Source: Dehalococcoidia bacterium (lineage in GTDB: Bacteria; Chloroflexota; Dehalococcoidia; UBA2979). Taken from it: a stretch of DNA of 64,000 nt. Numbering within the stretch: the first letter of the stretch is position 1; each line of letters starts with the position of its first letter. Of this stretch, positions 1 to 64,000 are shown piece after piece. The DNA lies in assembly GCA_965247895.1 (NCBI GenBank), contig OZ252046.1, forward strand, positions 1,975,155 to 2,039,154. The letters are read 5' to 3'. A program made the translations under genes and the position numbers. A model generated the notes under the pieces. That model ran no database searches, was not told the origin of the DNA, and saw only the letters and a list, made by a program, of their open reading frames with translations.

Positions 1-1
1 G

Positions 2-910
2 CACACAGGACGAGACGCCGCTCGTGGCGCGCTCCGGGGCGAAGGTACTGCTGCCGACGGCGCGCAGCGTGCGGGGCGGCGCGCACGTCGGGCGCGGGAG
101 ATCCTGGGACAGTCCCGCTCCACGATCGGCCTGAGGCGCACGATCCTCGACGGCGGCATCCTGTTCGTCTCCACCGCGCAGGGCACGGCCGGGCGCGACG
201 TCGCCGCGCTCGTCGGCTCCTCGATCCTCAACCTCGTCGACGCCGTCATCCGCGAGCAGGGCGGGCTGCTGCCGGAGCAGCGCCGGGGCGCGCTGGTCGT
301 GGTCGACGAGATGCAGGCCATGCCGGGCGTCGACTACGAGGCGATGCTCTCGGAGCTGGGCAAGTTCGGGGCGAGCTTCGTGCTCGCCACGCAGAGCCTC
401 GCCAAGCTGTCCGACCTCTCGCCGACGATGCAGGACACGCTGCTCGCCAACGTCGGCTGCCTCGCCGTCTTCCAGGTGGCGGGCGCAGATGCCCGGCAGC
501 TCGTCTGGGAGTTGGGCAAGGAGCGCGTCACCGAGGAGGACATCGTCTCGCTGCCGGTGCACCACGCCTACGTGCGCGCCACGACGGGCGGCGAGCGCAT
601 GTCGACGTTCTCGATGGCGGTGCGCAAGCCCGAGGGCGGAAACCCGGACGCGGCTGACCGCATCCGCGCGGACGCCTCGGCCTACTTAATGCCGGCTGCC
701 GACCTCGCCGAGCGCGACACCGGCGCGCGACTGGCGGAGCGCTACCGCGAGAGCCTGGGCGAGCTGCGGAAGGACCGGAACGGCGCGCAGGCGGCGGAGG
801 GTCCGGACAAGGCTCCCGAGCAGCCGAAGAAGCGGAGGCAGCGCAGCAGGCGCGACCGCGGGCCCGGCGGGGACACGCCGGAGGCGCACGGGGATGAGCG
901 GGCCGGATGA
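2..910 (+). CDS. conjugative coupling-protein-like P-loop ATPase (TraD/TraG/VirD4 or HerA/FtsK-like), C-terminal part; 5' end lies outside the window
   Basis: Reading frame open from the first base of the window. Hydrophobic-DE Walker-B-like block (ALVVVDEMQAM) followed by FVLATQSLAKL, typical of conjugative T4CP/HerA-FtsK ATPases; basic Lys/Arg tail. Adjacent to a replication-relaxation gene. Confidence 0.5.
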   Translation, partial: HTGRDAARGALRGEGTAADGAQRAGRRARRAREILGQSRSTIGLRRTILDGGILFVSTAQGTAGRDVAALVGSSILNLVDAVIREQGGLLPEQRRGALVVVDEMQAMPGVDYEAMLSELGKFGASFVLATQSLAKLSDLSPTMQDTLLANVGCLAVFQVAGADARQLVWELGKERVTEEDIVSLPVHHAYVRATTGGERMSTFSMAVRKPEGGNPDAADRIRADASAYLMPAADLAERDTGARLAERYRESLGELRKDRNGAQAAEGPDKAPEQPKKRRQRSRRDRGPGGDTPEAHGDERAG

Positions 911-2460
911 GTCCGGCTGCGAGCACTCCGGAGCTACTGCGCCGGCTGGCGGCGATGCCCTTGCTCGACCGGCTGGAGCTGGTCGCCGTCTCCGGCTGGT
1001 CGCGGGGCGCGGTCTACGAGGGCGTCGGCCGACTCAAGCAGGCCGGGCTCGCCGCCTCCGTCCCGCACGCCATGGAGCTGATCGCGCCCACGCGGAGGTT
1101 CCACCTCACCGCCGCTGGCGTGCGTGTGCTCGCTCACGGCGAGAGCGAGGAGGAGTTGTTGCGGCAGCACCCCGTCTCGGCACAGTGGCAGCGCATCCTG
1201 TTGGAGCGCCTCGACACCGTGGCCGCGATCTACCGGCTCGCGTGCGCGGTCTCCGCGGTGGCCTGGCCGATCAGCTTCCGCTGGTACCGCGGCCTGCCGC
1301 TGAACGCCGCGATCACGCTCCCCGGCGGCCGCCGCGTCGGCGTCGTCCGCGTCGGCCGCTCAGCCGACCGCACGGGCCTCGCCAACCGGCTCTGGCGGTT
1401 GCGCGCAGGGTCGCTTCCCGGCGCGGCGCTGCTACTCCTCCCGGACGAGGTGCGGCTGCGCCACGCGCGCGGGCTGCTGGCCGGCTTCCCCGTACCCGCC
1501 GTTCTGGCTCTTGAGCGAGAGGCGACGCTCACTCCCGATGGCGCGATCTGGAGGCTGCCCTCGGTTAACGCCGCCATCTCCCTCAAGGCCGTCCTTGACC
1601 GGGCGGTCCCGCACGGCGTGCTGCCTGAGGAGCGCCCGCTCGCACGCCCGACGCCGCCCGCGGCCCCGCTCGCCGGTTGGGCGGGGTTTGATGTGCCCAA
1701 CTGTCTGTTGTCGGCGCTGCTGAGGCCCGCCGAGAAGCGCGCGCTCGATCTCCTCGCCGACTGGCCATGGCTCAGCCCGGAGCACCTGCAAGCCCTGCTC
1801 GGCGTCTCGCGCGCGCGGACCGCACAGATCACTTCCGCCCTCCGGGACCGCGGACTCGCGGCACGCGTGCCCGCGGCCAATGGCCGCCTCGTCCTCACCG
1901 GGCGCGGGCTGACGCTCATTGCCCGGCGCGACCGCACCTCCATCGGACTCGCGAAGAAGCGCTGGAGCGCCGCGCCGCTGGACGGCGGCGCCGCGGGCGG
2001 CTGGCGCGACGTCGCCGGGCGGCGCAGCCGCCAGCTGCTGCGCAACATCGAACACAGCGCCGCGGTGCACGGCTTCATCGCGGCACTCGCCGCGCAGTCG
2101 CGCGCCCTCGGGTGGGAGCTCGTCCAGCGCGACCCGCCGCACCGCGCGTCGCGCTACTTCCGCCGCGACGGCCGACTGCGCTCCGTCCTGCCCGACGCCT
2201 TCGCCGTCCTGCGCAGGGGGACGACGGCGTCGCCGTGCTTCGTCGAGTGGGAGCGGCGCGCGGTACGCCCGAGCACGATGGCGGCGAAGCTCGCGCCCTA
2301 CGTGCGTTACTACGCATCACCGCGGCCCACCGACGACCGCACGGAGGATTGTTGTGCGCCATCGCCAGCATCGAGGTCACGTCCGGCTCGGGCAGCGGGT
2401 TGCGGCTGGGCGGGACGATGTCGGCGATGCGCCCGTGCTCGGAGGCGGGCGTGCCGATGA
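907..2460 (+). CDS. replication-relaxation family protein (plasmid/ICE type); last ~40 codons (after ~2340) are Arg/Cys-rich read-through and probably not native
   Basis: 517-aa ORF overlapping the upstream gene by 4 bp (ATGA). C-terminal region PDAFAVLRR...FVEWERR...KLAPYVRYYASPRP resembles the Replic_Relax family. After TDDR the composition switches to the junk typical of reading antisense through another gene. Confidence 0.55.
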   Translation: MSPAASTPELLRRLAAMPLLDRLELVAVSGWSRGAVYEGVGRLKQAGLAASVPHAMELIAPTRRFHLTAAGVRVLAHGESEEELLRQHPVSAQWQRILLERLDTVAAIYRLACAVSAVAWPISFRWYRGLPLNAAITLPGGRRVGVVRVGRSADRTGLANRLWRLRAGSLPGAALLLLPDEVRLRHARGLLAGFPVPAVLALEREATLTPDGAIWRLPSVNAAISLKAVLDRAVPHGVLPEERPLARPTPPAAPLAGWAGFDVPNCLLSALLRPAEKRALDLLADWPWLSPEHLQALLGVSRARTAQITSALRDRGLAARVPAANGRLVLTGRGLTLIARRDRTSIGLAKKRWSAAPLDGGAAGGWRDVAGRRSRQLLRNIEHSAAVHGFIAALAAQSRALGWELVQRDPPHRASRYFRRDGRLRSVLPDAFAVLRRGTTASPCFVEWERRAVRPSTMAAKLAPYVRYYASPRPTDDRTEDCCAPSPASRSRPARAAGCGWAGRCRRCARARRRACR

Positions 2461-3052
2461 AGAAGTCGAGGCCGAGCGGGTCCACGATCTCCTCGCGCAC
2501 GAACTCGCCGGGCCGGCGGCCGCTCACGCGGCGGACGATCTCGCCGATGATCCAGCCGTAGGTCCACACGTGGTAGCCGTGGCGAGTGCCGGGCTCCCAC
2601 CACGGCTCGGCCTCGGCCAGCGCCGTGGTCATCGTCTGCCAGTCGTAGCAGGCCTCCTTCGGCAGCAGCCGCCGCGCGCCGACCACACCCGAGCGGTGCC
2701 CCAGCACGTGGCGCACGGTGACGCCTTCCTTGCCCGCCTGCGCGAACTCCGGCCAGTAGCTGGCCACGGGCGCCTCGATGTCCACGAGTCCGCGGTCGGC
2801 GAGCATGTGCAGGCCGAGCGAGAGCAGGCCCTTCCCGGTCGAGTAGGCGTTGACGATCGTGTCGCGCTCCCAGGCGCGAGTGCCCGCGGCGTCGGCGTGT
2901 CCCGCCCAGAGATCGACCACCGGCTCGCCATCGATGGTGACGGCGACGGCGGCGCCGATGTCGCCGCGCTCCGTGAAGTTCTGCTCGAACTCCTCGCGCA
3001 CCCCCGCGAAGCGAGGATCGCACTCGCCGCGGATCTCGACCTCTGACGTCAT
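2343..3052 (-). pseudogene. serine hydrolase (beta-lactamase-fold esterase/PBP family), 3'-truncated remnant (~236 N-terminal codons)
   Basis: ATG at 3052 (MTSEVEIRGE...). S-x-x-K active-site motif (STGK) ~70 aa from the start and coherent protein-like sequence down to ...AMAHNNPP at ~2343. Beyond that the frame becomes Arg-rich antisense of the replication-relaxation gene. No KTG/HxG third motif, and the length (~240 aa) is far short of the ~380-420 aa usual for the family. Confidence 0.5.
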
Positions 3053-3187
3053 GCGTCGCCTCCTTCGCGCCGGTACGCCGCCGCCGCGCTGGCGCAGCGT
3101 ACGACAGGCCCGAGGAGGGTGCAGGCCCCGGAGCGGGCGCGAGTACAATCGCCTGCGGGAAGATCCGAAGCCGGTACGGGGGCCCGC

Positions 3188-5296
3188 ATGAACGAAGAGC
3201 AGAGCGCGCCCCCTGAGACGCACTTTGACGCCGACCGCCCAATTGAACGTCGTGAGCAGGACCGCCTGGGCAGGCGGTCCTTTGCCGAGGCGATCGCGAA
3301 GCAGATCCTCGCCGTTCCCGCTGCACAGGGATTCACCATGGCGGTTGTGGGTGAGTGGGGAGCCGGCAAGACATCGGTACTCAACATGGTCGCCGAGACA
3401 GTCGCGGGCGACGACGGCGGCCCGGCCATCCTCCGCTTCAACCCGTGGCTCTTCAGTAGTGCGGACGACCTAGTGAGGCGGTTCTTCACTGAACTTGGCG
3501 CACAGCTCCATCAAAGACAACACCCGGGGCTGAAGGACGTGACGACGGCACTGTTCGAGTTCGCCGAATCTGCAGCACCACTGATCCCCATGCCCGGCGC
3601 GGTCCCGGCGGTGAAGCTGCTGAGTAAACTCACCAACCGCTCGACAAGACCACCGAGCCTACTTGAGACGCGTAGTCGACTCAGCCAAGCTCTCGCTAAG
3701 TCTGGTTCGAGGATCGTTGTCCTCATTGATGACATCGACCGGCTTGAGCGCCGCGAGATACGCGAAGTGATGCGATTGGTGCGCCTGACATCTGATTTGC
3801 CAAACCTTGTCTTCTTGCTCGCATTCGATAGGGCCCGTGTGGCGAGCAGCCTGAACTGGGACAAGGACGGGGACGACGGCCAACAGTACCTGGACAAGAT
3901 TGTTCAAGTGAGCCACGACGTCCCCGTGGCACGCAAGGCGACCCTGACCGACATGCTCATAGCCGGGCTCAATGAGCTTATCGAGGCACGCGATCTTGGG
4001 GACCCCGACCGGGAAGTGTGGGTGAGCGTCCTCTACGAAATGCTGAGGCCGCTCCTTGGTAACCCCCGGGACGTCAAGCGCTACCTGTACTCGCTGCCCG
4101 TGACCCTCGACGCTGTCGGGCACGAGGTGGCGCTGGCTGACCTGCTCGGGCTAGAAGCGGTTCGGGTCCTCAGACCGAAAGTGTTCGACGACTTGAGGGC
4201 ACACGCCGACTACCTCGTGCACTCGGAGTCCCGAGCGCAGCTCTTCATGACACAAGACGAATTCAAGCGGAAGGTTCGGGACGAGCTCACGGCAATGCTT
4301 GAGCGTGCTGCAGGTGACCGCGTGCTGTTGGAGTCCGTGCTCAGGACTCTGTTCCCGGTGACGCAAGAGTTCCTCTCCAGCACCAGCTACGGTCCCATGT
4401 CGGACGGATCTTGGCGAAGGCAGCGACGTGTCGCTTCCGGCGAAGTGTTACGCATCTACCTGCAGGCCGCGCTCGACGAGGTAGCACTTCAATCGAGTGA
4501 GGTTCAGGAGCTAGTAGACGCCCTCACTGACGAAGATAGGCTTTCCCAGCTGCTCGACTCCTTCGACGACCAGCGCTTCGAGGAGGCCCTCGAACGTCTC
4601 GGGGACTTCGAGTATGAGTTGCCTTCCGAGGCCCTGCCGGCAGCTGTACCCGTGCTCGTGAATAGGATGGGAGGGCTCAGTGAACGCTCTGCAGCGCCGT
4701 TCGAACTCTCACCGCGACGGAAGGCATACCGTGTCGTTCTGTTCATTCTTCGACGAGTCGCGGACAAAGCAGCCCTCGCGGGCTCCTTGCCCGCGGTGCT
4801 GGCGAAGATCGATTCCTTGTCGGGATGGCTGGAGGTGGTCGAATTGGTTGGCCACCGCGATCGAGTTGGACCGCAACTCGTCGACATCGCGGACGCGACG
4901 AAGCTCGAACATCAGCTGGTCGAACGACTGAGATCAGCATCGGCGCGGGAACTTGCGGGCGAGTGGAGCCTCGCACGTTTGTCAATGCGGGCGCTGGCTT
5001 GGCTTGAGGGTCAGGACAAAGACCGGCTCGCCGGGCGACTGCGCGAACACCTCAGTGAAGACGGATTCGTTCTCACTCTGCTCCACACGAGCGTCGGCTA
5101 CGCATACTCCGGCAGCGATGTTCGTAAGCTTCTTTCTTGGGACGCCCTCGTGGAGGCGTTCGGTGATGAACTCCCCGATGCGGTCGACAGACTCACCCGC
5201 TCTCAAATCTACGAGGACGCATCGGACGACGATCGCGACACCATCGATCTGGCTCGGAAGTACGCGTCGGGCGAGCGCCCAGACGAATGGGAGTAG
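3188..5296 (+). CDS. KAP-family P-loop NTPase (large predicted NTPase, ~700 aa)
   Basis: Start MNEEQ at 3188 inside the longer ORF 3119-5296. Walker A (VVGEWGAGKTSVLNMV) and Walker B-like (IVVLIDDIDRL) motifs with KAP-type spacing, plus a long alpha-helical C-terminal region. Local GC is visibly lower than in the flanks (many A/T-ending codons between 3480 and 5300). Confidence 0.7.
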   Translation: MNEEQSAPPETHFDADRPIERREQDRLGRRSFAEAIAKQILAVPAAQGFTMAVVGEWGAGKTSVLNMVAETVAGDDGGPAILRFNPWLFSSADDLVRRFFTELGAQLHQRQHPGLKDVTTALFEFAESAAPLIPMPGAVPAVKLLSKLTNRSTRPPSLLETRSRLSQALAKSGSRIVVLIDDIDRLERREIREVMRLVRLTSDLPNLVFLLAFDRARVASSLNWDKDGDDGQQYLDKIVQVSHDVPVARKATLTDMLIAGLNELIEARDLGDPDREVWVSVLYEMLRPLLGNPRDVKRYLYSLPVTLDAVGHEVALADLLGLEAVRVLRPKVFDDLRAHADYLVHSESRAQLFMTQDEFKRKVRDELTAMLERAAGDRVLLESVLRTLFPVTQEFLSSTSYGPMSDGSWRRQRRVASGEVLRIYLQAALDEVALQSSEVQELVDALTDEDRLSQLLDSFDDQRFEEALERLGDFEYELPSEALPAAVPVLVNRMGGLSERSAAPFELSPRRKAYRVVLFILRRVADKAALAGSLPAVLAKIDSLSGWLEVVELVGHRDRVGPQLVDIADATKLEHQLVERLRSASARELAGEWSLARLSMRALAWLEGQDKDRLAGRLREHLSEDGFVLTLLHTSVGYAYSGSDVRKLLSWDALVEAFGDELPDAVDRLTRSQIYEDASDDDRDTIDLARKYASGERPDEWE

Positions 5297-5411
5297 CCAC
5301 ACCGTCCCGCCGAGGACGCCCGTTCGCAACGCTGCACGGCATTCGCTAGAGTTCCAGCGGCCAGAAGCGCCGACCCGCCGCGCCGGCGACTCCCGCGCGG
5401 AAGGACCTCCG

Positions 5412-6143
5412 ATGCACGAGACGCTGAGCATCGAGCACGAGGGCGGGGTCGCGACGCTGACCGTCACCCGGCCGCCCGTGAACGCGCTCAGCCTCGTCAT
5501 GCTCGAGTCGATGGCCGAGGAGCTGCACCGCCTCGGCGACGATCCCGAGGTGAGCGCGATCGTCTGGCGCAGCGGCGTGCCCGGCATCTTCAGCGGCGGC
5601 TTCGACCTCAACGATCCGCGCAGCGCCAGCGCGCAGCCGCTGCACTTCCCGCCCGGCGACCACCTGGCGCGCGTGCGCAATGCGCAGACCGCGCTGCTCG
5701 ACGTGCCCGTGCCGATCATCGTCGCCGTCAACGGCGCGGCGGTCGGCCTCGGGATGCTGATGCCCGCGCTCTGCGACATCGTGATCGCGGGCCGGAGCGC
5801 GCGCTTCGGGCTGCCGGAGATCCAGATCAACTCGATCGGCGGGGCGGGCCACGCGCGCCGCATCCTGCCGGAGCCGGTGCTGCGCTACCTGATGCTGACC
5901 GGCCGCCGCGTCACACCCGAGTACCTCCAGCAGTGCGGCGCGATCGCGCTCGTCGTCGAGGACGACGACCTCGACAGCGAGGCGCAGGCGATCGCCGCCG
6001 AAATCGCCAGCTACGATCCCGTCGTCGTGCGCAACTCGAAAGTCTCGCTGGAGGCGCTGCGCACGATCGACGACGTGGCGCTCGCCTACTCGCTCGAGCA
6101 CAAGTGGGGCGCGGCGCTCCGCCTGTCGCGCCAGCAGGGTTAG
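5412..6143 (+). CDS. enoyl-CoA hydratase/isomerase (crotonase) family protein
   Basis: MHETLSIEHEGGVATLTVTRPPVNAL..., oxyanion-hole GGFDL and VAVNGAAVGLG motifs; ATG at 5412 within ORF 4953-6143. Confidence 0.7.
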   Translation: MHETLSIEHEGGVATLTVTRPPVNALSLVMLESMAEELHRLGDDPEVSAIVWRSGVPGIFSGGFDLNDPRSASAQPLHFPPGDHLARVRNAQTALLDVPVPIIVAVNGAAVGLGMLMPALCDIVIAGRSARFGLPEIQINSIGGAGHARRILPEPVLRYLMLTGRRVTPEYLQQCGAIALVVEDDDLDSEAQAIAAEIASYDPVVVRNSKVSLEALRTIDDVALAYSLEHKWGAALRLSRQQG

Positions 6144-6224
6144 GGCCAGACCTCGCGGGATCGGCGGCGTGCGCCGGTCGTGATCGAGGGCGTGTACCAT
6201 GATTGCGCACGGGAGCGAGCCGAG

Positions 6225-6782
6225 ATGACGACCACAGAGGCGAAGCTGCTGACGGCCTCCGACCTGCTGCGGCTCTGCAGCCGCGGCGTGCGCGGCGAAC
6301 TGATCCGGGGGGTGCTCTGCGAGACCATGCCGACGGGACACGAGCACGGCAAGATCGTCATGAGGCTGGGCGCCGCGCTGTTCAACTTCGTGGACCCCAG
6401 GAAGCTGGGAACGGTGGTCGCCTCGGACTCAGGCGTCTGGCTCGAGCGTGATCCCGACACCGTGCGCGAGCCGGACGTGGCATTCACCTCGGTGGAGAAG
6501 ATCCCGCTCGATGCGCGGATCGTGGGCTACGCCGAGGCCGTGCCCGACCTGGTGGTCGAGGTGCGGTCCCCCGGTGACAGCCGCCGCGAGGTCCACGACA
6601 AGGCGCGGATGTGGCTGAGCCACGACGTACGCCTCGCGTGGGTCGTGCATCCGGACACGCGCACGGTAGACGTGCATCGGCCGGATCAGCCCGTCGCCAC
6701 CCTCGGCGCGAACGACAGCCTCGACGGCGCTGACGTGCTCCCCGGCTTCGCCCACTCCGTGAGCGCCATCTTCGAGGCGTAG
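6225..6782 (+). CDS. Uma2-family (DUF820) restriction-endonuclease-fold protein
   Basis: N-terminus MTTTEAKLLTASDLLRL...GELIRGVL matches the Uma2 pattern; PD-(D/E)xK-like elements (EPDVAF, PDLVVEVRSP). Start may instead be 6180. Confidence 0.6.
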   Translation: MTTTEAKLLTASDLLRLCSRGVRGELIRGVLCETMPTGHEHGKIVMRLGAALFNFVDPRKLGTVVASDSGVWLERDPDTVREPDVAFTSVEKIPLDARIVGYAEAVPDLVVEVRSPGDSRREVHDKARMWLSHDVRLAWVVHPDTRTVDVHRPDQPVATLGANDSLDGADVLPGFAHSVSAIFEA

Positions 6783-6797
6783 TCGCCTCGTCGAGCC

Positions 6798-9278
6798 ATG
6801 CCACCCGCAGCGGCAGCCCCGCCGCTCTCCGCTATCCGTGTCCTGGACCTGACGACCGCGCGCGGCGAGATCGCCGGCAGAATCCTCGCGGACCTCGGCG
6901 CCGAGGTGCTCAAGATCGAGCCCCCCGAGGGCTGCGACTCGCGCCGGATGCCGCCCTTCGAGGACGGGCGCGAGGGCGACGCGGACGGCTCCCTGTACTG
7001 GGCCACGTACGGCCGCGGCAAGCGCAGCGTCGCACTCGACCTCGCCTCGGCGGAGGGCCAGGCGCAACTCCGTACGCTCGCCGAAGGCGCGGATATCCTG
7101 CTGGAGTCGTTCGAGCCGGGGCGCCTGGCCGGCCTCGGGCTGGGCTACGAGGACCTGCGCGCGCTCAACCCGGCGCTGGTCTACGCCTCGATCACGCCGT
7201 TCGGGCAGAGCGGACCGGACGCGCGCTCGCCGGCGACGGACCTGACCGTCGAGGCGGCGGGCGGGCTGCTCTCGCTGACCGGCGACGGCGACCGGCCGCC
7301 CGTGCCCGTCGGCTACCCGCAGGCCGGGCTGCACGGCGGCGCGCAGGCCGCGGCGGACGCCATCGTCGCACTCGTCGAGCGAGACCGATCCGGCCTCGGG
7401 CAGCACCTCGACGTCTCGATGCAGGCCTGCATGGTCTGGACGCTGATGGACGCCAGCGGCTACCCGCCCAACACGGGCCACGACAAGCCCGGCTTCGGCG
7501 ACGACCGCGCCGCGCCCCCGCCTCAGCGCGTGCCTGGCCTCGAACTGCGGCACATGATCGAGGCGGTCGACGGCCACACGCTCGTCACGATGGGCGTCAA
7601 CCGGCCTCAGCTCACCGCGGTCAACGAGACCATGAAGTGGATGCGCGAGGACGGGGTCGAGCTGCCCGAGCATCTCCAGTGGATCGACTGGGAGCACTGG
7701 CAGGAGGACTTCCTCGACCCCGCCGTCGTGCCGGAACACACCCACGAGGTGGCCGAGGCAATCGAGCTCGCGGTCGCCTTCCTCCGCACGAAGACGAAGC
7801 GCGAGCTGCACGAGCGCGCCGTCGCGAGCGGGGCGCTCTACGCGCTGATCGCCACCGCGGTCGATCTGCTCGCGGACCGCCAACTCGAGGATCGCGGCTA
7901 TTGGACGGAGATCGGCGGCCGGCCGCATCCCGGGCCGTTCGCGCGGCTCAGCCGCACGCCGCTGCGCGTAGAGCGCCCCGCGCCCGCCCTCGGCGAGGCG
8001 AACGCGCTGTCCGGCGAACCGCGCGAGCCGGCGAGGCCGACTCGCGCCGGCGGGGCCGCGCACGGGCGCCGCGTGCGCCCCTTCGAAGGTGTGAAGGTCG
8101 CGGACTTCTCCTGGTTCGGGGTCGGCCCGCTGATCGCGAAGGGGCTGGCCGACCACGGCGCGACGGTCGTGCATGTCGAGTCCGAGAACCGCCTCGATAT
8201 GCTGCGCATGGCGCCGCCGTTCAAGGACGGCATCCGGGACGTCAACAGGTCGCAATTCTTCGCCGACTTCAACTCCTCGAAGCTGGGGACCACGCTCGAC
8301 CTCGCGAGCGAGGGCGGTCGCTCGCTCGCGCGGAAGCTCGCCGGCTGGGCGGACGTGGTGATCGAGAGTTTCACGCCGGGCACGATGGAGCGGCACGGGC
8401 TCGACTGGGAGACGCTGCGCGAGGGCCGCCGCGATCTCGTCATGCTGCGTACCTGCATGCGAGGGCAGACAGGGCCGGAGGCCGCCTACACGGGGTTCGG
8501 CATGCAGGGCTCGGCGCTCTCCGGGCTGCACGGCGTGACCGGCTGGCCGGATCGTGCGCCGTGCGGACCGCACGGCGCCTACACGGACTTCATCAACCCG
8601 CGCTTCGGCCTCGCCGCGGTCGCGGCCGCGCTCCACGAGCGCACGCGCAGCGGGGAGGGGCAGCTGATCGACCTCTCGCAGGTCGAGGCCGCGATCCACT
8701 TCGTCGCGCCGCTGGTCCTCGACTACGCGGTCAACGGCCGCGTCGCGCCGCCCGCGGGGCACGACTCGCGGACGGCCTGCCCGCACGGCGTCTACGCAGT
8801 CGCCGGCGTCGAGCGCTACATCGCGATCGCCTGCGAGACGGCGGAGCAGTGGCGCGCGCTGCGCGATCTGGCCGACCTCGAGGGCTTCGGCGACGGCGAG
8901 TTCGAGACCTTCGAGGGCCGCCGCGCCGCCCGCGATCGCATCGACGAGGCGCTGCGCGCCTGGTGCGCCGGCGAGGACGGACACGCCCTCGCCGCGCGGC
9001 TCAAGGCGGCCGGCGTGCCAGCCTCCGCGGTGCTGCGTCCGAGCGATCTCTACGCGGACGCGCAGCTCGCGCACCGCGGGTTCTTCGTCACGCTGGAGCA
9101 CCCGGTGATGGGACCGACGCCCTACGACGGCCTCGCGACGATCTTCTCGGAGACGCCGGGCGTGCTGAGCAAGGCCGCGCCGCTGCTCGGCGAGGACACG
9201 CACTACGTGCTCACGGAGCTGCTCGGCGTCTCCGCCGACGAGCTGACCGAGTTCGCGGCGGCCGGAGCGCTCACCTAG
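6798..9278 (+). CDS. double-domain family-III CoA-transferase (two CaiB/BaiF-type domains fused, 826 aa)
   Basis: N-terminal half (VLDLT..G..AG..LADLGAEVLKIEPP, LVYASITPFGQSGP) and C-terminal half (VADFSWFGVGP..., HGAYTDFINP...) each carry family-III CoA-transferase signatures; first gene of a co-directional operon. Confidence 0.8.
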   Translation: MPPAAAAPPLSAIRVLDLTTARGEIAGRILADLGAEVLKIEPPEGCDSRRMPPFEDGREGDADGSLYWATYGRGKRSVALDLASAEGQAQLRTLAEGADILLESFEPGRLAGLGLGYEDLRALNPALVYASITPFGQSGPDARSPATDLTVEAAGGLLSLTGDGDRPPVPVGYPQAGLHGGAQAAADAIVALVERDRSGLGQHLDVSMQACMVWTLMDASGYPPNTGHDKPGFGDDRAAPPPQRVPGLELRHMIEAVDGHTLVTMGVNRPQLTAVNETMKWMREDGVELPEHLQWIDWEHWQEDFLDPAVVPEHTHEVAEAIELAVAFLRTKTKRELHERAVASGALYALIATAVDLLADRQLEDRGYWTEIGGRPHPGPFARLSRTPLRVERPAPALGEANALSGEPREPARPTRAGGAAHGRRVRPFEGVKVADFSWFGVGPLIAKGLADHGATVVHVESENRLDMLRMAPPFKDGIRDVNRSQFFADFNSSKLGTTLDLASEGGRSLARKLAGWADVVIESFTPGTMERHGLDWETLREGRRDLVMLRTCMRGQTGPEAAYTGFGMQGSALSGLHGVTGWPDRAPCGPHGAYTDFINPRFGLAAVAAALHERTRSGEGQLIDLSQVEAAIHFVAPLVLDYAVNGRVAPPAGHDSRTACPHGVYAVAGVERYIAIACETAEQWRALRDLADLEGFGDGEFETFEGRRAARDRIDEALRAWCAGEDGHALAARLKAAGVPASAVLRPSDLYADAQLAHRGFFVTLEHPVMGPTPYDGLATIFSETPGVLSKAAPLLGEDTHYVLTELLGVSADELTEFAAAGALT

Positions 9279-9311
9279 AATCACGGCCTACGTGAACGGT
9301 GCGGGGGCGCG

Positions 9312-9854
9312 ATGACCAAGGTCGAGGGCGAGTACGACATCGAGGCCGTGCGCGCGGAGTGGATCGGCAGGAAGGCGCCGGTCTACCACGGCCGCTACCC
9401 GGTCGAGTACGACCCGATCCGCCGCTACTGCCACATGGTGGAGGACGACAACCCGCTGTTCCTCGATCCGGAGTACGCGGCGACGACGAAGTGGGGCGGC
9501 GTGATCGTGCCGCCCGTGATGACCGACTACTTCGCCGGCAGCGGCGCCTGGCCCGAGGAAGACGAGCCGGTGATCCAGCTCCAGGTGCCGACGCGCGGCG
9601 ACCGCACCATCAACCTCAACGTGAGCTGGGAGTTCATCCAACCCGCCCGCATCGGCGACCGCCTCTCGCGGCAGACGGAGATCGAGGACATCTACCAGAA
9701 GCCGACCCGGCTCGACCCGAAGTCGATCTGGATCGCGACGAAGACGACCATCTCCAACCAGCACGGCGAGGTCCTCGCGATCGGCAGGAACACGATGGTC
9801 GCCCATCGCCGCCCCGAAGAGTTCGCCGGCGAGCTGGACGGGAGCGGCGCATGA
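9312..9854 (+). CDS. MaoC-N-terminal-like hotdog-fold dehydratase subunit (ChsH1/HadA-like)
   Basis: 180 aa; FAS1-like/MaoC-N hotdog pattern. The stop overlaps the next start (ATGA), suggesting translational coupling with a second hotdog subunit. Confidence 0.65.
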   Translation: MTKVEGEYDIEAVRAEWIGRKAPVYHGRYPVEYDPIRRYCHMVEDDNPLFLDPEYAATTKWGGVIVPPVMTDYFAGSGAWPEEDEPVIQLQVPTRGDRTINLNVSWEFIQPARIGDRLSRQTEIEDIYQKPTRLDPKSIWIATKTTISNQHGEVLAIGRNTMVAHRRPEEFAGELDGSGA

Positions 9855-10312
9855 GCGGCGAGCCGCGCGCGCAGCGCTACTGGGACGACGTGACGGCCGG
9901 CGAGGACCTTGAGGGCTTCTCGTTCACACTCGGCTGGACGGAGATGGCGAAGCAGGTCAGCGGCTCGCAGGACTTCCACAAGGTCCATCACGACTTCGAG
10001 TTCGCCCGCGAGGGCGGACACGAGACGATCTTCTTCAACACCGGATTCACGCGCGGCTGCCTGGGACGGATGCTCACGGACTGGATGGGCCCGGAGGGCT
10101 GGCTCAGGACGTTCGGCTTCCAGATGCGGCGCATGAACACGCCGGGCGACGTGATGTCCGTGAAGGGCCGCGTCACCGGCAAGACCGAGGGCGACGATCC
10201 CGCCACGGGCGTTGTCGACATCGACATCTGGATCGAGAACACTCGCGAGGGCGTCACGACGCCCGGCACGGCGACAGTGCTGCTGCCGCGACGCAGCCCG
10301 GCGCAGGGCTGA
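9851..10312 (+). CDS. MaoC-like (R)-hydratase hotdog-fold subunit
   Basis: ATG at 9851 in the same frame as ORF 9299-10312. HKVHHDFEFARE and GFTRGCLG region typical of MaoC dehydratases; forms a pair with the upstream gene. Confidence 0.65.
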   Translation: MSGEPRAQRYWDDVTAGEDLEGFSFTLGWTEMAKQVSGSQDFHKVHHDFEFAREGGHETIFFNTGFTRGCLGRMLTDWMGPEGWLRTFGFQMRRMNTPGDVMSVKGRVTGKTEGDDPATGVVDIDIWIENTREGVTTPGTATVLLPRRSPAQG

Positions 10313-10330
10313 ACCGAGGGGACGTACACG

Positions 10331-10801
10331 ATGGCGAACGCGACCAGGGCCGAGATCGAGGCGGGCGGCACGTACTTCCCGCAGCTCGTCGCCTTCCCCG
10401 CGACGAGTAACGACGACCTCGACAAGCCGTTCATCGAGGGCACGCAGCGCGGCGAGCTGTGGGTGCAGTACTGCCCCGCGTGCGAGCAGCATCAGTGGGG
10501 GCCGGAGTGGATCTGCTACCGCTGCCTCTCGGACGACCTCGATTGGCGGCAGGTGGATGGGCGCGGGCGGCTCTTCTCCTGGGAGCGGGTCTGGCACCCC
10601 GTACACCCCGCGCTCGCCGAGGCGGTCCCCTACGTGATCGTCGTCATCGAGCTGCCGGACGCCGATGAAATCCGCATGGTCGGCAACCTGCTCGGCGACC
10701 CCGAGGAGGACATCGTGATCGGCAGCGATGTCGAGGCGGTGTTCGAGCACCACGCGGACGCCGACCCACCGTTCACCCTCGTCCACTGGTCGCGCGTCTA
10801 G
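10331..10801 (+). CDS. DUF35 Zn-ribbon/OB-fold protein (ChsH2-C-terminal/Ltp2-partner type)
   Basis: C-x2-C...C-x2-C (CPACEQHQWGPEWICYRC) followed by an OB-fold-like region; position after the hotdog pair is as in the ChsH2 arrangement. Confidence 0.65.
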   Translation: MANATRAEIEAGGTYFPQLVAFPATSNDDLDKPFIEGTQRGELWVQYCPACEQHQWGPEWICYRCLSDDLDWRQVDGRGRLFSWERVWHPVHPALAEAVPYVIVVIELPDADEIRMVGNLLGDPEEDIVIGSDVEAVFEHHADADPPFTLVHWSRV

Positions 10802-10850
10802 CAGCGACAGCACCGCACGCAGACCGGAGCGCCAGCGAAAGGAGCGAGGC

Positions 10851-12011
10851 ATGGACTTCCAGATGCCCGATGACGTCGTCGAGTTCCGCCAGCAGATCCA
10901 CGACTTCATCAGCCGCCACCGCACGCCGGAGCTGGACGAGGAGATCGCCGGGCACCACCTGCAAGGCTACGGCCCGGCCTCCGAGGCGTTCCTGCAAGCG
11001 CTCGCCGACGAAGGCCTGCCGTCGGTCGCCTGGCCCGAGGAGTACGGCGGACGCGGCAAGGGCGCACTCTACCTCTGGATCCTCTCCGAGGAGCTGGCGC
11101 GCGAGGGCATGCCCTGGGACACGCTCACCTTCAACTCCGTCGGACCGACGATCATGCGCCACGGCAGCGAGGAGCAGCGGCGTGAGCTGCTGCCGAAGGT
11201 CCTCACGGGCGAGATCCGCTTCGCCCTCGGCTACACCGAGCCGAACGCCGGCACGGACCTCGCCTCGCTGCAGACCCGCGCCGTCCGCGACGGCGACGAG
11301 TGGGTGATCAACGGGCAGAAGATCTACACCTCCTCCGGGCACCTCGCGACGCACGTCTGGCTCGCCGCGCGCACGGACCCGGAGGCGCCCAAGCACCGCG
11401 GCATCTCCACCTTCGTCGTGCCGCTCGGCACGCCCGGCATCACCGTGCGCCCGCTCTGGGTGATGGGTGAGGGCCGCACCAACGAGACCTTCTACGAGAA
11501 CGTGCGCATCCCCGCCGACTCGCTCGTCGGCGAGGAGAACCGCGGCTGGTACATCGTCACCGGCGCGCTCGACCTCGAGCGCGTGGCGATCGGCACCTAC
11601 CGCCCGCTGGAGCGCATGGTGCTGGACTTCATCGCCTACCTCGCGAGCGAGCGGGCCGATCTGCTGGACGACCCGGCCACGCGCATGGCCGTCGCCGAGG
11701 CCTCGATGCGCGTCGAGGTGGGGCGCGCGCTGGCGACCAACAACGCCGCGATGGTGCACAACGACATGGTGCCGACGATGGAAGCCGCGATGGCGAAGGT
11801 CTGGAAGGGTGATTCCAGCGAGCGCATCCACGACGCCTTCATGGACGTGCTCGGCCGCAGCGGCGGGCTGCACGAATCGAACGAGGACGCCCCGCTCGGC
11901 GGGCTCCTCGAGGCGGAGTGGCGCAGCGACCCGCCGCACCGCTTCGCCGGAGGCACCAACGACATCCAGCGCCGCGTGATCGCCACGCGCGGCCTCCAGC
12001 TGCCGCGATAG
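10851..12011 (+). CDS. acyl-CoA dehydrogenase (large/alpha subunit of a heteromeric ACAD pair)
   Basis: ATG at 10851 preceded by AAAGGAGCGAGG. ACAD N-terminal, middle (GYTEPNAGTDLASLQTRA) and C-terminal domains present. Confidence 0.8.
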   Translation: MDFQMPDDVVEFRQQIHDFISRHRTPELDEEIAGHHLQGYGPASEAFLQALADEGLPSVAWPEEYGGRGKGALYLWILSEELAREGMPWDTLTFNSVGPTIMRHGSEEQRRELLPKVLTGEIRFALGYTEPNAGTDLASLQTRAVRDGDEWVINGQKIYTSSGHLATHVWLAARTDPEAPKHRGISTFVVPLGTPGITVRPLWVMGEGRTNETFYENVRIPADSLVGEENRGWYIVTGALDLERVAIGTYRPLERMVLDFIAYLASERADLLDDPATRMAVAEASMRVEVGRALATNNAAMVHNDMVPTMEAAMAKVWKGDSSERIHDAFMDVLGRSGGLHESNEDAPLGGLLEAEWRSDPPHRFAGGTNDIQRRVIATRGLQLPR

Positions 12012-12026
12012 CGAAGGGGCACAACG

Positions 12027-13112
12027 ATGGACCTTCGACCGAGCGAACTGCAGGAGATCCTCCAGACCAGCGCCGCGGACTTCTTCGAGCGCGAGGTCAG
12101 CTTCGAGCGCATCCGCGAGATCGAGGCGGCGGGCCGCCCCGATGAGCAGCTCCAGGACCAGTTGACCAAGCTGGGCTGGAACTCGCTGGCGATCTCCGAG
12201 GCATACGGCGGGCAGGGCGGGACCGTGCTCGACGCGGGCGTGCTGATCAACCAGATCTGCCGCGCCGCGCTGCCCTCGCCGCTGGCCAGCACCCTCGTCG
12301 GCGCGGTCACGATCGAGCGCCACGGCGACGAGGCGCTGAAGACCTCGCTGCTGCCGCAGCTAGACAGCGGCCTCACGATCTCGGCGGCGCTGCTCGAGGC
12401 CTCGGATTCGCTCTACGGGCCTGTCACGGCGGAGTACGCCGGCGGCGTGGTCACGGGCGAGAAGCGCTTCGTCGAGTTCGGCGAGACCAGCGACGTGCAT
12501 CTCGTCGCCGCGATGAACGGCAGCGCGCCCGGCCTCGCCGTCGTGCGCCGCGACCAGGCCGGCGTGACGGCCCGCGACACGCGCACGATCGGCGCGCTCC
12601 CGCAGGCGACCGTCAACTACGACGGCGCCGCCGCCGAGGCCTGGATCGAGGGTGAGGACGCGATCGAGACGCTGCGCCGGCTCGGCTCGGCGGTCGCCGC
12701 CTTCGAGAGCTACGCCTACGCGCAGAAGGCGCTCGACCTGACGGTCGACTACGTGCAGATGCGGGTGCAGTTCGGACAGCCGATCGGCGCGTTCCAGGCG
12801 GTGCAGATGCGCTGCGCGGACATGGCGACGATCGTCGAGGGCTCGCGCTTCCTCACCCACGAGCTGCTGTGGCAGATCGACAAGGGCCTCGAGACGCGTC
12901 GCCAGGTCGCGATCGTGAAGGCGATCACGGCGAAGATGGCCCCGCAGGTCTTGCAGGACTGCCACCTGCTGCACGGCGGCATCGGCTACATGCAGGAGTA
13001 CGACCTGCACTTCTTCACGCGGCGCGGCCGCGACGCCGCACTGCGCTGGGGCACCGCCCGCGAGACGATGAACATCGTCACCGAGGAGGCCTTCGCCGCC
13101 GCCTCGGCGTGA
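12027..13112 (+). CDS. acyl-CoA dehydrogenase family protein (shorter beta-type subunit)
   Basis: 361 aa with ACAD fold signatures (AISEAYGGQGG, QPIGAFQAVQ); directly follows the first ACAD, as in FadE28/FadE29-type alpha2beta2 enzymes. Confidence 0.75.
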   Translation: MDLRPSELQEILQTSAADFFEREVSFERIREIEAAGRPDEQLQDQLTKLGWNSLAISEAYGGQGGTVLDAGVLINQICRAALPSPLASTLVGAVTIERHGDEALKTSLLPQLDSGLTISAALLEASDSLYGPVTAEYAGGVVTGEKRFVEFGETSDVHLVAAMNGSAPGLAVVRRDQAGVTARDTRTIGALPQATVNYDGAAAEAWIEGEDAIETLRRLGSAVAAFESYAYAQKALDLTVDYVQMRVQFGQPIGAFQAVQMRCADMATIVEGSRFLTHELLWQIDKGLETRRQVAIVKAITAKMAPQVLQDCHLLHGGIGYMQEYDLHFFTRRGRDAALRWGTARETMNIVTEEAFAAASA

Positions 13113-13165
13113 CGGCTGTCCCCCCTCCCGCGGGGGGAGAGCGCCAGGGTGAGGGGCCTGCCGGT

Positions 13166-13753
13166 CTAGGAGTCGGTCGCCTCCGCGGCGTCATCCGCGG
13201 CGTCGCCCCTCGTCTGGAGACAGATGGTTACGCCGAGCACGACAGCTCCAACGAGGAGCACGGCAATCCGGGCGATGTTGCGCGCATCCCCCGCATCACC
13301 CGAGCCTCCCGGCAGCAGGGCGGTGATGAGGCGATAGACAGGGTCGACGTATCCGGCCGGCCACCCGGTCGGCACGCCGACCAGCAACAGCAGGACACCG
13401 GCGAGGAGAAGTCCCGCAGCGACCGCGCAGCCCTTTCGTGAGAGAACAAGGCCGCCCACAAGGAAGATGATCGCCACTCCGATGTGAATGGTCCCCAGCA
13501 CTGAACTGCGCCTGGCGAACTCAGCGACCGCTTCCATGGCCTCCTCGTCGGACACATCGAAGCGGGCCCCAAGCGGCCCATGGAACGCCGTGGTCGCGCT
13601 CAGTACCAGCATCATCAGCACAAGCCCGAGGGCGACCTGCGCAACTCTCAGCGAGAGGGGCGCGTCACCGCCGAACCGATCGCCGAACAGCACCGCGGCG
13701 ATGACGACGGCCAACACGATCCCGGACTGAAAACCGAGAGTCTCGACACCCAT
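13166..13753 (-). CDS. hypothetical integral membrane protein
   Basis: Four or five hydrophobic helices (IVLAVVIAAVLF, LGLVLMMLVLSAT, VAIIFLVGGLVL, LLLAGVLLLLVGV). Start MGVETLG chosen inside ORF 13166-13783. No recognisable family. Confidence 0.4.
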   Translation of the reverse strand: MGVETLGFQSGIVLAVVIAAVLFGDRFGGDAPLSLRVAQVALGLVLMMLVLSATTAFHGPLGARFDVSDEEAMEAVAEFARRSSVLGTIHIGVAIIFLVGGLVLSRKGCAVAAGLLLAGVLLLLVGVPTGWPAGYVDPVYRLITALLPGGSGDAGDARNIARIAVLLVGAVVLGVTICLQTRGDAADDAAEATDS

Positions 13754-13886
13754 CGCGCGGCCCTCCCCGGACTCAATGAGCACTCTAGCGGATCGTCCTA
13801 GCCTCGCAGCGCGTCCCGAGCCCGCCTACAGCCGTGGTGCGTTGTTTTAGTTTCGGCGTCGTGACGCAAACAAGGCCGGTGGTTGT

Positions 13887-13902
13887 TTTCGGTACCGAAA
13901 AG
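13887..13902. promoter_or_regulatory. perfect 16-bp palindrome TTTTCGGTACCGAAAA in an AT-richer spacer
   Basis: Lies between the RES toxin stop (13931) and the start of the divergent membrane-protein gene (13753); preceded by a partial direct repeat GTTGTTTT..TTCGG at 13852-13869. Confidence 0.3.
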
Positions 13903-13930
13903 AAGGAGCGGGCGGATCCCACAGCCGCAC

Positions 13931-14596
13931 TCAGATCAGCGCGACTCGGTAGGCCGTCAGGATCTCCTCGACGTAGAGCCGGGCGGCGCCCGCATCGAGG
14001 TTCTGGTCGCCAGGCGGCACCGGGAGGCGGTCCATCACTTCCTCGAAGCAACCGTCCGGGCAGCGATCAGAGAAGAACATGTAGGCGAACCCCTCGGGCT
14101 CCCGATGCGAGCGCCACGTCATGCCACGGGCCCAAGGCGCCCACGCCCGAATCGCCGAGGCCCAGCGCCGCGTCATCGCGTATTCGGCGGCGGATGAGTG
14201 TGTCAACGACGTGTCCTGACCCACCGCCGCCAGGTCCCGGCCGGACCGAAGGCCCACCAGCTCCAGGTCCAGCGTTGTGCGCAGCCAGCTGATTCGCAGT
14301 CCGGAAAGGCGAGCGCGCGGGAGCAAGCGTGCCCCGCGGTCATCGATCTGCAGATCGCGGAGCAGCGCTTCGGAGACTGCGGTCGCATCGTCCGCAGCGG
14401 CGTACAGGAAAGCGTACTCATCGTCCGGCGTCGAGTCGAACCGTCCGCCGAGGAGATCGCTTCGAGCCACGGTCGGGTTGAACCCGGTCACGTCAAAGTC
14501 AGCGCTGTGGATGCGCGTCAGCCTCGTCCCCGCGGGCAACGGGAAGAGCCGCGGCGCGCCCTCATAGCTTGTCGGGGGCGGCTGGTTTGGCGACAA
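13931..14596 (-). CDS. RES-domain toxin (MbcT/ParT-like NAD+-targeting toxin family)
   Basis: LGGRFDSTPDDEYAFLYAAADDATAVSEALLRDL and ...WRSHREPEGFAYMFFSDR blocks match the conserved R/E/S-bearing motifs of RES domains. Immediately downstream of an Xre/DUF2384-type gene. Start is TTG at 14596 per the ORF track and is uncertain. Confidence 0.7.
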   Translation of the reverse strand: MSPNQPPPTSYEGAPRLFPLPAGTRLTRIHSADFDVTGFNPTVARSDLLGGRFDSTPDDEYAFLYAAADDATAVSEALLRDLQIDDRGARLLPRARLSGLRISWLRTTLDLELVGLRSGRDLAAVGQDTSLTHSSAAEYAMTRRWASAIRAWAPWARGMTWRSHREPEGFAYMFFSDRCPDGCFEEVMDRLPVPPGDQNLDAGAARLYVEEILTAYRVALI

Positions 14597-14602
14597 GCCC
14601 GC

Positions 14603-15322
14603 CTACCCGATCGGCTCGATGACCGCCTCGGCCACCGTGGCGAGGTCGTCCGCTCTGTCGGTCCCGACAAGGTCGACGGGCCGGGCGCCGAGTCGTGCGT
14701 GGCGGGAGACCCACCAGGACGCGACGCCCCACGGGTCACTCGCAGCCTCCAGCCGTTCGTTGACCGCGCGCACTTCCGTGAATACATCGCGCCGCCGCGG
14801 GTCGAACTGGAAGGCGGGGTACAGATAGCCGCGGGCGGCGGGCAATCCAAGCAGCCACGAGCGCTCGCGGTAGCGCCGGACCTTCTCGCGATTCGTGCGG
14901 TTCGCCCCGAGCGCGAGTGCAGCGTCTCGCGGCTCAAGCATCGGCTCACGCCAGATCGTGCGGATTGCCTCTCCCTGGACCTGGGCCTGCAACAACACCG
15001 TTTGCTCGACCTCGTCGAGCACGTGCCGTGGCTCTCCTCCAAGCTCCCGGCTGAGGTCGCTCCGCAGCGTGAGCAGCGTCAGCCAACTCCGCAGCCGGGA
15101 CTCGTCCCCGTCCAGTGCGTGGTGCCGTGCCGCGAGCGACGCCGCGGCATCGAGCAGTTCCGATTCCCGTGCCGGCCACTCGGCTGCGAGATGCGCCAGC
15201 ATGTTCCGCGCTGTGCTCGCCCGCCGCGAGGCGAGGGTCAGGAGCGCCTGCTCGAGATCCTCGTCGCTGAGTTCCCGGTCCAGGTCCCGGATACGACTGT
15301 CGAGTTCGGGCCGGATCGCCAT
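14603..15322 (-). CDS. RES-partner antitoxin, Xre/MbcA/ParS type (C-terminal DUF2384 toxin-binding domain)
   Basis: C-terminal ...PWGVASWWVSRHARLGARPVDLVG is the hallmark DUF2384 motif; 6-bp gap to the RES gene on the same strand. Confidence 0.65.
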   Translation of the reverse strand: MAIRPELDSRIRDLDRELSDEDLEQALLTLASRRASTARNMLAHLAAEWPARESELLDAAASLAARHHALDGDESRLRSWLTLLTLRSDLSRELGGEPRHVLDEVEQTVLLQAQVQGEAIRTIWREPMLEPRDAALALGANRTNREKVRRYRERSWLLGLPAARGYLYPAFQFDPRRRDVFTEVRAVNERLEAASDPWGVASWWVSRHARLGARPVDLVGTDRADDLATVAEAVIEPIG

Positions 15323-15446
15323 CGCGGTCTCCAGGCTGACGGTAGTGCCAACATCATAGCATCGTCACAATCGTCACGCACAAGGCGCGCAACCACTGGC
15401 AGGCTGGATGTACTGAGCAGCGCCTACGTCAGCGCCTCGGCGGCGC

Positions 15447-16814
15447 TTACCCGCTCCGCTTGGCCAGCGCGCGGGCGTCGAGGCGGCTCGCCGGATCGGC
15501 GCGCCCATCGGTGTCCAAACTCATGCCCTCCGCCCGGAGCACGTCGACCGGGTCGCGGCTGTCGGAGGGATCGCCCCAATAGAAGCCCTCCGAGACCCGT
15601 CCGTCGGCGTTCAAGACACGGTAGCCGATCCGGCACGCATCCTCGGGGCAGCGGGCGATATGTCCGGCGACCGCCTGCGCCGAGCTGTCGATCGCTTCCG
15701 CGAGATCGCCGTAGGTGGTCCACTCGCCGGGACGAACGTGCCCCAGCAGCCCGTGGAGGAGCGACCAGTCCCGGCCCTCCACGGCAGCGCGCGAGCCCGC
15801 CAGGGCCTTGAGCGTCTCACCGCTCGCCGTCCTCCACGCCCTCGGACCGGATATGACCGTTGGCCGCTCGCCGGTCACCCGCTCCACGATCTCCTTCGCC
15901 AGTCCCGTCGGACTCCAGGCGTCGCCATCGAGTTCCCAGATCAACGGCGCGCGCGGATCGTTGCGCCAGGTTGCGCGAGCGCGTCGCGGTTCTGCGACCA
16001 CCCACTCGCCGACCTGTTCGCGCAAAGCCGACGACAGGCGGAGGGCGCGCACCTCAAGCTCCAACTGCGCGCCGTCCTCGATCACGCCCTCGGCAACCAG
16101 TGTCGCGACGGCGGTCCGTTCGCGGCGCGTGCGTACACGCTCGTCGGCTGCTCGAAGCTCCACCTGCCGCGGGGAGACCGTGAAGTCCTCGACGTCCTGC
16201 ACCGGCCACGTCTGTGAGACCGTCAACACGACGTCATGCTCCGTGCGATATGCGTTGAACTCGATCAGCGCGATGTCAACGCCCATCTCGGTAAGCCACA
16301 CCGCGCTCGCGGTGACTTGCGGCGGGAAGCTCGCCGCCATCAACGCTATGCGCGGCTGGCGGAGCTGGTCAGGATCGAGCTCACCGCCGGCGTGCTCCTC
16401 CATCCGGGCGAGGGCGTCCTCGGCCGACACTGCTTCGCCGCTGACCCGCGAGAGGTAGGCCGCGTGGGCCTCGGCCAGCGTCTGCGGGGTGAAGCGGCTG
16501 GCGAACGCCGCATACTTGATCGCCTGCATCTCGACGGTGTCTGGAGCAGGGCCACGCTTCAGCTCGGCGACCACGAGACGTCCGTCGTCGTCCAGTCCCA
16601 GCAGATCGAGGCGATCAGCCGCACGCCCGTCGCGCGAGCGCCAAGCGCCAAACTCGAAGGTCACGATGTAGACGCCGTCGCCGAGGATCTCCGGGTTCTC
16701 GCGCACCCACTCCTGCAGATCGGACCGCTCGCGGAGTCCCGCGTCCGCGAGGCTGATCGCTTGCGCGCGCCGGGCGATGCCCGGCTCCACCGTGAAGACC
16801 AGTTCACCCGCCAC
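15447..16814 (-). CDS. hypothetical fusion protein: N-terminal PD-(D/E)xK nuclease-like (NucS/DUF91-like) domain plus C-terminal MGMT/ATL-like alkylguanine-binding DNA-binding domain
   Basis: N-terminus: D-x(n)-LDDDGRLVVAELKRG gives a D...E-x-K arrangement with preceding DLQEWVRENPE, as in NucS-C/DUF91. C-terminus: WTTYGDLAEAI...AQAVAGHIARCPEDACRIGYRVLNADGRVS resembles the MGMT/Ogt DNA-binding domain (YG.LA...RAVG.A...NP..P.HRV.), but the usual PCHRV Cys is not obvious. Both domain assignments are by eye, without a profile search. Confidence 0.45.
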   Translation of the reverse strand: MAGELVFTVEPGIARRAQAISLADAGLRERSDLQEWVRENPEILGDGVYIVTFEFGAWRSRDGRAADRLDLLGLDDDGRLVVAELKRGPAPDTVEMQAIKYAAFASRFTPQTLAEAHAAYLSRVSGEAVSAEDALARMEEHAGGELDPDQLRQPRIALMAASFPPQVTASAVWLTEMGVDIALIEFNAYRTEHDVVLTVSQTWPVQDVEDFTVSPRQVELRAADERVRTRRERTAVATLVAEGVIEDGAQLELEVRALRLSSALREQVGEWVVAEPRRARATWRNDPRAPLIWELDGDAWSPTGLAKEIVERVTGERPTVISGPRAWRTASGETLKALAGSRAAVEGRDWSLLHGLLGHVRPGEWTTYGDLAEAIDSSAQAVAGHIARCPEDACRIGYRVLNADGRVSEGFYWGDPSDSRDPVDVLRAEGMSLDTDGRADPASRLDARALAKRSG

Positions 16815-16882
16815 CAGACAGTCCCTCCCGCGCCCGGCGCAGACTACGGAACGCCCGAGGGCATGTCACTGCCAGCGGAAGC

Positions 16883-19336
16883 CTACGTCAGCGCCTCGGC
16901 GGCGGCGGCGGCGGCGATCTCCGCGGCGTCCATGCCGAGCAGCTCCTCCAGCACGTACTGCGTGTCCTCGCCGAGCGCGGGGGCGGCCTTGCGCAGCACG
17001 GCCGGCGTCTCCGAGAAGTGCGTCGCGAGGCCGTCGTAGGGCGTCGGGCCCATCACCGAGTGGTCGAGCGTCACGAAGAAGCCGCGATGCGCGAGCTGCT
17101 CGTCCTCGTAAAGATCGCTCGGGCGCTGGACGACGGAGGCGGGCACGCCGGCTCCGCGCAGCGTCTCCGCGAGGCGCCACGGATCCTGACCCTCGCACCA
17201 GGCAGCGAGGGCGGGCTCGATCTGCTCACGGGCGGCGAGGCGCGCCGAGGCGTCCTCGTAGCGTGGCTCGGCGAAGGCGGAGAGCGCGCCGAGTCCGAGC
17301 AGCGCGCGCCACTGCGCGGCCGTCTGCACCTCGATCGCGACGTAGCGCTCGATGCCCGCGGTGCGGTAGACGCCGTGCGGGCAGCTGGTCAGCGAGCGCA
17401 GGCCGACGGGCCCGGCGACCCGCCCGTTCACCGTGTAGTCCAGCATCAGCGGCTCGATGAAGTGAATCGCCGCCTCCACCTGCGCGAGGTCGATGTGCTG
17501 GCCGCGTCCGCTGCGGTTGCACTCGAAGAGCGCTCCGGCGAGCGCGGCGAGGCCGTAGCGCGGGTTGATGAAGTCCGTGTACGCCCCCCAGGGACTGCAC
17601 GGTTCGCGATCCGGCCACCCGAGGATGCCGACGAAGCCCGACAGCGCCGCCCCGTGGCTGCCGAACCCGCGGAAGCTCCGCAGCGGCCCGCTCGCGCCTC
17701 GCATCGAGGTGCTGAGCATGATCAGCTCCGGGCGCTCGCGGCTCAGCTCCTCCCAGCCAAGCCCGAGCCGCTCCGCGACGCCGGGCGTGAAGCTCTGCGT
17801 GACGATGTCCGCCCAGTCGCAGAGCCGCCGCGCCAGCGCGATGCCCTCCGCGGTGCGAAGGTTGATCGCCGCGCCGAGCTTGGAGGAGTTGTAGTTGGCC
17901 ATGAACTGCGCGCGGTCGATGCCGGGGATGCCGTCCTTGTAGGGCGGGTTCAGCCTGATGCCGTCGACCCGGGTCAGGGACTCGACATGGACGACGGTGG
18001 CGCCGTGGTCGGCGAAGGCCTTGCTGATGATCGGCCCCACGCCGAACCAGGCGAAGTCCGCGATCTTGACGCCCTCGAACGTCAGGCCGCGCGAGCCATT
18101 CGCGCGCGCGGCGGGTCGCACCGGCTCGCGGCGCTGCTCCAGCAGCGCGTTCGCCTCGCCCAGCCGCGGGGGTGGCGCCTCGGGACCGAGCGCGGAGCGC
18201 GACAGCCGGGCGAACGGGCCGGGGTAGCTGCGCCTGTCGATCTCGCGCCAGTACTCGCGGGAGCGCAGCTGCGGATCGTTGTGCAGATCTTCGGTCGTGT
18301 TGATCGGCGCGATCATCAACGTCACCTGCACGGCGCGCTCGACCAGCTCGAGCTTCGTCTTGCCCTCGAGGAAGGCGACCGCCAGCCTGATCGCCTCGTT
18401 GGCAGTGTCGAAGGGCAGCTCGCCCTGCTCGTAGAGGGTCTGCCACTCGAACCAGTCGACCGCCTTGATCGGATCGGGCAGGCCCTGCTCCTCGTCGAGC
18501 CAGGCGAGCGCGTTGGCGAGCGTCTGCCAGCCCGCCGGGCCCGAGGCGATCGTGATCAGCACCAGCCCGTCCACGCAGTGCAGCAGCGTCGGCAGTTCGA
18601 GGCCGGCGACGGTGATCGGCGAGGTGAACCCGGCGCTCGCGGCGCGCTGCTCGCCGGTGCCGGGCGGGTCGCGGCCCTCGAGCGGCGGGAAGCCCGTGGC
18701 ATGCATCAGCGTCCAGACCATGCACGCCTGCATCGAAACGTCGAGGTGCTGGCCGAGACCGGAGCGATCGCGCTCGCAGAGCGCGACGACGGCGTCCGCC
18801 GCGGCCTGCGCTCCGGCGTGGAAGGCGGCCTGCGGGTAGCCCATCGGCAGTGGCGGGCGGTCGCCGTCGCCCTGCAAGCCCACCAGACCGCCGGCCGCCT
18901 CGACAGTGAGGTCGGTCGCCGGCGCGAGCGCGAGCGGCCCGTCCTGCCCCCAGGGCGTGATCGAGGCGTAGATCAGGGAGGGGTTGAGCGTGCGCACGTC
19001 CTCGTAACCCAGCCCGAGCGTTGCGAGCTGGCCCGGCGCGTGCGACTCGATCAGCACGTCGCTGCCCGCGATCAGCGCGCGCAGGCGCCTGCGATCGGCC
19101 TCGTCCTCGAGGTCCACGGTGACGCTGCGCTTGCCGAGGGCGACGGCCGCCCAGTAGAGCGAGTCGCCTTGCCCCACCGCGGTCTCGTCGAAGGGCGGGC
19201 GCGAGCGGCCCGGATGTCCGCCGGGCGGCTCGATCACGATCACCTCGGCGCCGAGGTCGGCGAGCACGCGCCCGGCGAGCGCGCCGTGCATGGTCGCGAG
19301 GTCGACGACGCGGACGCCGTCGAGGGGGCCGGGCAT
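16883..19336 (-). CDS. double-domain family-III CoA-transferase, paralog of 6798-9278 (817 aa)
   Basis: Collinear with the other double-CoA-transferase and about 60-70% identical by eye; start overlaps the upstream SDR stop (ATGA). Confidence 0.8.
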   Translation of the reverse strand: MPGPLDGVRVVDLATMHGALAGRVLADLGAEVIVIEPPGGHPGRSRPPFDETAVGQGDSLYWAAVALGKRSVTVDLEDEADRRRLRALIAGSDVLIESHAPGQLATLGLGYEDVRTLNPSLIYASITPWGQDGPLALAPATDLTVEAAGGLVGLQGDGDRPPLPMGYPQAAFHAGAQAAADAVVALCERDRSGLGQHLDVSMQACMVWTLMHATGFPPLEGRDPPGTGEQRAASAGFTSPITVAGLELPTLLHCVDGLVLITIASGPAGWQTLANALAWLDEEQGLPDPIKAVDWFEWQTLYEQGELPFDTANEAIRLAVAFLEGKTKLELVERAVQVTLMIAPINTTEDLHNDPQLRSREYWREIDRRSYPGPFARLSRSALGPEAPPPRLGEANALLEQRREPVRPAARANGSRGLTFEGVKIADFAWFGVGPIISKAFADHGATVVHVESLTRVDGIRLNPPYKDGIPGIDRAQFMANYNSSKLGAAINLRTAEGIALARRLCDWADIVTQSFTPGVAERLGLGWEELSRERPELIMLSTSMRGASGPLRSFRGFGSHGAALSGFVGILGWPDREPCSPWGAYTDFINPRYGLAALAGALFECNRSGRGQHIDLAQVEAAIHFIEPLMLDYTVNGRVAGPVGLRSLTSCPHGVYRTAGIERYVAIEVQTAAQWRALLGLGALSAFAEPRYEDASARLAAREQIEPALAAWCEGQDPWRLAETLRGAGVPASVVQRPSDLYEDEQLAHRGFFVTLDHSVMGPTPYDGLATHFSETPAVLRKAAPALGEDTQYVLEELLGMDAAEIAAAAAAEALT

Positions 19337-20172
19337 CAGCCAAGCTCCTGCGCGATCCGTTCGCCCTCGTCGTAGTCGGCGAACATCGTGTCGTAGTACT
19401 CGTGCAGGACCGCTCTCGCGTCGGGGTGGCTGAAGATGTAGCGGCGGTTCTCACGCGCGCCCTGTAGCACGCGGGGGATGAACGCCTCCGGGGGCAGCGC
19501 GTCGATGCGCGGCGGGGCGACCTCGTCGTCCGGCCCGGGCGGTCCGCCGTACTGCGGCTGGCGCACGCGCACGGTGTTGCGGATCTGCGTCGCCATGCCG
19601 CTCGGGCACCAGCAGGAGACGCCGATGCCCTCCGGCTCCAGCTCGTCGCGCAAGACGTTGGCGTAGCCGACGACGGCGTGCTTCGAGGCCGTGTAGACGC
19701 CGTTGACGTTCTGCCGCGCGACCAGTCCGGACATCGAGGCGGTGATCACGATCTGCGCCGGGCCCTCCTGCTCGCGCAGCAGCGGCAGGAACGCCTGCAC
19801 GCTGTTGATCACGCCCCAGAGGTTGACCGCGAGGATCCACTGCCAGTCCTCGCCGGTCGCCTCCGCCAGCGGCGTGGTCTTCATCACGCCGGCGTTCTGG
19901 AACAGCACGAGCCCGCTCCGCTCGGCGACGAATCCGGCGCGGGTGCGCTCGGCCAGCGCATCGACCGAGGCGCGGTCGGCGATGTCCGTACGCACCGCGA
20001 TCGCCTCGCCGCCGCTCTCGCGGATCGCCGCGGCGACGGCCTCACCGGCGTCGCCGTCGATGTCCGCGACGATGACGCGCATGCCGTCCGCCGCGCAGGC
20101 GTGCGCGAGCGCGCGTCCGGCGCCGCTGCCCGCGCCCGTCACCACCGCCACGCTGCCTGTGAAGTCGTGCAT
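19336..20172 (-). CDS. SDR-family oxidoreductase
   Basis: TGAGSGAGRA Rossmann motif, catalytic YTASK, NAG motif. Confidence 0.75.
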   Translation of the reverse strand: MHDFTGSVAVVTGAGSGAGRALAHACAADGMRVIVADIDGDAGEAVAAAIRESGGEAIAVRTDIADRASVDALAERTRAGFVAERSGLVLFQNAGVMKTTPLAEATGEDWQWILAVNLWGVINSVQAFLPLLREQEGPAQIVITASMSGLVARQNVNGVYTASKHAVVGYANVLRDELEPEGIGVSCWCPSGMATQIRNTVRVRQPQYGGPPGPDDEVAPPRIDALPPEAFIPRVLQGARENRRYIFSHPDARAVLHEYYDTMFADYDEGERIAQELG

Positions 20173-20336
20173 AGCCCCACCTCCAGCCGCTCGAAAAAGC
20201 GTACGACCTGCGCGAACCGGGTGTCACGGAGCCCGGTGGACACGCGCCGGTCGCTCTGGCAGTCGCGGCGCGTTATGGCGCCGCCGATCCGATCGACGCG
20301 TGCGGCTCCATCTCGCCGCGCTGGCGCGCGGCGGAC

Positions 20337-21660
20337 CCCTCACCCCCGCCCTCTCTCCCACGAGGGGTTAGACACCCCATGGTGCTAACTGGTCAAGCGG
20401 CGAGCTGCTCGCGGTCGTGGCGGTGCGCCCAGGCGGTGGCCTCGTCGTAGGGGCGGCGTGTCCTGAGGCAGCCGTGGAGGTAGCCGACGAGGCGGTTGGC
20501 GAGGGCGCGCAGCGCCTGGTGATGGAGGTCGCCCGCAGCGCGCCGGCGGCGGTAGAAGTCGTGGCAGCCCGGGCTCGCCCGCAGCGAGCACAGCGCCCAG
20601 CGGTCGGCGGCGTCGGCGAGCCAGCGGTTGCGGACGAAGCGGGCGCGCACGCTGCGTTTGCGGCCCGATGCTACGGTCAGCGGTGAGGTGCCGGCGTAGT
20701 TCCTGCGGGACTTCGCCGACTCGTAGCGTTCGGGGTCGTCCCCGAACTCTCCGAGCACCCGGGCGCCGAGCACGACACCGAGTCCGGGCAGGGAGCGGTA
20801 GATCGCGGCGTCCGGGTGCTGCTCAAAATGTGCCAGCTCGGCCTCGAGCTCCTTGATCTGGCGGTTGATCTCGCTGATCTGCGCGACGGCCGCGCGGGTG
20901 CTCGCGGCGAACGCCCTGCTCACGGCAGCAGGCGCCTCGAGCTGCGGGGAGCGCAGCGCGTCGCGGACCACGGCGGCGCGCTGCTCGAGGTTGCGCTGGC
21001 GGCCGCCGCGGCTGAGCGCCGAGCGGATCTTTGCGGTCGACAGCCGCGCCGCCTCGCGCGGGCCGGGCGCCCGGGCCAGCACGCCGACGGCGTCGCCGTG
21101 GGCGAGGTTGGGGAAGGCCACCAGGGCGGCCGGGAAATACTCCCTGAGGGCGTTGCGCAGCCGGTTGGTCTGGCGGACGCGGTCCCAGATCAACTGCTGG
21201 TGGGCGCGGGCGAGAATACGCACCGCGGCGGCCTCGTCGCTGTCGCCGGCCACCGGGCGGTGGTTGTGGCGGTCGGTGCGGACGAGGTCGGCGAGCAGCT
21301 TCGCGTCGCCGGCGTCGGACTTGGCGCCGCCGACATGGTGACGCTCGCGGTAGCGCGCCGCCGAGCGCGGGTTGATCGCGTAGACACGGTAGCCGGCCGC
21401 GAGCAGGGCCGAGACCCAGGGTCCGCGGTCGATCTCGATCCCGATGACGACTTCGCCCGGGTCCGAGGCGTGCTCGGCGATCAGTTCGTGCAGGGCGGCG
21501 ACGCCCGCGACGCCTTCGGGCAGCCGCCTGGCGGCGAGCCGTTCGCCGGCCTCGTTCATGAGCTGGATGTCGTGGTGGTCCTCGGACCAGTCGTCGCCAA
21601 CGTACAGGGTCATCGTGCCTCGCTTCCCTCCGCTTCGTGCTGCTGGCTGCGACCCGGTGG
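20337..21660 (-). mobile_element. IS110-family insertion sequence (IS-A), complete copy
   Basis: Carries the transposase gene 20393-21613. Its right end (~20337, CCCCTCACCCCCGCCCTCT...) is shared with a second, truncated copy at 47712. No obvious terminal inverted repeats, as usual for IS110. Left end approximate. Confidence 0.7.
20393..21613 (-). CDS. IS110-family transposase (DEDD + Transposase_20 domains)
   Basis: MTLYVGDDWSEDHHDIQLMNEAGE... N-terminal DEDD block; C-terminal ...GLGVV...RYESAKSRRNYAGTSP.T.ASG...R. pattern typical of IS110/IS1111 transposases. Start at 21613 within ORF 20393-21712. Confidence 0.8.
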   Translation of the reverse strand: MTLYVGDDWSEDHHDIQLMNEAGERLAARRLPEGVAGVAALHELIAEHASDPGEVVIGIEIDRGPWVSALLAAGYRVYAINPRSAARYRERHHVGGAKSDAGDAKLLADLVRTDRHNHRPVAGDSDEAAAVRILARAHQQLIWDRVRQTNRLRNALREYFPAALVAFPNLAHGDAVGVLARAPGPREAARLSTAKIRSALSRGGRQRNLEQRAAVVRDALRSPQLEAPAAVSRAFAASTRAAVAQISEINRQIKELEAELAHFEQHPDAAIYRSLPGLGVVLGARVLGEFGDDPERYESAKSRRNYAGTSPLTVASGRKRSVRARFVRNRWLADAADRWALCSLRASPGCHDFYRRRRAAGDLHHQALRALANRLVGYLHGCLRTRRPYDEATAWAHRHDREQLAA

Positions 21661-21676
21661 GCTGGTCCTGCGACGG

Positions 21677-23397
21677 CCTAATGGAACAGTGCTCTCGGGC
21701 ACGACACCCCATGAGTGCTTCTATGAGGGACGGTCTTTCCGCAAGGCCGACGTGGCGGCCTCCTCCGGGTACGGTGCTCCTCCTGGTCGCTGCGAACCGC
21801 TCGTGATGTCCGGTAGCGGAGCCTGTGCCGAGCTTCTATTCGCACTCTCGATGGGCCACGCATCGGGCCCGGTGCATGAAGGCACATCCTGCTTCCAGGG
21901 GGCGCTGCCAGCTGCGCGGACGTCCTCGGTGGGACAAGCACTCTGTCGCAGTCGCCCGTGTTCGGCATCACGTGCGAGGCTTCGCTCGCGCTCGGGTATT
22001 CCTTCCTGATCTCCGGGTCTGCTGCCCGGTCGCGATTGTCGCCCCCGCTACGCGGACCCCCGGGCTGCGGCGTGACGTAGCGGTTCGTAGACCTCGCCGC
22101 TCTTCCACAGCGCGAGCAGCAGCACCGACAGCCGCCTCGCGACGGCCACGACGGCGCGCTTCTTCGCGTTACGCGCCCCGGTCCCCGCGTAGCGCTCACC
22201 CCAGCGGCGCAGGTCGGTATCGGGCCCGAAGGGACCGAGGATGTAGTGCGCGGCCTGCACGAGCAGCCGTCTCAGACCCGGATCGCCGCTCCTGCTGATC
22301 CCGAGCTGCGATTCGCGCTCCCCCGAGTCGCGCTGCGCCGGCACGAGCCCGAGGTAGGCGCCGACCTCCCGGTTCTTCGGGAAGCGGGCGGGATCCTCCA
22401 CCGTTAGCACGAACGTGAGCGCGGTGATCGGGCCCACGCCGGTGACCTGGCGCAGCGCCGCGGTCTCGGGGTGAGCCTCGCACAGCGCCTCAACCTCCCG
22501 GCCGGCTGCCGCGATACGGGCGGTCAGCTCGCCAATCGCCTCCACCAGCGGCAGCAGCGCCGGGCGTAGCCCATCGGGGATGTGGTCCGCCACCTTGCGG
22601 TGGAAGGCCTCGGACGTGCACGACGGCAGCGCGGCTCCGCAAGCCTTGACTGCCCCGCGGACATGGTTGATGAGCAGCGTCCTGGTACGCACCAGCGCGT
22701 CGCGGGCGCGCACCACGGCGAGGTCATGCTGGCTCTGCTCGCTGCGGTGGCGGATCGGGGCGAGCAGCTCCGGGTCGAATCGCCCCAGCCGCGCCAGCCA
22801 CTCGGCGTCGAGGCGGTCGGTCTTGCGCTGGTTGCGGGCGATCAGCGCAACCTGGCGGGGGTTGGCGACGACCACCTCGTGGCCGAGGTCCGCCACGACG
22901 CGGCTCAGCCACGGCGAGCGCGGCCCCGCCTCGAGCACGACCCGCGCCGGCGGGAGGTCCTCCAGTGCGCCGCTGAGCGCCGCCGCCGCGGTGCGGACGC
23001 CCCGCTCACGCACCGCCTCGCCGCCGCTACCGAGGACGCTGACGTGGGTGTAGCGGTCTCCCACGTCGAGGCCGACGGTGAGTGCATGCCCATCCCTGCC
23101 CTCAATGCTCCGCGTCGTTGCGATATCCTGCTGCATGGCCGGTCTCCTACCTCGTCAAGGCTCCGCAGAGAGCCGTTTCTGGCCCATCGAGGCCGTTGTT
23201 TCGGGGACGAGTATCCCCCTGAGGAGGAGGCCGGCCCTCATGCCAGCTGCGGACAACCCGGACGTACCAGCCGGGGCACGGTCTCTCCCGAGAGATCCCG
23301 AGGTCTCAGGGAGCCACAGTGCTCACCGGCCGGCCGGTCCGGGACCAGTCTCCCAGATCGCTCCGGGGTTCCGGTCGAACCCCATTAGGGAGCCGGA
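21677..23397 (-). mobile_element. second, different IS110-family element (IS-B) inserted next to IS-A
   Basis: Carries the transposase gene 22048-23136. Left end CCTAATGG (21677) and right end CCATTAGG (23382-23389) are an 8-bp inverted pair. Both ends are found fused together as a ~190-bp internal-deletion derivative at 48467-48658. Confidence 0.6.
22048..23136 (-). CDS. IS110-family transposase
   Basis: LTVGLDVGDRYTHVSVL DEDD N-terminus; C-terminal helix-hairpin-helix region (ALRQVTGVGPITALTFV...) typical of IS110-family proteins. Confidence 0.75.
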   Translation of the reverse strand: MQQDIATTRSIEGRDGHALTVGLDVGDRYTHVSVLGSGGEAVRERGVRTAAAALSGALEDLPPARVVLEAGPRSPWLSRVVADLGHEVVVANPRQVALIARNQRKTDRLDAEWLARLGRFDPELLAPIRHRSEQSQHDLAVVRARDALVRTRTLLINHVRGAVKACGAALPSCTSEAFHRKVADHIPDGLRPALLPLVEAIGELTARIAAAGREVEALCEAHPETAALRQVTGVGPITALTFVLTVEDPARFPKNREVGAYLGLVPAQRDSGERESQLGISRSGDPGLRRLLVQAAHYILGPFGPDTDLRRWGERYAGTGARNAKKRAVVAVARRLSVLLLALWKSGEVYEPLRHAAARGSA

Positions 23398-23454
23398 CCG
23401 CCATCGAGACGGGAGCTCGCAAAGCTCTCCAAGGGGCGAGGGGACCGGGCGCGG

Positions 23455-24285
23455 CTAGCGGCCCTCGAAGTTGGGATCACGCCGCTCGAGGAAGGAGCGG
23501 AAGCCCTCGGACGCGTCTTCGCTGCCGAGCAGCGAGAGCTGGGTGGTCCACTCGTACTCGAGGAAGTGCGACATCGGCAGCTCGGTCGCGCGCATCAGCA
23601 TGCGCCGCACGCCGGTGTAGGCGAGCGGCGGCCCGGCAGCGATTGCGTGGGCGTACTCGAGCGCACGCGGCAGCAACTCGCCGTCGGGGACGACCTCGGT
23701 GGCGAGGCCCAGTTCGAGGCAGCGCTCGGCGTCGAGCAGGTCCCCGCTGTAGAGCAGCTCGATGGCGCGGGCATGGCCGACGATGCGCGGCAGCCAGTAC
23801 GCCGATCCGTAGTCCGCGGCCAGGCCGCGCTTGACGAAGACCGAGCCCATGCGCGCCGAGGCGCCGAGGAAGCGCACGTCGCAGCAGAGCGCGAGGCCGA
23901 AGCCGGCCCCAACGGCCGCGCCGTTGACCGCAGCGATGATCGGCACGTCGCAGCCCGCGAACGCCTCCGCCAGCTCGCCGGAAAGGCCCCGACGGTCCAT
24001 CCGGTGATAGCGCGGGGCATCCCCACCCTCGTGCGCGGCGAGGTCGCCGAGATCGGCGCCGGCGCAGAAGCCACGGCCCTCGCCGGTGAGCACCAGCGCG
24101 TGCACCTCGTCGCTCTCGCTGGCCTCCGCCACGGTGTCCAGCAGCAGTTCCGCGGCGTGCCCGCTGAGCGCGTTCATCGCCTGCGGCCGGTTCAGCCGCG
24201 CCAGCAGTACGCCGCCCTCGATCGAGCTGAGCAGCGGCGCCTCATCAGCCGTGCCGTCGAACGGTTCCGTACTCCGTGCAACCAT
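23455..24285 (-). CDS. enoyl-CoA hydratase/isomerase family protein
   Basis: Crotonase-fold motifs (GRGFCAGADL, AAVNGAAVGAG). Confidence 0.7.
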   Translation of the reverse strand: MVARSTEPFDGTADEAPLLSSIEGGVLLARLNRPQAMNALSGHAAELLLDTVAEASESDEVHALVLTGEGRGFCAGADLGDLAAHEGGDAPRYHRMDRRGLSGELAEAFAGCDVPIIAAVNGAAVGAGFGLALCCDVRFLGASARMGSVFVKRGLAADYGSAYWLPRIVGHARAIELLYSGDLLDAERCLELGLATEVVPDGELLPRALEYAHAIAAGPPLAYTGVRRMLMRATELPMSHFLEYEWTTQLSLLGSEDASEGFRSFLERRDPNFEGR

Positions 24286-24404
24286 CTCCGAGCTCCTTGC
24301 CGGTCGCGGTCGCGGCCCTCGCGCGCGGGCCGCCTCGGTGGAGTCTGCGCCACCGCGAGCCGCGACGCCATCCGCTATGCTCGCGCGGCGCGAAAGGGTG
24401 CGGC

Positions 24405-25547
24405 ATGAAGATCGGCGTCCACCTCAACTTCCAGAACTACGGAGACTGGGAGCGCTACGAGGCGCGATCGAACGAGCCGCAGGCCGTCACCGATCAGCAG
24501 GTGTACGAGGAAGACCTGCACCTCGCGTCGCTCGCCGAGCCCCTCGGCTACGACTCCTACTGGACCATCGACCATCACTTCTCGCCCTACATCATGACCG
24601 GCGGTGCGATGCAGCACCTGACCTACATGGCCGGCGCCACCGAGCGGATCGACTTCGGGACGATGGTGATCGTGCTGCCCTGGTACGACCCGGTGGTCAT
24701 CGCCGAGCAGATCTCGGTGCTCGACAACATGCTGCAGGGGCGCAAGCTGACGATCGGCCTCGGGCGCGGCGCGGCGCAGCGCGAGTTCGACACCTACCGC
24801 GTCCCGATGGGCGAGTCGCGCGACCGCTTCATGGAATCGCTCTCGATCCTGCGCAAGGCGCTGACGCGCGAGTGGTGGAGCCACGAGGGCGACTACTACT
24901 CGATCCCGGAGACGACGATCCGGCCGCGCCCGCGCAACGGGCCGGAGATCGTGGAGAACCTGAAGGTCGCCTGGGTCAGCCCGGAGACGCTCAAGATCGC
25001 GGCCGACGCCGGCCTCGGCGTGCTGATGACGAACCAGAAGAGCTGGGACGAGTACCGCGAGGAACTCGGCCGGTTCAACACGATCCGCCGCGACAACGGC
25101 TGGGCGCCGGTGCAGCCCACGACGGTCGCCAACCTCGCCTGCTTCGAGACGGAGGAGGAGGCCTGGAGCGTGGTCCTGCAGGCCGTGACCGAGGCGCAGA
25201 TCAGCAACAACAACCACTACCGGTTCTCGGACAGCTCGATCTTCAAGGCCGCGAAAGGCTACAGCTACTACGAGAACTTCGAGAAGACCTTCGCGCGCAA
25301 GACGATCGAGGAGATCGGCGAGTTCAACGCGCGCCCGCAGGCCTGGGGCACACCCGAGCAGGTGCTGGAGAAGCTGATCGAGATCCGCGACAAGACCAGC
25401 GCCGAGGAGATCGTGCTCAACGTCCGCTACGGCGGCATGTCCGCCGAGCACGCGGAGCGCAGCCTGCGGCTCTTCGCGCAGGAGGTGCTGCCCGAGCTGC
25501 ACAAGCTCGACGCACCGCTCTCGCCCGAGGTGGCGGGACTGGCGTAG
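24405..25547 (+). CDS. LLM-class flavin (F420/FMN)-dependent oxidoreductase
   Basis: Luciferase-like monooxygenase TIM-barrel pattern (MKIGVHLNFQNYGDW..., LTIGLGRGAAQREF). Confidence 0.75.
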   Translation: MKIGVHLNFQNYGDWERYEARSNEPQAVTDQQVYEEDLHLASLAEPLGYDSYWTIDHHFSPYIMTGGAMQHLTYMAGATERIDFGTMVIVLPWYDPVVIAEQISVLDNMLQGRKLTIGLGRGAAQREFDTYRVPMGESRDRFMESLSILRKALTREWWSHEGDYYSIPETTIRPRPRNGPEIVENLKVAWVSPETLKIAADAGLGVLMTNQKSWDEYREELGRFNTIRRDNGWAPVQPTTVANLACFETEEEAWSVVLQAVTEAQISNNNHYRFSDSSIFKAAKGYSYYENFEKTFARKTIEEIGEFNARPQAWGTPEQVLEKLIEIRDKTSAEEIVLNVRYGGMSAEHAERSLRLFAQEVLPELHKLDAPLSPEVAGLA

Positions 25548-25557
25548 CGCCCGGGCT

Positions 25558-26385
25558 TCAGCTCCGGCAGCCGACGCCGTCCCCGTCGGCATCCAGGTTG
25601 TGTGGGTCCGCCGGCAGCACGCGGATGTCGCGGTACTCGAGGTCGCCACAGTCGAGATCGGGCGGCGGCGGCGGGATGCAGACGTCCGGGTAGGCGCTGT
25701 CGCACTCACCCTCGGAACCCTCGTCGACCACCTCGTCTTCATCGTCGCCCTCGTCCGCGTCTTCCGTCTCGCAGGCGGTCCAGAGGCCGGCGCCCGCCTC
25801 GCGGGCACGTGCCTCGGCGTCGCGCAGACGCTGCTCGTGAAGCACGTCGGACCCGAACGGATAGACCGTCGCGTAGCCGCCTTCGACGAGCAGCTCGTTC
25901 AGCATCCGCCCGTCCGCGAGGTAGACGTAGCGCAGCAGGCGGCCGAAGAAGTCGGCGGCCGTGATGTCGCGCTCCAGCCGCACCTCGGAGCCCTCCGGAA
26001 GCAGCGAGGAGGCGTACGCGCTCGCCTCCGGCCCGTAGCACTCCTCGCCGCCGTACACCTCGGGCGTATCGACCAGCAGCAGCCGCACGCGCTGCGTCTC
26101 GCCGCGCAGCGTCACCTCGATCGTGTCGCCGTCGATGACGCGCGAAACACGTGCCGTTTCGGGCCCGGCCGAGGCATCGGCGATGACCCAGCGCTCGATG
26201 AAGCGCCGGTTCACAACGTCGGGAGCGCCGGGGACGTAGGAATCGAACTCCCCCGCCTCGTCCTGCACCCAGACCGAACGAGCGCCCTCGAGGTCGATCG
26301 TGAGCCCCGGCGCGGAGGCGCGCGCATCGACGGCGGCGACGAACAGGCAGGCCGCCACGAGCAGCGCGAGCGTCGCCTTCTTCAT
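25558..26385 (-). CDS. secreted thermonuclease (SNase-like) with a C-terminal Excalibur Ca-binding domain
   Basis: Signal peptide (MKKATLALLVAACLFVAAV); SNase core (VIDGDTIEV...VRLLLVDTPE...GRLLRYVY); C-terminal DCGDLEY...DPHNLDADGDGVGC Excalibur-type motif. Confidence 0.7.
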   Translation of the reverse strand: MKKATLALLVAACLFVAAVDARASAPGLTIDLEGARSVWVQDEAGEFDSYVPGAPDVVNRRFIERWVIADASAGPETARVSRVIDGDTIEVTLRGETQRVRLLLVDTPEVYGGEECYGPEASAYASSLLPEGSEVRLERDITAADFFGRLLRYVYLADGRMLNELLVEGGYATVYPFGSDVLHEQRLRDAEARAREAGAGLWTACETEDADEGDDEDEVVDEGSEGECDSAYPDVCIPPPPPDLDCGDLEYRDIRVLPADPHNLDADGDGVGCRS

Positions 26386-26506
26386 CGGTGCACCTCTCTC
26401 GCGCCATGCGGCGCCCCACACGCGCGTCTACGGCAAGAGTAGCGCGCGGGCTGCCGAGCAGCGTGGCGCAGCTGTGCGATGATGGCAGCGCACCGGGGAG
26501 GCGATC

Positions 26507-26749
26507 ATGGCGCTCAGGCACTTCCGCGCCAGGTACTCACGGGGCGTCCTCGAACCCCTCGAGGCGATCGACATCGAGGAGGGCGCCGAGGTGTCGGTGT
26601 CCATCGAGAAGGCGCCGTCGCCGAAGCACGACTCCGAGGCGATGAGAGCCGGGGCCGGCGGCTGGGTCGGCCAGCATGATCCGGACGAGCTGATCCGGAT
26701 GATCTACGAGTCACGCATCAGCGGCTCGCGGATACCGCCGGACTTGTAG
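26507..26749 (+). CDS. DUF104/AF2212-like antitoxin (VapB-type), copy 1 of a tandem duplicate
   Basis: ARYSRGVLEPLEAIDIEEGAEVSVSIE matches the small AF2212-like antitoxin pattern; a 270-bp tandem repeat with the next gene (~70% aa identity). Confidence 0.6.
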   Translation: MALRHFRARYSRGVLEPLEAIDIEEGAEVSVSIEKAPSPKHDSEAMRAGAGGWVGQHDPDELIRMIYESRISGSRIPPDL

Positions 26750-26776
26750 CGACGGCGGAGCGCCGGGGAGGCGATC

Positions 26777-27019
26777 ATGGTGCTCAAGCACTTCCGCGCC
26801 AGGTTCTCGAAGGGCGTCCTCGAACCCCTCGAGGCGATCGATCTCGAGGAGGGCGCCGAGGTGTCGGTGTCCATCGAGAAGGAGCCCTCGGCGACGCGCA
26901 ACCTTGAGGCATTCCGCCGCGCCGCAGGCGGCTGGAAGGGCAACTCCGATCCTGAGGAACTGAAGCGGATGATCTACGAGGCACGGATCGCAGGCTCACG
27001 GGAACCGCCGGACCCGTAG
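26777..27019 (+). CDS. DUF104/AF2212-like antitoxin (VapB-type), copy 2
   Basis: Same family as the previous gene; ends 4 bp before the PIN-domain gene. Confidence 0.6.
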   Translation: MVLKHFRARFSKGVLEPLEAIDLEEGAEVSVSIEKEPSATRNLEAFRRAAGGWKGNSDPEELKRMIYEARIAGSREPPDP

Positions 27020-27023
27020 CTTC

Positions 27024-27416
27024 GTGCGGTATCTGGTGGACTCGGACTGGGTCATCGACTATCTGCACGAAGTCGAGCAGACGGCCGGGCGTCTCAATGA
27101 GTTGGCCCCTGATGGCCTGGGTCTGAGCATCGTGTCGCTGGCCGAACTCTACGAGGGCTTGTTTCACTCGCGAAGACCCGAGGCCGATGAGCGGATTCTG
27201 CGGGGCTTCCTGTCCGGCGTGGAGGTAGTGGACCTTGATGAGGAGATCTGCCGGATATTCGCGAGGGAGCGTGGTCGCCTGAGATCCGCCGGGATGCTGA
27301 TTGGAGACCTCGATCTCCTCATAGCCTCCACGGCGCTGCGACACGGGCTGACGCTGCTCAGCAACAACCGGCGGCACTTCGAGCGGATCGAGGGGCTGGC
27401 GATCGAGTCGGTCTGA
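27024..27416 (+). CDS. vapC: PIN-domain ribonuclease toxin VapC
   Basis: YLVDSDWVIDYL... acidic PIN residues, LIASTALRHGLTLLSNNRRHF C-terminal signature; GTG start. Confidence 0.7.
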   Translation: MRYLVDSDWVIDYLHEVEQTAGRLNELAPDGLGLSIVSLAELYEGLFHSRRPEADERILRGFLSGVEVVDLDEEICRIFARERGRLRSAGMLIGDLDLLIASTALRHGLTLLSNNRRHFERIEGLAIESV

Positions 27417-27438
27417 GGCCGAGCGCGCGGCGCAGCCG

Positions 27439-27888
27439 TCAGCTTGGGCCGTCGCGCTTGTCCTCCTGGCCCGCCCAGACCACGCCGAGTTCGCGGTGCG
27501 CGAAGCGCCAGGCGCCCTCGTGGCGCGCGTACTCGTCGCGGTAGTGGATGTACATGACGCGGTCACGCGTGCCCTCGTCGTCGGTTTCGATGAAGTGGTG
27601 GGCGATGCAGTAGGTCTCGCCGCGCACCACGGCGTCGTCGATCCAGTAGCGGGACTGGCCGACGAAGTGGAAGGTGCGGTCATGGCGGCGGAGGCCGGAC
27701 ACGCCCTCCGCGATCGCCTCGCGGCCCTCGTAGCGGAAGCGCGAGGAGATCAGCACGCCGCCCGGCGTGAACAGCGCGGCGAAGCCCTCGAAGTCCCGCG
27801 CGTCGGCCGCGAAGGCATAGCCGTGGCCGAGCGCGACCAGCTCCTCGCGATCCTCGCGCGTCAGTTCCGCGGGCGCCCCATCGCTCAC
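27439..27888 (-). CDS. SnoaL-like / NTF2-like (DUF4440-type) small protein
   Basis: About 150 aa, conserved aromatic/acidic NTF2-fold pattern (FTPGGVL...HHFIETDDEG...YIHYRDEY). GTG start overlapping the stop of the upstream LLM gene (GTGA). Confidence 0.5.
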   Translation of the reverse strand: MSDGAPAELTREDREELVALGHGYAFAADARDFEGFAALFTPGGVLISSRFRYEGREAIAEGVSGLRRHDRTFHFVGQSRYWIDDAVVRGETYCIAHHFIETDDEGTRDRVMYIHYRDEYARHEGAWRFAHRELGVVWAGQEDKRDGPS

Positions 27889-28814
27889 GCGGCCGCCTCG
27901 CGGAAGCGCGCGACGATGGCGCTGAACTGCTCCGTCGCCTGTTCGCGCTCCTCGGAGACGGGGAACCCGCCGCGCACGTCCGTCACACCGGCGGCGACGA
28001 GGTCGGGCACGGCAGCCATCGTCGCGTCGAGATCGAGCGCGCCCGCGTCGTCGAGGACGCTGGGCAGCCGCCCGACGACCCCGAGCTCCGCCGGGTCGCG
28101 GCCGAAGCCGGCGACGGCCTCGCGCATGCGCTCGACGCCGCTGGCGATGTCGGCGGCGTCGGGACCCCAGGGAATCCAGCCGGAGCCGTAGCTCGCGAGC
28201 CGTCGCATTGCCCTCGGATTGACCGTGCCGCTCACCCAGATCGGGACGCCGCCGGGCTGCACCGGCTTGGGCATCTGGTGGACGTTGCTGAACGTGACGC
28301 CCTCGGCGTCGTAGGACGCGACGCGGTTGCGCCAGAGCGTCTGGCAGACCTCGATCGTGTGGTCGAGCAGCCGTCCCCGCCGCTGGTAGGGGAGGCCCGC
28401 CGCCTCGTACTCCGCGAGTTGCCAGCCGATGCCGACGCCGATGTCGAGCCGGCCGCCGGAGAGCACGTCGATCGTCGCGCCCACCTTGGCGAGCACCAGC
28501 GGGCGGCGCAGCGCGGCGAGCAGGATGTTGGTCCCGAAGCGCACGCGCGTCGTGACCGAGGTGAGGTGGGCGATCACCGTCAGCGGGTCCAGCCAGTAGC
28601 CGTCCGGGCTCGTCGGCTGGACGCCGCCGCTCTGGCCGCCCAGGGCCGGGTTGGCGTAGTCCTCGAGCTGCTCGCCGAAGGCGACGTGGTCGGAGACGGT
28701 GAGCCGGTCGATGCCGGCCTCGTCGGCGGCCTGCGCGACATCGATCAGATGTCGCCAGCTGCCGGGATCCTCCGGGGTGAACGAGCGGAGGCCTGTCGAA
28801 AGTTGCGGCTGCAC
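27885..28814 (-). CDS. LLM-class F420-dependent oxidoreductase
   Basis: LLM TIM-barrel motifs (GIDRLTVSDHV, LDVLSGGRLDIGVGIGW). GTG start at 28814 chosen inside ORF 27885-29009. Confidence 0.7.
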   Translation of the reverse strand: MQPQLSTGLRSFTPEDPGSWRHLIDVAQAADEAGIDRLTVSDHVAFGEQLEDYANPALGGQSGGVQPTSPDGYWLDPLTVIAHLTSVTTRVRFGTNILLAALRRPLVLAKVGATIDVLSGGRLDIGVGIGWQLAEYEAAGLPYQRRGRLLDHTIEVCQTLWRNRVASYDAEGVTFSNVHQMPKPVQPGGVPIWVSGTVNPRAMRRLASYGSGWIPWGPDAADIASGVERMREAVAGFGRDPAELGVVGRLPSVLDDAGALDLDATMAAVPDLVAAGVTDVRGGFPVSEEREQATEQFSAIVARFREAAA

Positions 28815-29032
28815 GGCGGTCGCTCCCTCCCGGGCGCGCGCGCCCGATGCGCGGTGGTGAGACCGAGCGATGATAGCCCCTCGCCGAGGGTCCGACCCGT
28901 CGGGCGGGCAACGGTGGGGCCACGCGGCCTGATACAGCCGGGATTGTGACCACAATCGCAATGTTGACAGGCAGGCGCGGGACCAGACAATGCCCGTGAT
29001 ATGCACCATGTGATGCTCGGGGAGAGTGCGCC

Positions 29033-30919
29033 ATGACCGCTTCCGATACAGCAGCTTCGTACGAAGACACGTCAGTGGCAGCGGAGAGCGGCGGCCTCAT
29101 GCTGCGCCAGCGCGCAAGCCGGCGCGCCGTGATGCGCGGGGCGCTGCTCGGAGGCGCCGGCCTTGCCGCGGCAGCGCTCATCGGCTGCGGCGACGGCGAC
29201 GATGACGACGACGGCGCGGCCCCGGCAGCAACGGCGGCCCCCACGACTGCCCCGACGGCTGCCCCGACGGCGACGGCCGCTCCGACGGAGCCGCCGCTCT
29301 CCGAGGCGGCGCAGGGCGTGCGCGCACTGAACGCACAGGCCGAGAAGGACGGCGCGCCGTTCCCCTACGACTTCGAGGAGCCGGACACGCCCCCGAAGGC
29401 CGGCGGCATCCTCAAGATGGCCTACCGCTTCGACATCGGCAGTTGGGACCAGAGCAAGGTCGGCGTCGTCGGCACGACGCTCTACAACCAGGCCGCGTAC
29501 AACCGGCTGGTCGGGTTCAAGCACGGCCCCGGCGTCTCGAAGTTCCTCAACGAAATCGAGCCCGAACTGGCGCAGACCTGGGAGCTCTCGGACGACGGCC
29601 TGACCTACACCTTCAACATCGTCCCCGGGATCAAGTATCCGAACGTCGCGCCGGTGAACGGGCGCGACTTCACCTCGGCGGACATCAAGTTCGTCTACGA
29701 GCGACACGGCCAGGAGGAGACCAGCGTCCATAAGCAGTACTTCTCGCTGGTCTCGGCGGTCGAGACGCCGAATGACGACACGCTGGTGGTACGCCTCAGC
29801 CAGCCGAGCCCTGACTTCCTCGTCGGGCTCGCCCTGCGCTGGAACGTGATCTACCCGCGCGAGCCGGTGGACAACGGCACGATCGACACCCAGCTCCCGG
29901 TCGGCACCGGCCCACTGATCACCACGGAGGCCGTGCCCAGCAGCCACGTCACGATGGAGTCCAACCCCGACTACTGGGAGGGCAAGCCGCTGCTCGACGG
30001 CCTCGATGTCCGCATCATGCCGGACGAGAACGCACAACTGGCGGCATTCCGCGCCGGCCAGGTGGACCTCGCCGCCATGCCGTCCGACCTCGCGACGCTG
30101 CACAGCGTCCACGAGGAGACCAACAACCAGCAGGTGAACGACCCGATCCTGATGGCCACGAACTCCGTCGGCTTCCAGTTGAAGAACCCCAAGTTCTCCG
30201 ACGTTCGCGTACGGCGGGCGCTCGGCTTGGCGCTGCGGCGGGATCAGCTCCTGGACATCCTCTACGACGGCTCCGGGCTCTTCGTGCCCGTCACCGCCTG
30301 GCCGTTCGTGCTGGACGCGATCCCCGACAGCAAGGAGTTCGGGGCGTACTGGCACTACGACGCGGACGAGGCGAAGAAGCTGCTCTCGGCCGCCGGCGCC
30401 GAGGACCTCGAGTTCCCGCTGCTCGCCAGCGACCGGCTGCTGCGCGGCATCGGCACCCGCGAGATGGAGATCCTCCAGCAGCAGTGGGCGGAAATCGGCG
30501 TCAAGATGGAGCTGCAGGTGGTCGACTACTCCGAGTACAACCGGCAGTGGTTCGGAAACAACTTCGAGGAGGTCGCCTCCGGCACCGCGACCGTCGCGCC
30601 GACGGCGGACGGGTTCTTCTTCGACCAGGTCCACCCCTCGGCCGTCACGAACCGCTGGGGGATCGACGACGCGGAGGTCACGGATTGGGCGGAGCGGCAG
30701 AAGGTGGAGCTCGACCCGGACGCGCGCAGGGAACTGCACGTGCGGATCTTCGACAAGGTGCTGGATCAGGTCTACCGCATCGAGCGCACCGCACCGTTCC
30801 CCAACAACACGCAGCAGAACTGGGTGCGGAACTTCCGGTTCAGCTACCCGTTCATCAGCCACCACTGGGTGTACGAGTGGGGCGACCAGTTCCACACCGG
30901 CTGGCTCGACAGGGCCTAG
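29033..30919 (+). CDS. ABC transporter substrate-binding protein, family 5 (peptide/nickel/opine type), Tat/lipoprotein-type signal
   Basis: RRAVMRGALLGGAGLAAAALIGCG signal plus Ala/Pro/Thr linker; SBP_bac_5-like core. The true start may be 29099. Confidence 0.75.
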   Translation: MTASDTAASYEDTSVAAESGGLMLRQRASRRAVMRGALLGGAGLAAAALIGCGDGDDDDDGAAPAATAAPTTAPTAAPTATAAPTEPPLSEAAQGVRALNAQAEKDGAPFPYDFEEPDTPPKAGGILKMAYRFDIGSWDQSKVGVVGTTLYNQAAYNRLVGFKHGPGVSKFLNEIEPELAQTWELSDDGLTYTFNIVPGIKYPNVAPVNGRDFTSADIKFVYERHGQEETSVHKQYFSLVSAVETPNDDTLVVRLSQPSPDFLVGLALRWNVIYPREPVDNGTIDTQLPVGTGPLITTEAVPSSHVTMESNPDYWEGKPLLDGLDVRIMPDENAQLAAFRAGQVDLAAMPSDLATLHSVHEETNNQQVNDPILMATNSVGFQLKNPKFSDVRVRRALGLALRRDQLLDILYDGSGLFVPVTAWPFVLDAIPDSKEFGAYWHYDADEAKKLLSAAGAEDLEFPLLASDRLLRGIGTREMEILQQQWAEIGVKMELQVVDYSEYNRQWFGNNFEEVASGTATVAPTADGFFFDQVHPSAVTNRWGIDDAEVTDWAERQKVELDPDARRELHVRIFDKVLDQVYRIERTAPFPNNTQQNWVRNFRFSYPFISHHWVYEWGDQFHTGWLDRA

Positions 30920-31017
30920 CTGCCGTGGCGATACTGCCGCTCACGAAGCGACGGTGGGGTGCGCCTCCGCTCTGAGCGCGGACGGCGCCTCCCGCTGACC
31001 AAGGCTACCGGGATTGG

Positions 31018-31986
31018 GTGATGGGTCAATACGTCCTCCGGCGAGTCCTCGCCTCGATCCCCACGCTCGTTCTTTTCTCACTGCTCATCGCAGGGCTGAT
31101 CCGGCTCGTCCCCGGCGACGTGGTGGAGGCGCGGCTGGCCGGCGGCGGTGGTATGGACGGCGGCTCGCTCAACGAGGACACGATCCAGGCCCTGCGCGAG
31201 GATCTCGGCCTCGATCGATCGTTCCCGGAGCAGTACATCGATTGGGTGACGCACGCGATCCGTGGCGACCTCGGGGTCTCGATGTGGACCTACCAGGGGG
31301 TCACGACCGCAATCTTCCAGCGCGCCAGGCTCTCCGTTCAGCTCGCGTTGATGGCGATGGGCATCGCACTACTGATCGCCATCCCGCTCGGCGTGCTCTC
31401 CGCGATCAAGCAGGACAGCTGGCTGGACTACGTGGCCAGGCTGTTCGCGGTCGCGGGGCTCTCCATCCCCGACTTCTGGATCGCCACCATGGTCCTGCTC
31501 GCGCTCTCGCTCTACATCGGCTGGCTGCCGGAGTTCGGGTACTTCCCGCCCTGGGAGGAGCCCTGGAAGAACTTCCAGGCGCTGATCTTCCCGGCGCTGA
31601 TCATCGGCTACCGCTACTCGGCGATCAGCGCACGGATGACGCGCTCCGCCATGCTCGAGGTGCTTCGCCAGGACTACGTGCGGACCGCACGCGCGAAGGG
31701 CCTCACGGACCGCGTCGTGATCACCAGGCATGCGCTGCGCAACGCCCTGATCCCCGTGGTCACGATCATGGCCAGCCAGCTCAGCCATCTCATCGGCGGG
31801 CTCGTGGTGGTCGAGACGATCTTCTCCCTGCCGGGGATGGGCCGGCTCGTCCTCGATTCGGTGATCTCGCGGGATTACCCGGTCGTGCAGGGCGCGGTCA
31901 TGATGATTGCTGTGGTGTTCGTCCTCGCGAACCTGCTCGTGGACCTCTCGTACGCCGTAATCGACCCGCGGATCCGCTACTCCTAG
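31018..31986 (+). CDS. ABC transporter permease (DppB/OppB-like)
   Basis: Six TM helices; EAA-loop region (RTARAKGLTDRVVITRHALRNAL). Confidence 0.8.
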   Translation: MMGQYVLRRVLASIPTLVLFSLLIAGLIRLVPGDVVEARLAGGGGMDGGSLNEDTIQALREDLGLDRSFPEQYIDWVTHAIRGDLGVSMWTYQGVTTAIFQRARLSVQLALMAMGIALLIAIPLGVLSAIKQDSWLDYVARLFAVAGLSIPDFWIATMVLLALSLYIGWLPEFGYFPPWEEPWKNFQALIFPALIIGYRYSAISARMTRSAMLEVLRQDYVRTARAKGLTDRVVITRHALRNALIPVVTIMASQLSHLIGGLVVVETIFSLPGMGRLVLDSVISRDYPVVQGAVMMIAVVFVLANLLVDLSYAVIDPRIRYS

Positions 31987-32014
31987 GCACGATGGCGGGG
32001 CGGAGGATGAGCGC

Positions 32015-32914
32015 ATGAGCGAAGCCACGGCCGCCCCGTCCGCTCTTGATGGACTCCGCCGCGAGCCGCGATCGCCGCTGTCCGATGCGGCGCGGCGGCT
32101 GGTCCGCACGCCGGTCGGCGCCGTCTCGCTCGCGGCGATCCTGCTGCTCATGATCGCCGCGGCGCTCTCCCCCGTGGCCACGCCGCACGACCCGTTCCTG
32201 ATCGCCGACAAGCCATTCCTCAGACCAAGCTTCACGCACTGGATGGGAACCGACTCGATCGGCCGCGACCTCTTCAGCCGAGTGCTGATCGGGGCGCGCA
32301 TCTCGCTCTACGTCGGCGTGGTCGCTGTCGTGGCGGGGACGCTCTCGGGCAGCTTCGTGGGCCTGATCAGCGGGTTCGCCGGCGGGAAGCTGGACCTCGT
32401 CGTGCAGCGCGTGGTGGATTCGATGGTCTCGATTCCGGCACTGGTGCTCGCGCTCGTGATCGTCTCCGTGTTCGGGCCGGGGACCACCAACGGACTGCTG
32501 GCGATCGCGCTCGTGATCGCTCCCAACAACTCGCGCGTGATCCGGGGCGCCGTCCTCTCGGTGAAAGAGAACGTCTACATTGAGGCGGCGGCCGCGACGG
32601 GCGCCAGTCCCTGGCGCGTGATGCTGCGCCACGTGCTCCCGAACGTGACCGCCCCGATCCTCATCCTCATCTCGGCCTCGCTCGGGGCGGCGATCCTGAT
32701 CGAGGCGGCGCTCTCCTTCTTCTCACTGGGAACGCAGCCGCCCGATCCATCGTGGGGCTACATGCTGAGCAAGGACGGGCGAGCCTTCATGGAGCGCGCC
32801 CCCTGGCTGGCGATCTTCCCCGGGCTGGCGATCAGCATCACCGTGCTCGCCTTTAACCTGCTCGGCGACGTGATCCGCGACGTACTCGACCCGCGGCTGC
32901 GGGGCACTCGCTAA
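32015..32914 (+). CDS. ABC transporter permease (DppC/OppC-like)
   Basis: N-terminal TM helix plus BPD_transp_1 core; NWMGTDSIGRD motif. Confidence 0.8.
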   Translation: MSEATAAPSALDGLRREPRSPLSDAARRLVRTPVGAVSLAAILLLMIAAALSPVATPHDPFLIADKPFLRPSFTHWMGTDSIGRDLFSRVLIGARISLYVGVVAVVAGTLSGSFVGLISGFAGGKLDLVVQRVVDSMVSIPALVLALVIVSVFGPGTTNGLLAIALVIAPNNSRVIRGAVLSVKENVYIEAAAATGASPWRVMLRHVLPNVTAPILILISASLGAAILIEAALSFFSLGTQPPDPSWGYMLSKDGRAFMERAPWLAIFPGLAISITVLAFNLLGDVIRDVLDPRLRGTR

Positions 32915-33005
32915 GCCGGCCCGGCACACCCCCGCCACGCGATCGGACCGCCCACGGGCGACAGAGCACGCGAGGGCGAGGCGCGCCCCGAAGCGGGCGC
33001 GACGG

Positions 33006-34460
33006 TCAGGCGCGCGCCTCGGCGGCGGCGGTGCGCCCGGCGACGCGGCCGAAGGCAAGCGCGTCGGCGATGTGGAAGCCGCCGTCCTTGCACCAGCTGT
33101 AGGTGGAGCTGACGGTGCCCGCGGCGTAGAGCCCCGGGATCACGCGCCCGAAGGGGTCCAGCACCTGCGTGTGCTCGTTGCGCCTCGGGCCGCCGTTGGT
33201 CCAGCCCAGCAGCGGCGCCGAGGTGAAGGCGTAGTACGGCGGCTGGTCGATCGGCGTCAGGGTCCGCGGGTGGCGGCCGAACTGGTCGTCCACACCTGCC
33301 GCGCAGGCCTCGTTGTAGCGCCGCACGGCGCCCTCGAGGACCTCGCCGTCCACGTCCAGCAGCGCGGCGAGTTCGGCCGGGCTGTCTGCGCGCTTGATCC
33401 AGCCCCGCTCGATCTCGGCGCTGTTGTCCTCGCTCCACTCGTAGCCCTCGACGAGCATGTTCCAGCCGACGGGCAGCAGTGAGGGCGGCGGGCTGATCGG
33501 GCCGGCGAGCCGCGTGCGCTCGTCGAAGATCACGTGCATCGGCTCCGCCGGGTAGAGCTCGTAGCGGCCATGCAGCCGCGCGTGACCGTGGCCGTTCTGG
33601 GGGAACTCGTTCATCAGCCGCCGGCCGTCCATGCCCGTGAAGATGAAGCCGCGCGCGAACAGGAAGGAAACGTAGAAGCCGCTCTCGAAGCCGGGCGCGC
33701 GGAAGCCGAAGGCGGTCGCCATGTTGTCCATGTGCCAGAGGTCGGCGCCCACCTGCTGCGCCATGCGGATGCCGTCGCCGGTCCCGGCGGGCGACCCCCA
33801 GACGGGCGAGTCCGGCAGTTGCAGGTAGTCGCGCACCATCTCCGGGTTGTTCTCGAACCCACCGGTGGCGAGCACCACGCCGCGCCGCGCACGCACGCGC
33901 AGCGGCGTCCCGCCCTCGCTCGCCCCGCTCAGCGCCTCGACGCCCACGATGGCGCCCGAGGCGTCCCGCAGCAGTTCGCGCCCCGGCGTATCGAGCAGCA
34001 CTTCGATGCCGCGCTTCTGCACGGCCGCGGCGAGCGCGGCGAAGAGCCGCCCGTTCCCCAGCTCGCCATCGACGCCGATGTAGCCGCCGTAGGACTCGCT
34101 GCCAGGCAGCTCCGGGAACTCGGGGCGGTAGTCACCGTGCGGGGCGACGCGCGCGCCGAGACTCTCGACCCAGGCCGAGTTCTGCGCCGTCTCGTGCGCC
34201 CAGACCTGGATGATCTCCTCAGGGACAGGGAACTCGCCGCAGAGGGCGCGCAGGTAGGTGGCGATGCCCTCGGGGTCGCTGTTGTCGAACCAGACGCCGC
34301 CGGAGACGCGCGTGTTGCCGCCCTCGCGGCCCGCGGGCATCTTCTCAAGGACGACGACGCTCGCTCCGGCGTCGTGTGCCTCGATGGCCGCGGCGCAGCC
34401 GGCCGCGCCCAGCCCGAGCACGACGACGTCCGCCTCGTGATCCCAAGCCGGTCCGGCCAT
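33006..34460 (-). CDS. FAD-dependent oxidoreductase (fumarate-reductase/succinate-DH flavoprotein-like; 3-ketosteroid dehydrogenase KstD-like)
   Basis: DVVVLGLGAAGCAAAIEA dinucleotide-binding motif; FAD_binding_2 architecture (LATGGFENN). Confidence 0.7.
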   Translation of the reverse strand: MAGPAWDHEADVVVLGLGAAGCAAAIEAHDAGASVVVLEKMPAGREGGNTRVSGGVWFDNSDPEGIATYLRALCGEFPVPEEIIQVWAHETAQNSAWVESLGARVAPHGDYRPEFPELPGSESYGGYIGVDGELGNGRLFAALAAAVQKRGIEVLLDTPGRELLRDASGAIVGVEALSGASEGGTPLRVRARRGVVLATGGFENNPEMVRDYLQLPDSPVWGSPAGTGDGIRMAQQVGADLWHMDNMATAFGFRAPGFESGFYVSFLFARGFIFTGMDGRRLMNEFPQNGHGHARLHGRYELYPAEPMHVIFDERTRLAGPISPPPSLLPVGWNMLVEGYEWSEDNSAEIERGWIKRADSPAELAALLDVDGEVLEGAVRRYNEACAAGVDDQFGRHPRTLTPIDQPPYYAFTSAPLLGWTNGGPRRNEHTQVLDPFGRVIPGLYAAGTVSSTYSWCKDGGFHIADALAFGRVAGRTAAAEARA

Positions 34461-34553
34461 CGCGCACCTCCGCTCCGCCGCACGCCACGGGGAGTGTAGC
34501 GAGGGCTGCGCGCAGTGGCGCGGGAGGCGGTCGAGGCGAGAGAGCGAAGAAGC

Positions 34554-34629
34554 TGGCGCGCCGGGAAGGATTCGAACCCTCGACCATCAGATCCGAAGTC
34601 TGACGCTCTGTCCCCTGAGCTACCGGCGC
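34554..34629 (-). tRNA. tRNA-Arg (anticodon UCG), 76 nt including an encoded CCA
   Basis: Folded by hand into a canonical cloverleaf: acceptor GCGCCGG/CCGGCGC, U8-A9, D-stem GCTC/GAGC, anticodon stem TCAGA/TCTGA, loop CTTCGGA (U33, G37), 5-nt variable loop, T-arm GAGGG-TTCGAAT-CCTTC, discriminator G, CCA. Confidence 0.7.
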
Positions 34630-34812
34630 GCGAAGGGCAGTGCAGGCGCCGCTGCGGCAGCGGTTCCGGCCCTCGATTCCATGCTAACAGCGCCGCAGGT
34701 TGCGAACGCGCCATGCGCGAGGGACGGGCGATGCAGCGACGGGCCGGCCCGGCCGCATCTCCGATTTCGCTAGAATGACAACGTCCGGCTTCAAGCAAGG
34801 GCACAGTGATCG

Positions 34813-36216
34813 ATGACCTTCGACTATGACCTGACGGTGATCGGGTCCGGACCCGCGGGGCAGCGGGCCGCGATTCAGGCCGCGAAGCTGGGCAAGCGCG
34901 CGGCCGTGATCGAGCGTGAGCCCACGGTCGGGGGCATGAGCGCCAGGGCCAGCACCTCCAGCAAGACGCTGCGCGAGGCAGCACTGCACCTCACCGGGTA
35001 CCGGGAACGCAACGTCTACGGCGAATCGTTCGCGGTGAAGCAGGACATCACCATGGGCGACCTGCTGTTCCGGACCGACTACGTGATGAAACACGAGGCG
35101 GACGTTCTGCGCAGCCAGCTCGCCAGAAACAGAGTGGACCTGATCAACGGCCGTGCGTCGTTCGTCGATCGCCATACCCTGGGCATCGCCGACGATGAGG
35201 GCGGAGCGCTCCGCACGATCACGGCCGACAAGATCGTGATCGCCGTCGGGACCTACTCGACACCGCCCCCGGTCGTCTACGCCGACGGACGGCTGATCTT
35301 CGTCAGCGACGACGTGCTGAACCTGCCCGAGCTGCCCCGCACGCTGACGGTCGTCGGCGCGGGCGCGATCGACATCGAGTACGCCTGCACCTTCGCCGCG
35401 CTTGGCGTGCGCGTCACGCTCGTCGAGCGCGGCTCGCGCCTGCTGACATTCGCGGACGACGAGATCGCCGACACCCTCACGTACCTCATGCGTCAGAACG
35501 GAGTGACGCTACGCATGAACGAGGTGGTCTTCGACATCGAGTACGTCATCGACGAGCGCGGCAACCGCGTGCGCGTCCTGCTCGAGAGCGGGAAGCAGAT
35601 CGTGAGCGACGCGGCCATGTACTGCGTCGGGCGCACCGGCAACACGGAGTCGCTCGCCCTGGAAGCCGTGGGCCTGGAGGCCGACGAGCGCGGGCGCCTC
35701 AGGGTGGACGAGCACTACCAGACCGGGGTGGAGGGCATCTACGCGGTCGGAGGCGTGATCGGCTTTCCGGATCTCGTACCGACCTCGCAACTGCAGGGCC
35801 GTCTGGCCGCGTGCCACGCGTTCGGCGTGCCCGCGGGGCCCTTCTCCGAGCTCTTCCCGTACAACGTCCAGTCGATCCCCGAAGTCGCCATGGTCGGGCC
35901 GACCGAGGCCGAGCTCACGGAGCAGGGAGTCCCCTACGAGGTTGGCAAGGCGAGCTATCGCGAGTCCGTGCGCAGCATGATCATCGGCAACGAAGGCAGC
36001 GGGCTGCTGAAGCTGCTCTTCGAGATCGAGTCGCGGAAGCTCCTCGGCGTGCACATCATCGGCGACGGCGCCGCCGAACTGATCCAGATCGGGCAGGCCG
36101 TGATCGCCCACAACGGCACGATCGACTATTTCACGGAGGCCGCGATCAGCTATCCGACGCTGGCCGCGTGCTACGCGACCGCCGCCCTGGACGGCATCAA
36201 CCGGCTCCAGCAGTAG
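34813..36216 (+). CDS. pyridine-nucleotide-disulfide oxidoreductase family flavoprotein lacking the redox-active Cys pair (soluble transhydrogenase SthA-like)
   Basis: YDLTVIGSGPAG FAD motif, second NAD(P) Rossmann motif (LTVVGAGAIDIEYA), C-terminal dimerisation domain. The CxxxxC site is replaced by GGMSARASTSSK. Confidence 0.7.
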   Translation: MTFDYDLTVIGSGPAGQRAAIQAAKLGKRAAVIEREPTVGGMSARASTSSKTLREAALHLTGYRERNVYGESFAVKQDITMGDLLFRTDYVMKHEADVLRSQLARNRVDLINGRASFVDRHTLGIADDEGGALRTITADKIVIAVGTYSTPPPVVYADGRLIFVSDDVLNLPELPRTLTVVGAGAIDIEYACTFAALGVRVTLVERGSRLLTFADDEIADTLTYLMRQNGVTLRMNEVVFDIEYVIDERGNRVRVLLESGKQIVSDAAMYCVGRTGNTESLALEAVGLEADERGRLRVDEHYQTGVEGIYAVGGVIGFPDLVPTSQLQGRLAACHAFGVPAGPFSELFPYNVQSIPEVAMVGPTEAELTEQGVPYEVGKASYRESVRSMIIGNEGSGLLKLLFEIESRKLLGVHIIGDGAAELIQIGQAVIAHNGTIDYFTEAAISYPTLAACYATAALDGINRLQQ

Positions 36217-36304
36217 CGACGCTCGGTCGCCGGGCACTGCGATCCCGGCTTGGCGCTCCATCGTCCTGCGCCACTCTCGCTGGCAGCATGAAGGGAGCGC
36301 CCGG

Positions 36305-36550
36305 ATGCAGGTCCACTACGACTCCGAAGCCGATGTGATCTTCCTGACGCTCCGCGCAGCCGACGGGGGCGAGGCCGGTGGGCGGCGGATCGACGAGACG
36401 CGCATCGCCCACCTCGATGGCGCCGGCCGCGTGTTCGCATACGAGTTTCTCGCCGTGAGCCGTGGCGTCTCGCTCGACGGGATCGGCGCCGGGGACGCCG
36501 CGCTCATCCGCGAGGCGCTCCAGCCCGTCGGCCAGTTCGCCGTCGCCTGA
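36305..36550 (+). CDS. DUF2283-family small protein
   Basis: MQVHYDSEADVIFLTL matches the DUF2283 N-terminal signature (YD.E.D.LYI.L). Confidence 0.5.
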   Translation: MQVHYDSEADVIFLTLRAADGGEAGGRRIDETRIAHLDGAGRVFAYEFLAVSRGVSLDGIGAGDAALIREALQPVGQFAVA

Positions 36551-36636
36551 CGGCGTCTCGCGCACGCACGCGTCACACCCACCCCGCGCGGGCGGTAGCA
36601 TCGCGCGGGACGCAGCGCCAGCGGAGAGGACGTGAG

Positions 36637-37011
36637 ATGCGGGTCACGAGGATCTACACCGGCGACGACGGGCGATCGCACTTCGAGGACATCGACATCG
36701 ACACGGACCAGGGGACGACCCAGCGCTCTCCGGACTTCCCCGCGCTCGCCGTCGGGCTGCGCGAGTCCGAGGGCACGCGCGACCTGGACTTCCACCCCGC
36801 GCCCCGGAGGCAGCTCGTGATCACGCTCGGCGGGCGCATGGAGATCGAGGTCGGCGACGGCTCGAAGCGTGAGTTCGGCTGTGGCGACATCTTCCTCGCC
36901 GACGACACCAGCGGGCAGGGCCACATCCTGCGCGACACCGGCGGCGCACACCGCGGCGTCGTGGTTCCGCTCGCGCCCGAGTTCGACCTCGACACGTTCC
37001 GCGGCGGGTAG
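36637..37011 (+). CDS. cupin-domain protein (paralog at 59206-59547)
   Basis: GAGAGGA RBS plus ATG; small beta-barrel pattern (DFHPAPRRQLVITLGGRMEIEVGDG) shared with the second copy. Confidence 0.5.
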   Translation: MRVTRIYTGDDGRSHFEDIDIDTDQGTTQRSPDFPALAVGLRESEGTRDLDFHPAPRRQLVITLGGRMEIEVGDGSKREFGCGDIFLADDTSGQGHILRDTGGAHRGVVVPLAPEFDLDTFRGG

Positions 37012-37034
37012 GCCGGGCCGCCGCCTGCCCGCCG

Positions 37035-37361
37035 CTACGGCAGCGGCGAGTAGTCGGTCGGCGTGAGGATGTCGGAGCGGATGCGCGTGGTGAGCGAGCC
37101 GTCGCGGTGCGACTCGGCGCGAACGCGTCGCCACTCCTCGTCGGCCCTGAACGAGGCCCACTTGCGGTCGCGATCGGCCATGTCCTCGAACTTCATCAGG
37201 TAGACGAGCTGGTCGCTCCAGCCGCCGTGGCCGTAGGTCCAGAAGCCGACGACGTCCATGCCGTGGTTCGCGAAGATGCGCAGCGTGTGGTCGCGGAAGC
37301 GGGCGTTGAGCTCCGGCATCTTGCCCGGCGCCGCCTCGTAGATTCGCAGTTCGTAGATCAT
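37035..37361 (-). CDS. NIPSNAP-family protein, copy 1 of a tandem duplicate
   Basis: MIYELRIYEAAPGKMPELNARF... dimeric alpha+beta barrel NIPSNAP signature. Confidence 0.65.
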   Translation of the reverse strand: MIYELRIYEAAPGKMPELNARFRDHTLRIFANHGMDVVGFWTYGHGGWSDQLVYLMKFEDMADRDRKWASFRADEEWRRVRAESHRDGSLTTRIRSDILTPTDYSPLP

Positions 37362-37385
37362 CGCTGCTCCTTCCGGCGCGAACCG

Positions 37386-37712
37386 CTACGGCAGCGGCGA
37401 GTAGTCCGTTGGCGCGAGGATGTCCGAGCGGACGCGCGTGGTGAGCGAGCCGTCGCGGTGCGATTCTGCGACGACGCGCCGCCACTCCTCGTCGGCCCCG
37501 AACGAGGCCCACTTGCGGGCGCGATCGGCCATGTCCTCGAACTTCATCATGTAGACGAGCTGGTCACTCCAGCCGCCGTGGCCGTACGTCCAGAAGCCGA
37601 CGACGTCCATGCCGTGGTTCGCGAAGATGCGCAGCGTGTGGTCGCGGAAGCGCGCGTTGAGCTCCGGCATCTTGCCCGGCGCCGCCTCGTAGGTCCTCAG
37701 TTCGTAGATCAT
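37386..37712 (-). CDS. NIPSNAP-family protein, copy 2
   Basis: About 95% nucleotide identity to copy 1, including the RBS (351-bp tandem repeat); start MIYELRTYE inside ORF 37386-37781. Confidence 0.65.
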   Translation of the reverse strand: MIYELRTYEAAPGKMPELNARFRDHTLRIFANHGMDVVGFWTYGHGGWSDQLVYMMKFEDMADRARKWASFGADEEWRRVVAESHRDGSLTTRVRSDILAPTDYSPLP

Positions 37713-37815
37713 CGCTGCTCCTTCCGTGGGGGCGCAGCCGTGCCGCGCGCCGAGGCGACGATACGCGCTCGCGAGGCGCACGGCGAGACGGCGATGGGGG
37801 GTCGCGCCCCCCTGG

Positions 37816-38709
37816 TTACGCCTTCAGCCCGGCGAGATGCTCCGACCCGAACTCTGCGATGAGCTCGGGGGTGCGGTCGATGTGCTCCGGATCAACCCTG
37901 ACGGTCGTGTGCCCCACGCCGGCCTCGGCGAGCCTGTGCATCTCCTCGGCCAGGCGGCCCAGCTCCCCGGCGCTGAGGAAGCCTGCACCGCCGGCGTGCA
38001 GTGTGATCGACGCTGGATCGCGTCCCGCGCGATCGGCGATCTCGCGCACGCGATCCCAGTCCCTCATCGTCTTTTCGAGTGGGCTCCGCGGCGCGGCCAT
38101 CCAGCCGTCGCCGAAGCGCACGGCCCGCTCCATCTGCGGCCGCGTGTCGCCGCCGAACCAGAAGGGGATCGTCCCGGCCGGCCGGGGACGGCAGGTCCAG
38201 CCGTCGACCCGATAGAACTCGCCTTCGAAGTCGACCCAGTCCTCCGACCAGAACGCGCGCAGGAGCCGCAGTGCCTCGTCGGTTCGCCGCCCACGACGGT
38301 CGTACGGGGCGTCCAGCACCTCGAACTCCTCCTCGCACCACCCGACGCCCACGCCGAGGGTGAGCCGTCCGCCGCTCAGCTGGTCGAGTGTCGCGAGCAC
38401 CTTGGCGAGTAGCACCGGCTGCCGCATCGGCAGCACGAGCACCGATGTGCCGAGCCGGATGCGCTCGGTAGCTCCGGCCACGAAGGTCAGCAATGTCAGC
38501 GCCTCGAGCATGACGTCCGGGGGATAGATGGTGCTGTTGATCCCGTCCGCCGCGTACGGGTACGTCGACCGGAACTCCCGAGGCACCACCACGTGGTCGG
38601 CGGCCCACAGCGAGTCGAACCCCGCGGCGTCGGCAGCCTGTGCGCAGCGCAGCACGTGCTGCCTCGTCGCCGTCGGGCCGAACTGCGGGAGCGAGAGCCC
38701 AACCTGCAT
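37816..38709 (-). CDS. LLM-class F420-dependent oxidoreductase
   Basis: MQVGLSLPQFGP start at 38709; LLM motifs (GFDSLWAADHV, LDQLSGGRLTLGVGVGW). Confidence 0.7.
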   Translation of the reverse strand: MQVGLSLPQFGPTATRQHVLRCAQAADAAGFDSLWAADHVVVPREFRSTYPYAADGINSTIYPPDVMLEALTLLTFVAGATERIRLGTSVLVLPMRQPVLLAKVLATLDQLSGGRLTLGVGVGWCEEEFEVLDAPYDRRGRRTDEALRLLRAFWSEDWVDFEGEFYRVDGWTCRPRPAGTIPFWFGGDTRPQMERAVRFGDGWMAAPRSPLEKTMRDWDRVREIADRAGRDPASITLHAGGAGFLSAGELGRLAEEMHRLAEAGVGHTTVRVDPEHIDRTPELIAEFGSEHLAGLKA

Positions 38710-38932
38710 GATCGCCCTGGCTCCAATCGGCGCCGGCGCCCGTATGCGCGGGCCGGCGCTCGGCGAAGTAGCCGTCGCGCGAGAGAGTGGGGCCTGCCAG
38801 CACAGCCCCGGCTGGAACCGCCGCTTGCCGGAGCCGGATTCAGCCACTCCGGGCGAAGCCCCGCTGGATTATAGGTGAGGGCGCATTGCCCCCGCGTCGC
38901 ATCGTTGATATTGCTACCGAAACAGGGGGTGC

Positions 38933-38954
38933 GTGCATCAAGACCCTGTTACCG
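38933..38954 (-). promoter_or_regulatory. candidate operator motif CGGTAACAGGGTCTTGATGCAC (copy 3), embedded in an imperfect palindrome AACAGGG-N16-CCCTGTT
   Basis: 22-bp motif about 225 bp upstream of the LLM gene start. Near-identical to two copies at 40787-40845. Confidence 0.3.
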
Positions 38955-39269
38955 AAGTAGCTGGACGGGCGTTGTGCGGCGGAAAAGTCGAGAGCCGCGC
39001 TCGGTGACCTGCGCGTGCCGTGGAATCCGGCGTGATCGAGGAGAACAAGAAACTGGCCCTCGATGCGCGCGTGGTGAAGCTCAACCCGTTCGAGCTGCGT
39101 CGCGAGCGCGAGCGGCTGCTCGCCCGCCCGTGGGAGTGGGCCGCCACACCCGGTAGCGCCGTTTCGAGGTGCACAGGGGCGGATCGTTGCTGTCGCCGCG
39201 AGGCCTGTGATGATCCGCCTCAACCGTATCCGTCGTCGTGACGCCGACTGCGCCCGGGCGGGGCTAAAT

Positions 39270-40721
39270 CTACTCGGGTGACGGCACGAGTTCGGAGGAC
39301 TCGGCGACGCGGAGCAGTTCTTCGAAGGAGAGGGAATCCGATTCGATAAGCGCGACGACATCACCGTCCCGCCAGAGGAGGCTGAGGACGCCGTTCTCCG
39401 AGTGGCGGTACGCATCATCGAGGTCGGAGTCGACGGCTTGCCAGGAGCCTACCGCCGCAGGGATGCTGCCGTGCCGACGGCGCTGGCGGAGGAGGATGTA
39501 GGCATCTTCCGGAGATTCGAGCAGGACCCAGACGGCGACCGAACCGCAGCCGCCGCCGAGGCTGCCTTCGGCGCCCGCGGCGGTGGAGCGGTAGCCGGCC
39601 GGCGCGTACGAGGGTTGGAGGAAGCCGCGATCGGCGGGAAAGGACATGCTACCGACTGATCTGTGCGAGCTACACGACTGCGCGTCGGAGGACTCGATCT
39701 CGCGCGCGCCGGGTGGTGGATCGAAGTTGAAGCGGCTCGCGTCGATCTCGGCATCGTACGAGAGCGCGGTGACCTCGGCGCGGTAGGACTGGCCTCCGTC
39801 TTCGGCATCAACAGCCCAGCGCATGATGAACATGCGCTCCGGGTCGATGGAGACACGGATGACGCCCCCGGAAGGGTGGCGGAGTTCGACGATCTGCGTG
39901 GTGCGGCCGAGCAGCGTCTCCTCGCCCACGAGGTCGACTTCAGGATAGCCACCACGCTCCCGCCACAGATCGATGAATGCGTCGATGCTTTCAACGCCGG
40001 CGGGACCGACGGGTGCGCTGAAAATGGGAGAGAGCGCCGTGCCCTCCGGCAACACGCCGAAGACGTCGCGCCGGTAGGTGTTCATGCGACCGTCGTATTG
40101 CCAGACGTCGGCGGCGCCGTCAGAGATCGTCAGGATCGTGCCGTCGTCGATGATCGTGCCGTTCGTTTCGATTTCCCAGCGCCAGCGGACGGGGTCCGTG
40201 GCGTGCCACCAGCGGATGACGCTCGCGCCCTCGGCAGAACGGAAGCGGGCGAGCGGGTCGTCACCCGACGGCTCGACATCGAGGGTGATTTCCGCGTAGA
40301 AGCTGGCGGCGCGAGGCGGCTCGTTCTCGGAGGCGCAGGCGAGAGCGAAGCTCCCCGCGAGCAGCGCCGGGAGCAGGAGAGCGAGCCGACGTCCGGTCAG
40401 GATGCCCGCGATTGCGCGTATGCCTCTTGCGCCTCTCACGAAGTGGGCGAGCACCATACCCGCAGCCCATCCGGCAAGGACGGCAACAACGAAGATAGGG
40501 GGCCACGTGTCTGGATTCGGGGCAACGTACAACCCGAGGCTGCGATTGTAGCCAGGGAGAGCGAGGAAACCGCCGCCGACAGCCACTGCTGCGATCGGGA
40601 TCACGGACTGAGTGTTGGCGTCGTCGTCCGACACCTCCGTGTATGCCGACCCGTCGAGGTGCGCCGCTGTCGCGATCCGCCGAGTGAACGTACGCTGCCG
40701 ATCGGACGCCATGCCGAGCAC
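39270..40721 (-). CDS. hypothetical membrane-anchored/lipoprotein-like protein (DUF4367/LolA-like C-terminal region?)
   Basis: Hydrophobic N-terminal segments and a lipobox-like FALAC; no catalytic motifs seen; GC lower than flanks; start uncertain. Confidence 0.4.
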   Translation of the reverse strand: MLGMASDRQRTFTRRIATAAHLDGSAYTEVSDDDANTQSVIPIAAVAVGGGFLALPGYNRSLGLYVAPNPDTWPPIFVVAVLAGWAAGMVLAHFVRGARGIRAIAGILTGRRLALLLPALLAGSFALACASENEPPRAASFYAEITLDVEPSGDDPLARFRSAEGASVIRWWHATDPVRWRWEIETNGTIIDDGTILTISDGAADVWQYDGRMNTYRRDVFGVLPEGTALSPIFSAPVGPAGVESIDAFIDLWRERGGYPEVDLVGEETLLGRTTQIVELRHPSGGVIRVSIDPERMFIMRWAVDAEDGGQSYRAEVTALSYDAEIDASRFNFDPPPGAREIESSDAQSCSSHRSVGSMSFPADRGFLQPSYAPAGYRSTAAGAEGSLGGGCGSVAVWVLLESPEDAYILLRQRRRHGSIPAAVGSWQAVDSDLDDAYRHSENGVLSLLWRDGDVVALIESDSLSFEELLRVAESSELVPSPE

Positions 40722-40786
40722 CGCTTTCGGCTACGCGAGCACCTGGATCACGCTACAAGATCCCAAGTCACTACAGCGCGGATCCT

Positions 40787-40845
40787 CGGTAACAGGATTG
40801 TGATGCACAAATGAGGCACTCCGGTAACACCTGATTCTGATGCAC
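40787..40845 (+). promoter_or_regulatory. two tandem copies of the CGGTAACA-N(6-8)-TGATGCAC motif
   Basis: Copies at 40787-40808 and 40822-40845, 70-130 bp upstream of the CoA-transferase start at 40918. Confidence 0.3.
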
Positions 40846-40917
40846 TGCGGCCCCGGAGACACCGCGACCGGGCGGCGCGCGGCCTGCTACCCTCGGCGCG
40901 CGACGAAGGAGGTTGCC

Positions 40918-42120
40918 ATGGGCGCCGGACCTGCGGCGGGTATGCCGCTCTCCGATCTGCTGGTAATCGACCTCACGCGCGCACGCTCGGGGCCGACCTG
41001 CGTGCGCCAGCTCGCGGACTGGGGCGCCGACGTGATCAAGATCGAGCCGCCGCCCTCCTCGGGCGTGCAGGCGACGATCACCGGCGGGCGGCTCGGCTTC
41101 GACTTCCAGAACCTGCATCGCAACAAGCGCAGCCTCACGCTGGACCTCAAGGCTCCCGAGGGCCGGCAGGTGCTGCTCGACCTCGCGAAGACGGCCGATG
41201 TCGTCGTCGAGAACTTCCGCCCGCTGGTCAAGCAGCGGCTGGGGATCGACTACGAGACGCTGCGCGAGGTCAACCCGCGGATCATCTACGGCAGCATCTC
41301 CGGGTTCGGGCAGAGCGGACCCTACCGCGACCGGCCGGGCTTCGACCAGATCGCGCAGGGCCTCGGCGGCATCATGTCGGTGACCGGCCTGCCGGGGCAG
41401 GGGCCGGTGCGCGCCGGCGTCCCGATCGCGGACCTGAGCGCCGGGCACTTCCTCGCGCAGGGCATCCTGCTGGCGCTGCTGGAACGCGCGCGCTCCGGCG
41501 AGGGCCAGTGGGTGCACACCTCGCTGCTCGAGGCGCAGATCGCGATGATGGACTTCCAGGCTGCGCGCTGGCTGATCGAGCGGGATCTGCCGGGCCAGGC
41601 CGGCAACGACCACCCCACCTCGATCCCCACGGGCGTCTTCTCGACCTCCGACGGCCACATCAACATCGCCGCCTCCGGCCAGCCGATCTACGAGCGCTTC
41701 TGCAAGGCGATCGACGCGCCCGGGCTGATCGAGCACCCCGACTACGCCGACGGGGAATCGCGCTCCGCGAACCGCAAGGCGCTCAACGCCGAACTGTCCG
41801 CGATCACCAGCACGCGCAGCAGCGCCGAGTGGATCGAGGACCTCAACGCGGCGGGCGTGCCCTGCGGGCCGATCTACCGCGTCGACGAGATGGCCGCGGA
41901 CGAGCAGGTGCTGCACCTCGGCATCGCCCGGCCGGCGGCGCACCCCACGCTGGGGGAGATCGAGCTCGTCGGGCAGCCGATGCAGCTCGAGCGCACCTCG
42001 CAACCAGCGCAGATGCGCAGCGCCGCGCCCGCACTGGGCGAGCAAAGTGACGAGGTGCTGACAACCCTCGGCTACGACGACGAGGCGATCGCCGGGCTGC
42101 GCGCCCGCGGCGTCGTCTGA
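40918..42120 (+). CDS. family-III CoA-transferase (CaiB/BaiF type, single domain)
   Basis: GAAGGAGG RBS; LLVIDLTRARSGPTCVRQLADWGADVIKIEPP and IYGSISGFGQSGP motifs. Confidence 0.8.
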   Translation: MGAGPAAGMPLSDLLVIDLTRARSGPTCVRQLADWGADVIKIEPPPSSGVQATITGGRLGFDFQNLHRNKRSLTLDLKAPEGRQVLLDLAKTADVVVENFRPLVKQRLGIDYETLREVNPRIIYGSISGFGQSGPYRDRPGFDQIAQGLGGIMSVTGLPGQGPVRAGVPIADLSAGHFLAQGILLALLERARSGEGQWVHTSLLEAQIAMMDFQAARWLIERDLPGQAGNDHPTSIPTGVFSTSDGHINIAASGQPIYERFCKAIDAPGLIEHPDYADGESRSANRKALNAELSAITSTRSSAEWIEDLNAAGVPCGPIYRVDEMAADEQVLHLGIARPAAHPTLGEIELVGQPMQLERTSQPAQMRSAAPALGEQSDEVLTTLGYDDEAIAGLRARGVV

Positions 42121-42166
42121 GGCGCGACCACCCCGGACGAGCAGCCCTCAGCGGGCCGGAGGAGCG

Positions 42167-42961
42167 ATGGAAACGACGACCGACCAGCTAATCGCCGAGG
42201 TCGAGGACGGCATCGGCTGGCTGACCTTCAACCACCCCGAGCGGCGCAACGCGCTGACGATGGCGATGACGGCCGGGCTGCCGGACATCCTCGAGCAGTT
42301 CGCGGCCGACGACGCGGTGCGCGTGCTGGCGATGAAGGGCGCGGGTGACCGCGCCTTCGTCTCCGGGGCCGACATCTCCGAGTTCGAGCAGCGGCGCTCC
42401 TCGCCGGAGTCGATCGCGAAGTTCGACGCGGCGGGCGCGCGCATGGCGGCATCGTTCGCCGAGTTCCCGAAGCCGATCGTGGCGATGATCCGCGGCTTCG
42501 CGATGGGCGGCGGGCTGATGATGGCGATGCGCGCCGACATCCGCATCGCCGCCGAGGACTCGCAGTTCGGCATCCCCGCCGCGCGCCTCGGGCTCGGCTA
42601 CGGCTACCAGGGCGTCGAGAACCTCGTGAAGCTCGTCGGCCCCGCCTATGCGAGCGAAATCCTGCTCACCGGCGGACGCTTCGACGCGCCGACGGCGCTG
42701 CGCATGGGCCTCGTCAACCGCGTCGTCGCCGTCGAGGATCTCGAGGCCGAGACGCGCGCGGTCGCGGGCGCGATCGCGGAGAACGCCCCGCTCACCATCG
42801 CCGCCCTGCGCGCCTCGATCCGCGAGGCGCTGACGGACCCGGCGCGCCGCGACCTCGAGACGATCACGGAGATGGTCGCCGCCTGCTTCGCGAGCGCGGA
42901 CTACATCGAGGGCCGCCGCGCGTTCATGGAGAAGCGGCGCCCCGAGTTCACGGGGCGCTGA
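42167..42961 (+). CDS. enoyl-CoA hydratase/isomerase family protein
   Basis: Crotonase motifs (AFVSGADISEF, IRGFAMGGG). Confidence 0.8.
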   Translation: METTTDQLIAEVEDGIGWLTFNHPERRNALTMAMTAGLPDILEQFAADDAVRVLAMKGAGDRAFVSGADISEFEQRRSSPESIAKFDAAGARMAASFAEFPKPIVAMIRGFAMGGGLMMAMRADIRIAAEDSQFGIPAARLGLGYGYQGVENLVKLVGPAYASEILLTGGRFDAPTALRMGLVNRVVAVEDLEAETRAVAGAIAENAPLTIAALRASIREALTDPARRDLETITEMVAACFASADYIEGRRAFMEKRRPEFTGR

Positions 42962-42968
42962 GCCGGGC

Positions 42969-43337
42969 ATGCACATCGCGCTGATCGCCCTCGGCGGCGC
43001 GGCGGGCGCGCTGCTGCGCTACGGCGTGAGCGAGTGGGTGACGGCGCCGCGCGGCGGCTTCCCGCTGGCGACGCTGCTCGCGAACATCAGCGGTGCCTTC
43101 CTGCTCGGCGTCGCCTCGCTGCTGCTCGTGCGCCTCGAGGTCTCCACGGCGCTGCGGCTCGGCCTGACCGTCGGCGTACTCGGCGCCTACACCACCTTCT
43201 CCACCTTCAGCGTGGAGACGCTGGACCTGCTCAACGACGGCGAGTGGCGGACGGCCGCGCTCTACGTCCTCGCCAGCGTCGCGGGCGCCCTCGCTGCGGC
43301 GTGGGCCGGGCAGAGCCTCGCGCGGGCGACGGGGTAG
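42969..43337 (+). CDS. crcB: fluoride channel CrcB/Fluc
   Basis: 122 aa, four TM helices, GALLRY and TTFSTFS signature motifs. Confidence 0.8.
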   Translation: MHIALIALGGAAGALLRYGVSEWVTAPRGGFPLATLLANISGAFLLGVASLLLVRLEVSTALRLGLTVGVLGAYTTFSTFSVETLDLLNDGEWRTAALYVLASVAGALAAAWAGQSLARATG

Positions 43338-43405
43338 GGGGGCAGTTGCTGCTACTGGCGGGCGCAACGTGCTCTTGACCCCTCTCTCCACACAATAGTA
43401 TCGTT

Positions 43406-43852
43406 GTGTATGTGATACCAGAATTCGAAGCTGGCGGACTCCTCCCACCCGGAGTCCACTGGGCGACCTGGGACGAATTAGTCGAGAGATTCGGGACGAA
43501 CCCGTGGAGGCAACACCTCTTGACCGGACTCAGAGCCGCACTGGAGAACCTGCAAGTCGCGGGCTGCCGGACCGTCTACCTCGACGGGAGCTTCGTGACG
43601 AGCAAGGCGGTCCCGAACGACTACGACGCCTGTTGGGAAGAGGCAGGCGTCGATCCGGATGTCCTCGATCCCGTTCTCCTGACCTTCGACCCCGGGCGAG
43701 TGACGCAGAAGGCCAAGTACCTGGGGGAGTTGTTCCCTGCGTCGTTCGTCGCCGATCAGGACGGGCTGTCGTTCCTTGAGTTCTTCCAAGCGGACAAGGA
43801 CTCCGGGGAGCCCAGGGGGATCATCGCGATAGACCTGGGAGGCCGCATGTGA
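43406..43852 (+). CDS. minimal nucleotidyltransferase (MNT/pol-beta superfamily; DUF6932-like?)
   Basis: GS-x9-DxD motif (YLDGSFVTSKAVPNDYD) typical of pol-beta-type NTases. 148 aa; low-GC leader; stop overlaps the next start (ATGTGA). Confidence 0.5.
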   Translation: MYVIPEFEAGGLLPPGVHWATWDELVERFGTNPWRQHLLTGLRAALENLQVAGCRTVYLDGSFVTSKAVPNDYDACWEEAGVDPDVLDPVLLTFDPGRVTQKAKYLGELFPASFVADQDGLSFLEFFQADKDSGEPRGIIAIDLGGRM

Positions 43853-44259
43853 TCAAGAACGAGCGCCAATACCGGATCACCAAGACCCAGGCGACCCGCT
43901 TCGCGCAGACCCTGGAGAGCCTCGCGAGGCGCGCCGACGAAGACTCGGGGATTCACCCCCGTATCGCCCAGGCTCGGGAGGACGCGCTGAGAAGCCAGCT
44001 CGGAGACCTTGAACGGGAGTTGCGCGAGTACGAGTCCTTGAAGGCGGGTGGATTCGAGCTCGACGAACTGAACGTGTTCGCTGAGCTGGCAACGTTCCTG
44101 ATCAAGGCACGGATCGCGCGGGGCCTGAGTCAAAGGGAGCTGGCGGACCGCATCGGGTTGAAGGAACAGCAGATCCAGCGCTACGAGGCCACCGATTACG
44201 CATCCGCCAGTCTGGCCCGGATCAAGGAGGTCGCGAGCGCCCTGGGCGCGACTGGCTAG
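43849..44259 (+). CDS. XRE-family HTH protein with N-terminal coiled-coil region (candidate partner of the NTase)
   Basis: C-terminal HTH_3 signature (RGLSQRELADRIGLKEQQIQRYE); translationally coupled to the upstream NTase. Confidence 0.55.
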   Translation: MIKNERQYRITKTQATRFAQTLESLARRADEDSGIHPRIAQAREDALRSQLGDLERELREYESLKAGGFELDELNVFAELATFLIKARIARGLSQRELADRIGLKEQQIQRYEATDYASASLARIKEVASALGATG

Positions 44260-44260
44260 C

Positions 44261-44366
44261 CCCGCGCAGCCGCCACCCCGTACAGCAGCCCCTCCACCTC
44301 CCGAGGCGGCCGCCCAGCGCCGCTCCGGGGCGACGGGGAGCGGGGCGCAGACGTCGATCTCGGTGA
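44261..44366 (-). pseudogene. remnant of the 3' end of an LLM oxidoreductase gene (paralogous to the end of 48681-49571), internally deleted
   Basis: 44277-44307 and 44315-44360 match 48703-48733 and 48821-48866 (CGTACAGCAGCCCCTCCACCTCCCG..., GCTCCGGGGCGACGGGGAGCGGGGCGCAGA.GTCGATCTCGG.GAAGTCGCGG). Confidence 0.55.
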
Positions 44367-44375
44367 AGTCGCGGC

Positions 44376-44596
44376 CTGCTGCTCGTGCGCCTCGATGTCT
44401 CCACGGCGCTGCGGCTCGGCCTCACCGTCGGCGTGCTCGGCGCCTACACCACCTTCTCGACCTTCAGCGTGGAGACGCTGGACCTGCTCAGCGACGGCGA
44501 GTGGCGGACGGCCGCGCTCTACGTCCTCGCCAGCGTCGCGGGCGCCCTCGCGGCGGCGTGGGCCGGGCAGAGCCTCGCGCGGGGGGCGGGGTAGGG
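44376..44596 (+). repeat. direct duplicate of the crcB 3' end (copy of 43119-43340), giving a 69-codon crcB fragment
   Basis: About 95% identity over 222 bp; the two copies flank the NTase/HTH cassette and the LLM remnant. Confidence 0.75.
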
Positions 44597-44646
44597 GTGC
44601 CGGCTAGAGCATCGTCGAGGTCAGCGCCGAACGGCGTCGCCGACGG

Positions 44647-47600
44647 TCAGTAGTTGCCCAGGAAGACGATCGTCCCCTCGGCCGTCACTGCCGCGGTGTG
44701 GTAGTGCCCGGCGCTCACGTCGATGAAGGAACCCTCGGGCAGTGAGTTGGTATCGAAGGAGTCATCGAGCCAGCACTCCACGGCGCCCCCGGCCGCCGCG
44801 CCGCAGGTGAGAGTCGGCCCCGCAGTCCTGTAGGGAAAGTCCTTGCCCCAGCATCTGATCGAGCCGTCCGCCTTCACGCCGCAAATGTGCGTCTTAGCCG
44901 AGCTGATCGATGTGAACGTGCCAGCGGGAGGCGTGGTCCGGTCGGAAACGTGCGGGGGGCCCCAGCACGAGATGGTGGCGTCGCTTCTCAACCCGCATGA
45001 ATGCGAACCACCAACCGCGACCGCGGTAAACGTCCCGTCCGGGGGCGTGATCCTGTTGCTGTCGTAGATGTCGTAGCCCCAGCATGCGACGGAGCCGTCG
45101 GTCCGCACTGCGCATGAGTGGTCTTCTCCAGCGCTGACGGAGCTGAAGGAGCCGTCCGGCGACGCAGTCCGGCCGTAGGCGCTGCTACCCCAGCATGTCA
45201 GTTCGCCGCTGGTTCTCACCGCGCAGGTGTGTACTTTTCCGGCGCTGATGGAGACGAACGTGCCGTCGGGCTCAGCAGTCTGACCCCTCTTCCCCCAGCA
45301 GTCGACCGAGCCGCCGGTTCTCAGTCCACACGTGTGGTACTGCCCGGCGCTGACGGCCGTGAAGGATCCCCCGGGCGGGGTGGCTTGCCCGATGAACTCG
45401 CCCTCGAGGTTCTGGTCTGAGCCCCAGCACTCGATCGCGCCGTCTGTCATCAGCCCACACGTATGGTGCTCGCCGGCGCTGACGGAGATGAAGGACCGAG
45501 TTGCGGAACCGGCCTCCCGATCCACGGTTCCAGCGGCCGAGTCGCCGGCGGCGGGTGAGCCCGTCGCGGAGAACGAGGGCTTCGACAGGATTGAGTCCAG
45601 GCCCCAGCACGCGACTGTTCCATCGGGTCGGAGGCCGCACGTGTGGCGCCACCCGGAGGTGACCGATGTGAAGGAGCCCCCGGCCGGTTCGGCCAGACCG
45701 CCGGGTTCGAAGTCTCGGGCCTCCTCAAGAGTCCAACACACGACCGAGCTGTCGGTCATGACCCCGCAGGTACCGGCCAGCCCGGCGCTCACGGATGTGA
45801 AGGGGCCGGGATGGAACGTCGTTACCTCGGTGTGGTTGTGAGGCTTCCAGCAAATCACCGAGCCATCCGTGAGCACCCCGCAGGCATGGAAGAACCCGGA
45901 GCTGATGGATATGTATCGACCCTCGGGCGTCTCCTCGGGGTCGGCCGTGTCGAAGCCCCAGCATGCCGTGGAGCCGTCCGCTCTCAATCCGCAGCTGTAG
46001 TTAGCGGCGCTGAGCTCGATGAAGGATCCATCCGGCGGCGACGTCAGGCCGTTCTGATCAGGACCCCAGCAGGTGACCGAGCCGTCTGCCTGGATCCCGC
46101 AGCTGTGAAACCATCCGGCGCTGACGGCCACGAACGAACCCGAGGGCGGCGTTGCCCGCCCCGCGAACTCCCCGTCCCGTCCCTCGTTGGATCCCCAGCA
46201 CAGCACGGAACCGTCGGTCCGCACGCCACAGGAGTGCTGCCGTCCGGCGCTCACGGCCGTGAAGGAACCGCCGGGCGGCGTGGCCTGACCCAGGCGATCA
46301 TCGCCCCAGCATGCGACGGCCCCGTCGGTCCGTACCCCGCAGGTGTGGTAGAACCCCGCGCTCACCGAGGTGAACGACCCGGCAGGCGGCGTGGCCTGCC
46401 CGTAGTCCGCGATGTTCCAGCAAATCAGCGAGTCGTCCGTCCTCACACCGCAGACCTGGTCCGTTCCCGCGCTCACCGAGCGGAAGGGGCCATCGGGAGC
46501 GGTGCCCAGGCGATTGAGGTCGAGCCCACCGCCTTCGGAGGGAACCCAACACGTCACAGAGCCGTCGCTTTGCAGCCCACACGAGTAGAAGTCGCCGGAA
46601 CTGATGGATGTGAACGAACCCGCGAGCGGTGTGTGTGGGCCAAGGTCGTCGCCCCAGCACACGACGGAGCCTTCCGTGTCGAGCGCGCAGGTGTGTCTCT
46701 GCCCGGCGCTGAGGGCCGTGAACGACCCGGTTGTGGGTGCATCGCGCTGGCGGTAGTAGTTGTCTCCCCAGCAGGTGATCGAGCCGTCGCTCCGCAGCCC
46801 GCAGCTATGGATCCACCCGGCGCTGACGGAGGTGAACGTGCCCTCGGGCGCTGACTGCTGCTCTTCGCCCCAACACACGACCCGGCCGTCGCCCCTCACC
46901 CCGCAGGTGTGAGCGTCTCCGGCGGCGATCGCAACAAAAGCCTCGACGGGTGGCGTGGCCTGCCCCTTGAAGTACCCCGCACTGTCGTTCGATCCCCAGC
47001 ATGCGACCGAGCCGTCGGTTTGGATGCCGCAGGTGTGATGGAGCCCGGCGCTGACGGAGACGAAGGAACCGGGCGGCGGGGTGGCCTTGCCGACAAAACC
47101 GCCGTCCTCGTCCAGGTTGGAGCCCCAGCAGATGACCGAGCCATCGGTCTTCACGCCGCACGCGTGATCCCTCCCGACGGTGACGGACGCGATGGACCTT
47201 GCAGTGGGACGAGGCGTAGGCAGGACGCGGGGCGTCGCGGCGGGTTCTGCCGTGGACTCCGGTGCCGCCGTCCCTTCCGGCACGGACCCGACCTGCTGGT
47301 CGCCGCCATCGAGCGTGGCGAGGACGAGCAGCACTACCACCACTATAACCACAACGACCGAGCCGCCCAGCGCCGCGCCCGTCCACACGAGCGGACGCCC
47401 GAGAGATTCGAGCGTCGCAGGCAGAGCGATGAACCCGAGCACGCGCCGGCGCTCGGGACGCCAAGCGGCGAGCTGCTCGCGGTTGTCGAGCTCGAGCTTC
47501 CCGAGCATGTTCGAGATGTGGTACTTGACGGCGTCGAGGCTGACGCCGAGTCGCTCCGCGATCTCGGCGTTCGTGCCGCCCTTGCGCAGCTCGTTGAGCA

Positions 47601-47664
47601 CGCGCTGCTCGGCGGGGGTGAGGATCTCGGGATGGGGTGGGCGTCCCCGCCCTCGGCGTGTCAT
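44647..47664 (-). CDS. membrane-anchored LuxR-family regulator: N-terminal GerE/LuxR HTH, one TM helix, ~22 tandem RCC1-like (RCC1_2-type, ~38 aa) repeats
   Basis: HTH: TPAEQRVLNELRKGGTNAEIAERLGVSLDAVKYHISNMLGKL. TM: VVVVIVVVVLLVLATL. Repeat unit: ATPPxGSFTSVSAGxxHTCGLRTDGSVxCWGxN..GQ, with 114-bp DNA periodicity from ~44700 to ~47200. Confidence 0.7.
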   Translation of the reverse strand: MTRRGRGRPPHPEILTPAEQRVLNELRKGGTNAEIAERLGVSLDAVKYHISNMLGKLELDNREQLAAWRPERRRVLGFIALPATLESLGRPLVWTGAALGGSVVVVIVVVVLLVLATLDGGDQQVGSVPEGTAAPESTAEPAATPRVLPTPRPTARSIASVTVGRDHACGVKTDGSVICWGSNLDEDGGFVGKATPPPGSFVSVSAGLHHTCGIQTDGSVACWGSNDSAGYFKGQATPPVEAFVAIAAGDAHTCGVRGDGRVVCWGEEQQSAPEGTFTSVSAGWIHSCGLRSDGSITCWGDNYYRQRDAPTTGSFTALSAGQRHTCALDTEGSVVCWGDDLGPHTPLAGSFTSISSGDFYSCGLQSDGSVTCWVPSEGGGLDLNRLGTAPDGPFRSVSAGTDQVCGVRTDDSLICWNIADYGQATPPAGSFTSVSAGFYHTCGVRTDGAVACWGDDRLGQATPPGGSFTAVSAGRQHSCGVRTDGSVLCWGSNEGRDGEFAGRATPPSGSFVAVSAGWFHSCGIQADGSVTCWGPDQNGLTSPPDGSFIELSAANYSCGLRADGSTACWGFDTADPEETPEGRYISISSGFFHACGVLTDGSVICWKPHNHTEVTTFHPGPFTSVSAGLAGTCGVMTDSSVVCWTLEEARDFEPGGLAEPAGGSFTSVTSGWRHTCGLRPDGTVACWGLDSILSKPSFSATGSPAAGDSAAGTVDREAGSATRSFISVSAGEHHTCGLMTDGAIECWGSDQNLEGEFIGQATPPGGSFTAVSAGQYHTCGLRTGGSVDCWGKRGQTAEPDGTFVSISAGKVHTCAVRTSGELTCWGSSAYGRTASPDGSFSSVSAGEDHSCAVRTDGSVACWGYDIYDSNRITPPDGTFTAVAVGGSHSCGLRSDATISCWGPPHVSDRTTPPAGTFTSISSAKTHICGVKADGSIRCWGKDFPYRTAGPTLTCGAAAGGAVECWLDDSFDTNSLPEGSFIDVSAGHYHTAAVTAEGTIVFLGNY

Positions 47665-47711
47665 GGGGTAAGCCTAGAACCCCGCGCCGCGATTTTCCCT
47701 ACCCGGCGGGC

Positions 47712-48333
47712 CCCCTCACCCCCGCCCTCTCCCGCAAGGGGAGAGAGACACCCCATGGTGCTAACTGGTCAAGCGGCGAGCTGCTCGCGGTCGTGCCGGT
47801 GCGCCCAGGCGGTGGCCTCGTCGTAGCAGGTGCGGGTCCTGAGGCAGCCGTGGAGGTAGCCGACGAGGCGGTTGGCGAGGGCGCGCAGCGCCTGGTGGTG
47901 CAGGTCGCCGGCGGCTCGCCGCCGCTGGTAGAAGTCGTGGCAGCCCGGGCTCGCCCGCAGCGAGCAGAGCGCCCAGCGGTCCGCGGCGTCGGCGAGCCAG
48001 CGGTTGCGCACGAAGCGGGCGCGCACGGTGCGTTTGCGTCCCGATGCTACGGTCAGCGGCGAGGTGCCGGCGTAGTTCCTGCGGGACTTCGCCGACTCGT
48101 AGCGTTCGGGGTCGTCCCCGAACTCGCCGAGCACGACACCGAGTCCGGGCAGGGAGCGGTAGATCGCGGCGTCCGGGTGCTGCTCAAAATGGCTCGCGAG
48201 CTCGGCCTCGAGCTCCTTGATCTGACGGTTGATCTCGCCGATCTGACCGACCGTGGCGCGCGTGCTCGCGGCGAACGCTCGGCTTACCGCGGGCGGCGCC
48301 CCGAGCTGCGGGGAGCGCAACGCCGCGCGGACC
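47712..48333 (-). mobile_element. truncated, diverged second copy of IS-A (3' ~620 bp only) with the transposase pseudogene 47769-~48333
   Basis: Same right end as the 20337 copy. Encodes the C-terminal ~185 aa of the transposase with small indels relative to the complete copy. Homology stops abruptly at ~48333. Confidence 0.7.
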
Positions 48334-48393
48334 GCGCCGTGTCTTGACCTTCTTGTGCTCGTACTCGACGCTGCCGAACGAACGCTGCTGCAT
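48334..48393 (-). mobile_element. fragment of an IS5-family transposase N-terminus
   Basis: MQQRSFGSVEYEHKKVKTRR matches the conserved IS5-family transposase start (...SF.D.EY..KKK.TRRE.FL...); truncated by the IS-A fragment. Confidence 0.45.
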
Positions 48394-48466
48394 GGGGCGC
48401 CCCTCTCCGGGTCCGCGTCCCATGATCGCATCCGCTCACCCGCTCAGGCGAGTTGTTCAGACCATC

Positions 48467-48658
48467 CCTAATGGAACAGTGCTCTCGGGCACGACACCCC
48501 ATGAGTGCTGCGGACCACCCGGACGTACCAGCCGGGGCACGGTCTCTCCCAAGAGATCCCGAGGTCTCAGGGAGCCACAGTGCTCACCAGCCGGCCGGTC
48601 CGGGACCAGTCTCCCAGATCGCTCCGGGGTTCCGGTCGAACCCCATTAGGGAGCCGGA
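48467..48658 (-). mobile_element. MITE-like internal-deletion derivative of IS-B (left ~45 bp fused to right ~145 bp)
   Basis: 48467-48510 matches 21677-21720 and 48511-48658 matches ~23250-23397; retains the CCTAATGG/CCATTAGG terminal inverted pair. Confidence 0.6.
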
Positions 48659-48680
48659 GGGGAAGTGGGGTCTGCCGGCG

Positions 48681-49571
48681 CTAACCCCGCGCTACCGCGA
48701 CCGCGTACAGCAGCCCCTCCACCTCCCGCGGCGGGAGCGCAGGGCCGGGGGCGAGCAGGCAGTGCGTGACGCCCGCGTCGCCGAGGGCGGACGCGGCTTC
48801 GAGGATGGCGGCGGCGGGCTGCTCCGGGGCGACGGGGAGCGGGGCGCAGATGTCGATCTCGGCGAAGTCGCGGGCGGCGGCCTCGCAGGCCGCGCGGGCT
48901 GCGCCGACCGCCTCGGCGGTGTCGGCAGCCGAGGCGGCGTCGAGGATCAGGCCCGAGCCGCTGGAGGCGAGGCGGGCGAGGGCGCTCGGGCCCTCATCGC
49001 GGACGTAGATCGGCGGGTGCGGCTTGCGCACCGGCTTCGGGTAGGCGCCGATGTAGCCGAAGCGGATGAAGCGGCCCTCGAAGCTGCTCGGGTCGTCACT
49101 CTCGCGCCACAGCTCGCAGCAGATCGCGAGCCACTCGTCGGTCACCTCGGCGCGCGGCTCGTAGTACTCGTCCACGTCGAGCGCGGCGAACTCGCCGCGG
49201 GCGGCGTCCTCGGAGACGCCGAAGAGCAGCCGGCCCTTCGCGATGCAGTCGAGCGTGCTGATCGCCTTCGCGAGGAAGACCGGGTTGCGCAGCGGCAGCA
49301 CACAGTCGAGCGTCCCGATCTCGATGCGCTCGGTCTGCGCCGCGATGCCGCCCAGCAGGGCGATCGGCTCCAGCACCTCCTCGCGCCAGGCGGAGGGCCC
49401 GCCCTCGCCGCGCATCGGCGTCGCGAGGCGGTCGGAGGCCCAGACGGAGTCGAAGCCGAAGCGCTCGGCCGCCTCGGCGAGGGCCACGAGCGCCGAGGCG
49501 TCGAGGGCGCGCGCGGGTCCGGCGGCGTTGGGAAGCAGCAGTCCGAAGCGCATCGGCGTCACCCCGCTCAC
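48681..49571 (-). CDS. LLM-class F420-dependent oxidoreductase
   Basis: LLM motifs (GFDSVWASDRL..., LDCIAKGRLLFGV). Confidence 0.7.
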   Translation of the reverse strand: MSGVTPMRFGLLLPNAAGPARALDASALVALAEAAERFGFDSVWASDRLATPMRGEGGPSAWREEVLEPIALLGGIAAQTERIEIGTLDCVLPLRNPVFLAKAISTLDCIAKGRLLFGVSEDAARGEFAALDVDEYYEPRAEVTDEWLAICCELWRESDDPSSFEGRFIRFGYIGAYPKPVRKPHPPIYVRDEGPSALARLASSGSGLILDAASAADTAEAVGAARAACEAAARDFAEIDICAPLPVAPEQPAAAILEAASALGDAGVTHCLLAPGPALPPREVEGLLYAVAVARG

Positions 49572-49578
49572 CGGCCGC

Positions 49579-50559
49579 TCACGCGAAGGCCGGCAGGATC
49601 TCGTCGGCCATCAACTGGATGCCGCGCATGATCCGCTCGAAGGCGGGCTCGCGGCCCTCGACGCGCGGCAGCGTCATGAAGTGGCGCACGCCGGCCTTCG
49701 CGAACTGGCGCATGTCGGAGACGATCTCGTCCGGCGTGCCGCTGCCGAGCTGCCGTTCGCCGTCGCGGCGGCCGTTCATCTGGAAGCGCAGGCCGTGCGC
49801 GCCGGTCGAGCTGAGCAGCCAGTTCTTGGAGACCTCGATCTCCTCCGGGTCGCGGCCCTCGGCGACGCAGATGCGGCGAAACTCGGCGATGCGCCCGGTC
49901 AGCTCCTCGATCGTGTCGCCGGTGCAGTCGAAGCCCTGGCCGAGGCGCACGGCGCGGCGCATGGCGGCGCGGCTGTGTCCGCCGATCACGATCGGCGGGT
50001 GCGGCTTCTGCAGCGGCTTGGGGTAGGCGCCGACGTTCTCGAAGTTGACGAACTCGCCGTGGAAGCTGGACGGGCCGGTGCTGGTCCACAGCTCCTTGAT
50101 CGCGCGCAGGTACTCGTTGGTGACGGCGCCGCGGCGGGGGAAGTACTCGGGCGGCAGGTTGACCGCCGCGAACTCCTCCTCCATCCAGCCCAACCCCGCC
50201 CCGAGGGCGAGCCGCCCGCCGGAGAGGTGGTCCGTCGTCGCCAGCATCTTCGCGAGCACGACGGGGTGGCGCAGCGGGATGATCAGCACGCCCTGGTGGA
50301 GGATCACGTGCTTCGTGCGCACCGCGAGCGCGTTGAGCAGCGTCAGCGGCTCGTAGACCGGGTACTGCCAGCGCGTCGCGCCGCGGCGGTCGGTGTGGGC
50401 ATCGTCGTAGCCGATCTGCGCCGGCAGCACGACGTGGTCGCCCATCACGAGCGAGTGGTAGCCGAGCGCGTCGGCGGCCTCGCCGATCTCGATGCAGCCC
50501 TGGACGCCCACGCTCTGTCCGAGGTTGCCGACGTTGGAGACGGAGATGCCGAACTTCAC
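49579..50559 (-). CDS. LLM-class F420-dependent oxidoreductase
   Basis: MKFGISVSNVG..., LSGGRLALGAGLGW motifs. Confidence 0.75.
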   Translation of the reverse strand: MKFGISVSNVGNLGQSVGVQGCIEIGEAADALGYHSLVMGDHVVLPAQIGYDDAHTDRRGATRWQYPVYEPLTLLNALAVRTKHVILHQGVLIIPLRHPVVLAKMLATTDHLSGGRLALGAGLGWMEEEFAAVNLPPEYFPRRGAVTNEYLRAIKELWTSTGPSSFHGEFVNFENVGAYPKPLQKPHPPIVIGGHSRAAMRRAVRLGQGFDCTGDTIEELTGRIAEFRRICVAEGRDPEEIEVSKNWLLSSTGAHGLRFQMNGRRDGERQLGSGTPDEIVSDMRQFAKAGVRHFMTLPRVEGREPAFERIMRGIQLMADEILPAFA

Positions 50560-50595
50560 GGGCCGAACCTCACATGCCGCGTCACAGCCCGCACC

Positions 50596-51441
50596 TTACA
50601 CGCCGATCTCGCCGCGCTGGAACGCCTCGATGGTGGCGCGCAGGCCGTCGCGCGTGATGCGGCGGTTCATCTCGTGCACCGCGTCCGAGTGGTGGGCGAT
50701 GACGTTGACCTCGACGGACTGGAGCATCGCCTGGCGGAAGCCGCGCAGTTCCTGGGTGCGGTTGATCGCCCGCTTCTGCAGCGTCAGCAGGTCGCGAGGC
50801 GTGCGCGCCAGCTTTGCCGCGTACTCCTCGACGGCGTCGTCGAGCTCGCCGGCGGGCACGGCGCGGTTGAAAAGGCCGATGCGCACGGCCTCCGTGCCGC
50901 TGATGATCGAGCCGGTGTTGAAGAACAGCTCCTTCGCCTTCTTCGGCCCGATCAGCCACGCCCAGTAGACGGAGTTGAAGCCCGCCCCGAGCGGAAGCTG
51001 CGGCGCGCCCACCCTCGCGTCATCGGCGACGATCGTGACGTCGCAGACGGCGGCGAGCTGGACGGCACGCCCGAGGCAGTAGCCGTGCACCTTCGCGATC
51101 ACCGGCAGCGGCGAATCCCAGATGCGGAAGTAGCGTTGCAGGTTCAGCTCGCGCGCCGCGCGGTCCTCGACGGTCGAGGTGGGAACCGGGTGCCCGGAGG
51201 CCTCGTCGCGCTTGGTGTCGGCGCCGGTGGAGAAGGCACGGCCCGCGCCGGCGATCACGGCGGCGTGGATGCCCTCGTCGGCGGCGGCGCGATCGAGCAG
51301 CGCCAGCAGCTCGTCATCGAGGGCGGGGCTGATCGCGTTGAGGCGGTCCTGGCGGTCGATCGTCAGGCTGGCGACGCGGCCGGCGACCTCGTAGCGGACG
51401 AAGCCCGCGGGCGGCGCGTCCCCGGGAATCGCAGCGCTCAA
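50596..51441 (-). CDS. enoyl-CoA hydratase/isomerase family protein
   Basis: Crotonase motifs (AFSTGADTK, VHGYCLGRAVQLA). Start uncertain: TTG at ~51441 or ATG at 51531. Confidence 0.6.
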   Translation of the reverse strand: MSAAIPGDAPPAGFVRYEVAGRVASLTIDRQDRLNAISPALDDELLALLDRAAADEGIHAAVIAGAGRAFSTGADTKRDEASGHPVPTSTVEDRAARELNLQRYFRIWDSPLPVIAKVHGYCLGRAVQLAAVCDVTIVADDARVGAPQLPLGAGFNSVYWAWLIGPKKAKELFFNTGSIISGTEAVRIGLFNRAVPAGELDDAVEEYAAKLARTPRDLLTLQKRAINRTQELRGFRQAMLQSVEVNVIAHHSDAVHEMNRRITRDGLRATIEAFQRGEIGV

Positions 51442-51488
51442 CCGCGGACCCCTCTCCAAGGCACGTCCCGGTCTGCGATGATAGCGAG

Positions 51489-52055
51489 GTGAGCGACAAC
51501 CTGGTCGGCAAGCTGCTCGTCGCGACGCCACTGCTGCACGATCCGCACTTCGTGCGCAGCGTGGTGTTGGTCTGCCAGCAGAACGACGACGGCTACCTGG
51601 GGCTGATCCTCAACCGCCCGCTGGAGGACACGGTCGCCGAGCACCTGCCGGAGTGGGAGCACCTCGTCTCGGCGCCGGCGCAGATCTTCGAGGGCGGCCC
51701 CGTGCAGCGCGAGGTCGCACTCGCCCTCGGCCGCCGCACGGACGGCGGCGAGGACAGTGGCGACGCGGCTGGCTGGACGGCGATCGGCGGGGAGCTCGGG
51801 CTGCTCGACCTGCGCGGCACGCCCTCGGAGCTGTGGGGCGCGATCGAGCAGCTGCGGATCTTCAGCGGCTACTCCGGCTGGGGCGCCGGGCAGCTCGAGG
51901 GCGAACTGAGCGAGGAGGCCTGGTTCGTCGTCGACGCCGAGCCGGGCGACCCGTTCGCCGAGGACAGCGAGGGGCTATGGCAGCGGGTGCTGCGCCGCCA
52001 GCCGGGCAACCTCTCGATGTTCGCCACGTTCCCGCCAGACCCCTCGCTGAACTGA
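51489..52055 (+). CDS. YqgE/AlgH-family protein (UPF0301/DUF179)
   Basis: LLVATPLLHDPHFVRSVVLVCQQNDDGYLGLILNRP matches the family's N-terminal signature. Confidence 0.7.
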   Translation: MSDNLVGKLLVATPLLHDPHFVRSVVLVCQQNDDGYLGLILNRPLEDTVAEHLPEWEHLVSAPAQIFEGGPVQREVALALGRRTDGGEDSGDAAGWTAIGGELGLLDLRGTPSELWGAIEQLRIFSGYSGWGAGQLEGELSEEAWFVVDAEPGDPFAEDSEGLWQRVLRRQPGNLSMFATFPPDPSLN

Positions 52056-52063
52056 CCCCGCCG

Positions 52064-53272
52064 CTACGAGGCGAGCAGCAGCGGGATGCGCAGCTCCTCC
52101 GGGCGCAGCCCGGAGTGGTGCGAGGCGTGGCGCAGCAGCTCGCGCGCCCCGTTCGTGGGGTGGTAGCCGAGCACATGCGCGCCCCGCGAGATCGCGACGA
52201 AGTCGCCGAGGCGCGCGGCGGTCAGCGGGCTCAGCGGCTCCGGTCCGAGCAGCCGCAGCTCGTCCACCTCCTGCGTCGTCAGCAGCAGGAACGCCTCGCC
52301 GAAGAGCTCTCGGAAGCGAGCGGCGAACGCCTCGGCGGCGCCGGGGCGCACGTGGAAGTGCAGCACGCGCGAGTCGCCGGCGGGCTCGGCGGCGAGCAGC
52401 TCGGGCAGCCCGTCATCCTCGCGGATCAGCAGCAGCTCGTCCGCGCCGACGCCGAGGTGTCCGTGGTCGGCGCTGAGTGCGATCGTCGCCTGGCCGCGCA
52501 GCTCGTGGGCGAGCACCCCGAACAGCCGGTCGATGCCGCGCAGGGCCTGGTCCGCCTCGGCGCTCCACGGGCCGTGCTCGTGGGCGGCCTGGTCGAGGTG
52601 GGGGATGTAGAGGTAGACGAAGCTCGGCCCGTCGGCGCCGAGGACGGCCCCGATGGTCTGCTCCACACCCTCGGCAAGCGTCTCGTAGCCAACCGCGGGC
52701 TCCCCGCCCGTGCCGTAGCGCGAGTAGACGGTGCCGGCGATAGCCGTTGGCACGAGGACCAGCGTATCGCGCGTCATCCTCGGCATCAGCGACGGCAGCG
52801 GGAAGACCTGCTCGGGCCGCACACCGAGGTCGCCGAGCGCGTGGTCGTCGCTGCGGCGGACGTAGGGGAGCACCGTCGCCGGACCGCCGATCTCCTCCAG
52901 ATGCGTCCACCAGCCGGTCACCGCGTGCTGCGCCGGCCACTGGCCGGTCATCAGCGTGGTCAGCGCGACGACCGTCGAGGCCGGGAAGACGGCCCGCAGC
53001 TCCATCGCGAGGTGGTCGCGGAGCACGCTCGCGCCATCGCCGCCCTGCTCGATCATGTCGAGCCCGAGGCCGTCGGCGAGCACGGAGACGATGTGCTCGT
53101 GTTCCTCAAGGCGGTCGGCCATCGCACGCGCGTTCGCGCTGAGCGAGAGGCCGCGCACGCCGCAGGCGGCGCCGAGGGCGCGAGAGAGGTCGAGGAAGTT
53201 CGGGACGTCCGGGTCGGGCCGGAGCAGCTCGCCGCTCTCGAACGCCGCGAGCAGTGCCGGGACATCGCTCAT
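52064..53272 (-). CDS. alkaline-phosphatase-superfamily phosphodiesterase / nucleotide pyrophosphatase-like protein
   Basis: Type-I phosphodiesterase-like metal-ligand blocks (SADHGH, YIPHLDQAAHEHG). Confidence 0.6.
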   Translation of the reverse strand: MSDVPALLAAFESGELLRPDPDVPNFLDLSRALGAACGVRGLSLSANARAMADRLEEHEHIVSVLADGLGLDMIEQGGDGASVLRDHLAMELRAVFPASTVVALTTLMTGQWPAQHAVTGWWTHLEEIGGPATVLPYVRRSDDHALGDLGVRPEQVFPLPSLMPRMTRDTLVLVPTAIAGTVYSRYGTGGEPAVGYETLAEGVEQTIGAVLGADGPSFVYLYIPHLDQAAHEHGPWSAEADQALRGIDRLFGVLAHELRGQATIALSADHGHLGVGADELLLIREDDGLPELLAAEPAGDSRVLHFHVRPGAAEAFAARFRELFGEAFLLLTTQEVDELRLLGPEPLSPLTAARLGDFVAISRGAHVLGYHPTNGARELLRHASHHSGLRPEELRIPLLLAS

Positions 53273-53412
53273 CGGCGCTCCTCCTATCGCCATGATGGCC
53301 TGCGGCGGGAGCGTTGAACAGCAGCCGCGCGATCGGCGGCGCGCACCCGCCGCTCAAGGCTCGCTGCGGCTATGCTGGCCGTCGCGATCCGGGCGGCGAC
53401 GAGGAGGGCGAC

Positions 53413-54489
53413 ATGCTGAAACTGGCGATCTCGTGCGGCGGCGCGACCTACGCGATTCAGGACTTCGATGAGTCGACGGTCTACGCGCAGGAGGCGGAGA
53501 AGATCGGCATCGACACGATCTGGACCGCCGAGGCCTGGATCCACGACGCGATCACGCCCCTCGCCTACCTCGCGGGCAAGACGGAGAAGGTACGGCTGGG
53601 TACCGGGATCATGCAGGTCGGCGCGCGCACGCCGGCGATGGCCGCGATGACTGCGATGACGATGACGCGGCTGACCGGCGGGCGTTTCATCATGGGCCTG
53701 GGCACGTCCGGGCCGCAGGTCATCGAGGGCTGGCACGGCATCCCCTTCGCGCGCCCGGTCGCGCGCACGCGTGAGTACATCGAGGTGGTCCGGCGCGCGG
53801 TCAGCGGGGAGCCGCTGGAGTACCAGGGCGAGTTCTACACGCTGCCGCTGCCCGGCGGAGACGGCAAGGCGCTGCGCCCGACCGGTGCGGCGACGCCCGA
53901 CGTGCCGATCTGGATCGCCTCGATCGGACCTCGCAACCTGGAGCTGACCGGCGAGCTGGCGGACGGCTGGCTGGGCACGGTCTTCATCCCGGAGGAGGCG
54001 GAGCTGTTCTTCTCCCACATCCGCACCGGCGCGGAGCGCGCGGGGCGCGACTTCGACGCGATCGAGAAGCAGACCGGCGCGAGCGTCTGGTTCACCGAGG
54101 ACGAAGAGGAGCTGGACCAGGCGCTGAAGGCGCTGAGTGTCGGCGTCGCATTCAGCCTCGGAGGGATGGGCTCACGCCGCTACAACTTCTACAACCGCGC
54201 CTACGGCCGCCAGGGCTACGCCGAGGAGGCGAAGCTGGTGCAGGACCTCTGGCTCGACGGCCGGCGCGACGAGGCGCGCGCGGCCGTGCCGCCGGAGCTG
54301 GCGGGCAAGGTCAACCTCGTCGGCGACGACGCGATGGTGAAGGAACGGCTGCGCCTCTACGACGAGATCGGGATTGACATGATCTTCGTGTCGCCGCACG
54401 GCGACACGATCGAGGAGCGCCTCGAGACCCTGGGGCGCACGATGGACCTCGTGAACGCGGTCAACGCGGAGGCCGCGGCGGCGAACTAG
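53413..54489 (+). CDS. LLM-class F420-dependent oxidoreductase
   Basis: ATG at 53413 in ORF 53314-54489; LLM motifs (GIDTIWTAEAW, LTGGRFIMGLGTSG). Confidence 0.75.
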   Translation: MLKLAISCGGATYAIQDFDESTVYAQEAEKIGIDTIWTAEAWIHDAITPLAYLAGKTEKVRLGTGIMQVGARTPAMAAMTAMTMTRLTGGRFIMGLGTSGPQVIEGWHGIPFARPVARTREYIEVVRRAVSGEPLEYQGEFYTLPLPGGDGKALRPTGAATPDVPIWIASIGPRNLELTGELADGWLGTVFIPEEAELFFSHIRTGAERAGRDFDAIEKQTGASVWFTEDEEELDQALKALSVGVAFSLGGMGSRRYNFYNRAYGRQGYAEEAKLVQDLWLDGRRDEARAAVPPELAGKVNLVGDDAMVKERLRLYDEIGIDMIFVSPHGDTIEERLETLGRTMDLVNAVNAEAAAAN

Positions 54490-55883
54490 CGCGGCGCGGC
54501 GGTCGGAGGCTGCGCGGCGCCCGTCGCGGCAGTGGGGGCGATGCTCAGCCGCTCGCCCGCGACGACCTCCGCCCAGGTGGGGCGGCGGACCAGCGAGACG
54601 CAGAGCGCCGACACCATCACGAGCACGCCGAAGATCATAAAGATGCCCTGGTAGCTACCGGTGCGATCGAAGACGAAGCCGGCAATGATCGGGAAGGCCA
54701 CCCCGAAGGGCATCTGGGACATCATCGCGAGCCCCCGGATCGTCGAGAAGCGCGCCGACCCGAAGTAGTCCGCGATCAGGGTCATGAAGAGCACGACGTA
54801 GACGCCGTGGCCGAAGACGTAGAAGACATAGAAGATCGGGAGCAGCCAGACGCGGTCCGACGTCACGTTGGCGAAGACGATCAGCCCGATGCCCTGCGCC
54901 AGGAAGCAGGCGATATACGTCCGCCGGCGCCCGAAGTAGTCCGCGACGAAGCCGAAGAAGAAGCGCCCCGGGATCTGCAGCGCCCCGTAGGCCGCGACGG
55001 CCAGGCCGGCGTGCACCGCCGAGAAGCCGACGTTCTGGAGATGCGGCACCTGGTGCACGATCCAGACGTTCTGCGTGGTGCCGCCGAAGGTGATCGCCGC
55101 CGCCAGCAGATAGAACGCCGGCGAGTGCAGCGCCGCGGACACGGACATCCCGCTCGTTGACGCGAGGTGGGATGAGGCGTCCCCCCGCCGCGCCGCCTCC
55201 TCGGGATCGATGCCGTCCGGGTACAGCCCGTAGGGCTCGGGCCGGTCGCGCAGCACGAAGGCCATCGGCAGACCAATGACAAGGATGGCGAAGGCGGCGA
55301 TCACGAGCGTGCCGCGCCACCCGAACTGCACGATCAGCGCAGCGACGACCGGGGCGATCATGTAGCCGCCGGCGTTGCCGGAGAAGAGCACCCCCATCGC
55401 GCGCGGGCGACCGCGCTGGAACCAGTTCATGACCGCTGCCGAGAAGGGCGTGAAGCCGCTCGCGCTCTGGCCGATGGCGATCACCATACTCGCGGCGTAG
55501 TAGTGCCAGATCGTCTGTGCCGTCGAGAAGTACAGCATCCCGACGAAGACGATCAGCAGGCCGCCGATCGCCATCTTCCGCGGACCGAAGCGATCCACCA
55601 GGTAGCCGGTGAACGGGGCCATCAGCCCGGACTCGAAGGCGCGCAGCGAGTAACCGATCGTGATCGCCGCGACGGACCAGCCCAGCTCGTCGCGGATCGG
55701 CCCGATGAAGACACCGAAACTGAAGCCGACGACGCCGCCGACGAGGAGGTTGGAGGTCCCCCCGGCCAGCACGATGTACCAGCCGTAGAACAGCGGCCCG
55801 CCCGTCAGCCGGTTGACGACGCGCGCGAGCGCCCTCAAGACCGTCCCATGGGCCGCGCCCCCCCGGTTTGCATCCGAACTCAT
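54486..55883 (-). CDS. MFS transporter
   Basis: Twelve predicted TM helices; MFS motif A-like GYLVDRFGPRK. Confidence 0.75.
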   Translation of the reverse strand: MSSDANRGGAAHGTVLRALARVVNRLTGGPLFYGWYIVLAGGTSNLLVGGVVGFSFGVFIGPIRDELGWSVAAITIGYSLRAFESGLMAPFTGYLVDRFGPRKMAIGGLLIVFVGMLYFSTAQTIWHYYAASMVIAIGQSASGFTPFSAAVMNWFQRGRPRAMGVLFSGNAGGYMIAPVVAALIVQFGWRGTLVIAAFAILVIGLPMAFVLRDRPEPYGLYPDGIDPEEAARRGDASSHLASTSGMSVSAALHSPAFYLLAAAITFGGTTQNVWIVHQVPHLQNVGFSAVHAGLAVAAYGALQIPGRFFFGFVADYFGRRRTYIACFLAQGIGLIVFANVTSDRVWLLPIFYVFYVFGHGVYVVLFMTLIADYFGSARFSTIRGLAMMSQMPFGVAFPIIAGFVFDRTGSYQGIFMIFGVLVMVSALCVSLVRRPTWAEVVAGERLSIAPTAATGAAQPPTAAPR

Positions 55884-56074
55884 GGCCAGCGCCGCGCCCA
55901 ATGCTAACGGAGGGTTCCCGCGCACAACAGGCACGCGGCGGGCCTGCGTCCGCAGCGAGCAGCTCCGGCCACCCTCGGCGAGCGCCCGCCGGCAGGAGGT
56001 GTCAGGGAACCATCCGCGGCCCGCCTACGTATTAGTCATTGAGAAGCCGAATGCTGCGGCGGAAGGAATCCCTG

Positions 56075-57457
56075 ATGTTGAGGTTCATGTGGCTGGCCAT
56101 CGTCCCGCTGCTGCTGGCGGCGGCGGTGCTCACGGCCTGCAGCGACGACGACGACTCCGAGGACTCCGCAAGCGCCCCGGCGGCGCGCTTCGCGACGGCC
56201 ACCGCCGCGCCCACCGCGATGCCTACCGCTGCAGCGGTCTTCGCCGCCACCGCAACGCCCATCGCTGCCCTCAGGCCTTCCGCCGCAGCGGTGACCGAGG
56301 GGCCCGACGACGATGCGGTCTCCTTCCAGCAGGTCAATACGGGGCGCTCGATCGTCTACGTGGGCTCGATGTTCGTCGAGGTGGAGGACGTCCGCCTGGC
56401 GACGCAGCAGGCGCAGTTGGCGATCGCGGGCCTCGGCGGTCTGGTCTTCAGCCAGCACACGACCACCGAGCCGGTCCCGCGCACCGAGCTCACATTCAAG
56501 GTGCTGCCGGAGGACTTCGCGGAGGCGATGCGGCGCCTGGAGGCCCTCGGCGACCTGAAGAGCCAGCAGATCTCGGCCGACGACGTGACCGAGCGCGTCG
56601 TCGATCTCGAGAGCCGCATCATCACCTCCCGCGCCTCGGTGGAGCGGCTGCGGAGCTTCCTCGCGAACGCGACCGAGCTCAAGACTGTCGCCGAGCTCGA
56701 GTCCCAGCTGCTCGCCCGCGAGACCGACCTCGAACGGCTGCGCGGCCAGCTGCGCACGATCCAGGACCTGGTCGCACTCGCGACTGTCTCCATCACCCTC
56801 GTGGAACCCGCGCCCGAGCGCCCGGAGGCGCGCGTCGAGTTCGTGGAGACGGCCTACTCCGGGGACGATGACGGCGCGCGCTGCCCCGCCGCCGACGATC
56901 TCGCCGTCGACGAGGACGAGCCGATCACGGTCTGCGTCTCGGTCGAGAACACCGGGAATGTCGCGCTGGTCGAGATCGAGATACACGACTTCGGCCTGGA
57001 GTTCGACAACGACGACGTCGTCGCGCTCGAGGGCTCGCTCGCCGGGCCGCTCCAGCCCGGGGAACGCCTGCTCGGCTACTTCCAGACCGAGGCCGAGCTG
57101 GGGCGAGGGCCGGAGCCGGGGTTCTCCGCCGTGGCGGTCGATCCGGACGGCGAACCACTTCGCATCCAGGTGGGTGTCGACTTCGATGTCTTCGAGTACG
57201 AGGTCATCCCCGACGACTCCCTGCCGACCTTCGCAGATGGACTCCGGGGAAGCTGGAGCACCGTCGTGACCCTCGGCCGACTGGGGGTGCTGGCGGTCGG
57301 CATCGCCATCCCGTTCCTCTGGATCGTGCCGCTCGCCCTCGGGCTGTTCTGGTTGATCCGGCGGTTGATCCGGCGGATCAACCGGCCGCAGCGTCCGTGG
57401 GCGCCGCGCAGCACCGCCGCCCCCGCCCCGGACGAGGGCGACAGCGCCGAGGAGTAG
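56075..57457 (+). CDS. DUF4349-like lipoprotein with coiled-coil region and C-terminal TM anchor
   Basis: Signal peptide plus lipobox (LTAC); Ala/Thr/Pro linker; long coiled-coil segment; C-terminal hydrophobic helix plus basic tail (LIRRLIRRINR). Confidence 0.45.
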   Translation: MLRFMWLAIVPLLLAAAVLTACSDDDDSEDSASAPAARFATATAAPTAMPTAAAVFAATATPIAALRPSAAAVTEGPDDDAVSFQQVNTGRSIVYVGSMFVEVEDVRLATQQAQLAIAGLGGLVFSQHTTTEPVPRTELTFKVLPEDFAEAMRRLEALGDLKSQQISADDVTERVVDLESRIITSRASVERLRSFLANATELKTVAELESQLLARETDLERLRGQLRTIQDLVALATVSITLVEPAPERPEARVEFVETAYSGDDDGARCPAADDLAVDEDEPITVCVSVENTGNVALVEIEIHDFGLEFDNDDVVALEGSLAGPLQPGERLLGYFQTEAELGRGPEPGFSAVAVDPDGEPLRIQVGVDFDVFEYEVIPDDSLPTFADGLRGSWSTVVTLGRLGVLAVGIAIPFLWIVPLALGLFWLIRRLIRRINRPQRPWAPRSTAAPAPDEGDSAEE

Positions 57458-57546
57458 GACCGCTGATCGAGCGCGGAGCCGCGATCCGCTCCGCCGGCCT
57501 TGCCGCAGCGCCACGCGCCGCTATAGTCCGCCGCGGGAGGTGGCGC

Positions 57547-58380
57547 ATGAGTGGACGGCTCGAAGGCAAGCGGGCGGTGATCACCGGTGCGGCGAACGGC
57601 CTCGGCCGCGCCTGTGCGGAGCGCTTCGCCGAGGAAGGCGCGTCGATCGTCGTCGCCGACCTGCTGGCGGACGCCGCCGAGGAGGCGGCGGAGGCGATCC
57701 GCGCGGCCGGCGGGACGGCCGTGGCGGTGCAGGTAGACACGCGCAGGGACGAGAGCAACGCCGCACTGGCGGCGCAGGCCGTCGAGACCTTCGGCGGCAT
57801 CGACATCGTGATCCCGGCCGCCGGGGTGGCCCACCCCGGCTACGTCACGAACGATCTGGCGAACAACGCCGAGTACCAGGCCGCGTACGCCGAGGATCCG
57901 CTGGGGCACAGCTTCATCTACCAGCCGATCGAGATGTGGGACTACGTGCTGGACGTGAATCTCACCGGCGTGATGCTGACGCTGCGCCACACCCTGCGGC
58001 CGATGATCGAGGCCGGACAGGGCGGGGCCGTGGTCACGATCGCCTCGATCCTCGCGAAGCTGCCCGTCGGGGCGCCCTCGACGTCCTACTCGGTCGCGAA
58101 GGCGGGCGTCTGGATGCTCACCAAGTCGATGGCGCCGGAGCTGGCGAAGCACGGCATCCGCATCAACTCGATCGGGCCGGGCTTCTTCGAGACCTCGATG
58201 ACGGCGGTGATCCGCGCCGACGAGGAGTCCCAGCAGGCGGCGCTGGCGGCGGTGCCGATGGGCCGCATGGGCACCCCGCGCGAGCTGGCGAACACGGCGC
58301 TCTTCCTCGCCGGCGAGGAGTCCTCGTACTTCACGGGCCAGCTGCTGATCCCGGACGGGGGCTGGCTGCCGACGGCGTAG
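57547..58380 (+). CDS. SDR-family oxidoreductase
   Basis: TGAANGLGRA Rossmann motif, catalytic S...YSVAK, NAG-like motif. Confidence 0.8.
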   Translation: MSGRLEGKRAVITGAANGLGRACAERFAEEGASIVVADLLADAAEEAAEAIRAAGGTAVAVQVDTRRDESNAALAAQAVETFGGIDIVIPAAGVAHPGYVTNDLANNAEYQAAYAEDPLGHSFIYQPIEMWDYVLDVNLTGVMLTLRHTLRPMIEAGQGGAVVTIASILAKLPVGAPSTSYSVAKAGVWMLTKSMAPELAKHGIRINSIGPGFFETSMTAVIRADEESQQAALAAVPMGRMGTPRELANTALFLAGEESSYFTGQLLIPDGGWLPTA

Positions 58381-58395
58381 ACCGGAACTCGCCCG

Positions 58396-58857
58396 CTACA
58401 GCAGCGCCGCGAGACCGAGCGCGACGGCGCCGAGGATCACCAGGCCCGAGGCGGCCGCCGCCCAGAGCGCGAGCAGCCAGTACCAGGGCGCGGCGATCAC
58501 CCCGGCGCCGCGCTCGCGCAGCGCGAGGCGCAGCGTGCGCGCCAGCAGGCGGCCGTCGCTCGCCCACTCCTCGCCGCGCAGCCCGGCCTCGCCGACCTGC
58601 TCACGCAGCTCGACCATCAGCGTGGCGGCGCGGTGGAGCGTGCGCACGACGTGGACGAGCAGCAGGCCGGGCAACACCAGCACCACGGCGAGGAACGCGG
58701 CGTAGACGAGCCCGGCAGGCGACGCGATGCCGTCGCGCACCGCGATCAGCCACCACAGCAGCGCGCCCGCCGCGAGCGAGACGACCGCGAACAGCTCGAG
58801 GGCGCGCAGGCCGCGCCGCGCGATCCTCGCCGGGTCGACTACACGCCAGGTATTCAT
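58396..58857 (-). CDS. hypothetical membrane protein
   Basis: Three or four TM helices; no family recognised. Confidence 0.4.
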   Translation of the reverse strand: MNTWRVVDPARIARRGLRALELFAVVSLAAGALLWWLIAVRDGIASPAGLVYAAFLAVVLVLPGLLLVHVVRTLHRAATLMVELREQVGEAGLRGEEWASDGRLLARTLRLALRERGAGVIAAPWYWLLALWAAAASGLVILGAVALGLAALL

Positions 58858-59205
58858 GCGCTGACCACTCGTGCGCCTCTCGCGGCGCTCCCACGGGCGG
58901 AGCGCGACTCCGATGATACGGACGCCCGCCGGATGGTGGGGCGACTACAGCGACGACGAGGCCGCCGACTTCCCCGGCCTAGACATCGTGCTGGCCCTAC
59001 CGGACAGGACCATTGCCCGAGGCGCCTGTCGCAGCTACTCGGGAATAGGACAGCCTGAATGGCAGTACCCCGACGAGTTTTTCTTCGCGATACGCCGCAT
59101 GCGGGCTACCGGTTCGACGACAGGGACGTGGACTCCCCTCCGGGAGGCAACAGCGCCCGTCTGCTGAAGCTAGACTGGGGGAATCACCAGGAGGGAGGCA
59201 AGGTT

Positions 59206-59547
59206 GTGGGCACATACCGCCTTTACACCGGAAGCGACGGCGAGTCCCACGTCGAGACCATCGATCTGTCGGAAACCCCCGACTGGACGGCGGGTCTGGA
59301 CACCACGGCCATCACCTTCCGGGAGGACCCCGCGGGGAGGTTCGTAGACTGGCACCCGGCGCCCCGCCGGCAGTTCGTCATCATCGTCTCGGGTCAGCTC
59401 GAGATCGGGCTGGGCGACGGGTCGAAGCACCTGTTCGGTCCCGGCGACGCCCGTCTGGTTGAGGACACGACCGGCAAGGGCCACACCACCGCGGTGCACG
59501 GCGACGAGCCCTGCGTAGTGGCCACCATCCCCCTGGCCAACCAGTAG
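59206..59547 (+). CDS. cupin-domain protein, paralog of 36637-37011
   Basis: AGGAGGGAGG RBS 7 nt before GTG. Shares ...DWHPAPRRQFVIIVSGQLEIGLGDGSK... with the other copy. Confidence 0.5.
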   Translation: MGTYRLYTGSDGESHVETIDLSETPDWTAGLDTTAITFREDPAGRFVDWHPAPRRQFVIIVSGQLEIGLGDGSKHLFGPGDARLVEDTTGKGHTTAVHGDEPCVVATIPLANQ

Positions 59548-59705
59548 CACCCTCCCAACCCCCAGCGGGCCGGGGAGCGCGCGATTCCGCCTCGAATCTA
59601 CCTAAATCGACACGCGAATCGGGCATCATCTGCGCGGTCCGGTTGTCGCTTCGCGGGCGTTGGCGGAAGCTCCCCGCAGGCTCCGATCCGCGGGAAGGAT
59701 CAGGC

Positions 59706-60740
59706 ATGCGCTATCGCACGATCGCGGGCACGGACATCTCTGTCTCGGAGGTCGGTTTCGGCGTCTGGACGGTCGCTGCCGGCTGGTGGGGCGACTACAG
59801 CGACGACGAGGCCGTGACGCTGCTGCGGCAGGGCTACGAGCACGGCATCAACTTCTTCGACACCGCCGACACCTACGGCAGCGGCCGCGGCGAGACGATC
59901 CTCGCGCAGGCCTTCCCCGGCGCCGAGCGCGACAAGGTAGTGATCGCCACCAAGTTCGGCTACGACTGGGAGTCGCAGATCGGCAAGCGCCGCGAGGGCC
60001 ACCAGGAGGCTCCGCACTGCTTCGAGCCGGACTTCCTGCAGCGCGCGCTCGAAGGCTCGCTGCGCCGCCTCGGCACGGACCGCATCGACTGCTGGCAGCT
60101 GCACAACGTGCGCATGGAGCACCTGGAGCGCGACGACGTCTGGAGCTTCCTCGATCGCGTGCGCCGCGAGGGCAAGGTGCGCAGCGTCGGAGCCGCCCTC
60201 GGTCCGGCGATCGGCTGGCGCGAGGAGGGGCTGCACGCCCTCGCCGAGCGCCAGGTCGAGGTCGTGCACATGATCTACAACGCGCTCGAACTCGATCCCG
60301 GCCGCGAGCTGATCGCCGCAGCGCGCGAGGCCGGGCGCTCGCTGATGGTGCGGGTGCCGCACTCCTCGGGAATGCTCGAGGGCAAGTACACGGTGGACAC
60401 GGTCTTCGACGAGAACGACCACCGCCGCCACCGCCCGCGCGCCTGGCTGCTCAACGGCATCAAGAAGATCGAACAGCTCGGCTTCCTCACGGAGGCCACG
60501 GGCGGCGTGCTCGGGCAGGCGGCGCTGCGCTACATCCTCAAGGACCCGGAGATCGTCAGCACGCTGCCCAACATCTACGGCCTCGAGCAGATCGAGGAGT
60601 TCGCCGGAGCCTCGGAGTGCGGCGAGGTGACCGCGGAGGCAGCCGCGCGCGTCGAGGCGCTGTACGCGTCCAACTACGGGCTGCCGGTGGAGCAGGAGGC
60701 GGCGGTGAGCGCGGCCGCGCCAGGACGGGGGTCGCGATGA
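59706..60740 (+). CDS. aldo/keto reductase
   Basis: AKR motifs (INFFDTADTYGSG, IDCWQLH). Confidence 0.8.
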   Translation: MRYRTIAGTDISVSEVGFGVWTVAAGWWGDYSDDEAVTLLRQGYEHGINFFDTADTYGSGRGETILAQAFPGAERDKVVIATKFGYDWESQIGKRREGHQEAPHCFEPDFLQRALEGSLRRLGTDRIDCWQLHNVRMEHLERDDVWSFLDRVRREGKVRSVGAALGPAIGWREEGLHALAERQVEVVHMIYNALELDPGRELIAAAREAGRSLMVRVPHSSGMLEGKYTVDTVFDENDHRRHRPRAWLLNGIKKIEQLGFLTEATGGVLGQAALRYILKDPEIVSTLPNIYGLEQIEEFAGASECGEVTAEAAARVEALYASNYGLPVEQEAAVSAAAPGRGSR

Positions 60741-61522
60741 CGACGACCGAGGCGCGGTCCGGCTACCACTCGCGGCCGGAGGGCGCGCACGGTGGGGCCG
60801 CGCGCACGCCGCGCGGCGTGCAGTCCGTCAAGTTCAGCTTCTACCGCGTGCGCGACGACGTACGCGCGCTGCCGACGGCGGAGCGCGAGGCGATCGCCGA
60901 GGGGCTGGAGGAGCTGCTGGAGCGCTCGGCGAGCTCGATGCTGACGCGGCTCTACTCGACGGTGGGGACGCGCGCGGACACGGACTTCCTGGTCTGGCAG
61001 GTGCACGACGAACTCGCGCCGATCCAGGACTGGCACTCGCAGCTGCTCGGCTCCCCGGCGGGCGCGGCGCTGGAACGCCCGCACTCCTTCCTCTCGATGA
61101 CGATGCGCTCGATCTACACCAACCCGCTGCACGAGGGCTCCGGCGCGCGCGACCGGCTGCGCGAGGACGGCGGCGTGAAGGGCTACCTCTTCGTCTACCC
61201 GATGGTGAAGACCCGCGACTGGTACAAGCTGCCCGCCGAGGAGCGGCAGCGGATCATGAGCGAGCACATCACGATCGGGCACCGCTACCACGAGATCCAG
61301 ATCAACACCACCTACTCCTACGGCCTCGACGACCAGGAGTTCGTCGTCGCCTTCGAGGGCAACGACCCCGGCGAGTTCCTGGCGCTGGTGCGTGAGCTGC
61401 GCGACTCGGAGTCGTCCTCCTACACGGAGCGCGACACCCCGATGTTCACCTGCCGCCGCGTCGGCACGCCTCGCGAGTTGACGGCGCAGATCGGGCTGCG
61501 GCCGGCCGAGGGCGCCTCGTGA
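60737..61522 (+). CDS. hemQ: chlorite-dismutase-family coproheme decarboxylase (HemQ/ChdC)
   Basis: Start overlaps the AKR stop (ATGA). YLFVYPMVKTRDWYKLP...RIMSEHITIGHRY...INTTYSYGLDDQEFVVAFE... matches the HemQ signature region. Confidence 0.7.
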   Translation: MTTTEARSGYHSRPEGAHGGAARTPRGVQSVKFSFYRVRDDVRALPTAEREAIAEGLEELLERSASSMLTRLYSTVGTRADTDFLVWQVHDELAPIQDWHSQLLGSPAGAALERPHSFLSMTMRSIYTNPLHEGSGARDRLREDGGVKGYLFVYPMVKTRDWYKLPAEERQRIMSEHITIGHRYHEIQINTTYSYGLDDQEFVVAFEGNDPGEFLALVRELRDSESSSYTERDTPMFTCRRVGTPRELTAQIGLRPAEGAS

Positions 61523-61821
61523 GCGTGCGGCTGGCGGCGCTCTTCACGGCCACGCCGGGCGGCGAGCAGCGGCTGCGCGAGGTGCTGGAGTCCGACGCGC
61601 GCGCGACGCGCGGCGACGAGGGCGCGGAGCGCTTCGAGCTGTTCGTGAGCGTCGAGGATCCGCGCAGGCTCACGCTCGTCGAGCAGTGGCGCACGCAGGC
61701 GGACCTGGACGCGCACAAGACGCACGACCACCGCAACGAGACCCACGCCGCGCTGCACGGCGAGGGCATCGTCGAGGACCTCGAAATCTGGCTCTGCGAA
61801 CCAAGGGACGGCCCCGCATGA
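61519..61821 (+). CDS. ABM (antibiotic-biosynthesis-monooxygenase fold) domain protein, 1 of 3 tandem
   Basis: About 100 aa ferredoxin-like ABM pattern (...LVEQW...DLDAHKTHDH...); GTG start overlapping the HemQ stop. Confidence 0.5.
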   Translation: MSVRLAALFTATPGGEQRLREVLESDARATRGDEGAERFELFVSVEDPRRLTLVEQWRTQADLDAHKTHDHRNETHAALHGEGIVEDLEIWLCEPRDGPA

Positions 61822-62114
61822 CGATCAAGCTGACCGTGTCGATTACCGCCAACCCGGAGGGCCGCGACCAGCTGCTCGAGATCCTGCGCGAGGATGTCGT
61901 GGGCAGCCGCCAGGAGCCGGGCAACACGCGCTTCGACCTCTACGTGCAGGACGACGACCCGAACCGCTTCGTGCTGATCGAGGAGTGGCCCTCGGACGAG
62001 GCGTTCGCGCACCACATCGAGCAGGACTACCTGCTGCGGCTGCGCGAGGCGTTCGCCGACCCCGCGCTCTGCGCCGGCCGCGACGTCTGGCGGCTTGTGG
62101 AGGACGACGCGTGA
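61818..62114 (+). CDS. ABM domain protein, 2 of 3
   Basis: MTIKLTVSITANPEGRDQLLEIL...FVLIEEWPSDEAFAHHIEQDY typical of ABM proteins; overlaps the neighbour (ATGA). Confidence 0.6.
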   Translation: MTIKLTVSITANPEGRDQLLEILREDVVGSRQEPGNTRFDLYVQDDDPNRFVLIEEWPSDEAFAHHIEQDYLLRLREAFADPALCAGRDVWRLVEDDA

Positions 62115-62404
62115 CCGCTCGGCTGACGATCTTCGTGACGGCGAACCCGGACGGGCGCGAGCGGCTGCTCGAGCTGCTGCGCACGGACGCCGCCGCCGCT
62201 CCCGCCGAGCCGGGCAACGCCCGCTTCCAGGTCAGCCAGGACATCCTCGACCCGAACCGCCTCGTGATCTGCGAGTCCTGGACGAGCCGCGAGGCGCTGG
62301 ACGAGCACCTGGCGCACGACCACACGAAGGCAGTGCTGGCGGCGTTCGAGGATCCGGAGCTGATCGTCGCCTCCGAAGTCTGGACGGCGCAGGGGGACGC
62401 ATGA
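62111..62404 (+). CDS. ABM domain protein, 3 of 3
   Basis: LTIFVTANPDGRERLLELL...LVICESWTSREALDEHLAHDH; GTG start overlapping the previous stop. Confidence 0.5.
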   Translation: MTARLTIFVTANPDGRERLLELLRTDAAAAPAEPGNARFQVSQDILDPNRLVICESWTSREALDEHLAHDHTKAVLAAFEDPELIVASEVWTAQGDA

Positions 62405-63537
62405 CCACCGAAGCGGCCATCCCGGCAACCGTCGACGACCCGACCAACGCCGCCATCCTCGCGGTCTCCGAGGACCGCGTGGCCGGCTTCCAGCGAGACC
62501 CGCTGGGCCGCATCGCCGAGCGCTCCGGCATCGCGCTGCCGGTCGTCGTCGAGCGCATCCAGGCGATGCTGCGGGCGGGCACGATCCGGCGCGTGCGCCA
62601 GACGCTGCTCGCGAACAAGCTGGCGCCCGGCGCGCTCGTCGCCTGGCGGCTGCCCGAGGAGCGCCTGCACGAGGGCTTCGACTACCTCTTCCAGCAGGAC
62701 CCGTTCTCCGGCCACGTCGTGATCCGCAGCGCCGATCCGGCCACGCCCGGCGCCACGTACCGCCTCTGGACCACGCTCAAGACGCCCGTCGGCTTCTCGC
62801 TGGAGCGGCACTGCGAGCTGCTGGCGAGCCGCATCGGCGCGGAGACGTTCCGGCTGATGCCGGCGAAGCGGCTCTTCACCCTCGGCGTCGGGCACGTGCG
62901 GCGGCGCGGCCTGGAGCCGGGCGCGCGCAGCGACGAGCCCGCGCGGGTGATCGACACGGAGATCGTGGACCTCGACGAGCAGGACTGGCGCGTGCTGCTC
63001 GTGCTCAAGCGCGAGTTCGAGCCGGAGGAGATCGGCCCGGACCTGTGGCGCGGCCGCGCCGCCGAGGCCGGACTCGCGCTCGAGGCGTTCCTCGAGGCGG
63101 CCGAGGAACTCGACCGCCGCGGCGTGGTGGGGCGCTTCTCGACCTTCCTCGAGCACGTCAAGGCGGTGGGGGGCGCTGCGCCGGTGACGCGCTACAACGC
63201 GCTCTTCCACTGGGCCGTACCGCAGGGGCGCGAGCTCGACGCCGGCCGCGAGGTGGGCCGCCACCACGTGATGACGCACGCCTACTGGCGCGAGGGCGGC
63301 CCGGAGTTCCGCGATGTCAACGTGATGGGCGTGGCGCACGGCACGGACAAAGATCTGCTGCTGGCGCACAAGGCGGCGATCGACGAGCACCTCGCGGAGG
63401 CCGGGATCGCGATCGGCTACACGAACGTCTTCTGGGGCGGGCGCAGCGAGATCAAGCCCTCCGAGATCGCGCCCGCGGCCTACCTCGAGTGGCTGGGCGA
63501 GCAGGGCGTGGACCCGGACTCGCTGCGCGAGGCATAG
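62401..63537 (+). CDS. two-domain Lrp/AsnC-fold protein resembling fused siroheme decarboxylase subunits (NirDL/AhbAB-like)
   Basis: Two repeats of a wHTH plus regulator-of-amino-acid-metabolism-like module (ILAVSEDRVA...IAERSGIALPVVVERIQAMLRAGTIRRV; LDEQDWRVLLVLKREFEPEE...LDRRGVVGRF). Translationally coupled to the ABM genes. Assignment tentative. Confidence 0.4.
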   Translation: MTTEAAIPATVDDPTNAAILAVSEDRVAGFQRDPLGRIAERSGIALPVVVERIQAMLRAGTIRRVRQTLLANKLAPGALVAWRLPEERLHEGFDYLFQQDPFSGHVVIRSADPATPGATYRLWTTLKTPVGFSLERHCELLASRIGAETFRLMPAKRLFTLGVGHVRRRGLEPGARSDEPARVIDTEIVDLDEQDWRVLLVLKREFEPEEIGPDLWRGRAAEAGLALEAFLEAAEELDRRGVVGRFSTFLEHVKAVGGAAPVTRYNALFHWAVPQGRELDAGREVGRHHVMTHAYWREGGPEFRDVNVMGVAHGTDKDLLLAHKAAIDEHLAEAGIAIGYTNVFWGGRSEIKPSEIAPAAYLEWLGEQGVDPDSLREA

Positions 63538-63686
63538 CCTCGGCGGGGCGCGGCGCGCCTCCGCACCCGCTTCACTCCCTCCCAAGCACCCCTCCAAACC
63601 TTAATCGAGGGTTAACCGCGCACACCGACGATCACTTCGTGGCGCAAAGCGCCGGACACACGGACGTACCGAGGAGGTAGCAGCGA

Positions 63687-64000
63687 GTGATCGCTATCCG
63701 ATGGAGGAGCCAGCTCCCGCTGGTCATGCTCGCCCTCGCGGCGACGATGCTGATCGTGGCCTGCGGCGACGACGACGGCCCGGCGACGACGGCGGCCGGC
63801 GGCGAGAAGCTGTCGGGCAGCGTGGCGATCGACGGCTCCAGCACCGTCTTCCCGGTGACCGAGGCGGTCGCCGAGGAGTTCCGCTCCGTCGCGCCCGACG
63901 TGCGCGTCACCGTCGGCGTCTCCGGCACCGGCGGCGGCTTCGAGAAGTTCTGCAACGGCGAGACCGACATCTCCGCTGCCTCACGCCCCATCAAGCAGCA
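63687..64000 (+). CDS. pstS: phosphate ABC transporter substrate-binding protein PstS-like; 3' end outside the window
   Basis: Lipoprotein signal ([16 protein letters not shown]); [16 protein letters not shown]...[27 protein letters not shown] matches the PstS/PBP-like signature. Confidence 0.6.

Follow-up and report, generated by a model that had tools for sequence, protein, structure and literature searches.

Transmembrane single-pass regulators provide the simplest bacterial route from an outside signal to gene expression, and to our knowledge their mechanism is understood almost entirely through a few ToxR-type proteins from enteric pathogens. A census of 50,302 transmembrane transcription regulators (TTRs) reports that 56% are single-pass and that 4,943 carry a GerE domain, and gives RCC1 and RCC1_2 for only four of the 50,302 each (Demey et al. 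2023, PMC10269533). In the plant receptor ACR4, each propeller blade is stapled by a disulfide between the CGV and CWG motifs, and this disulfide-stapled "crinkly" blade has been described as unique to plant CRINKLY4 receptors (bioRxiv 10.1101/2020.08.10.245050). The locus described here, in a window of 64,000 nucleotides of Dehalococcoidia DNA, presents a LuxR-type version of the single-pass regulator with an unusually large sensor of the protein-binding type. This sensor is likely one of the interchangeable modules of a family that has expanded in uncultivated Chloroflexota, sponge symbionts among them.

Protein architecture and topology

The open reading frame at 44647-47664 on the minus strand is a real and intact gene with an ATG start, coding for 1005 aa; the protein was not on record in an exact look-up in public assemblies. 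A Pfam scan places GerE (the GerE/LuxR helix-turn-helix [HTH] profile, PF00196) at residues 14 to 67 with 48.5 bits against a cut-off of 23.5, and the RCC1-like repeat and RLD propeller profiles match as RCC1_2 (PF13540; 409.7 bits across 18 stretches) and WD40_RLD (PF25390; 251.9 bits against a cut-off of 150). A PLDc match at residues 207 to 227, exactly at its cut-off (21.9 bits), was judged a chance resemblance of 'HHTCGIQTDGSV' to the HKD motif. The protein is divided as follows.

47626-47664, minus strand: basic N-terminal arm 'MTRRGRGRPPHPE' with a GRP core, residues 1-13; G7, R8, P9, and P12 at least 90% conserved in family sets of 29 and 75 members
47464-47625, minus strand: GerE/LuxR HTH, residues 14-67, from the Pfam match and four AF2 helices
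47377-47463, minus strand: conserved juxtamembrane segment (AAWRPERRR...LGRPLxW), residues 68-96, from family alignments
47314-47376, minus strand: single transmembrane (TM) helix, residues 97-117, from the hydropathy peak and an AF2 helix at 102-117
47203-47313, minus strand: acidic, Pro/Thr/Ala-rich stalk, putatively extracytoplasmic, residues 118-154, from sequence; AF2 pLDDT below 50 for 115-154
46411-47202, minus strand: RCC1-type propeller 1 (blades 1-7), residues 155-418, from RCC1_2/WD40_RLD; AF2 pLDDT above 90 for most residues, interrupted at 419-424
45595-46392, minus strand: RCC1-type propeller 2 (blades 8-14), residues 425-690, from Pfam, the blade list, and AF2
45505-45594, minus strand: Ser/Ala/Gly-rich inter-propeller linker, residues 691-720, setting blades 14 and 15 60 aa apart; AF2 pLDDT below 50 at 691-701 and 706-720
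44650-45504, minus strand: RCC1-type propeller 3, residues 721-1005, with six confident blades, one short blade, and one Cys-less terminal unit

The N-terminal arm may be AT-hook-like, judging from its motif alone. AF2 predicts four helices in the HTH (residues 17-27, 32-39, 43-57, and 62-67; pLDDT 94 to 97), and sequence matches in the PDB include the DNA-binding domains of VraR, NarL, and ComA. The juxtamembrane segment places four Arg residues immediately before the TM helix, and AF2 confidence is low there; in the family alignments W68 is invariant or almost so, and R74 and an "LGRPL.W.G" consensus are conserved. The linker from HTH to TM helix is about 30 residues, shorter than those of ToxR and CadC.

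A Kyte-Doolittle peak of 3.13 at residues 97 to 115 is the only 19-residue segment of the protein scoring above 1.6 (the next best is 1.19), and a TM helix is found at the equivalent position in 75 of 77 family ORFs. The flank on the N-terminal side (residues 70 to 91) has four K/R and two D/E, and the outer flank (residues 118 to 160) has three K/R and five D/E and is acidic at its start. All 42 Cys residues lie after the TM helix and none before it, with two in each blade. RCC1_2 arrays homologous to this one are mostly in secreted or surface proteins, together with S8 peptidase, SLH, Big_2, fn3, or PPC domains, and others are in single-pass Ser/Thr kinases. Because of the positive-inside charge bias, the position of every Cys beyond the TM helix, and the homologous arrays in secreted proteins, we infer a type II signal-anchor with the N terminus inside and the C terminus outside. 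The N-terminal LuxR HTH and single hydrophobic helix of the original prediction hold, these three indirect observations favor its cytoplasmic HTH and extracytoplasmic propellers, and the repeats belong to RCC1_2 and not to PQQ or Kelch.

The repeat array and its fold

About 22 RCC1-like repeats had been proposed, and we count 21 "C...CW" units plus a Cys-less terminal unit (21 to 22 repeats), with the motif "HTCG[VL]..DGS..CWG" and the Cys pair and its spacing present in 21 blades. The array is much less regular than the 38-aa repeats and strict 114-bp period first suggested: blades are spaced by 26 to 60 aa (mostly 34 to 43), DNA autocorrelation is strongest at lags of 111 and 129 nt with lag 114 ranking only ninth, and TRF reports no tandem array. 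The long near-identical repeats thought to form a hotspot for expansion or contraction are also not there, with a mean core DNA identity of 62% (maximum, 77%) and a longest exact common word of 17 nt, and we reject a slippage hotspot. The repeats are old and diverged, and slippage-type expansion or contraction is therefore unlikely. Recent duplication of a whole propeller was likewise rejected, with blade-to-blade scores of 0.42 to 0.43 at lags of 7 or 14 compared to 0.39 to 0.44 at other lags.

AF2 on the single sequence gave an unusable model (pLDDT of 39), and it was rerun with an alignment, yielding a mean pLDDT of 78 and values of about 90 or more in three beta blocks; confidence is low for the last 64 residues, leaving the closure of propeller 3 uncertain. 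The top Foldseek matches to the model are BLIP-II (TM 0.75, rmsd 2.4 to 2.5 Å over the whole target) followed by the ACR4/PpCR4 ectodomains, and propeller 1 matches the seven-bladed propellers of BLIP-II and ACR4 with TM-scores (target) of 0.74 to 0.77. The model superposes on BLIP-II, ACR4, UVR8, and RCC1, and the best PDB sequence match is to ACR4 (7a0j; E = 8e-23), aligned to residues 433 to 572. In this model the C-terminal ~850 residues are three seven-bladed propellers of the RCC1 or "crinkly" type, the third with uncertain closure, and AF2 and Foldseek agree on the three propellers originally proposed. By analogy with ACR4, the Cys pairs of the blades are predicted to form disulfides outside the membrane. 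We note separately that the CRINKLY4-type CGx...CWG motif recurs widely among the extracellular RCC1_2 arrays of bacteria.

Probable exchange of the ectodomain between strains

The flanks are as originally described, with a crcB duplication and IS debris; they comprise crcB, a DUF6932/XRE pair, a crcB 3' fragment, and an IS110-family C-terminal fragment. The gene is also AT-richer than its surroundings, as had been noted, with a third-position GC of 0.82 compared to 0.94 to 0.98 in core neighbors. The crcB "scar" is common to the three syntenic loci that reach across crcB (L002, L004, and L005), and is therefore older than the divergence of these strains. Four syntenic loci (L002 to L005) have flanks 95 to 97% identical to the window, and comparison with them delimits three further features.

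44604-47289, minus strand: ectodomain cassette of 2.69 kb, unlike all four syntenic alleles by blastn
47665-47748, minus strand: conserved 84-nt upstream region, aligning in L002-L005 at 89-91% identity along with the N-terminal module
47749-48647, minus strand: IS110-family transposase remnant, inserted upstream of the gene in this strain only, 85 nt from the start codon

The HTH-TM modules of L002 to L005 are 89 to 91% identical to that of the window by blastn (88 to 93% over codons 1 to 125 in a codon alignment), whereas the window cassette has no blastn HSP with those of L002, L003, or L005 and matches that of L004 over just 57 nt. These alignments indicate that the HTH-TM module belongs to the locus itself, as do the promoter-proximal 84 nt, and that only the ectodomain cassette is foreign to the L002 to L005 alleles. 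The horizontal acquisition once proposed for the gene as a whole accordingly narrows: it fits the cassette, and not the upstream 84 nt and the HTH-TM module. The number of blades does differ among strains, as anticipated (13 to 14 compared to 21 to 22), and this length variation appears to come from cassette replacement, not repeat slippage. From these comparisons, the ectodomain at this locus seems to behave as an exchangeable cassette between close strains.

The 84-nt upstream region includes a 7-bp inverted repeat (47727-47733 and 47739-47745); no sigma-70 consensus was found upstream, and a promoter and terminator scan gave nothing above shuffled expectation. The ORF at 47769-48431 within the IS110 remnant matches only the Transposase_20 C-terminal domain, and the remnant's 900-bp segment is absent from L002, L003, L004, and L005. 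Among the syntenic alleles, those of L002 and L003 are frameshifted and that of L005 is interrupted by IS21, such that the locus may be dispensable, although long-read assembly errors may account for some of the frameshifts, as they may for many of the 1- to 2-nt indels that separate L002 from L003 (an 11x contig).

A multicopy family in Chloroflexota

The N-terminal module has 417 genomic matches, and the best 80 of these are all in Dehalococcoidia, Tepidiformaceae, and other Chloroflexota MAGs, some of them from sponges. GerE is present in all 75 ORFs scanned, and their ectodomains include RCC1_2 (22 ORFs), SH3_3 (10), LRR (6), and CarboxypepD_reg (5), along with others of no recognized type. 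RCC1 ectodomains in the family span 7 to 29 blades, and intact HTH-TM-RCC1 genes elsewhere code for 690 aa (L004), 1247 aa (L006), 928 aa (L017), and 677 aa (a paralogue at L001). Intact family ORFs in reference genomes are mostly 400 to 1250 aa. Genuine short forms of 100 to 260 aa, with the HTH-TM alone or three blades, were considered and rejected, as the RCC1 repeats continue in another frame at L001 to L003; proteins of this size are mostly split gene calls, and we do not claim widespread pseudogenization.

Clustering of the ORFs around 81 loci revealed no partner, target, or neighbor gene conserved across the family; the only recurring neighbors are abundant metabolic genes (CoA-transferase III, acyl-CoA dehydrogenase, P450, and MetH), and synteny is otherwise confined to one subfamily. 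In a search of 1.84 billion representatives, the profile held RCC1 columns such that repeat arrays dominated the ranking and no clean family count was obtained, and about a dozen of the top 150 matches align from profile position 1. Literature searches on LuxR and RCC1 proteins, transmembrane regulators, Chloroflexi, and sponges turned up no account of the family.

These comparisons point to a lineage-specific, multicopy family in which the HTH-TM module is constant and the ectodomain is exchanged (RCC1, LRR, SH3, and others). We tentatively raise the possibility of a modular family of receptor-transcription factors, with at least five copies per ~3-Mb genome and many of the bacteria sponge-associated. 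Its constant part would comprise the basic arm, LuxR HTH, juxtamembrane segment, and TM helix, and its eukaryote-like ectodomains (disulfide-stapled crinkly/RCC1 propellers, LRR, SH3) would be swapped between paralogues and strains with the conserved 5' module as the recombination arm, forming a diversifying repertoire that senses surface molecules of a host or phage and acts directly on transcription. If true, this would be a bacterial counterpart of the receptor-kinase families of plants.

Proposed function and alternatives

The reading we favor, at a probability of roughly 0.6, is that of a single-pass transmembrane transcription regulator, a membrane-integrated one-component system in which the HTH is inside, the propellers are outside, and a signal switches transcription. 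With the HTH in the cytoplasm and the propellers across the membrane, the propellers would bind an extracellular macromolecule, either a protein or a glycan of a host, neighbor, or phage, and binding would alter the conformation of the tethered HTH or the way it oligomerizes. Since GerE domains contact DNA as dimers, such a change would switch target gene transcription from the membrane, much as ToxR and CadC do. The class is known and this is likely an uncharacterized, rare form of it, with a putative function and ligand. Weighing against this reading are the disrupted alleles in other assemblies, the short HTH-TM linker, the low AF2 confidence over the last 64 residues, and searches that found no sigma-70-like promoter, operator, target gene, or neighbor conserved across the family. 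If the ectodomains recognize host or phage molecules, they would offer a concrete handle on how symbionts perceive their host, and the candidates are testable, since each HTH and each ectodomain can be produced on its own.

The same domains and topology could instead serve regulated intramembrane proteolysis, which we think unlikely. Gain or loss of ligand would expose the stalk or juxtamembrane segment to a site-1 and then a site-2 protease, releasing a ~95-residue HTH fragment as a soluble LuxR-type dimer, perhaps in the manner of RsgI/RseA-type anti-sigma cascades or by Notch/SREBP logic. W68, R74, and "LGRPL.W.G" are conserved well past the needs of a passive tether, the short HTH-TM linker would make chromosomal DNA awkward to reach from the membrane, the long disordered stalk (residues 118 to 154) is a possible site-1 substrate, and proteolysis is documented for the transmembrane regulators TcpP and CadC. 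However, in the best-studied TTRs (TcpP) it mostly inactivates the regulator, and no protease gene is conserved beside family members.

Less probable again is a protein acting mainly at the surface, an "eukaryotic-like" adhesin or decoy for host or phage contact, with the HTH serving feedback autoregulation or no signaling at all and the cassette diversity reflecting an arms race. Ectodomain alleles are replaced between strains with nearly identical flanks (95 to 97%), with an ectodomain dS of 0.3 to 0.77 far above the flank dS of 0.10 to 0.14, and mobile elements lie within or beside the locus. RCC1_2 arrays are chiefly in secreted or surface proteins, the top structural match, BLIP-II, is a picomolar protein binder, and sponge symbionts show an enrichment in eukaryotic-like repeat proteins (PMC11706023). 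A mere anchor is hard to reconcile, however, with an HTH under purifying selection (dN/dS is ~0.3 among the syntenic alleles, in the N-terminal module and the ectodomain alike) and a DNA-binding consensus invariant in 75 paralogues with unrelated ectodomains, and a plain signal peptide or lipobox would suffice for display. A decaying or chimeric remnant without present function, in which an IS-mediated rearrangement fused an HTH-TM gene with a foreign RCC1 gene, is very improbable: the IS110 fragment 85 nt upstream in this strain only, the disrupted orthologues, and the atypical GC3 (0.82 compared to ~0.96) would fit it, but 1005 codons are open in 68% GC DNA, all 21 Cys pairs and the Gly and Trp structural positions are intact, the AF2 model is confident, and many genomes carry intact genes of the same HTH-TM-RCC1 architecture (L004, L006, L017, and the L001 paralogue).

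Comparison with known systems

The HTH is homologous to the four-helix HTH_LuxR of LuxR, RhlR, NarL/VraR, and GerE. In contrast to the canonical LuxR family, it is N-terminal rather than C-terminal, is membrane-tethered, and lacks an autoinducer-binding or receiver domain: Autoind_bind is absent from the Pfam scan (E ≤ 1), with matches to SdiA and RhlR covering the HTH only, and Response_reg has no match, with NCBIfam matches limited to the C-terminal HTH of NarL/FixJ-type models and far below their cut-offs.

The ectodomain shares its fold with BLIP-II of Streptomyces exfoliatus (PDB 1jtd and 3qhy), a bacterial extracellular seven-bladed RCC1-type propeller and tight protein binder, although BLIP-II is soluble, secreted, and single-propellered, without a membrane anchor, DNA-binding domain, or blade disulfides. 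Plant CRINKLY4/ACR4 (PDB 7a0j and 7a0k) is likewise a single-pass receptor bearing an RCC1-like propeller, whose seven blades each carry a CGx...CWG pair; it is, however, a eukaryotic type I protein with one propeller, a TNFR-like cysteine-rich domain (CRD), and a C-terminal cytoplasmic kinase, whereas the window protein is predicted to be type II with an N-terminal HTH, and neither a kinase nor a TNFR-like CRD was found in it by the Pfam scan. The bacterial Ser/Thr kinases P0026 and P0064 share extracellular RCC1_2 repeats and a single TM helix with it; they differ in that their cytoplasmic output is a kinase and not an HTH, giving the order kinase, TM, repeats.

The window protein has a DNA-binding domain (GerE) and at least one TM segment (the 3.13 peak and AF2 helix) in one polypeptide, as TTRs are defined by Demey et al. 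(2023). Within that census, GerE-type TTRs are catalogued but uncharacterized, and no multicopy family or cassette exchange is described. Rcas_0145 of Roseiflexus castenholzii, also in the Chloroflexota, similarly combines GerE, a single TM helix, and a beta-propeller ectodomain (supplement of PMC10269533), although it is 454 aa with one propeller of four Kelch repeats, in contrast to three RCC1 propellers here. ToxR, TcpP, CadC, and VtrA likewise unite input and output in one polypeptide, running from a cytoplasmic DNA-binding domain at the N terminus through one TM helix to an extracytoplasmic sensor at the C terminus (PMC10269533). They differ in using an OmpR-type winged helix (Trans_reg_C, which has no match in the window protein by the Pfam scan) with small periplasmic alpha/beta or lipocalin-like sensors, rather than GerE/LuxR with a ~850-residue, three-propeller sensor, and the ToxR, TcpP, and VtrA types often have a co-component (ToxS, TcpH, or VtrC), whereas this family has no conserved partner gene. 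The comparison with ToxR-like signaling drawn in the original prediction is therefore apt: the window protein is not a member of the ToxR-like receptors, but it resembles them in how it would work.

Domain architecture and predicted structure

The regulator gene is real and intact, and the open reading frame called in the original prediction is present on the minus strand (44647..47664; ATG start, 1005 residues). Pfam searches, proposed there as a check for GerE and RCC1/RCC1_2, return both, with a GerE/LuxR HTH at residues 14-67 (48.5 bits; cut-off 23.5) and 18 stretches of RCC1_2 (409.7 bits in total), together with the RCC1-like-domain model WD40_RLD (251.9 bits). NCBIfam and PDB sequence searches match NarL, VraR, CsgD, and ComA-type proteins over the HTH part only, and found neither a receiver nor an autoinducer domain. 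A 19-residue Kyte-Doolittle scan gives a single peak (3.13 at residues 97-115, against 1.19 for the runner-up window in the protein), as expected for the one transmembrane (TM) helix claimed. With these domains and this single peak, the architecture of LuxR HTH, single TM helix, and RCC1 repeats was called correctly; the nature of the repeats was not.

Several familiar identities are ruled out by missing domains: ToxR-family membership (no Trans_reg_C domain), a quorum-sensing LuxR (no Autoind_bind domain), a response regulator (no receiver domain), and a CRINKLY4 kinase (no kinase or cysteine-rich domain).

An AlphaFold2 model built with an alignment of 60 sequences has a mean pLDDT of 78, compared with 39 for a single-sequence run. 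The HTH forms four helices (pLDDT 94-97), a further helix spans residues 102-117, and the stretch 115-154 is disordered. Beyond it lie three beta-rich blocks (155-418, 425-690, and 721 to ~940; pLDDT ~90 or higher), with low-confidence breaks between them (419-424, 691-720). Confidence is also low in the last 64 residues, which comprise one short and one Cys-less unit. The top Foldseek match in the PDB is BLIP-II (1jtd_B; E = 3e-18, TM-score on target 0.75), which superposes with an rmsd of 2.5 A over 274 columns on a protein of 273 residues, and it is followed by the ACR4 and PpCR4 ectodomains (TM 0.74-0.77), then by UVR8 and RCC1. Given these matches, each block is modelled as a seven-bladed RCC1-type propeller, the end of the third with low confidence, in agreement with the three beta-propellers anticipated.

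Irregular, diverged blades

The estimate of ~22 repeats is right, since there are 21 copies of the motif C-x(6-10)-C-W and one terminal unit without cysteines. They are not the near-regular 38-aa repeats described, because successive CW-to-CW spacings range from 26 to 60 residues (43, 42, 34, 38, 36, 43, 37, 37, 43, 36, 37, 38, 43, 60, 43, 35, 37, 39, 38, and 26). Nor does the gene have a strict 114-bp period: DNA autocorrelation is strongest at lags of 111 and 129 nt, with 114 only ninth, and Tandem Repeats Finder reports no tandem arrays in the gene. The 27-residue repeat cores average 51% protein identity and 62% DNA identity (the latter at most 77%), third codon positions are 50% identical, and the longest exact direct repeat within the gene is 17 nt. 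The repeats are thus not long and near-identical, and they do not form a slippage-prone array, so that a hotspot for expansion or contraction is unlikely. Judged from their sequences, the blades are ancient and diverged. Recent duplication of a whole propeller is ruled out, as blade-by-blade scores have no lag-7 signal.

Membrane topology

The protein very likely has its N terminus inside and its C terminus outside, as several sequence features suggest. It lacks an N-terminal signal peptide, and its sole hydrophobic segment comes after the HTH, preceded by four arginines (RPERRR) and followed by a stalk that is acidic at its start and rich in Pro/Thr/Ala. All 42 cysteines lie after the TM helix, two per blade, and none is in the first 150 residues. 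Among solved structures, the best sequence match is to the plant receptor kinase ACR4, in its extracellular 'crinkly' propeller (7a0j; E = 8e-23), where every blade is stapled by one disulfide linking its CGV and CWG sub-motifs (bioRxiv 10.1101/2020.08.10.245050; PMC4617170); the same type of motif is kept here (HTCG[VL]...CWG). The great majority of full-length homologues are proteins secreted or displayed at the surface, with fusions to S8 peptidase, SLH, Big_2, fn3, PPC, or LRR domains, and others are single-pass Ser/Thr kinases.

We note that two bacterial single-pass Ser/Thr kinases among the database matches (P0026 and P0064) carry RCC1_2 arrays with the same CG./CWG cysteine pair, an architecture parallel to that of plant CRINKLY4. 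The ACR4 structure paper describes blade disulfides as unique to CRINKLY4 (bioRxiv 10.1101/2020.08.10.245050); yet the CG./CWG motif is widespread among bacterial extracellular RCC1_2 proteins. Six giant proteins of 5,400-7,000 aa (P0227-P0229, P0244, P0264, and P0284), in which the RCC1 part of the profile matches 28-41 times, carry very long arrays of blades of this type.

A multicopy family with modular ectodomains

A search with residues 1-157, which include the HTH and TM helix, recovers ~106 proteins, and every source that names an organism is a Chloroflexota or Dehalococcoidia MAG. Many look short (100-260 aa); these are mostly split gene calls, since at three loci in other assemblies (L001-L003) the RCC1 repeats resume in another frame. 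An N-terminal profile has 417 confirmed matches in species-representative genomes, of which the best 80 (77 loci) come without exception from Dehalococcoidia, Tepidiformaceae, or unclassified Chloroflexota MAGs, with at least 4-5 copies per genome among these 80. Bins named SB06xx and IRC are part of a sponge-MAG series, in which a Chloroflexota bin of SB0661 is attributed to Ircinia ramosa.

ORF length at the 77 loci runs from 144 to 1247 aa (median, ~640), and 75 of the 77 ORFs have a TM helix at about residues 78-126. GerE is present in all 75 ORFs scanned, and the ectodomains are of several kinds.

Ectodomains among the 75 scanned ORFs (74 loci and the window protein)
RCC1_2 / RLD: 22 members
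SH3_3: 10 members
LRR: 6 members
CarboxypepD_reg: 5 members
No Pfam match: remaining members

RCC1 arrays have 7-8, 10-15, 20, or 29 blades, corresponding to one to four propellers, and the window protein is among the largest of the family. Across the family, little or no variation is seen at the GRP core of the basic N-terminal arm, at the LuxR consensus residues, at W68 and R74, or in the juxtamembrane 'LGRPL.W.G' segment. No neighbor gene conserved across the family was found around the loci examined.

One locus (L001:6001-10112, on a 2.54-Mb circular contig at 125x) has two tandem HTH-TM-RCC1 paralogues, the first with a frameshift after three blades and repeats resuming in frame +2, the second intact with 677 aa and ~14 blades. 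More distant relatives of the HTH (P0201-P0224) are ~210 aa, combine GerE with a glyoxalase/VOC domain (PF00903), and have no TM helix; by sequence they form a separate, soluble one-component architecture on the same HTH lineage.

The locus in related strains

The window is syntenic with four loci in other assemblies (L002-L005), and they share two luciferase-like monooxygenases, the regulator gene, a crcB fragment, XRE, DUF6932, crcB, enoyl-CoA hydratase, and CoA-transferase in that order.

Window segments compared with the four syntenic loci
52000-48648: 95-97% identical
48647-47749: 900-bp IS110 remnant, missing from all four
47748-47290: 84 nt upstream and codons 1-125, 89-91% identical
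47289-44604 (minus strand): ectodomain, dissimilar apart from 57 nt shared with L004
44603 onward: 96-97% identical as far as the contigs go; L003 ~95.6% over 340 nt to the contig end

The syntenic alleles carry another repeat flavor (HACAVRESGEV.CWG) with 13-14 blades and are mutually 74-89% identical; the L004 allele is intact (690 aa). Of the loci retrieved, the one with the nearest ectodomain is a paralogue from another MAG (L018), at 54% protein and 63-73% DNA identity. By Nei-Gojobori, dN/dS is ~0.3 in the N-terminal module, the ectodomain, and the flanking monooxygenase alike, whereas dS is 0.3-0.77 in the ectodomain and 0.10-0.14 in the flank, which makes the ectodomain lineages older than the genomic background around them. 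These comparisons bear the signature of cassette exchange or of long-maintained allelic lineages, not of relaxed constraint. The AT-richness noted for the regulator gene shows at third codon positions, with a GC3 of 0.82 against 0.94-0.98 in core neighbors; GC3 is also low in the DUF6932/XRE pair and the IS remnant.

The L002 and L003 alleles are frameshifted. They are 87% identical and are separated by ~20 small indels of lengths not divisible by three. Because these cluster in the 3' third of an 11x-coverage contig, long-read consensus errors, rather than pseudogenes, may lie behind many of the 'frameshifted' family members seen in metagenome assemblies.

Downstream of the regulator gene is a crcB duplication.

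Features of the crcB region
42969-43337: complete crcB
43406-43852: DUF6932 gene
43849-44259: XRE-type HTH gene
44385-44594: duplicated crcB 3' fragment

The DUF6932 and XRE genes look like an old two-gene (toxin-antitoxin-like) insertion that regenerated the crcB 3' end (42969-44594). All three syntenic loci whose sequence covers this 'scar' (L002, L004, and L005) contain it, and it therefore predates the divergence of the strains and is not strain specific.

The IS110-family remnant (47749-48647) lies 85 nt upstream of the regulator start codon and matches only the Transposase_20 C-terminal domain; it may alter regulator transcription in this strain. In L005 (MAG CBDCPB01), a 2.6-kb IS21-family element (7540-10146) coding for IstA (rve and Mu-transposase C domains) and IstB splits the orthologous gene. 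Taken together, the two insertions show that mobile elements target this locus. Directly next to the IS110 remnant, the conserved upstream region ends in a perfect 7-bp inverted repeat (CTCTCCC-N5-GGGAGAG; 47727-47745), which could be an operator, the terminator stem of the upstream gene, or an IS target.

Mechanism and relation to known regulators

By its sequence, the protein qualifies as a single-pass transmembrane transcription regulator (TTR). Domain order, fold, and family conservation are established here, and from them we infer the rest of the mechanism. The extracellular propellers would most likely bind a macromolecular ligand, as their nearest structural relatives are protein binders, and binding would be relayed to the tethered GerE domain. 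LuxR-type HTHs need dimerization on an inverted repeat, and the GerE domain would dimerize in the same way. The HTH could act at the membrane, in the manner of ToxR and CadC, or after proteolytic release, an alternative kept viable by the strongly conserved juxtamembrane segment and the short HTH-TM linker. A purely adhesive protein with a vestigial HTH is unlikely, as the HTH is the most conserved part over 75 paralogues with unrelated ectodomains.

In the literature we found neither this HTH-TM family nor its expansion in sponge-associated Chloroflexota described, nor any exchange of ectodomain cassettes. The TTR catalogue of Demey et al. 2023 includes 50,302 proteins, 56% of them single-pass; GerE is the third commonest DNA-binding domain (4,943), and only four TTRs are listed for each of RCC1 and RCC1_2 (PMC10269533). 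It also contains Rcas_0145 of Roseiflexus, a single-pass GerE-Kelch protein (PMC10269533), showing that propeller-bearing GerE TTRs exist in Chloroflexota. GerE-propeller TTRs are thus an already known kind, none of them characterized. Set against these, the regulator is noteworthy for its rare combination of LuxR and a triple crinkly propeller, for its multicopy and modular family, for an ectodomain replaced with sharp boundaries between near-identical strains, and for a possible link to host sensing by sponge symbionts.
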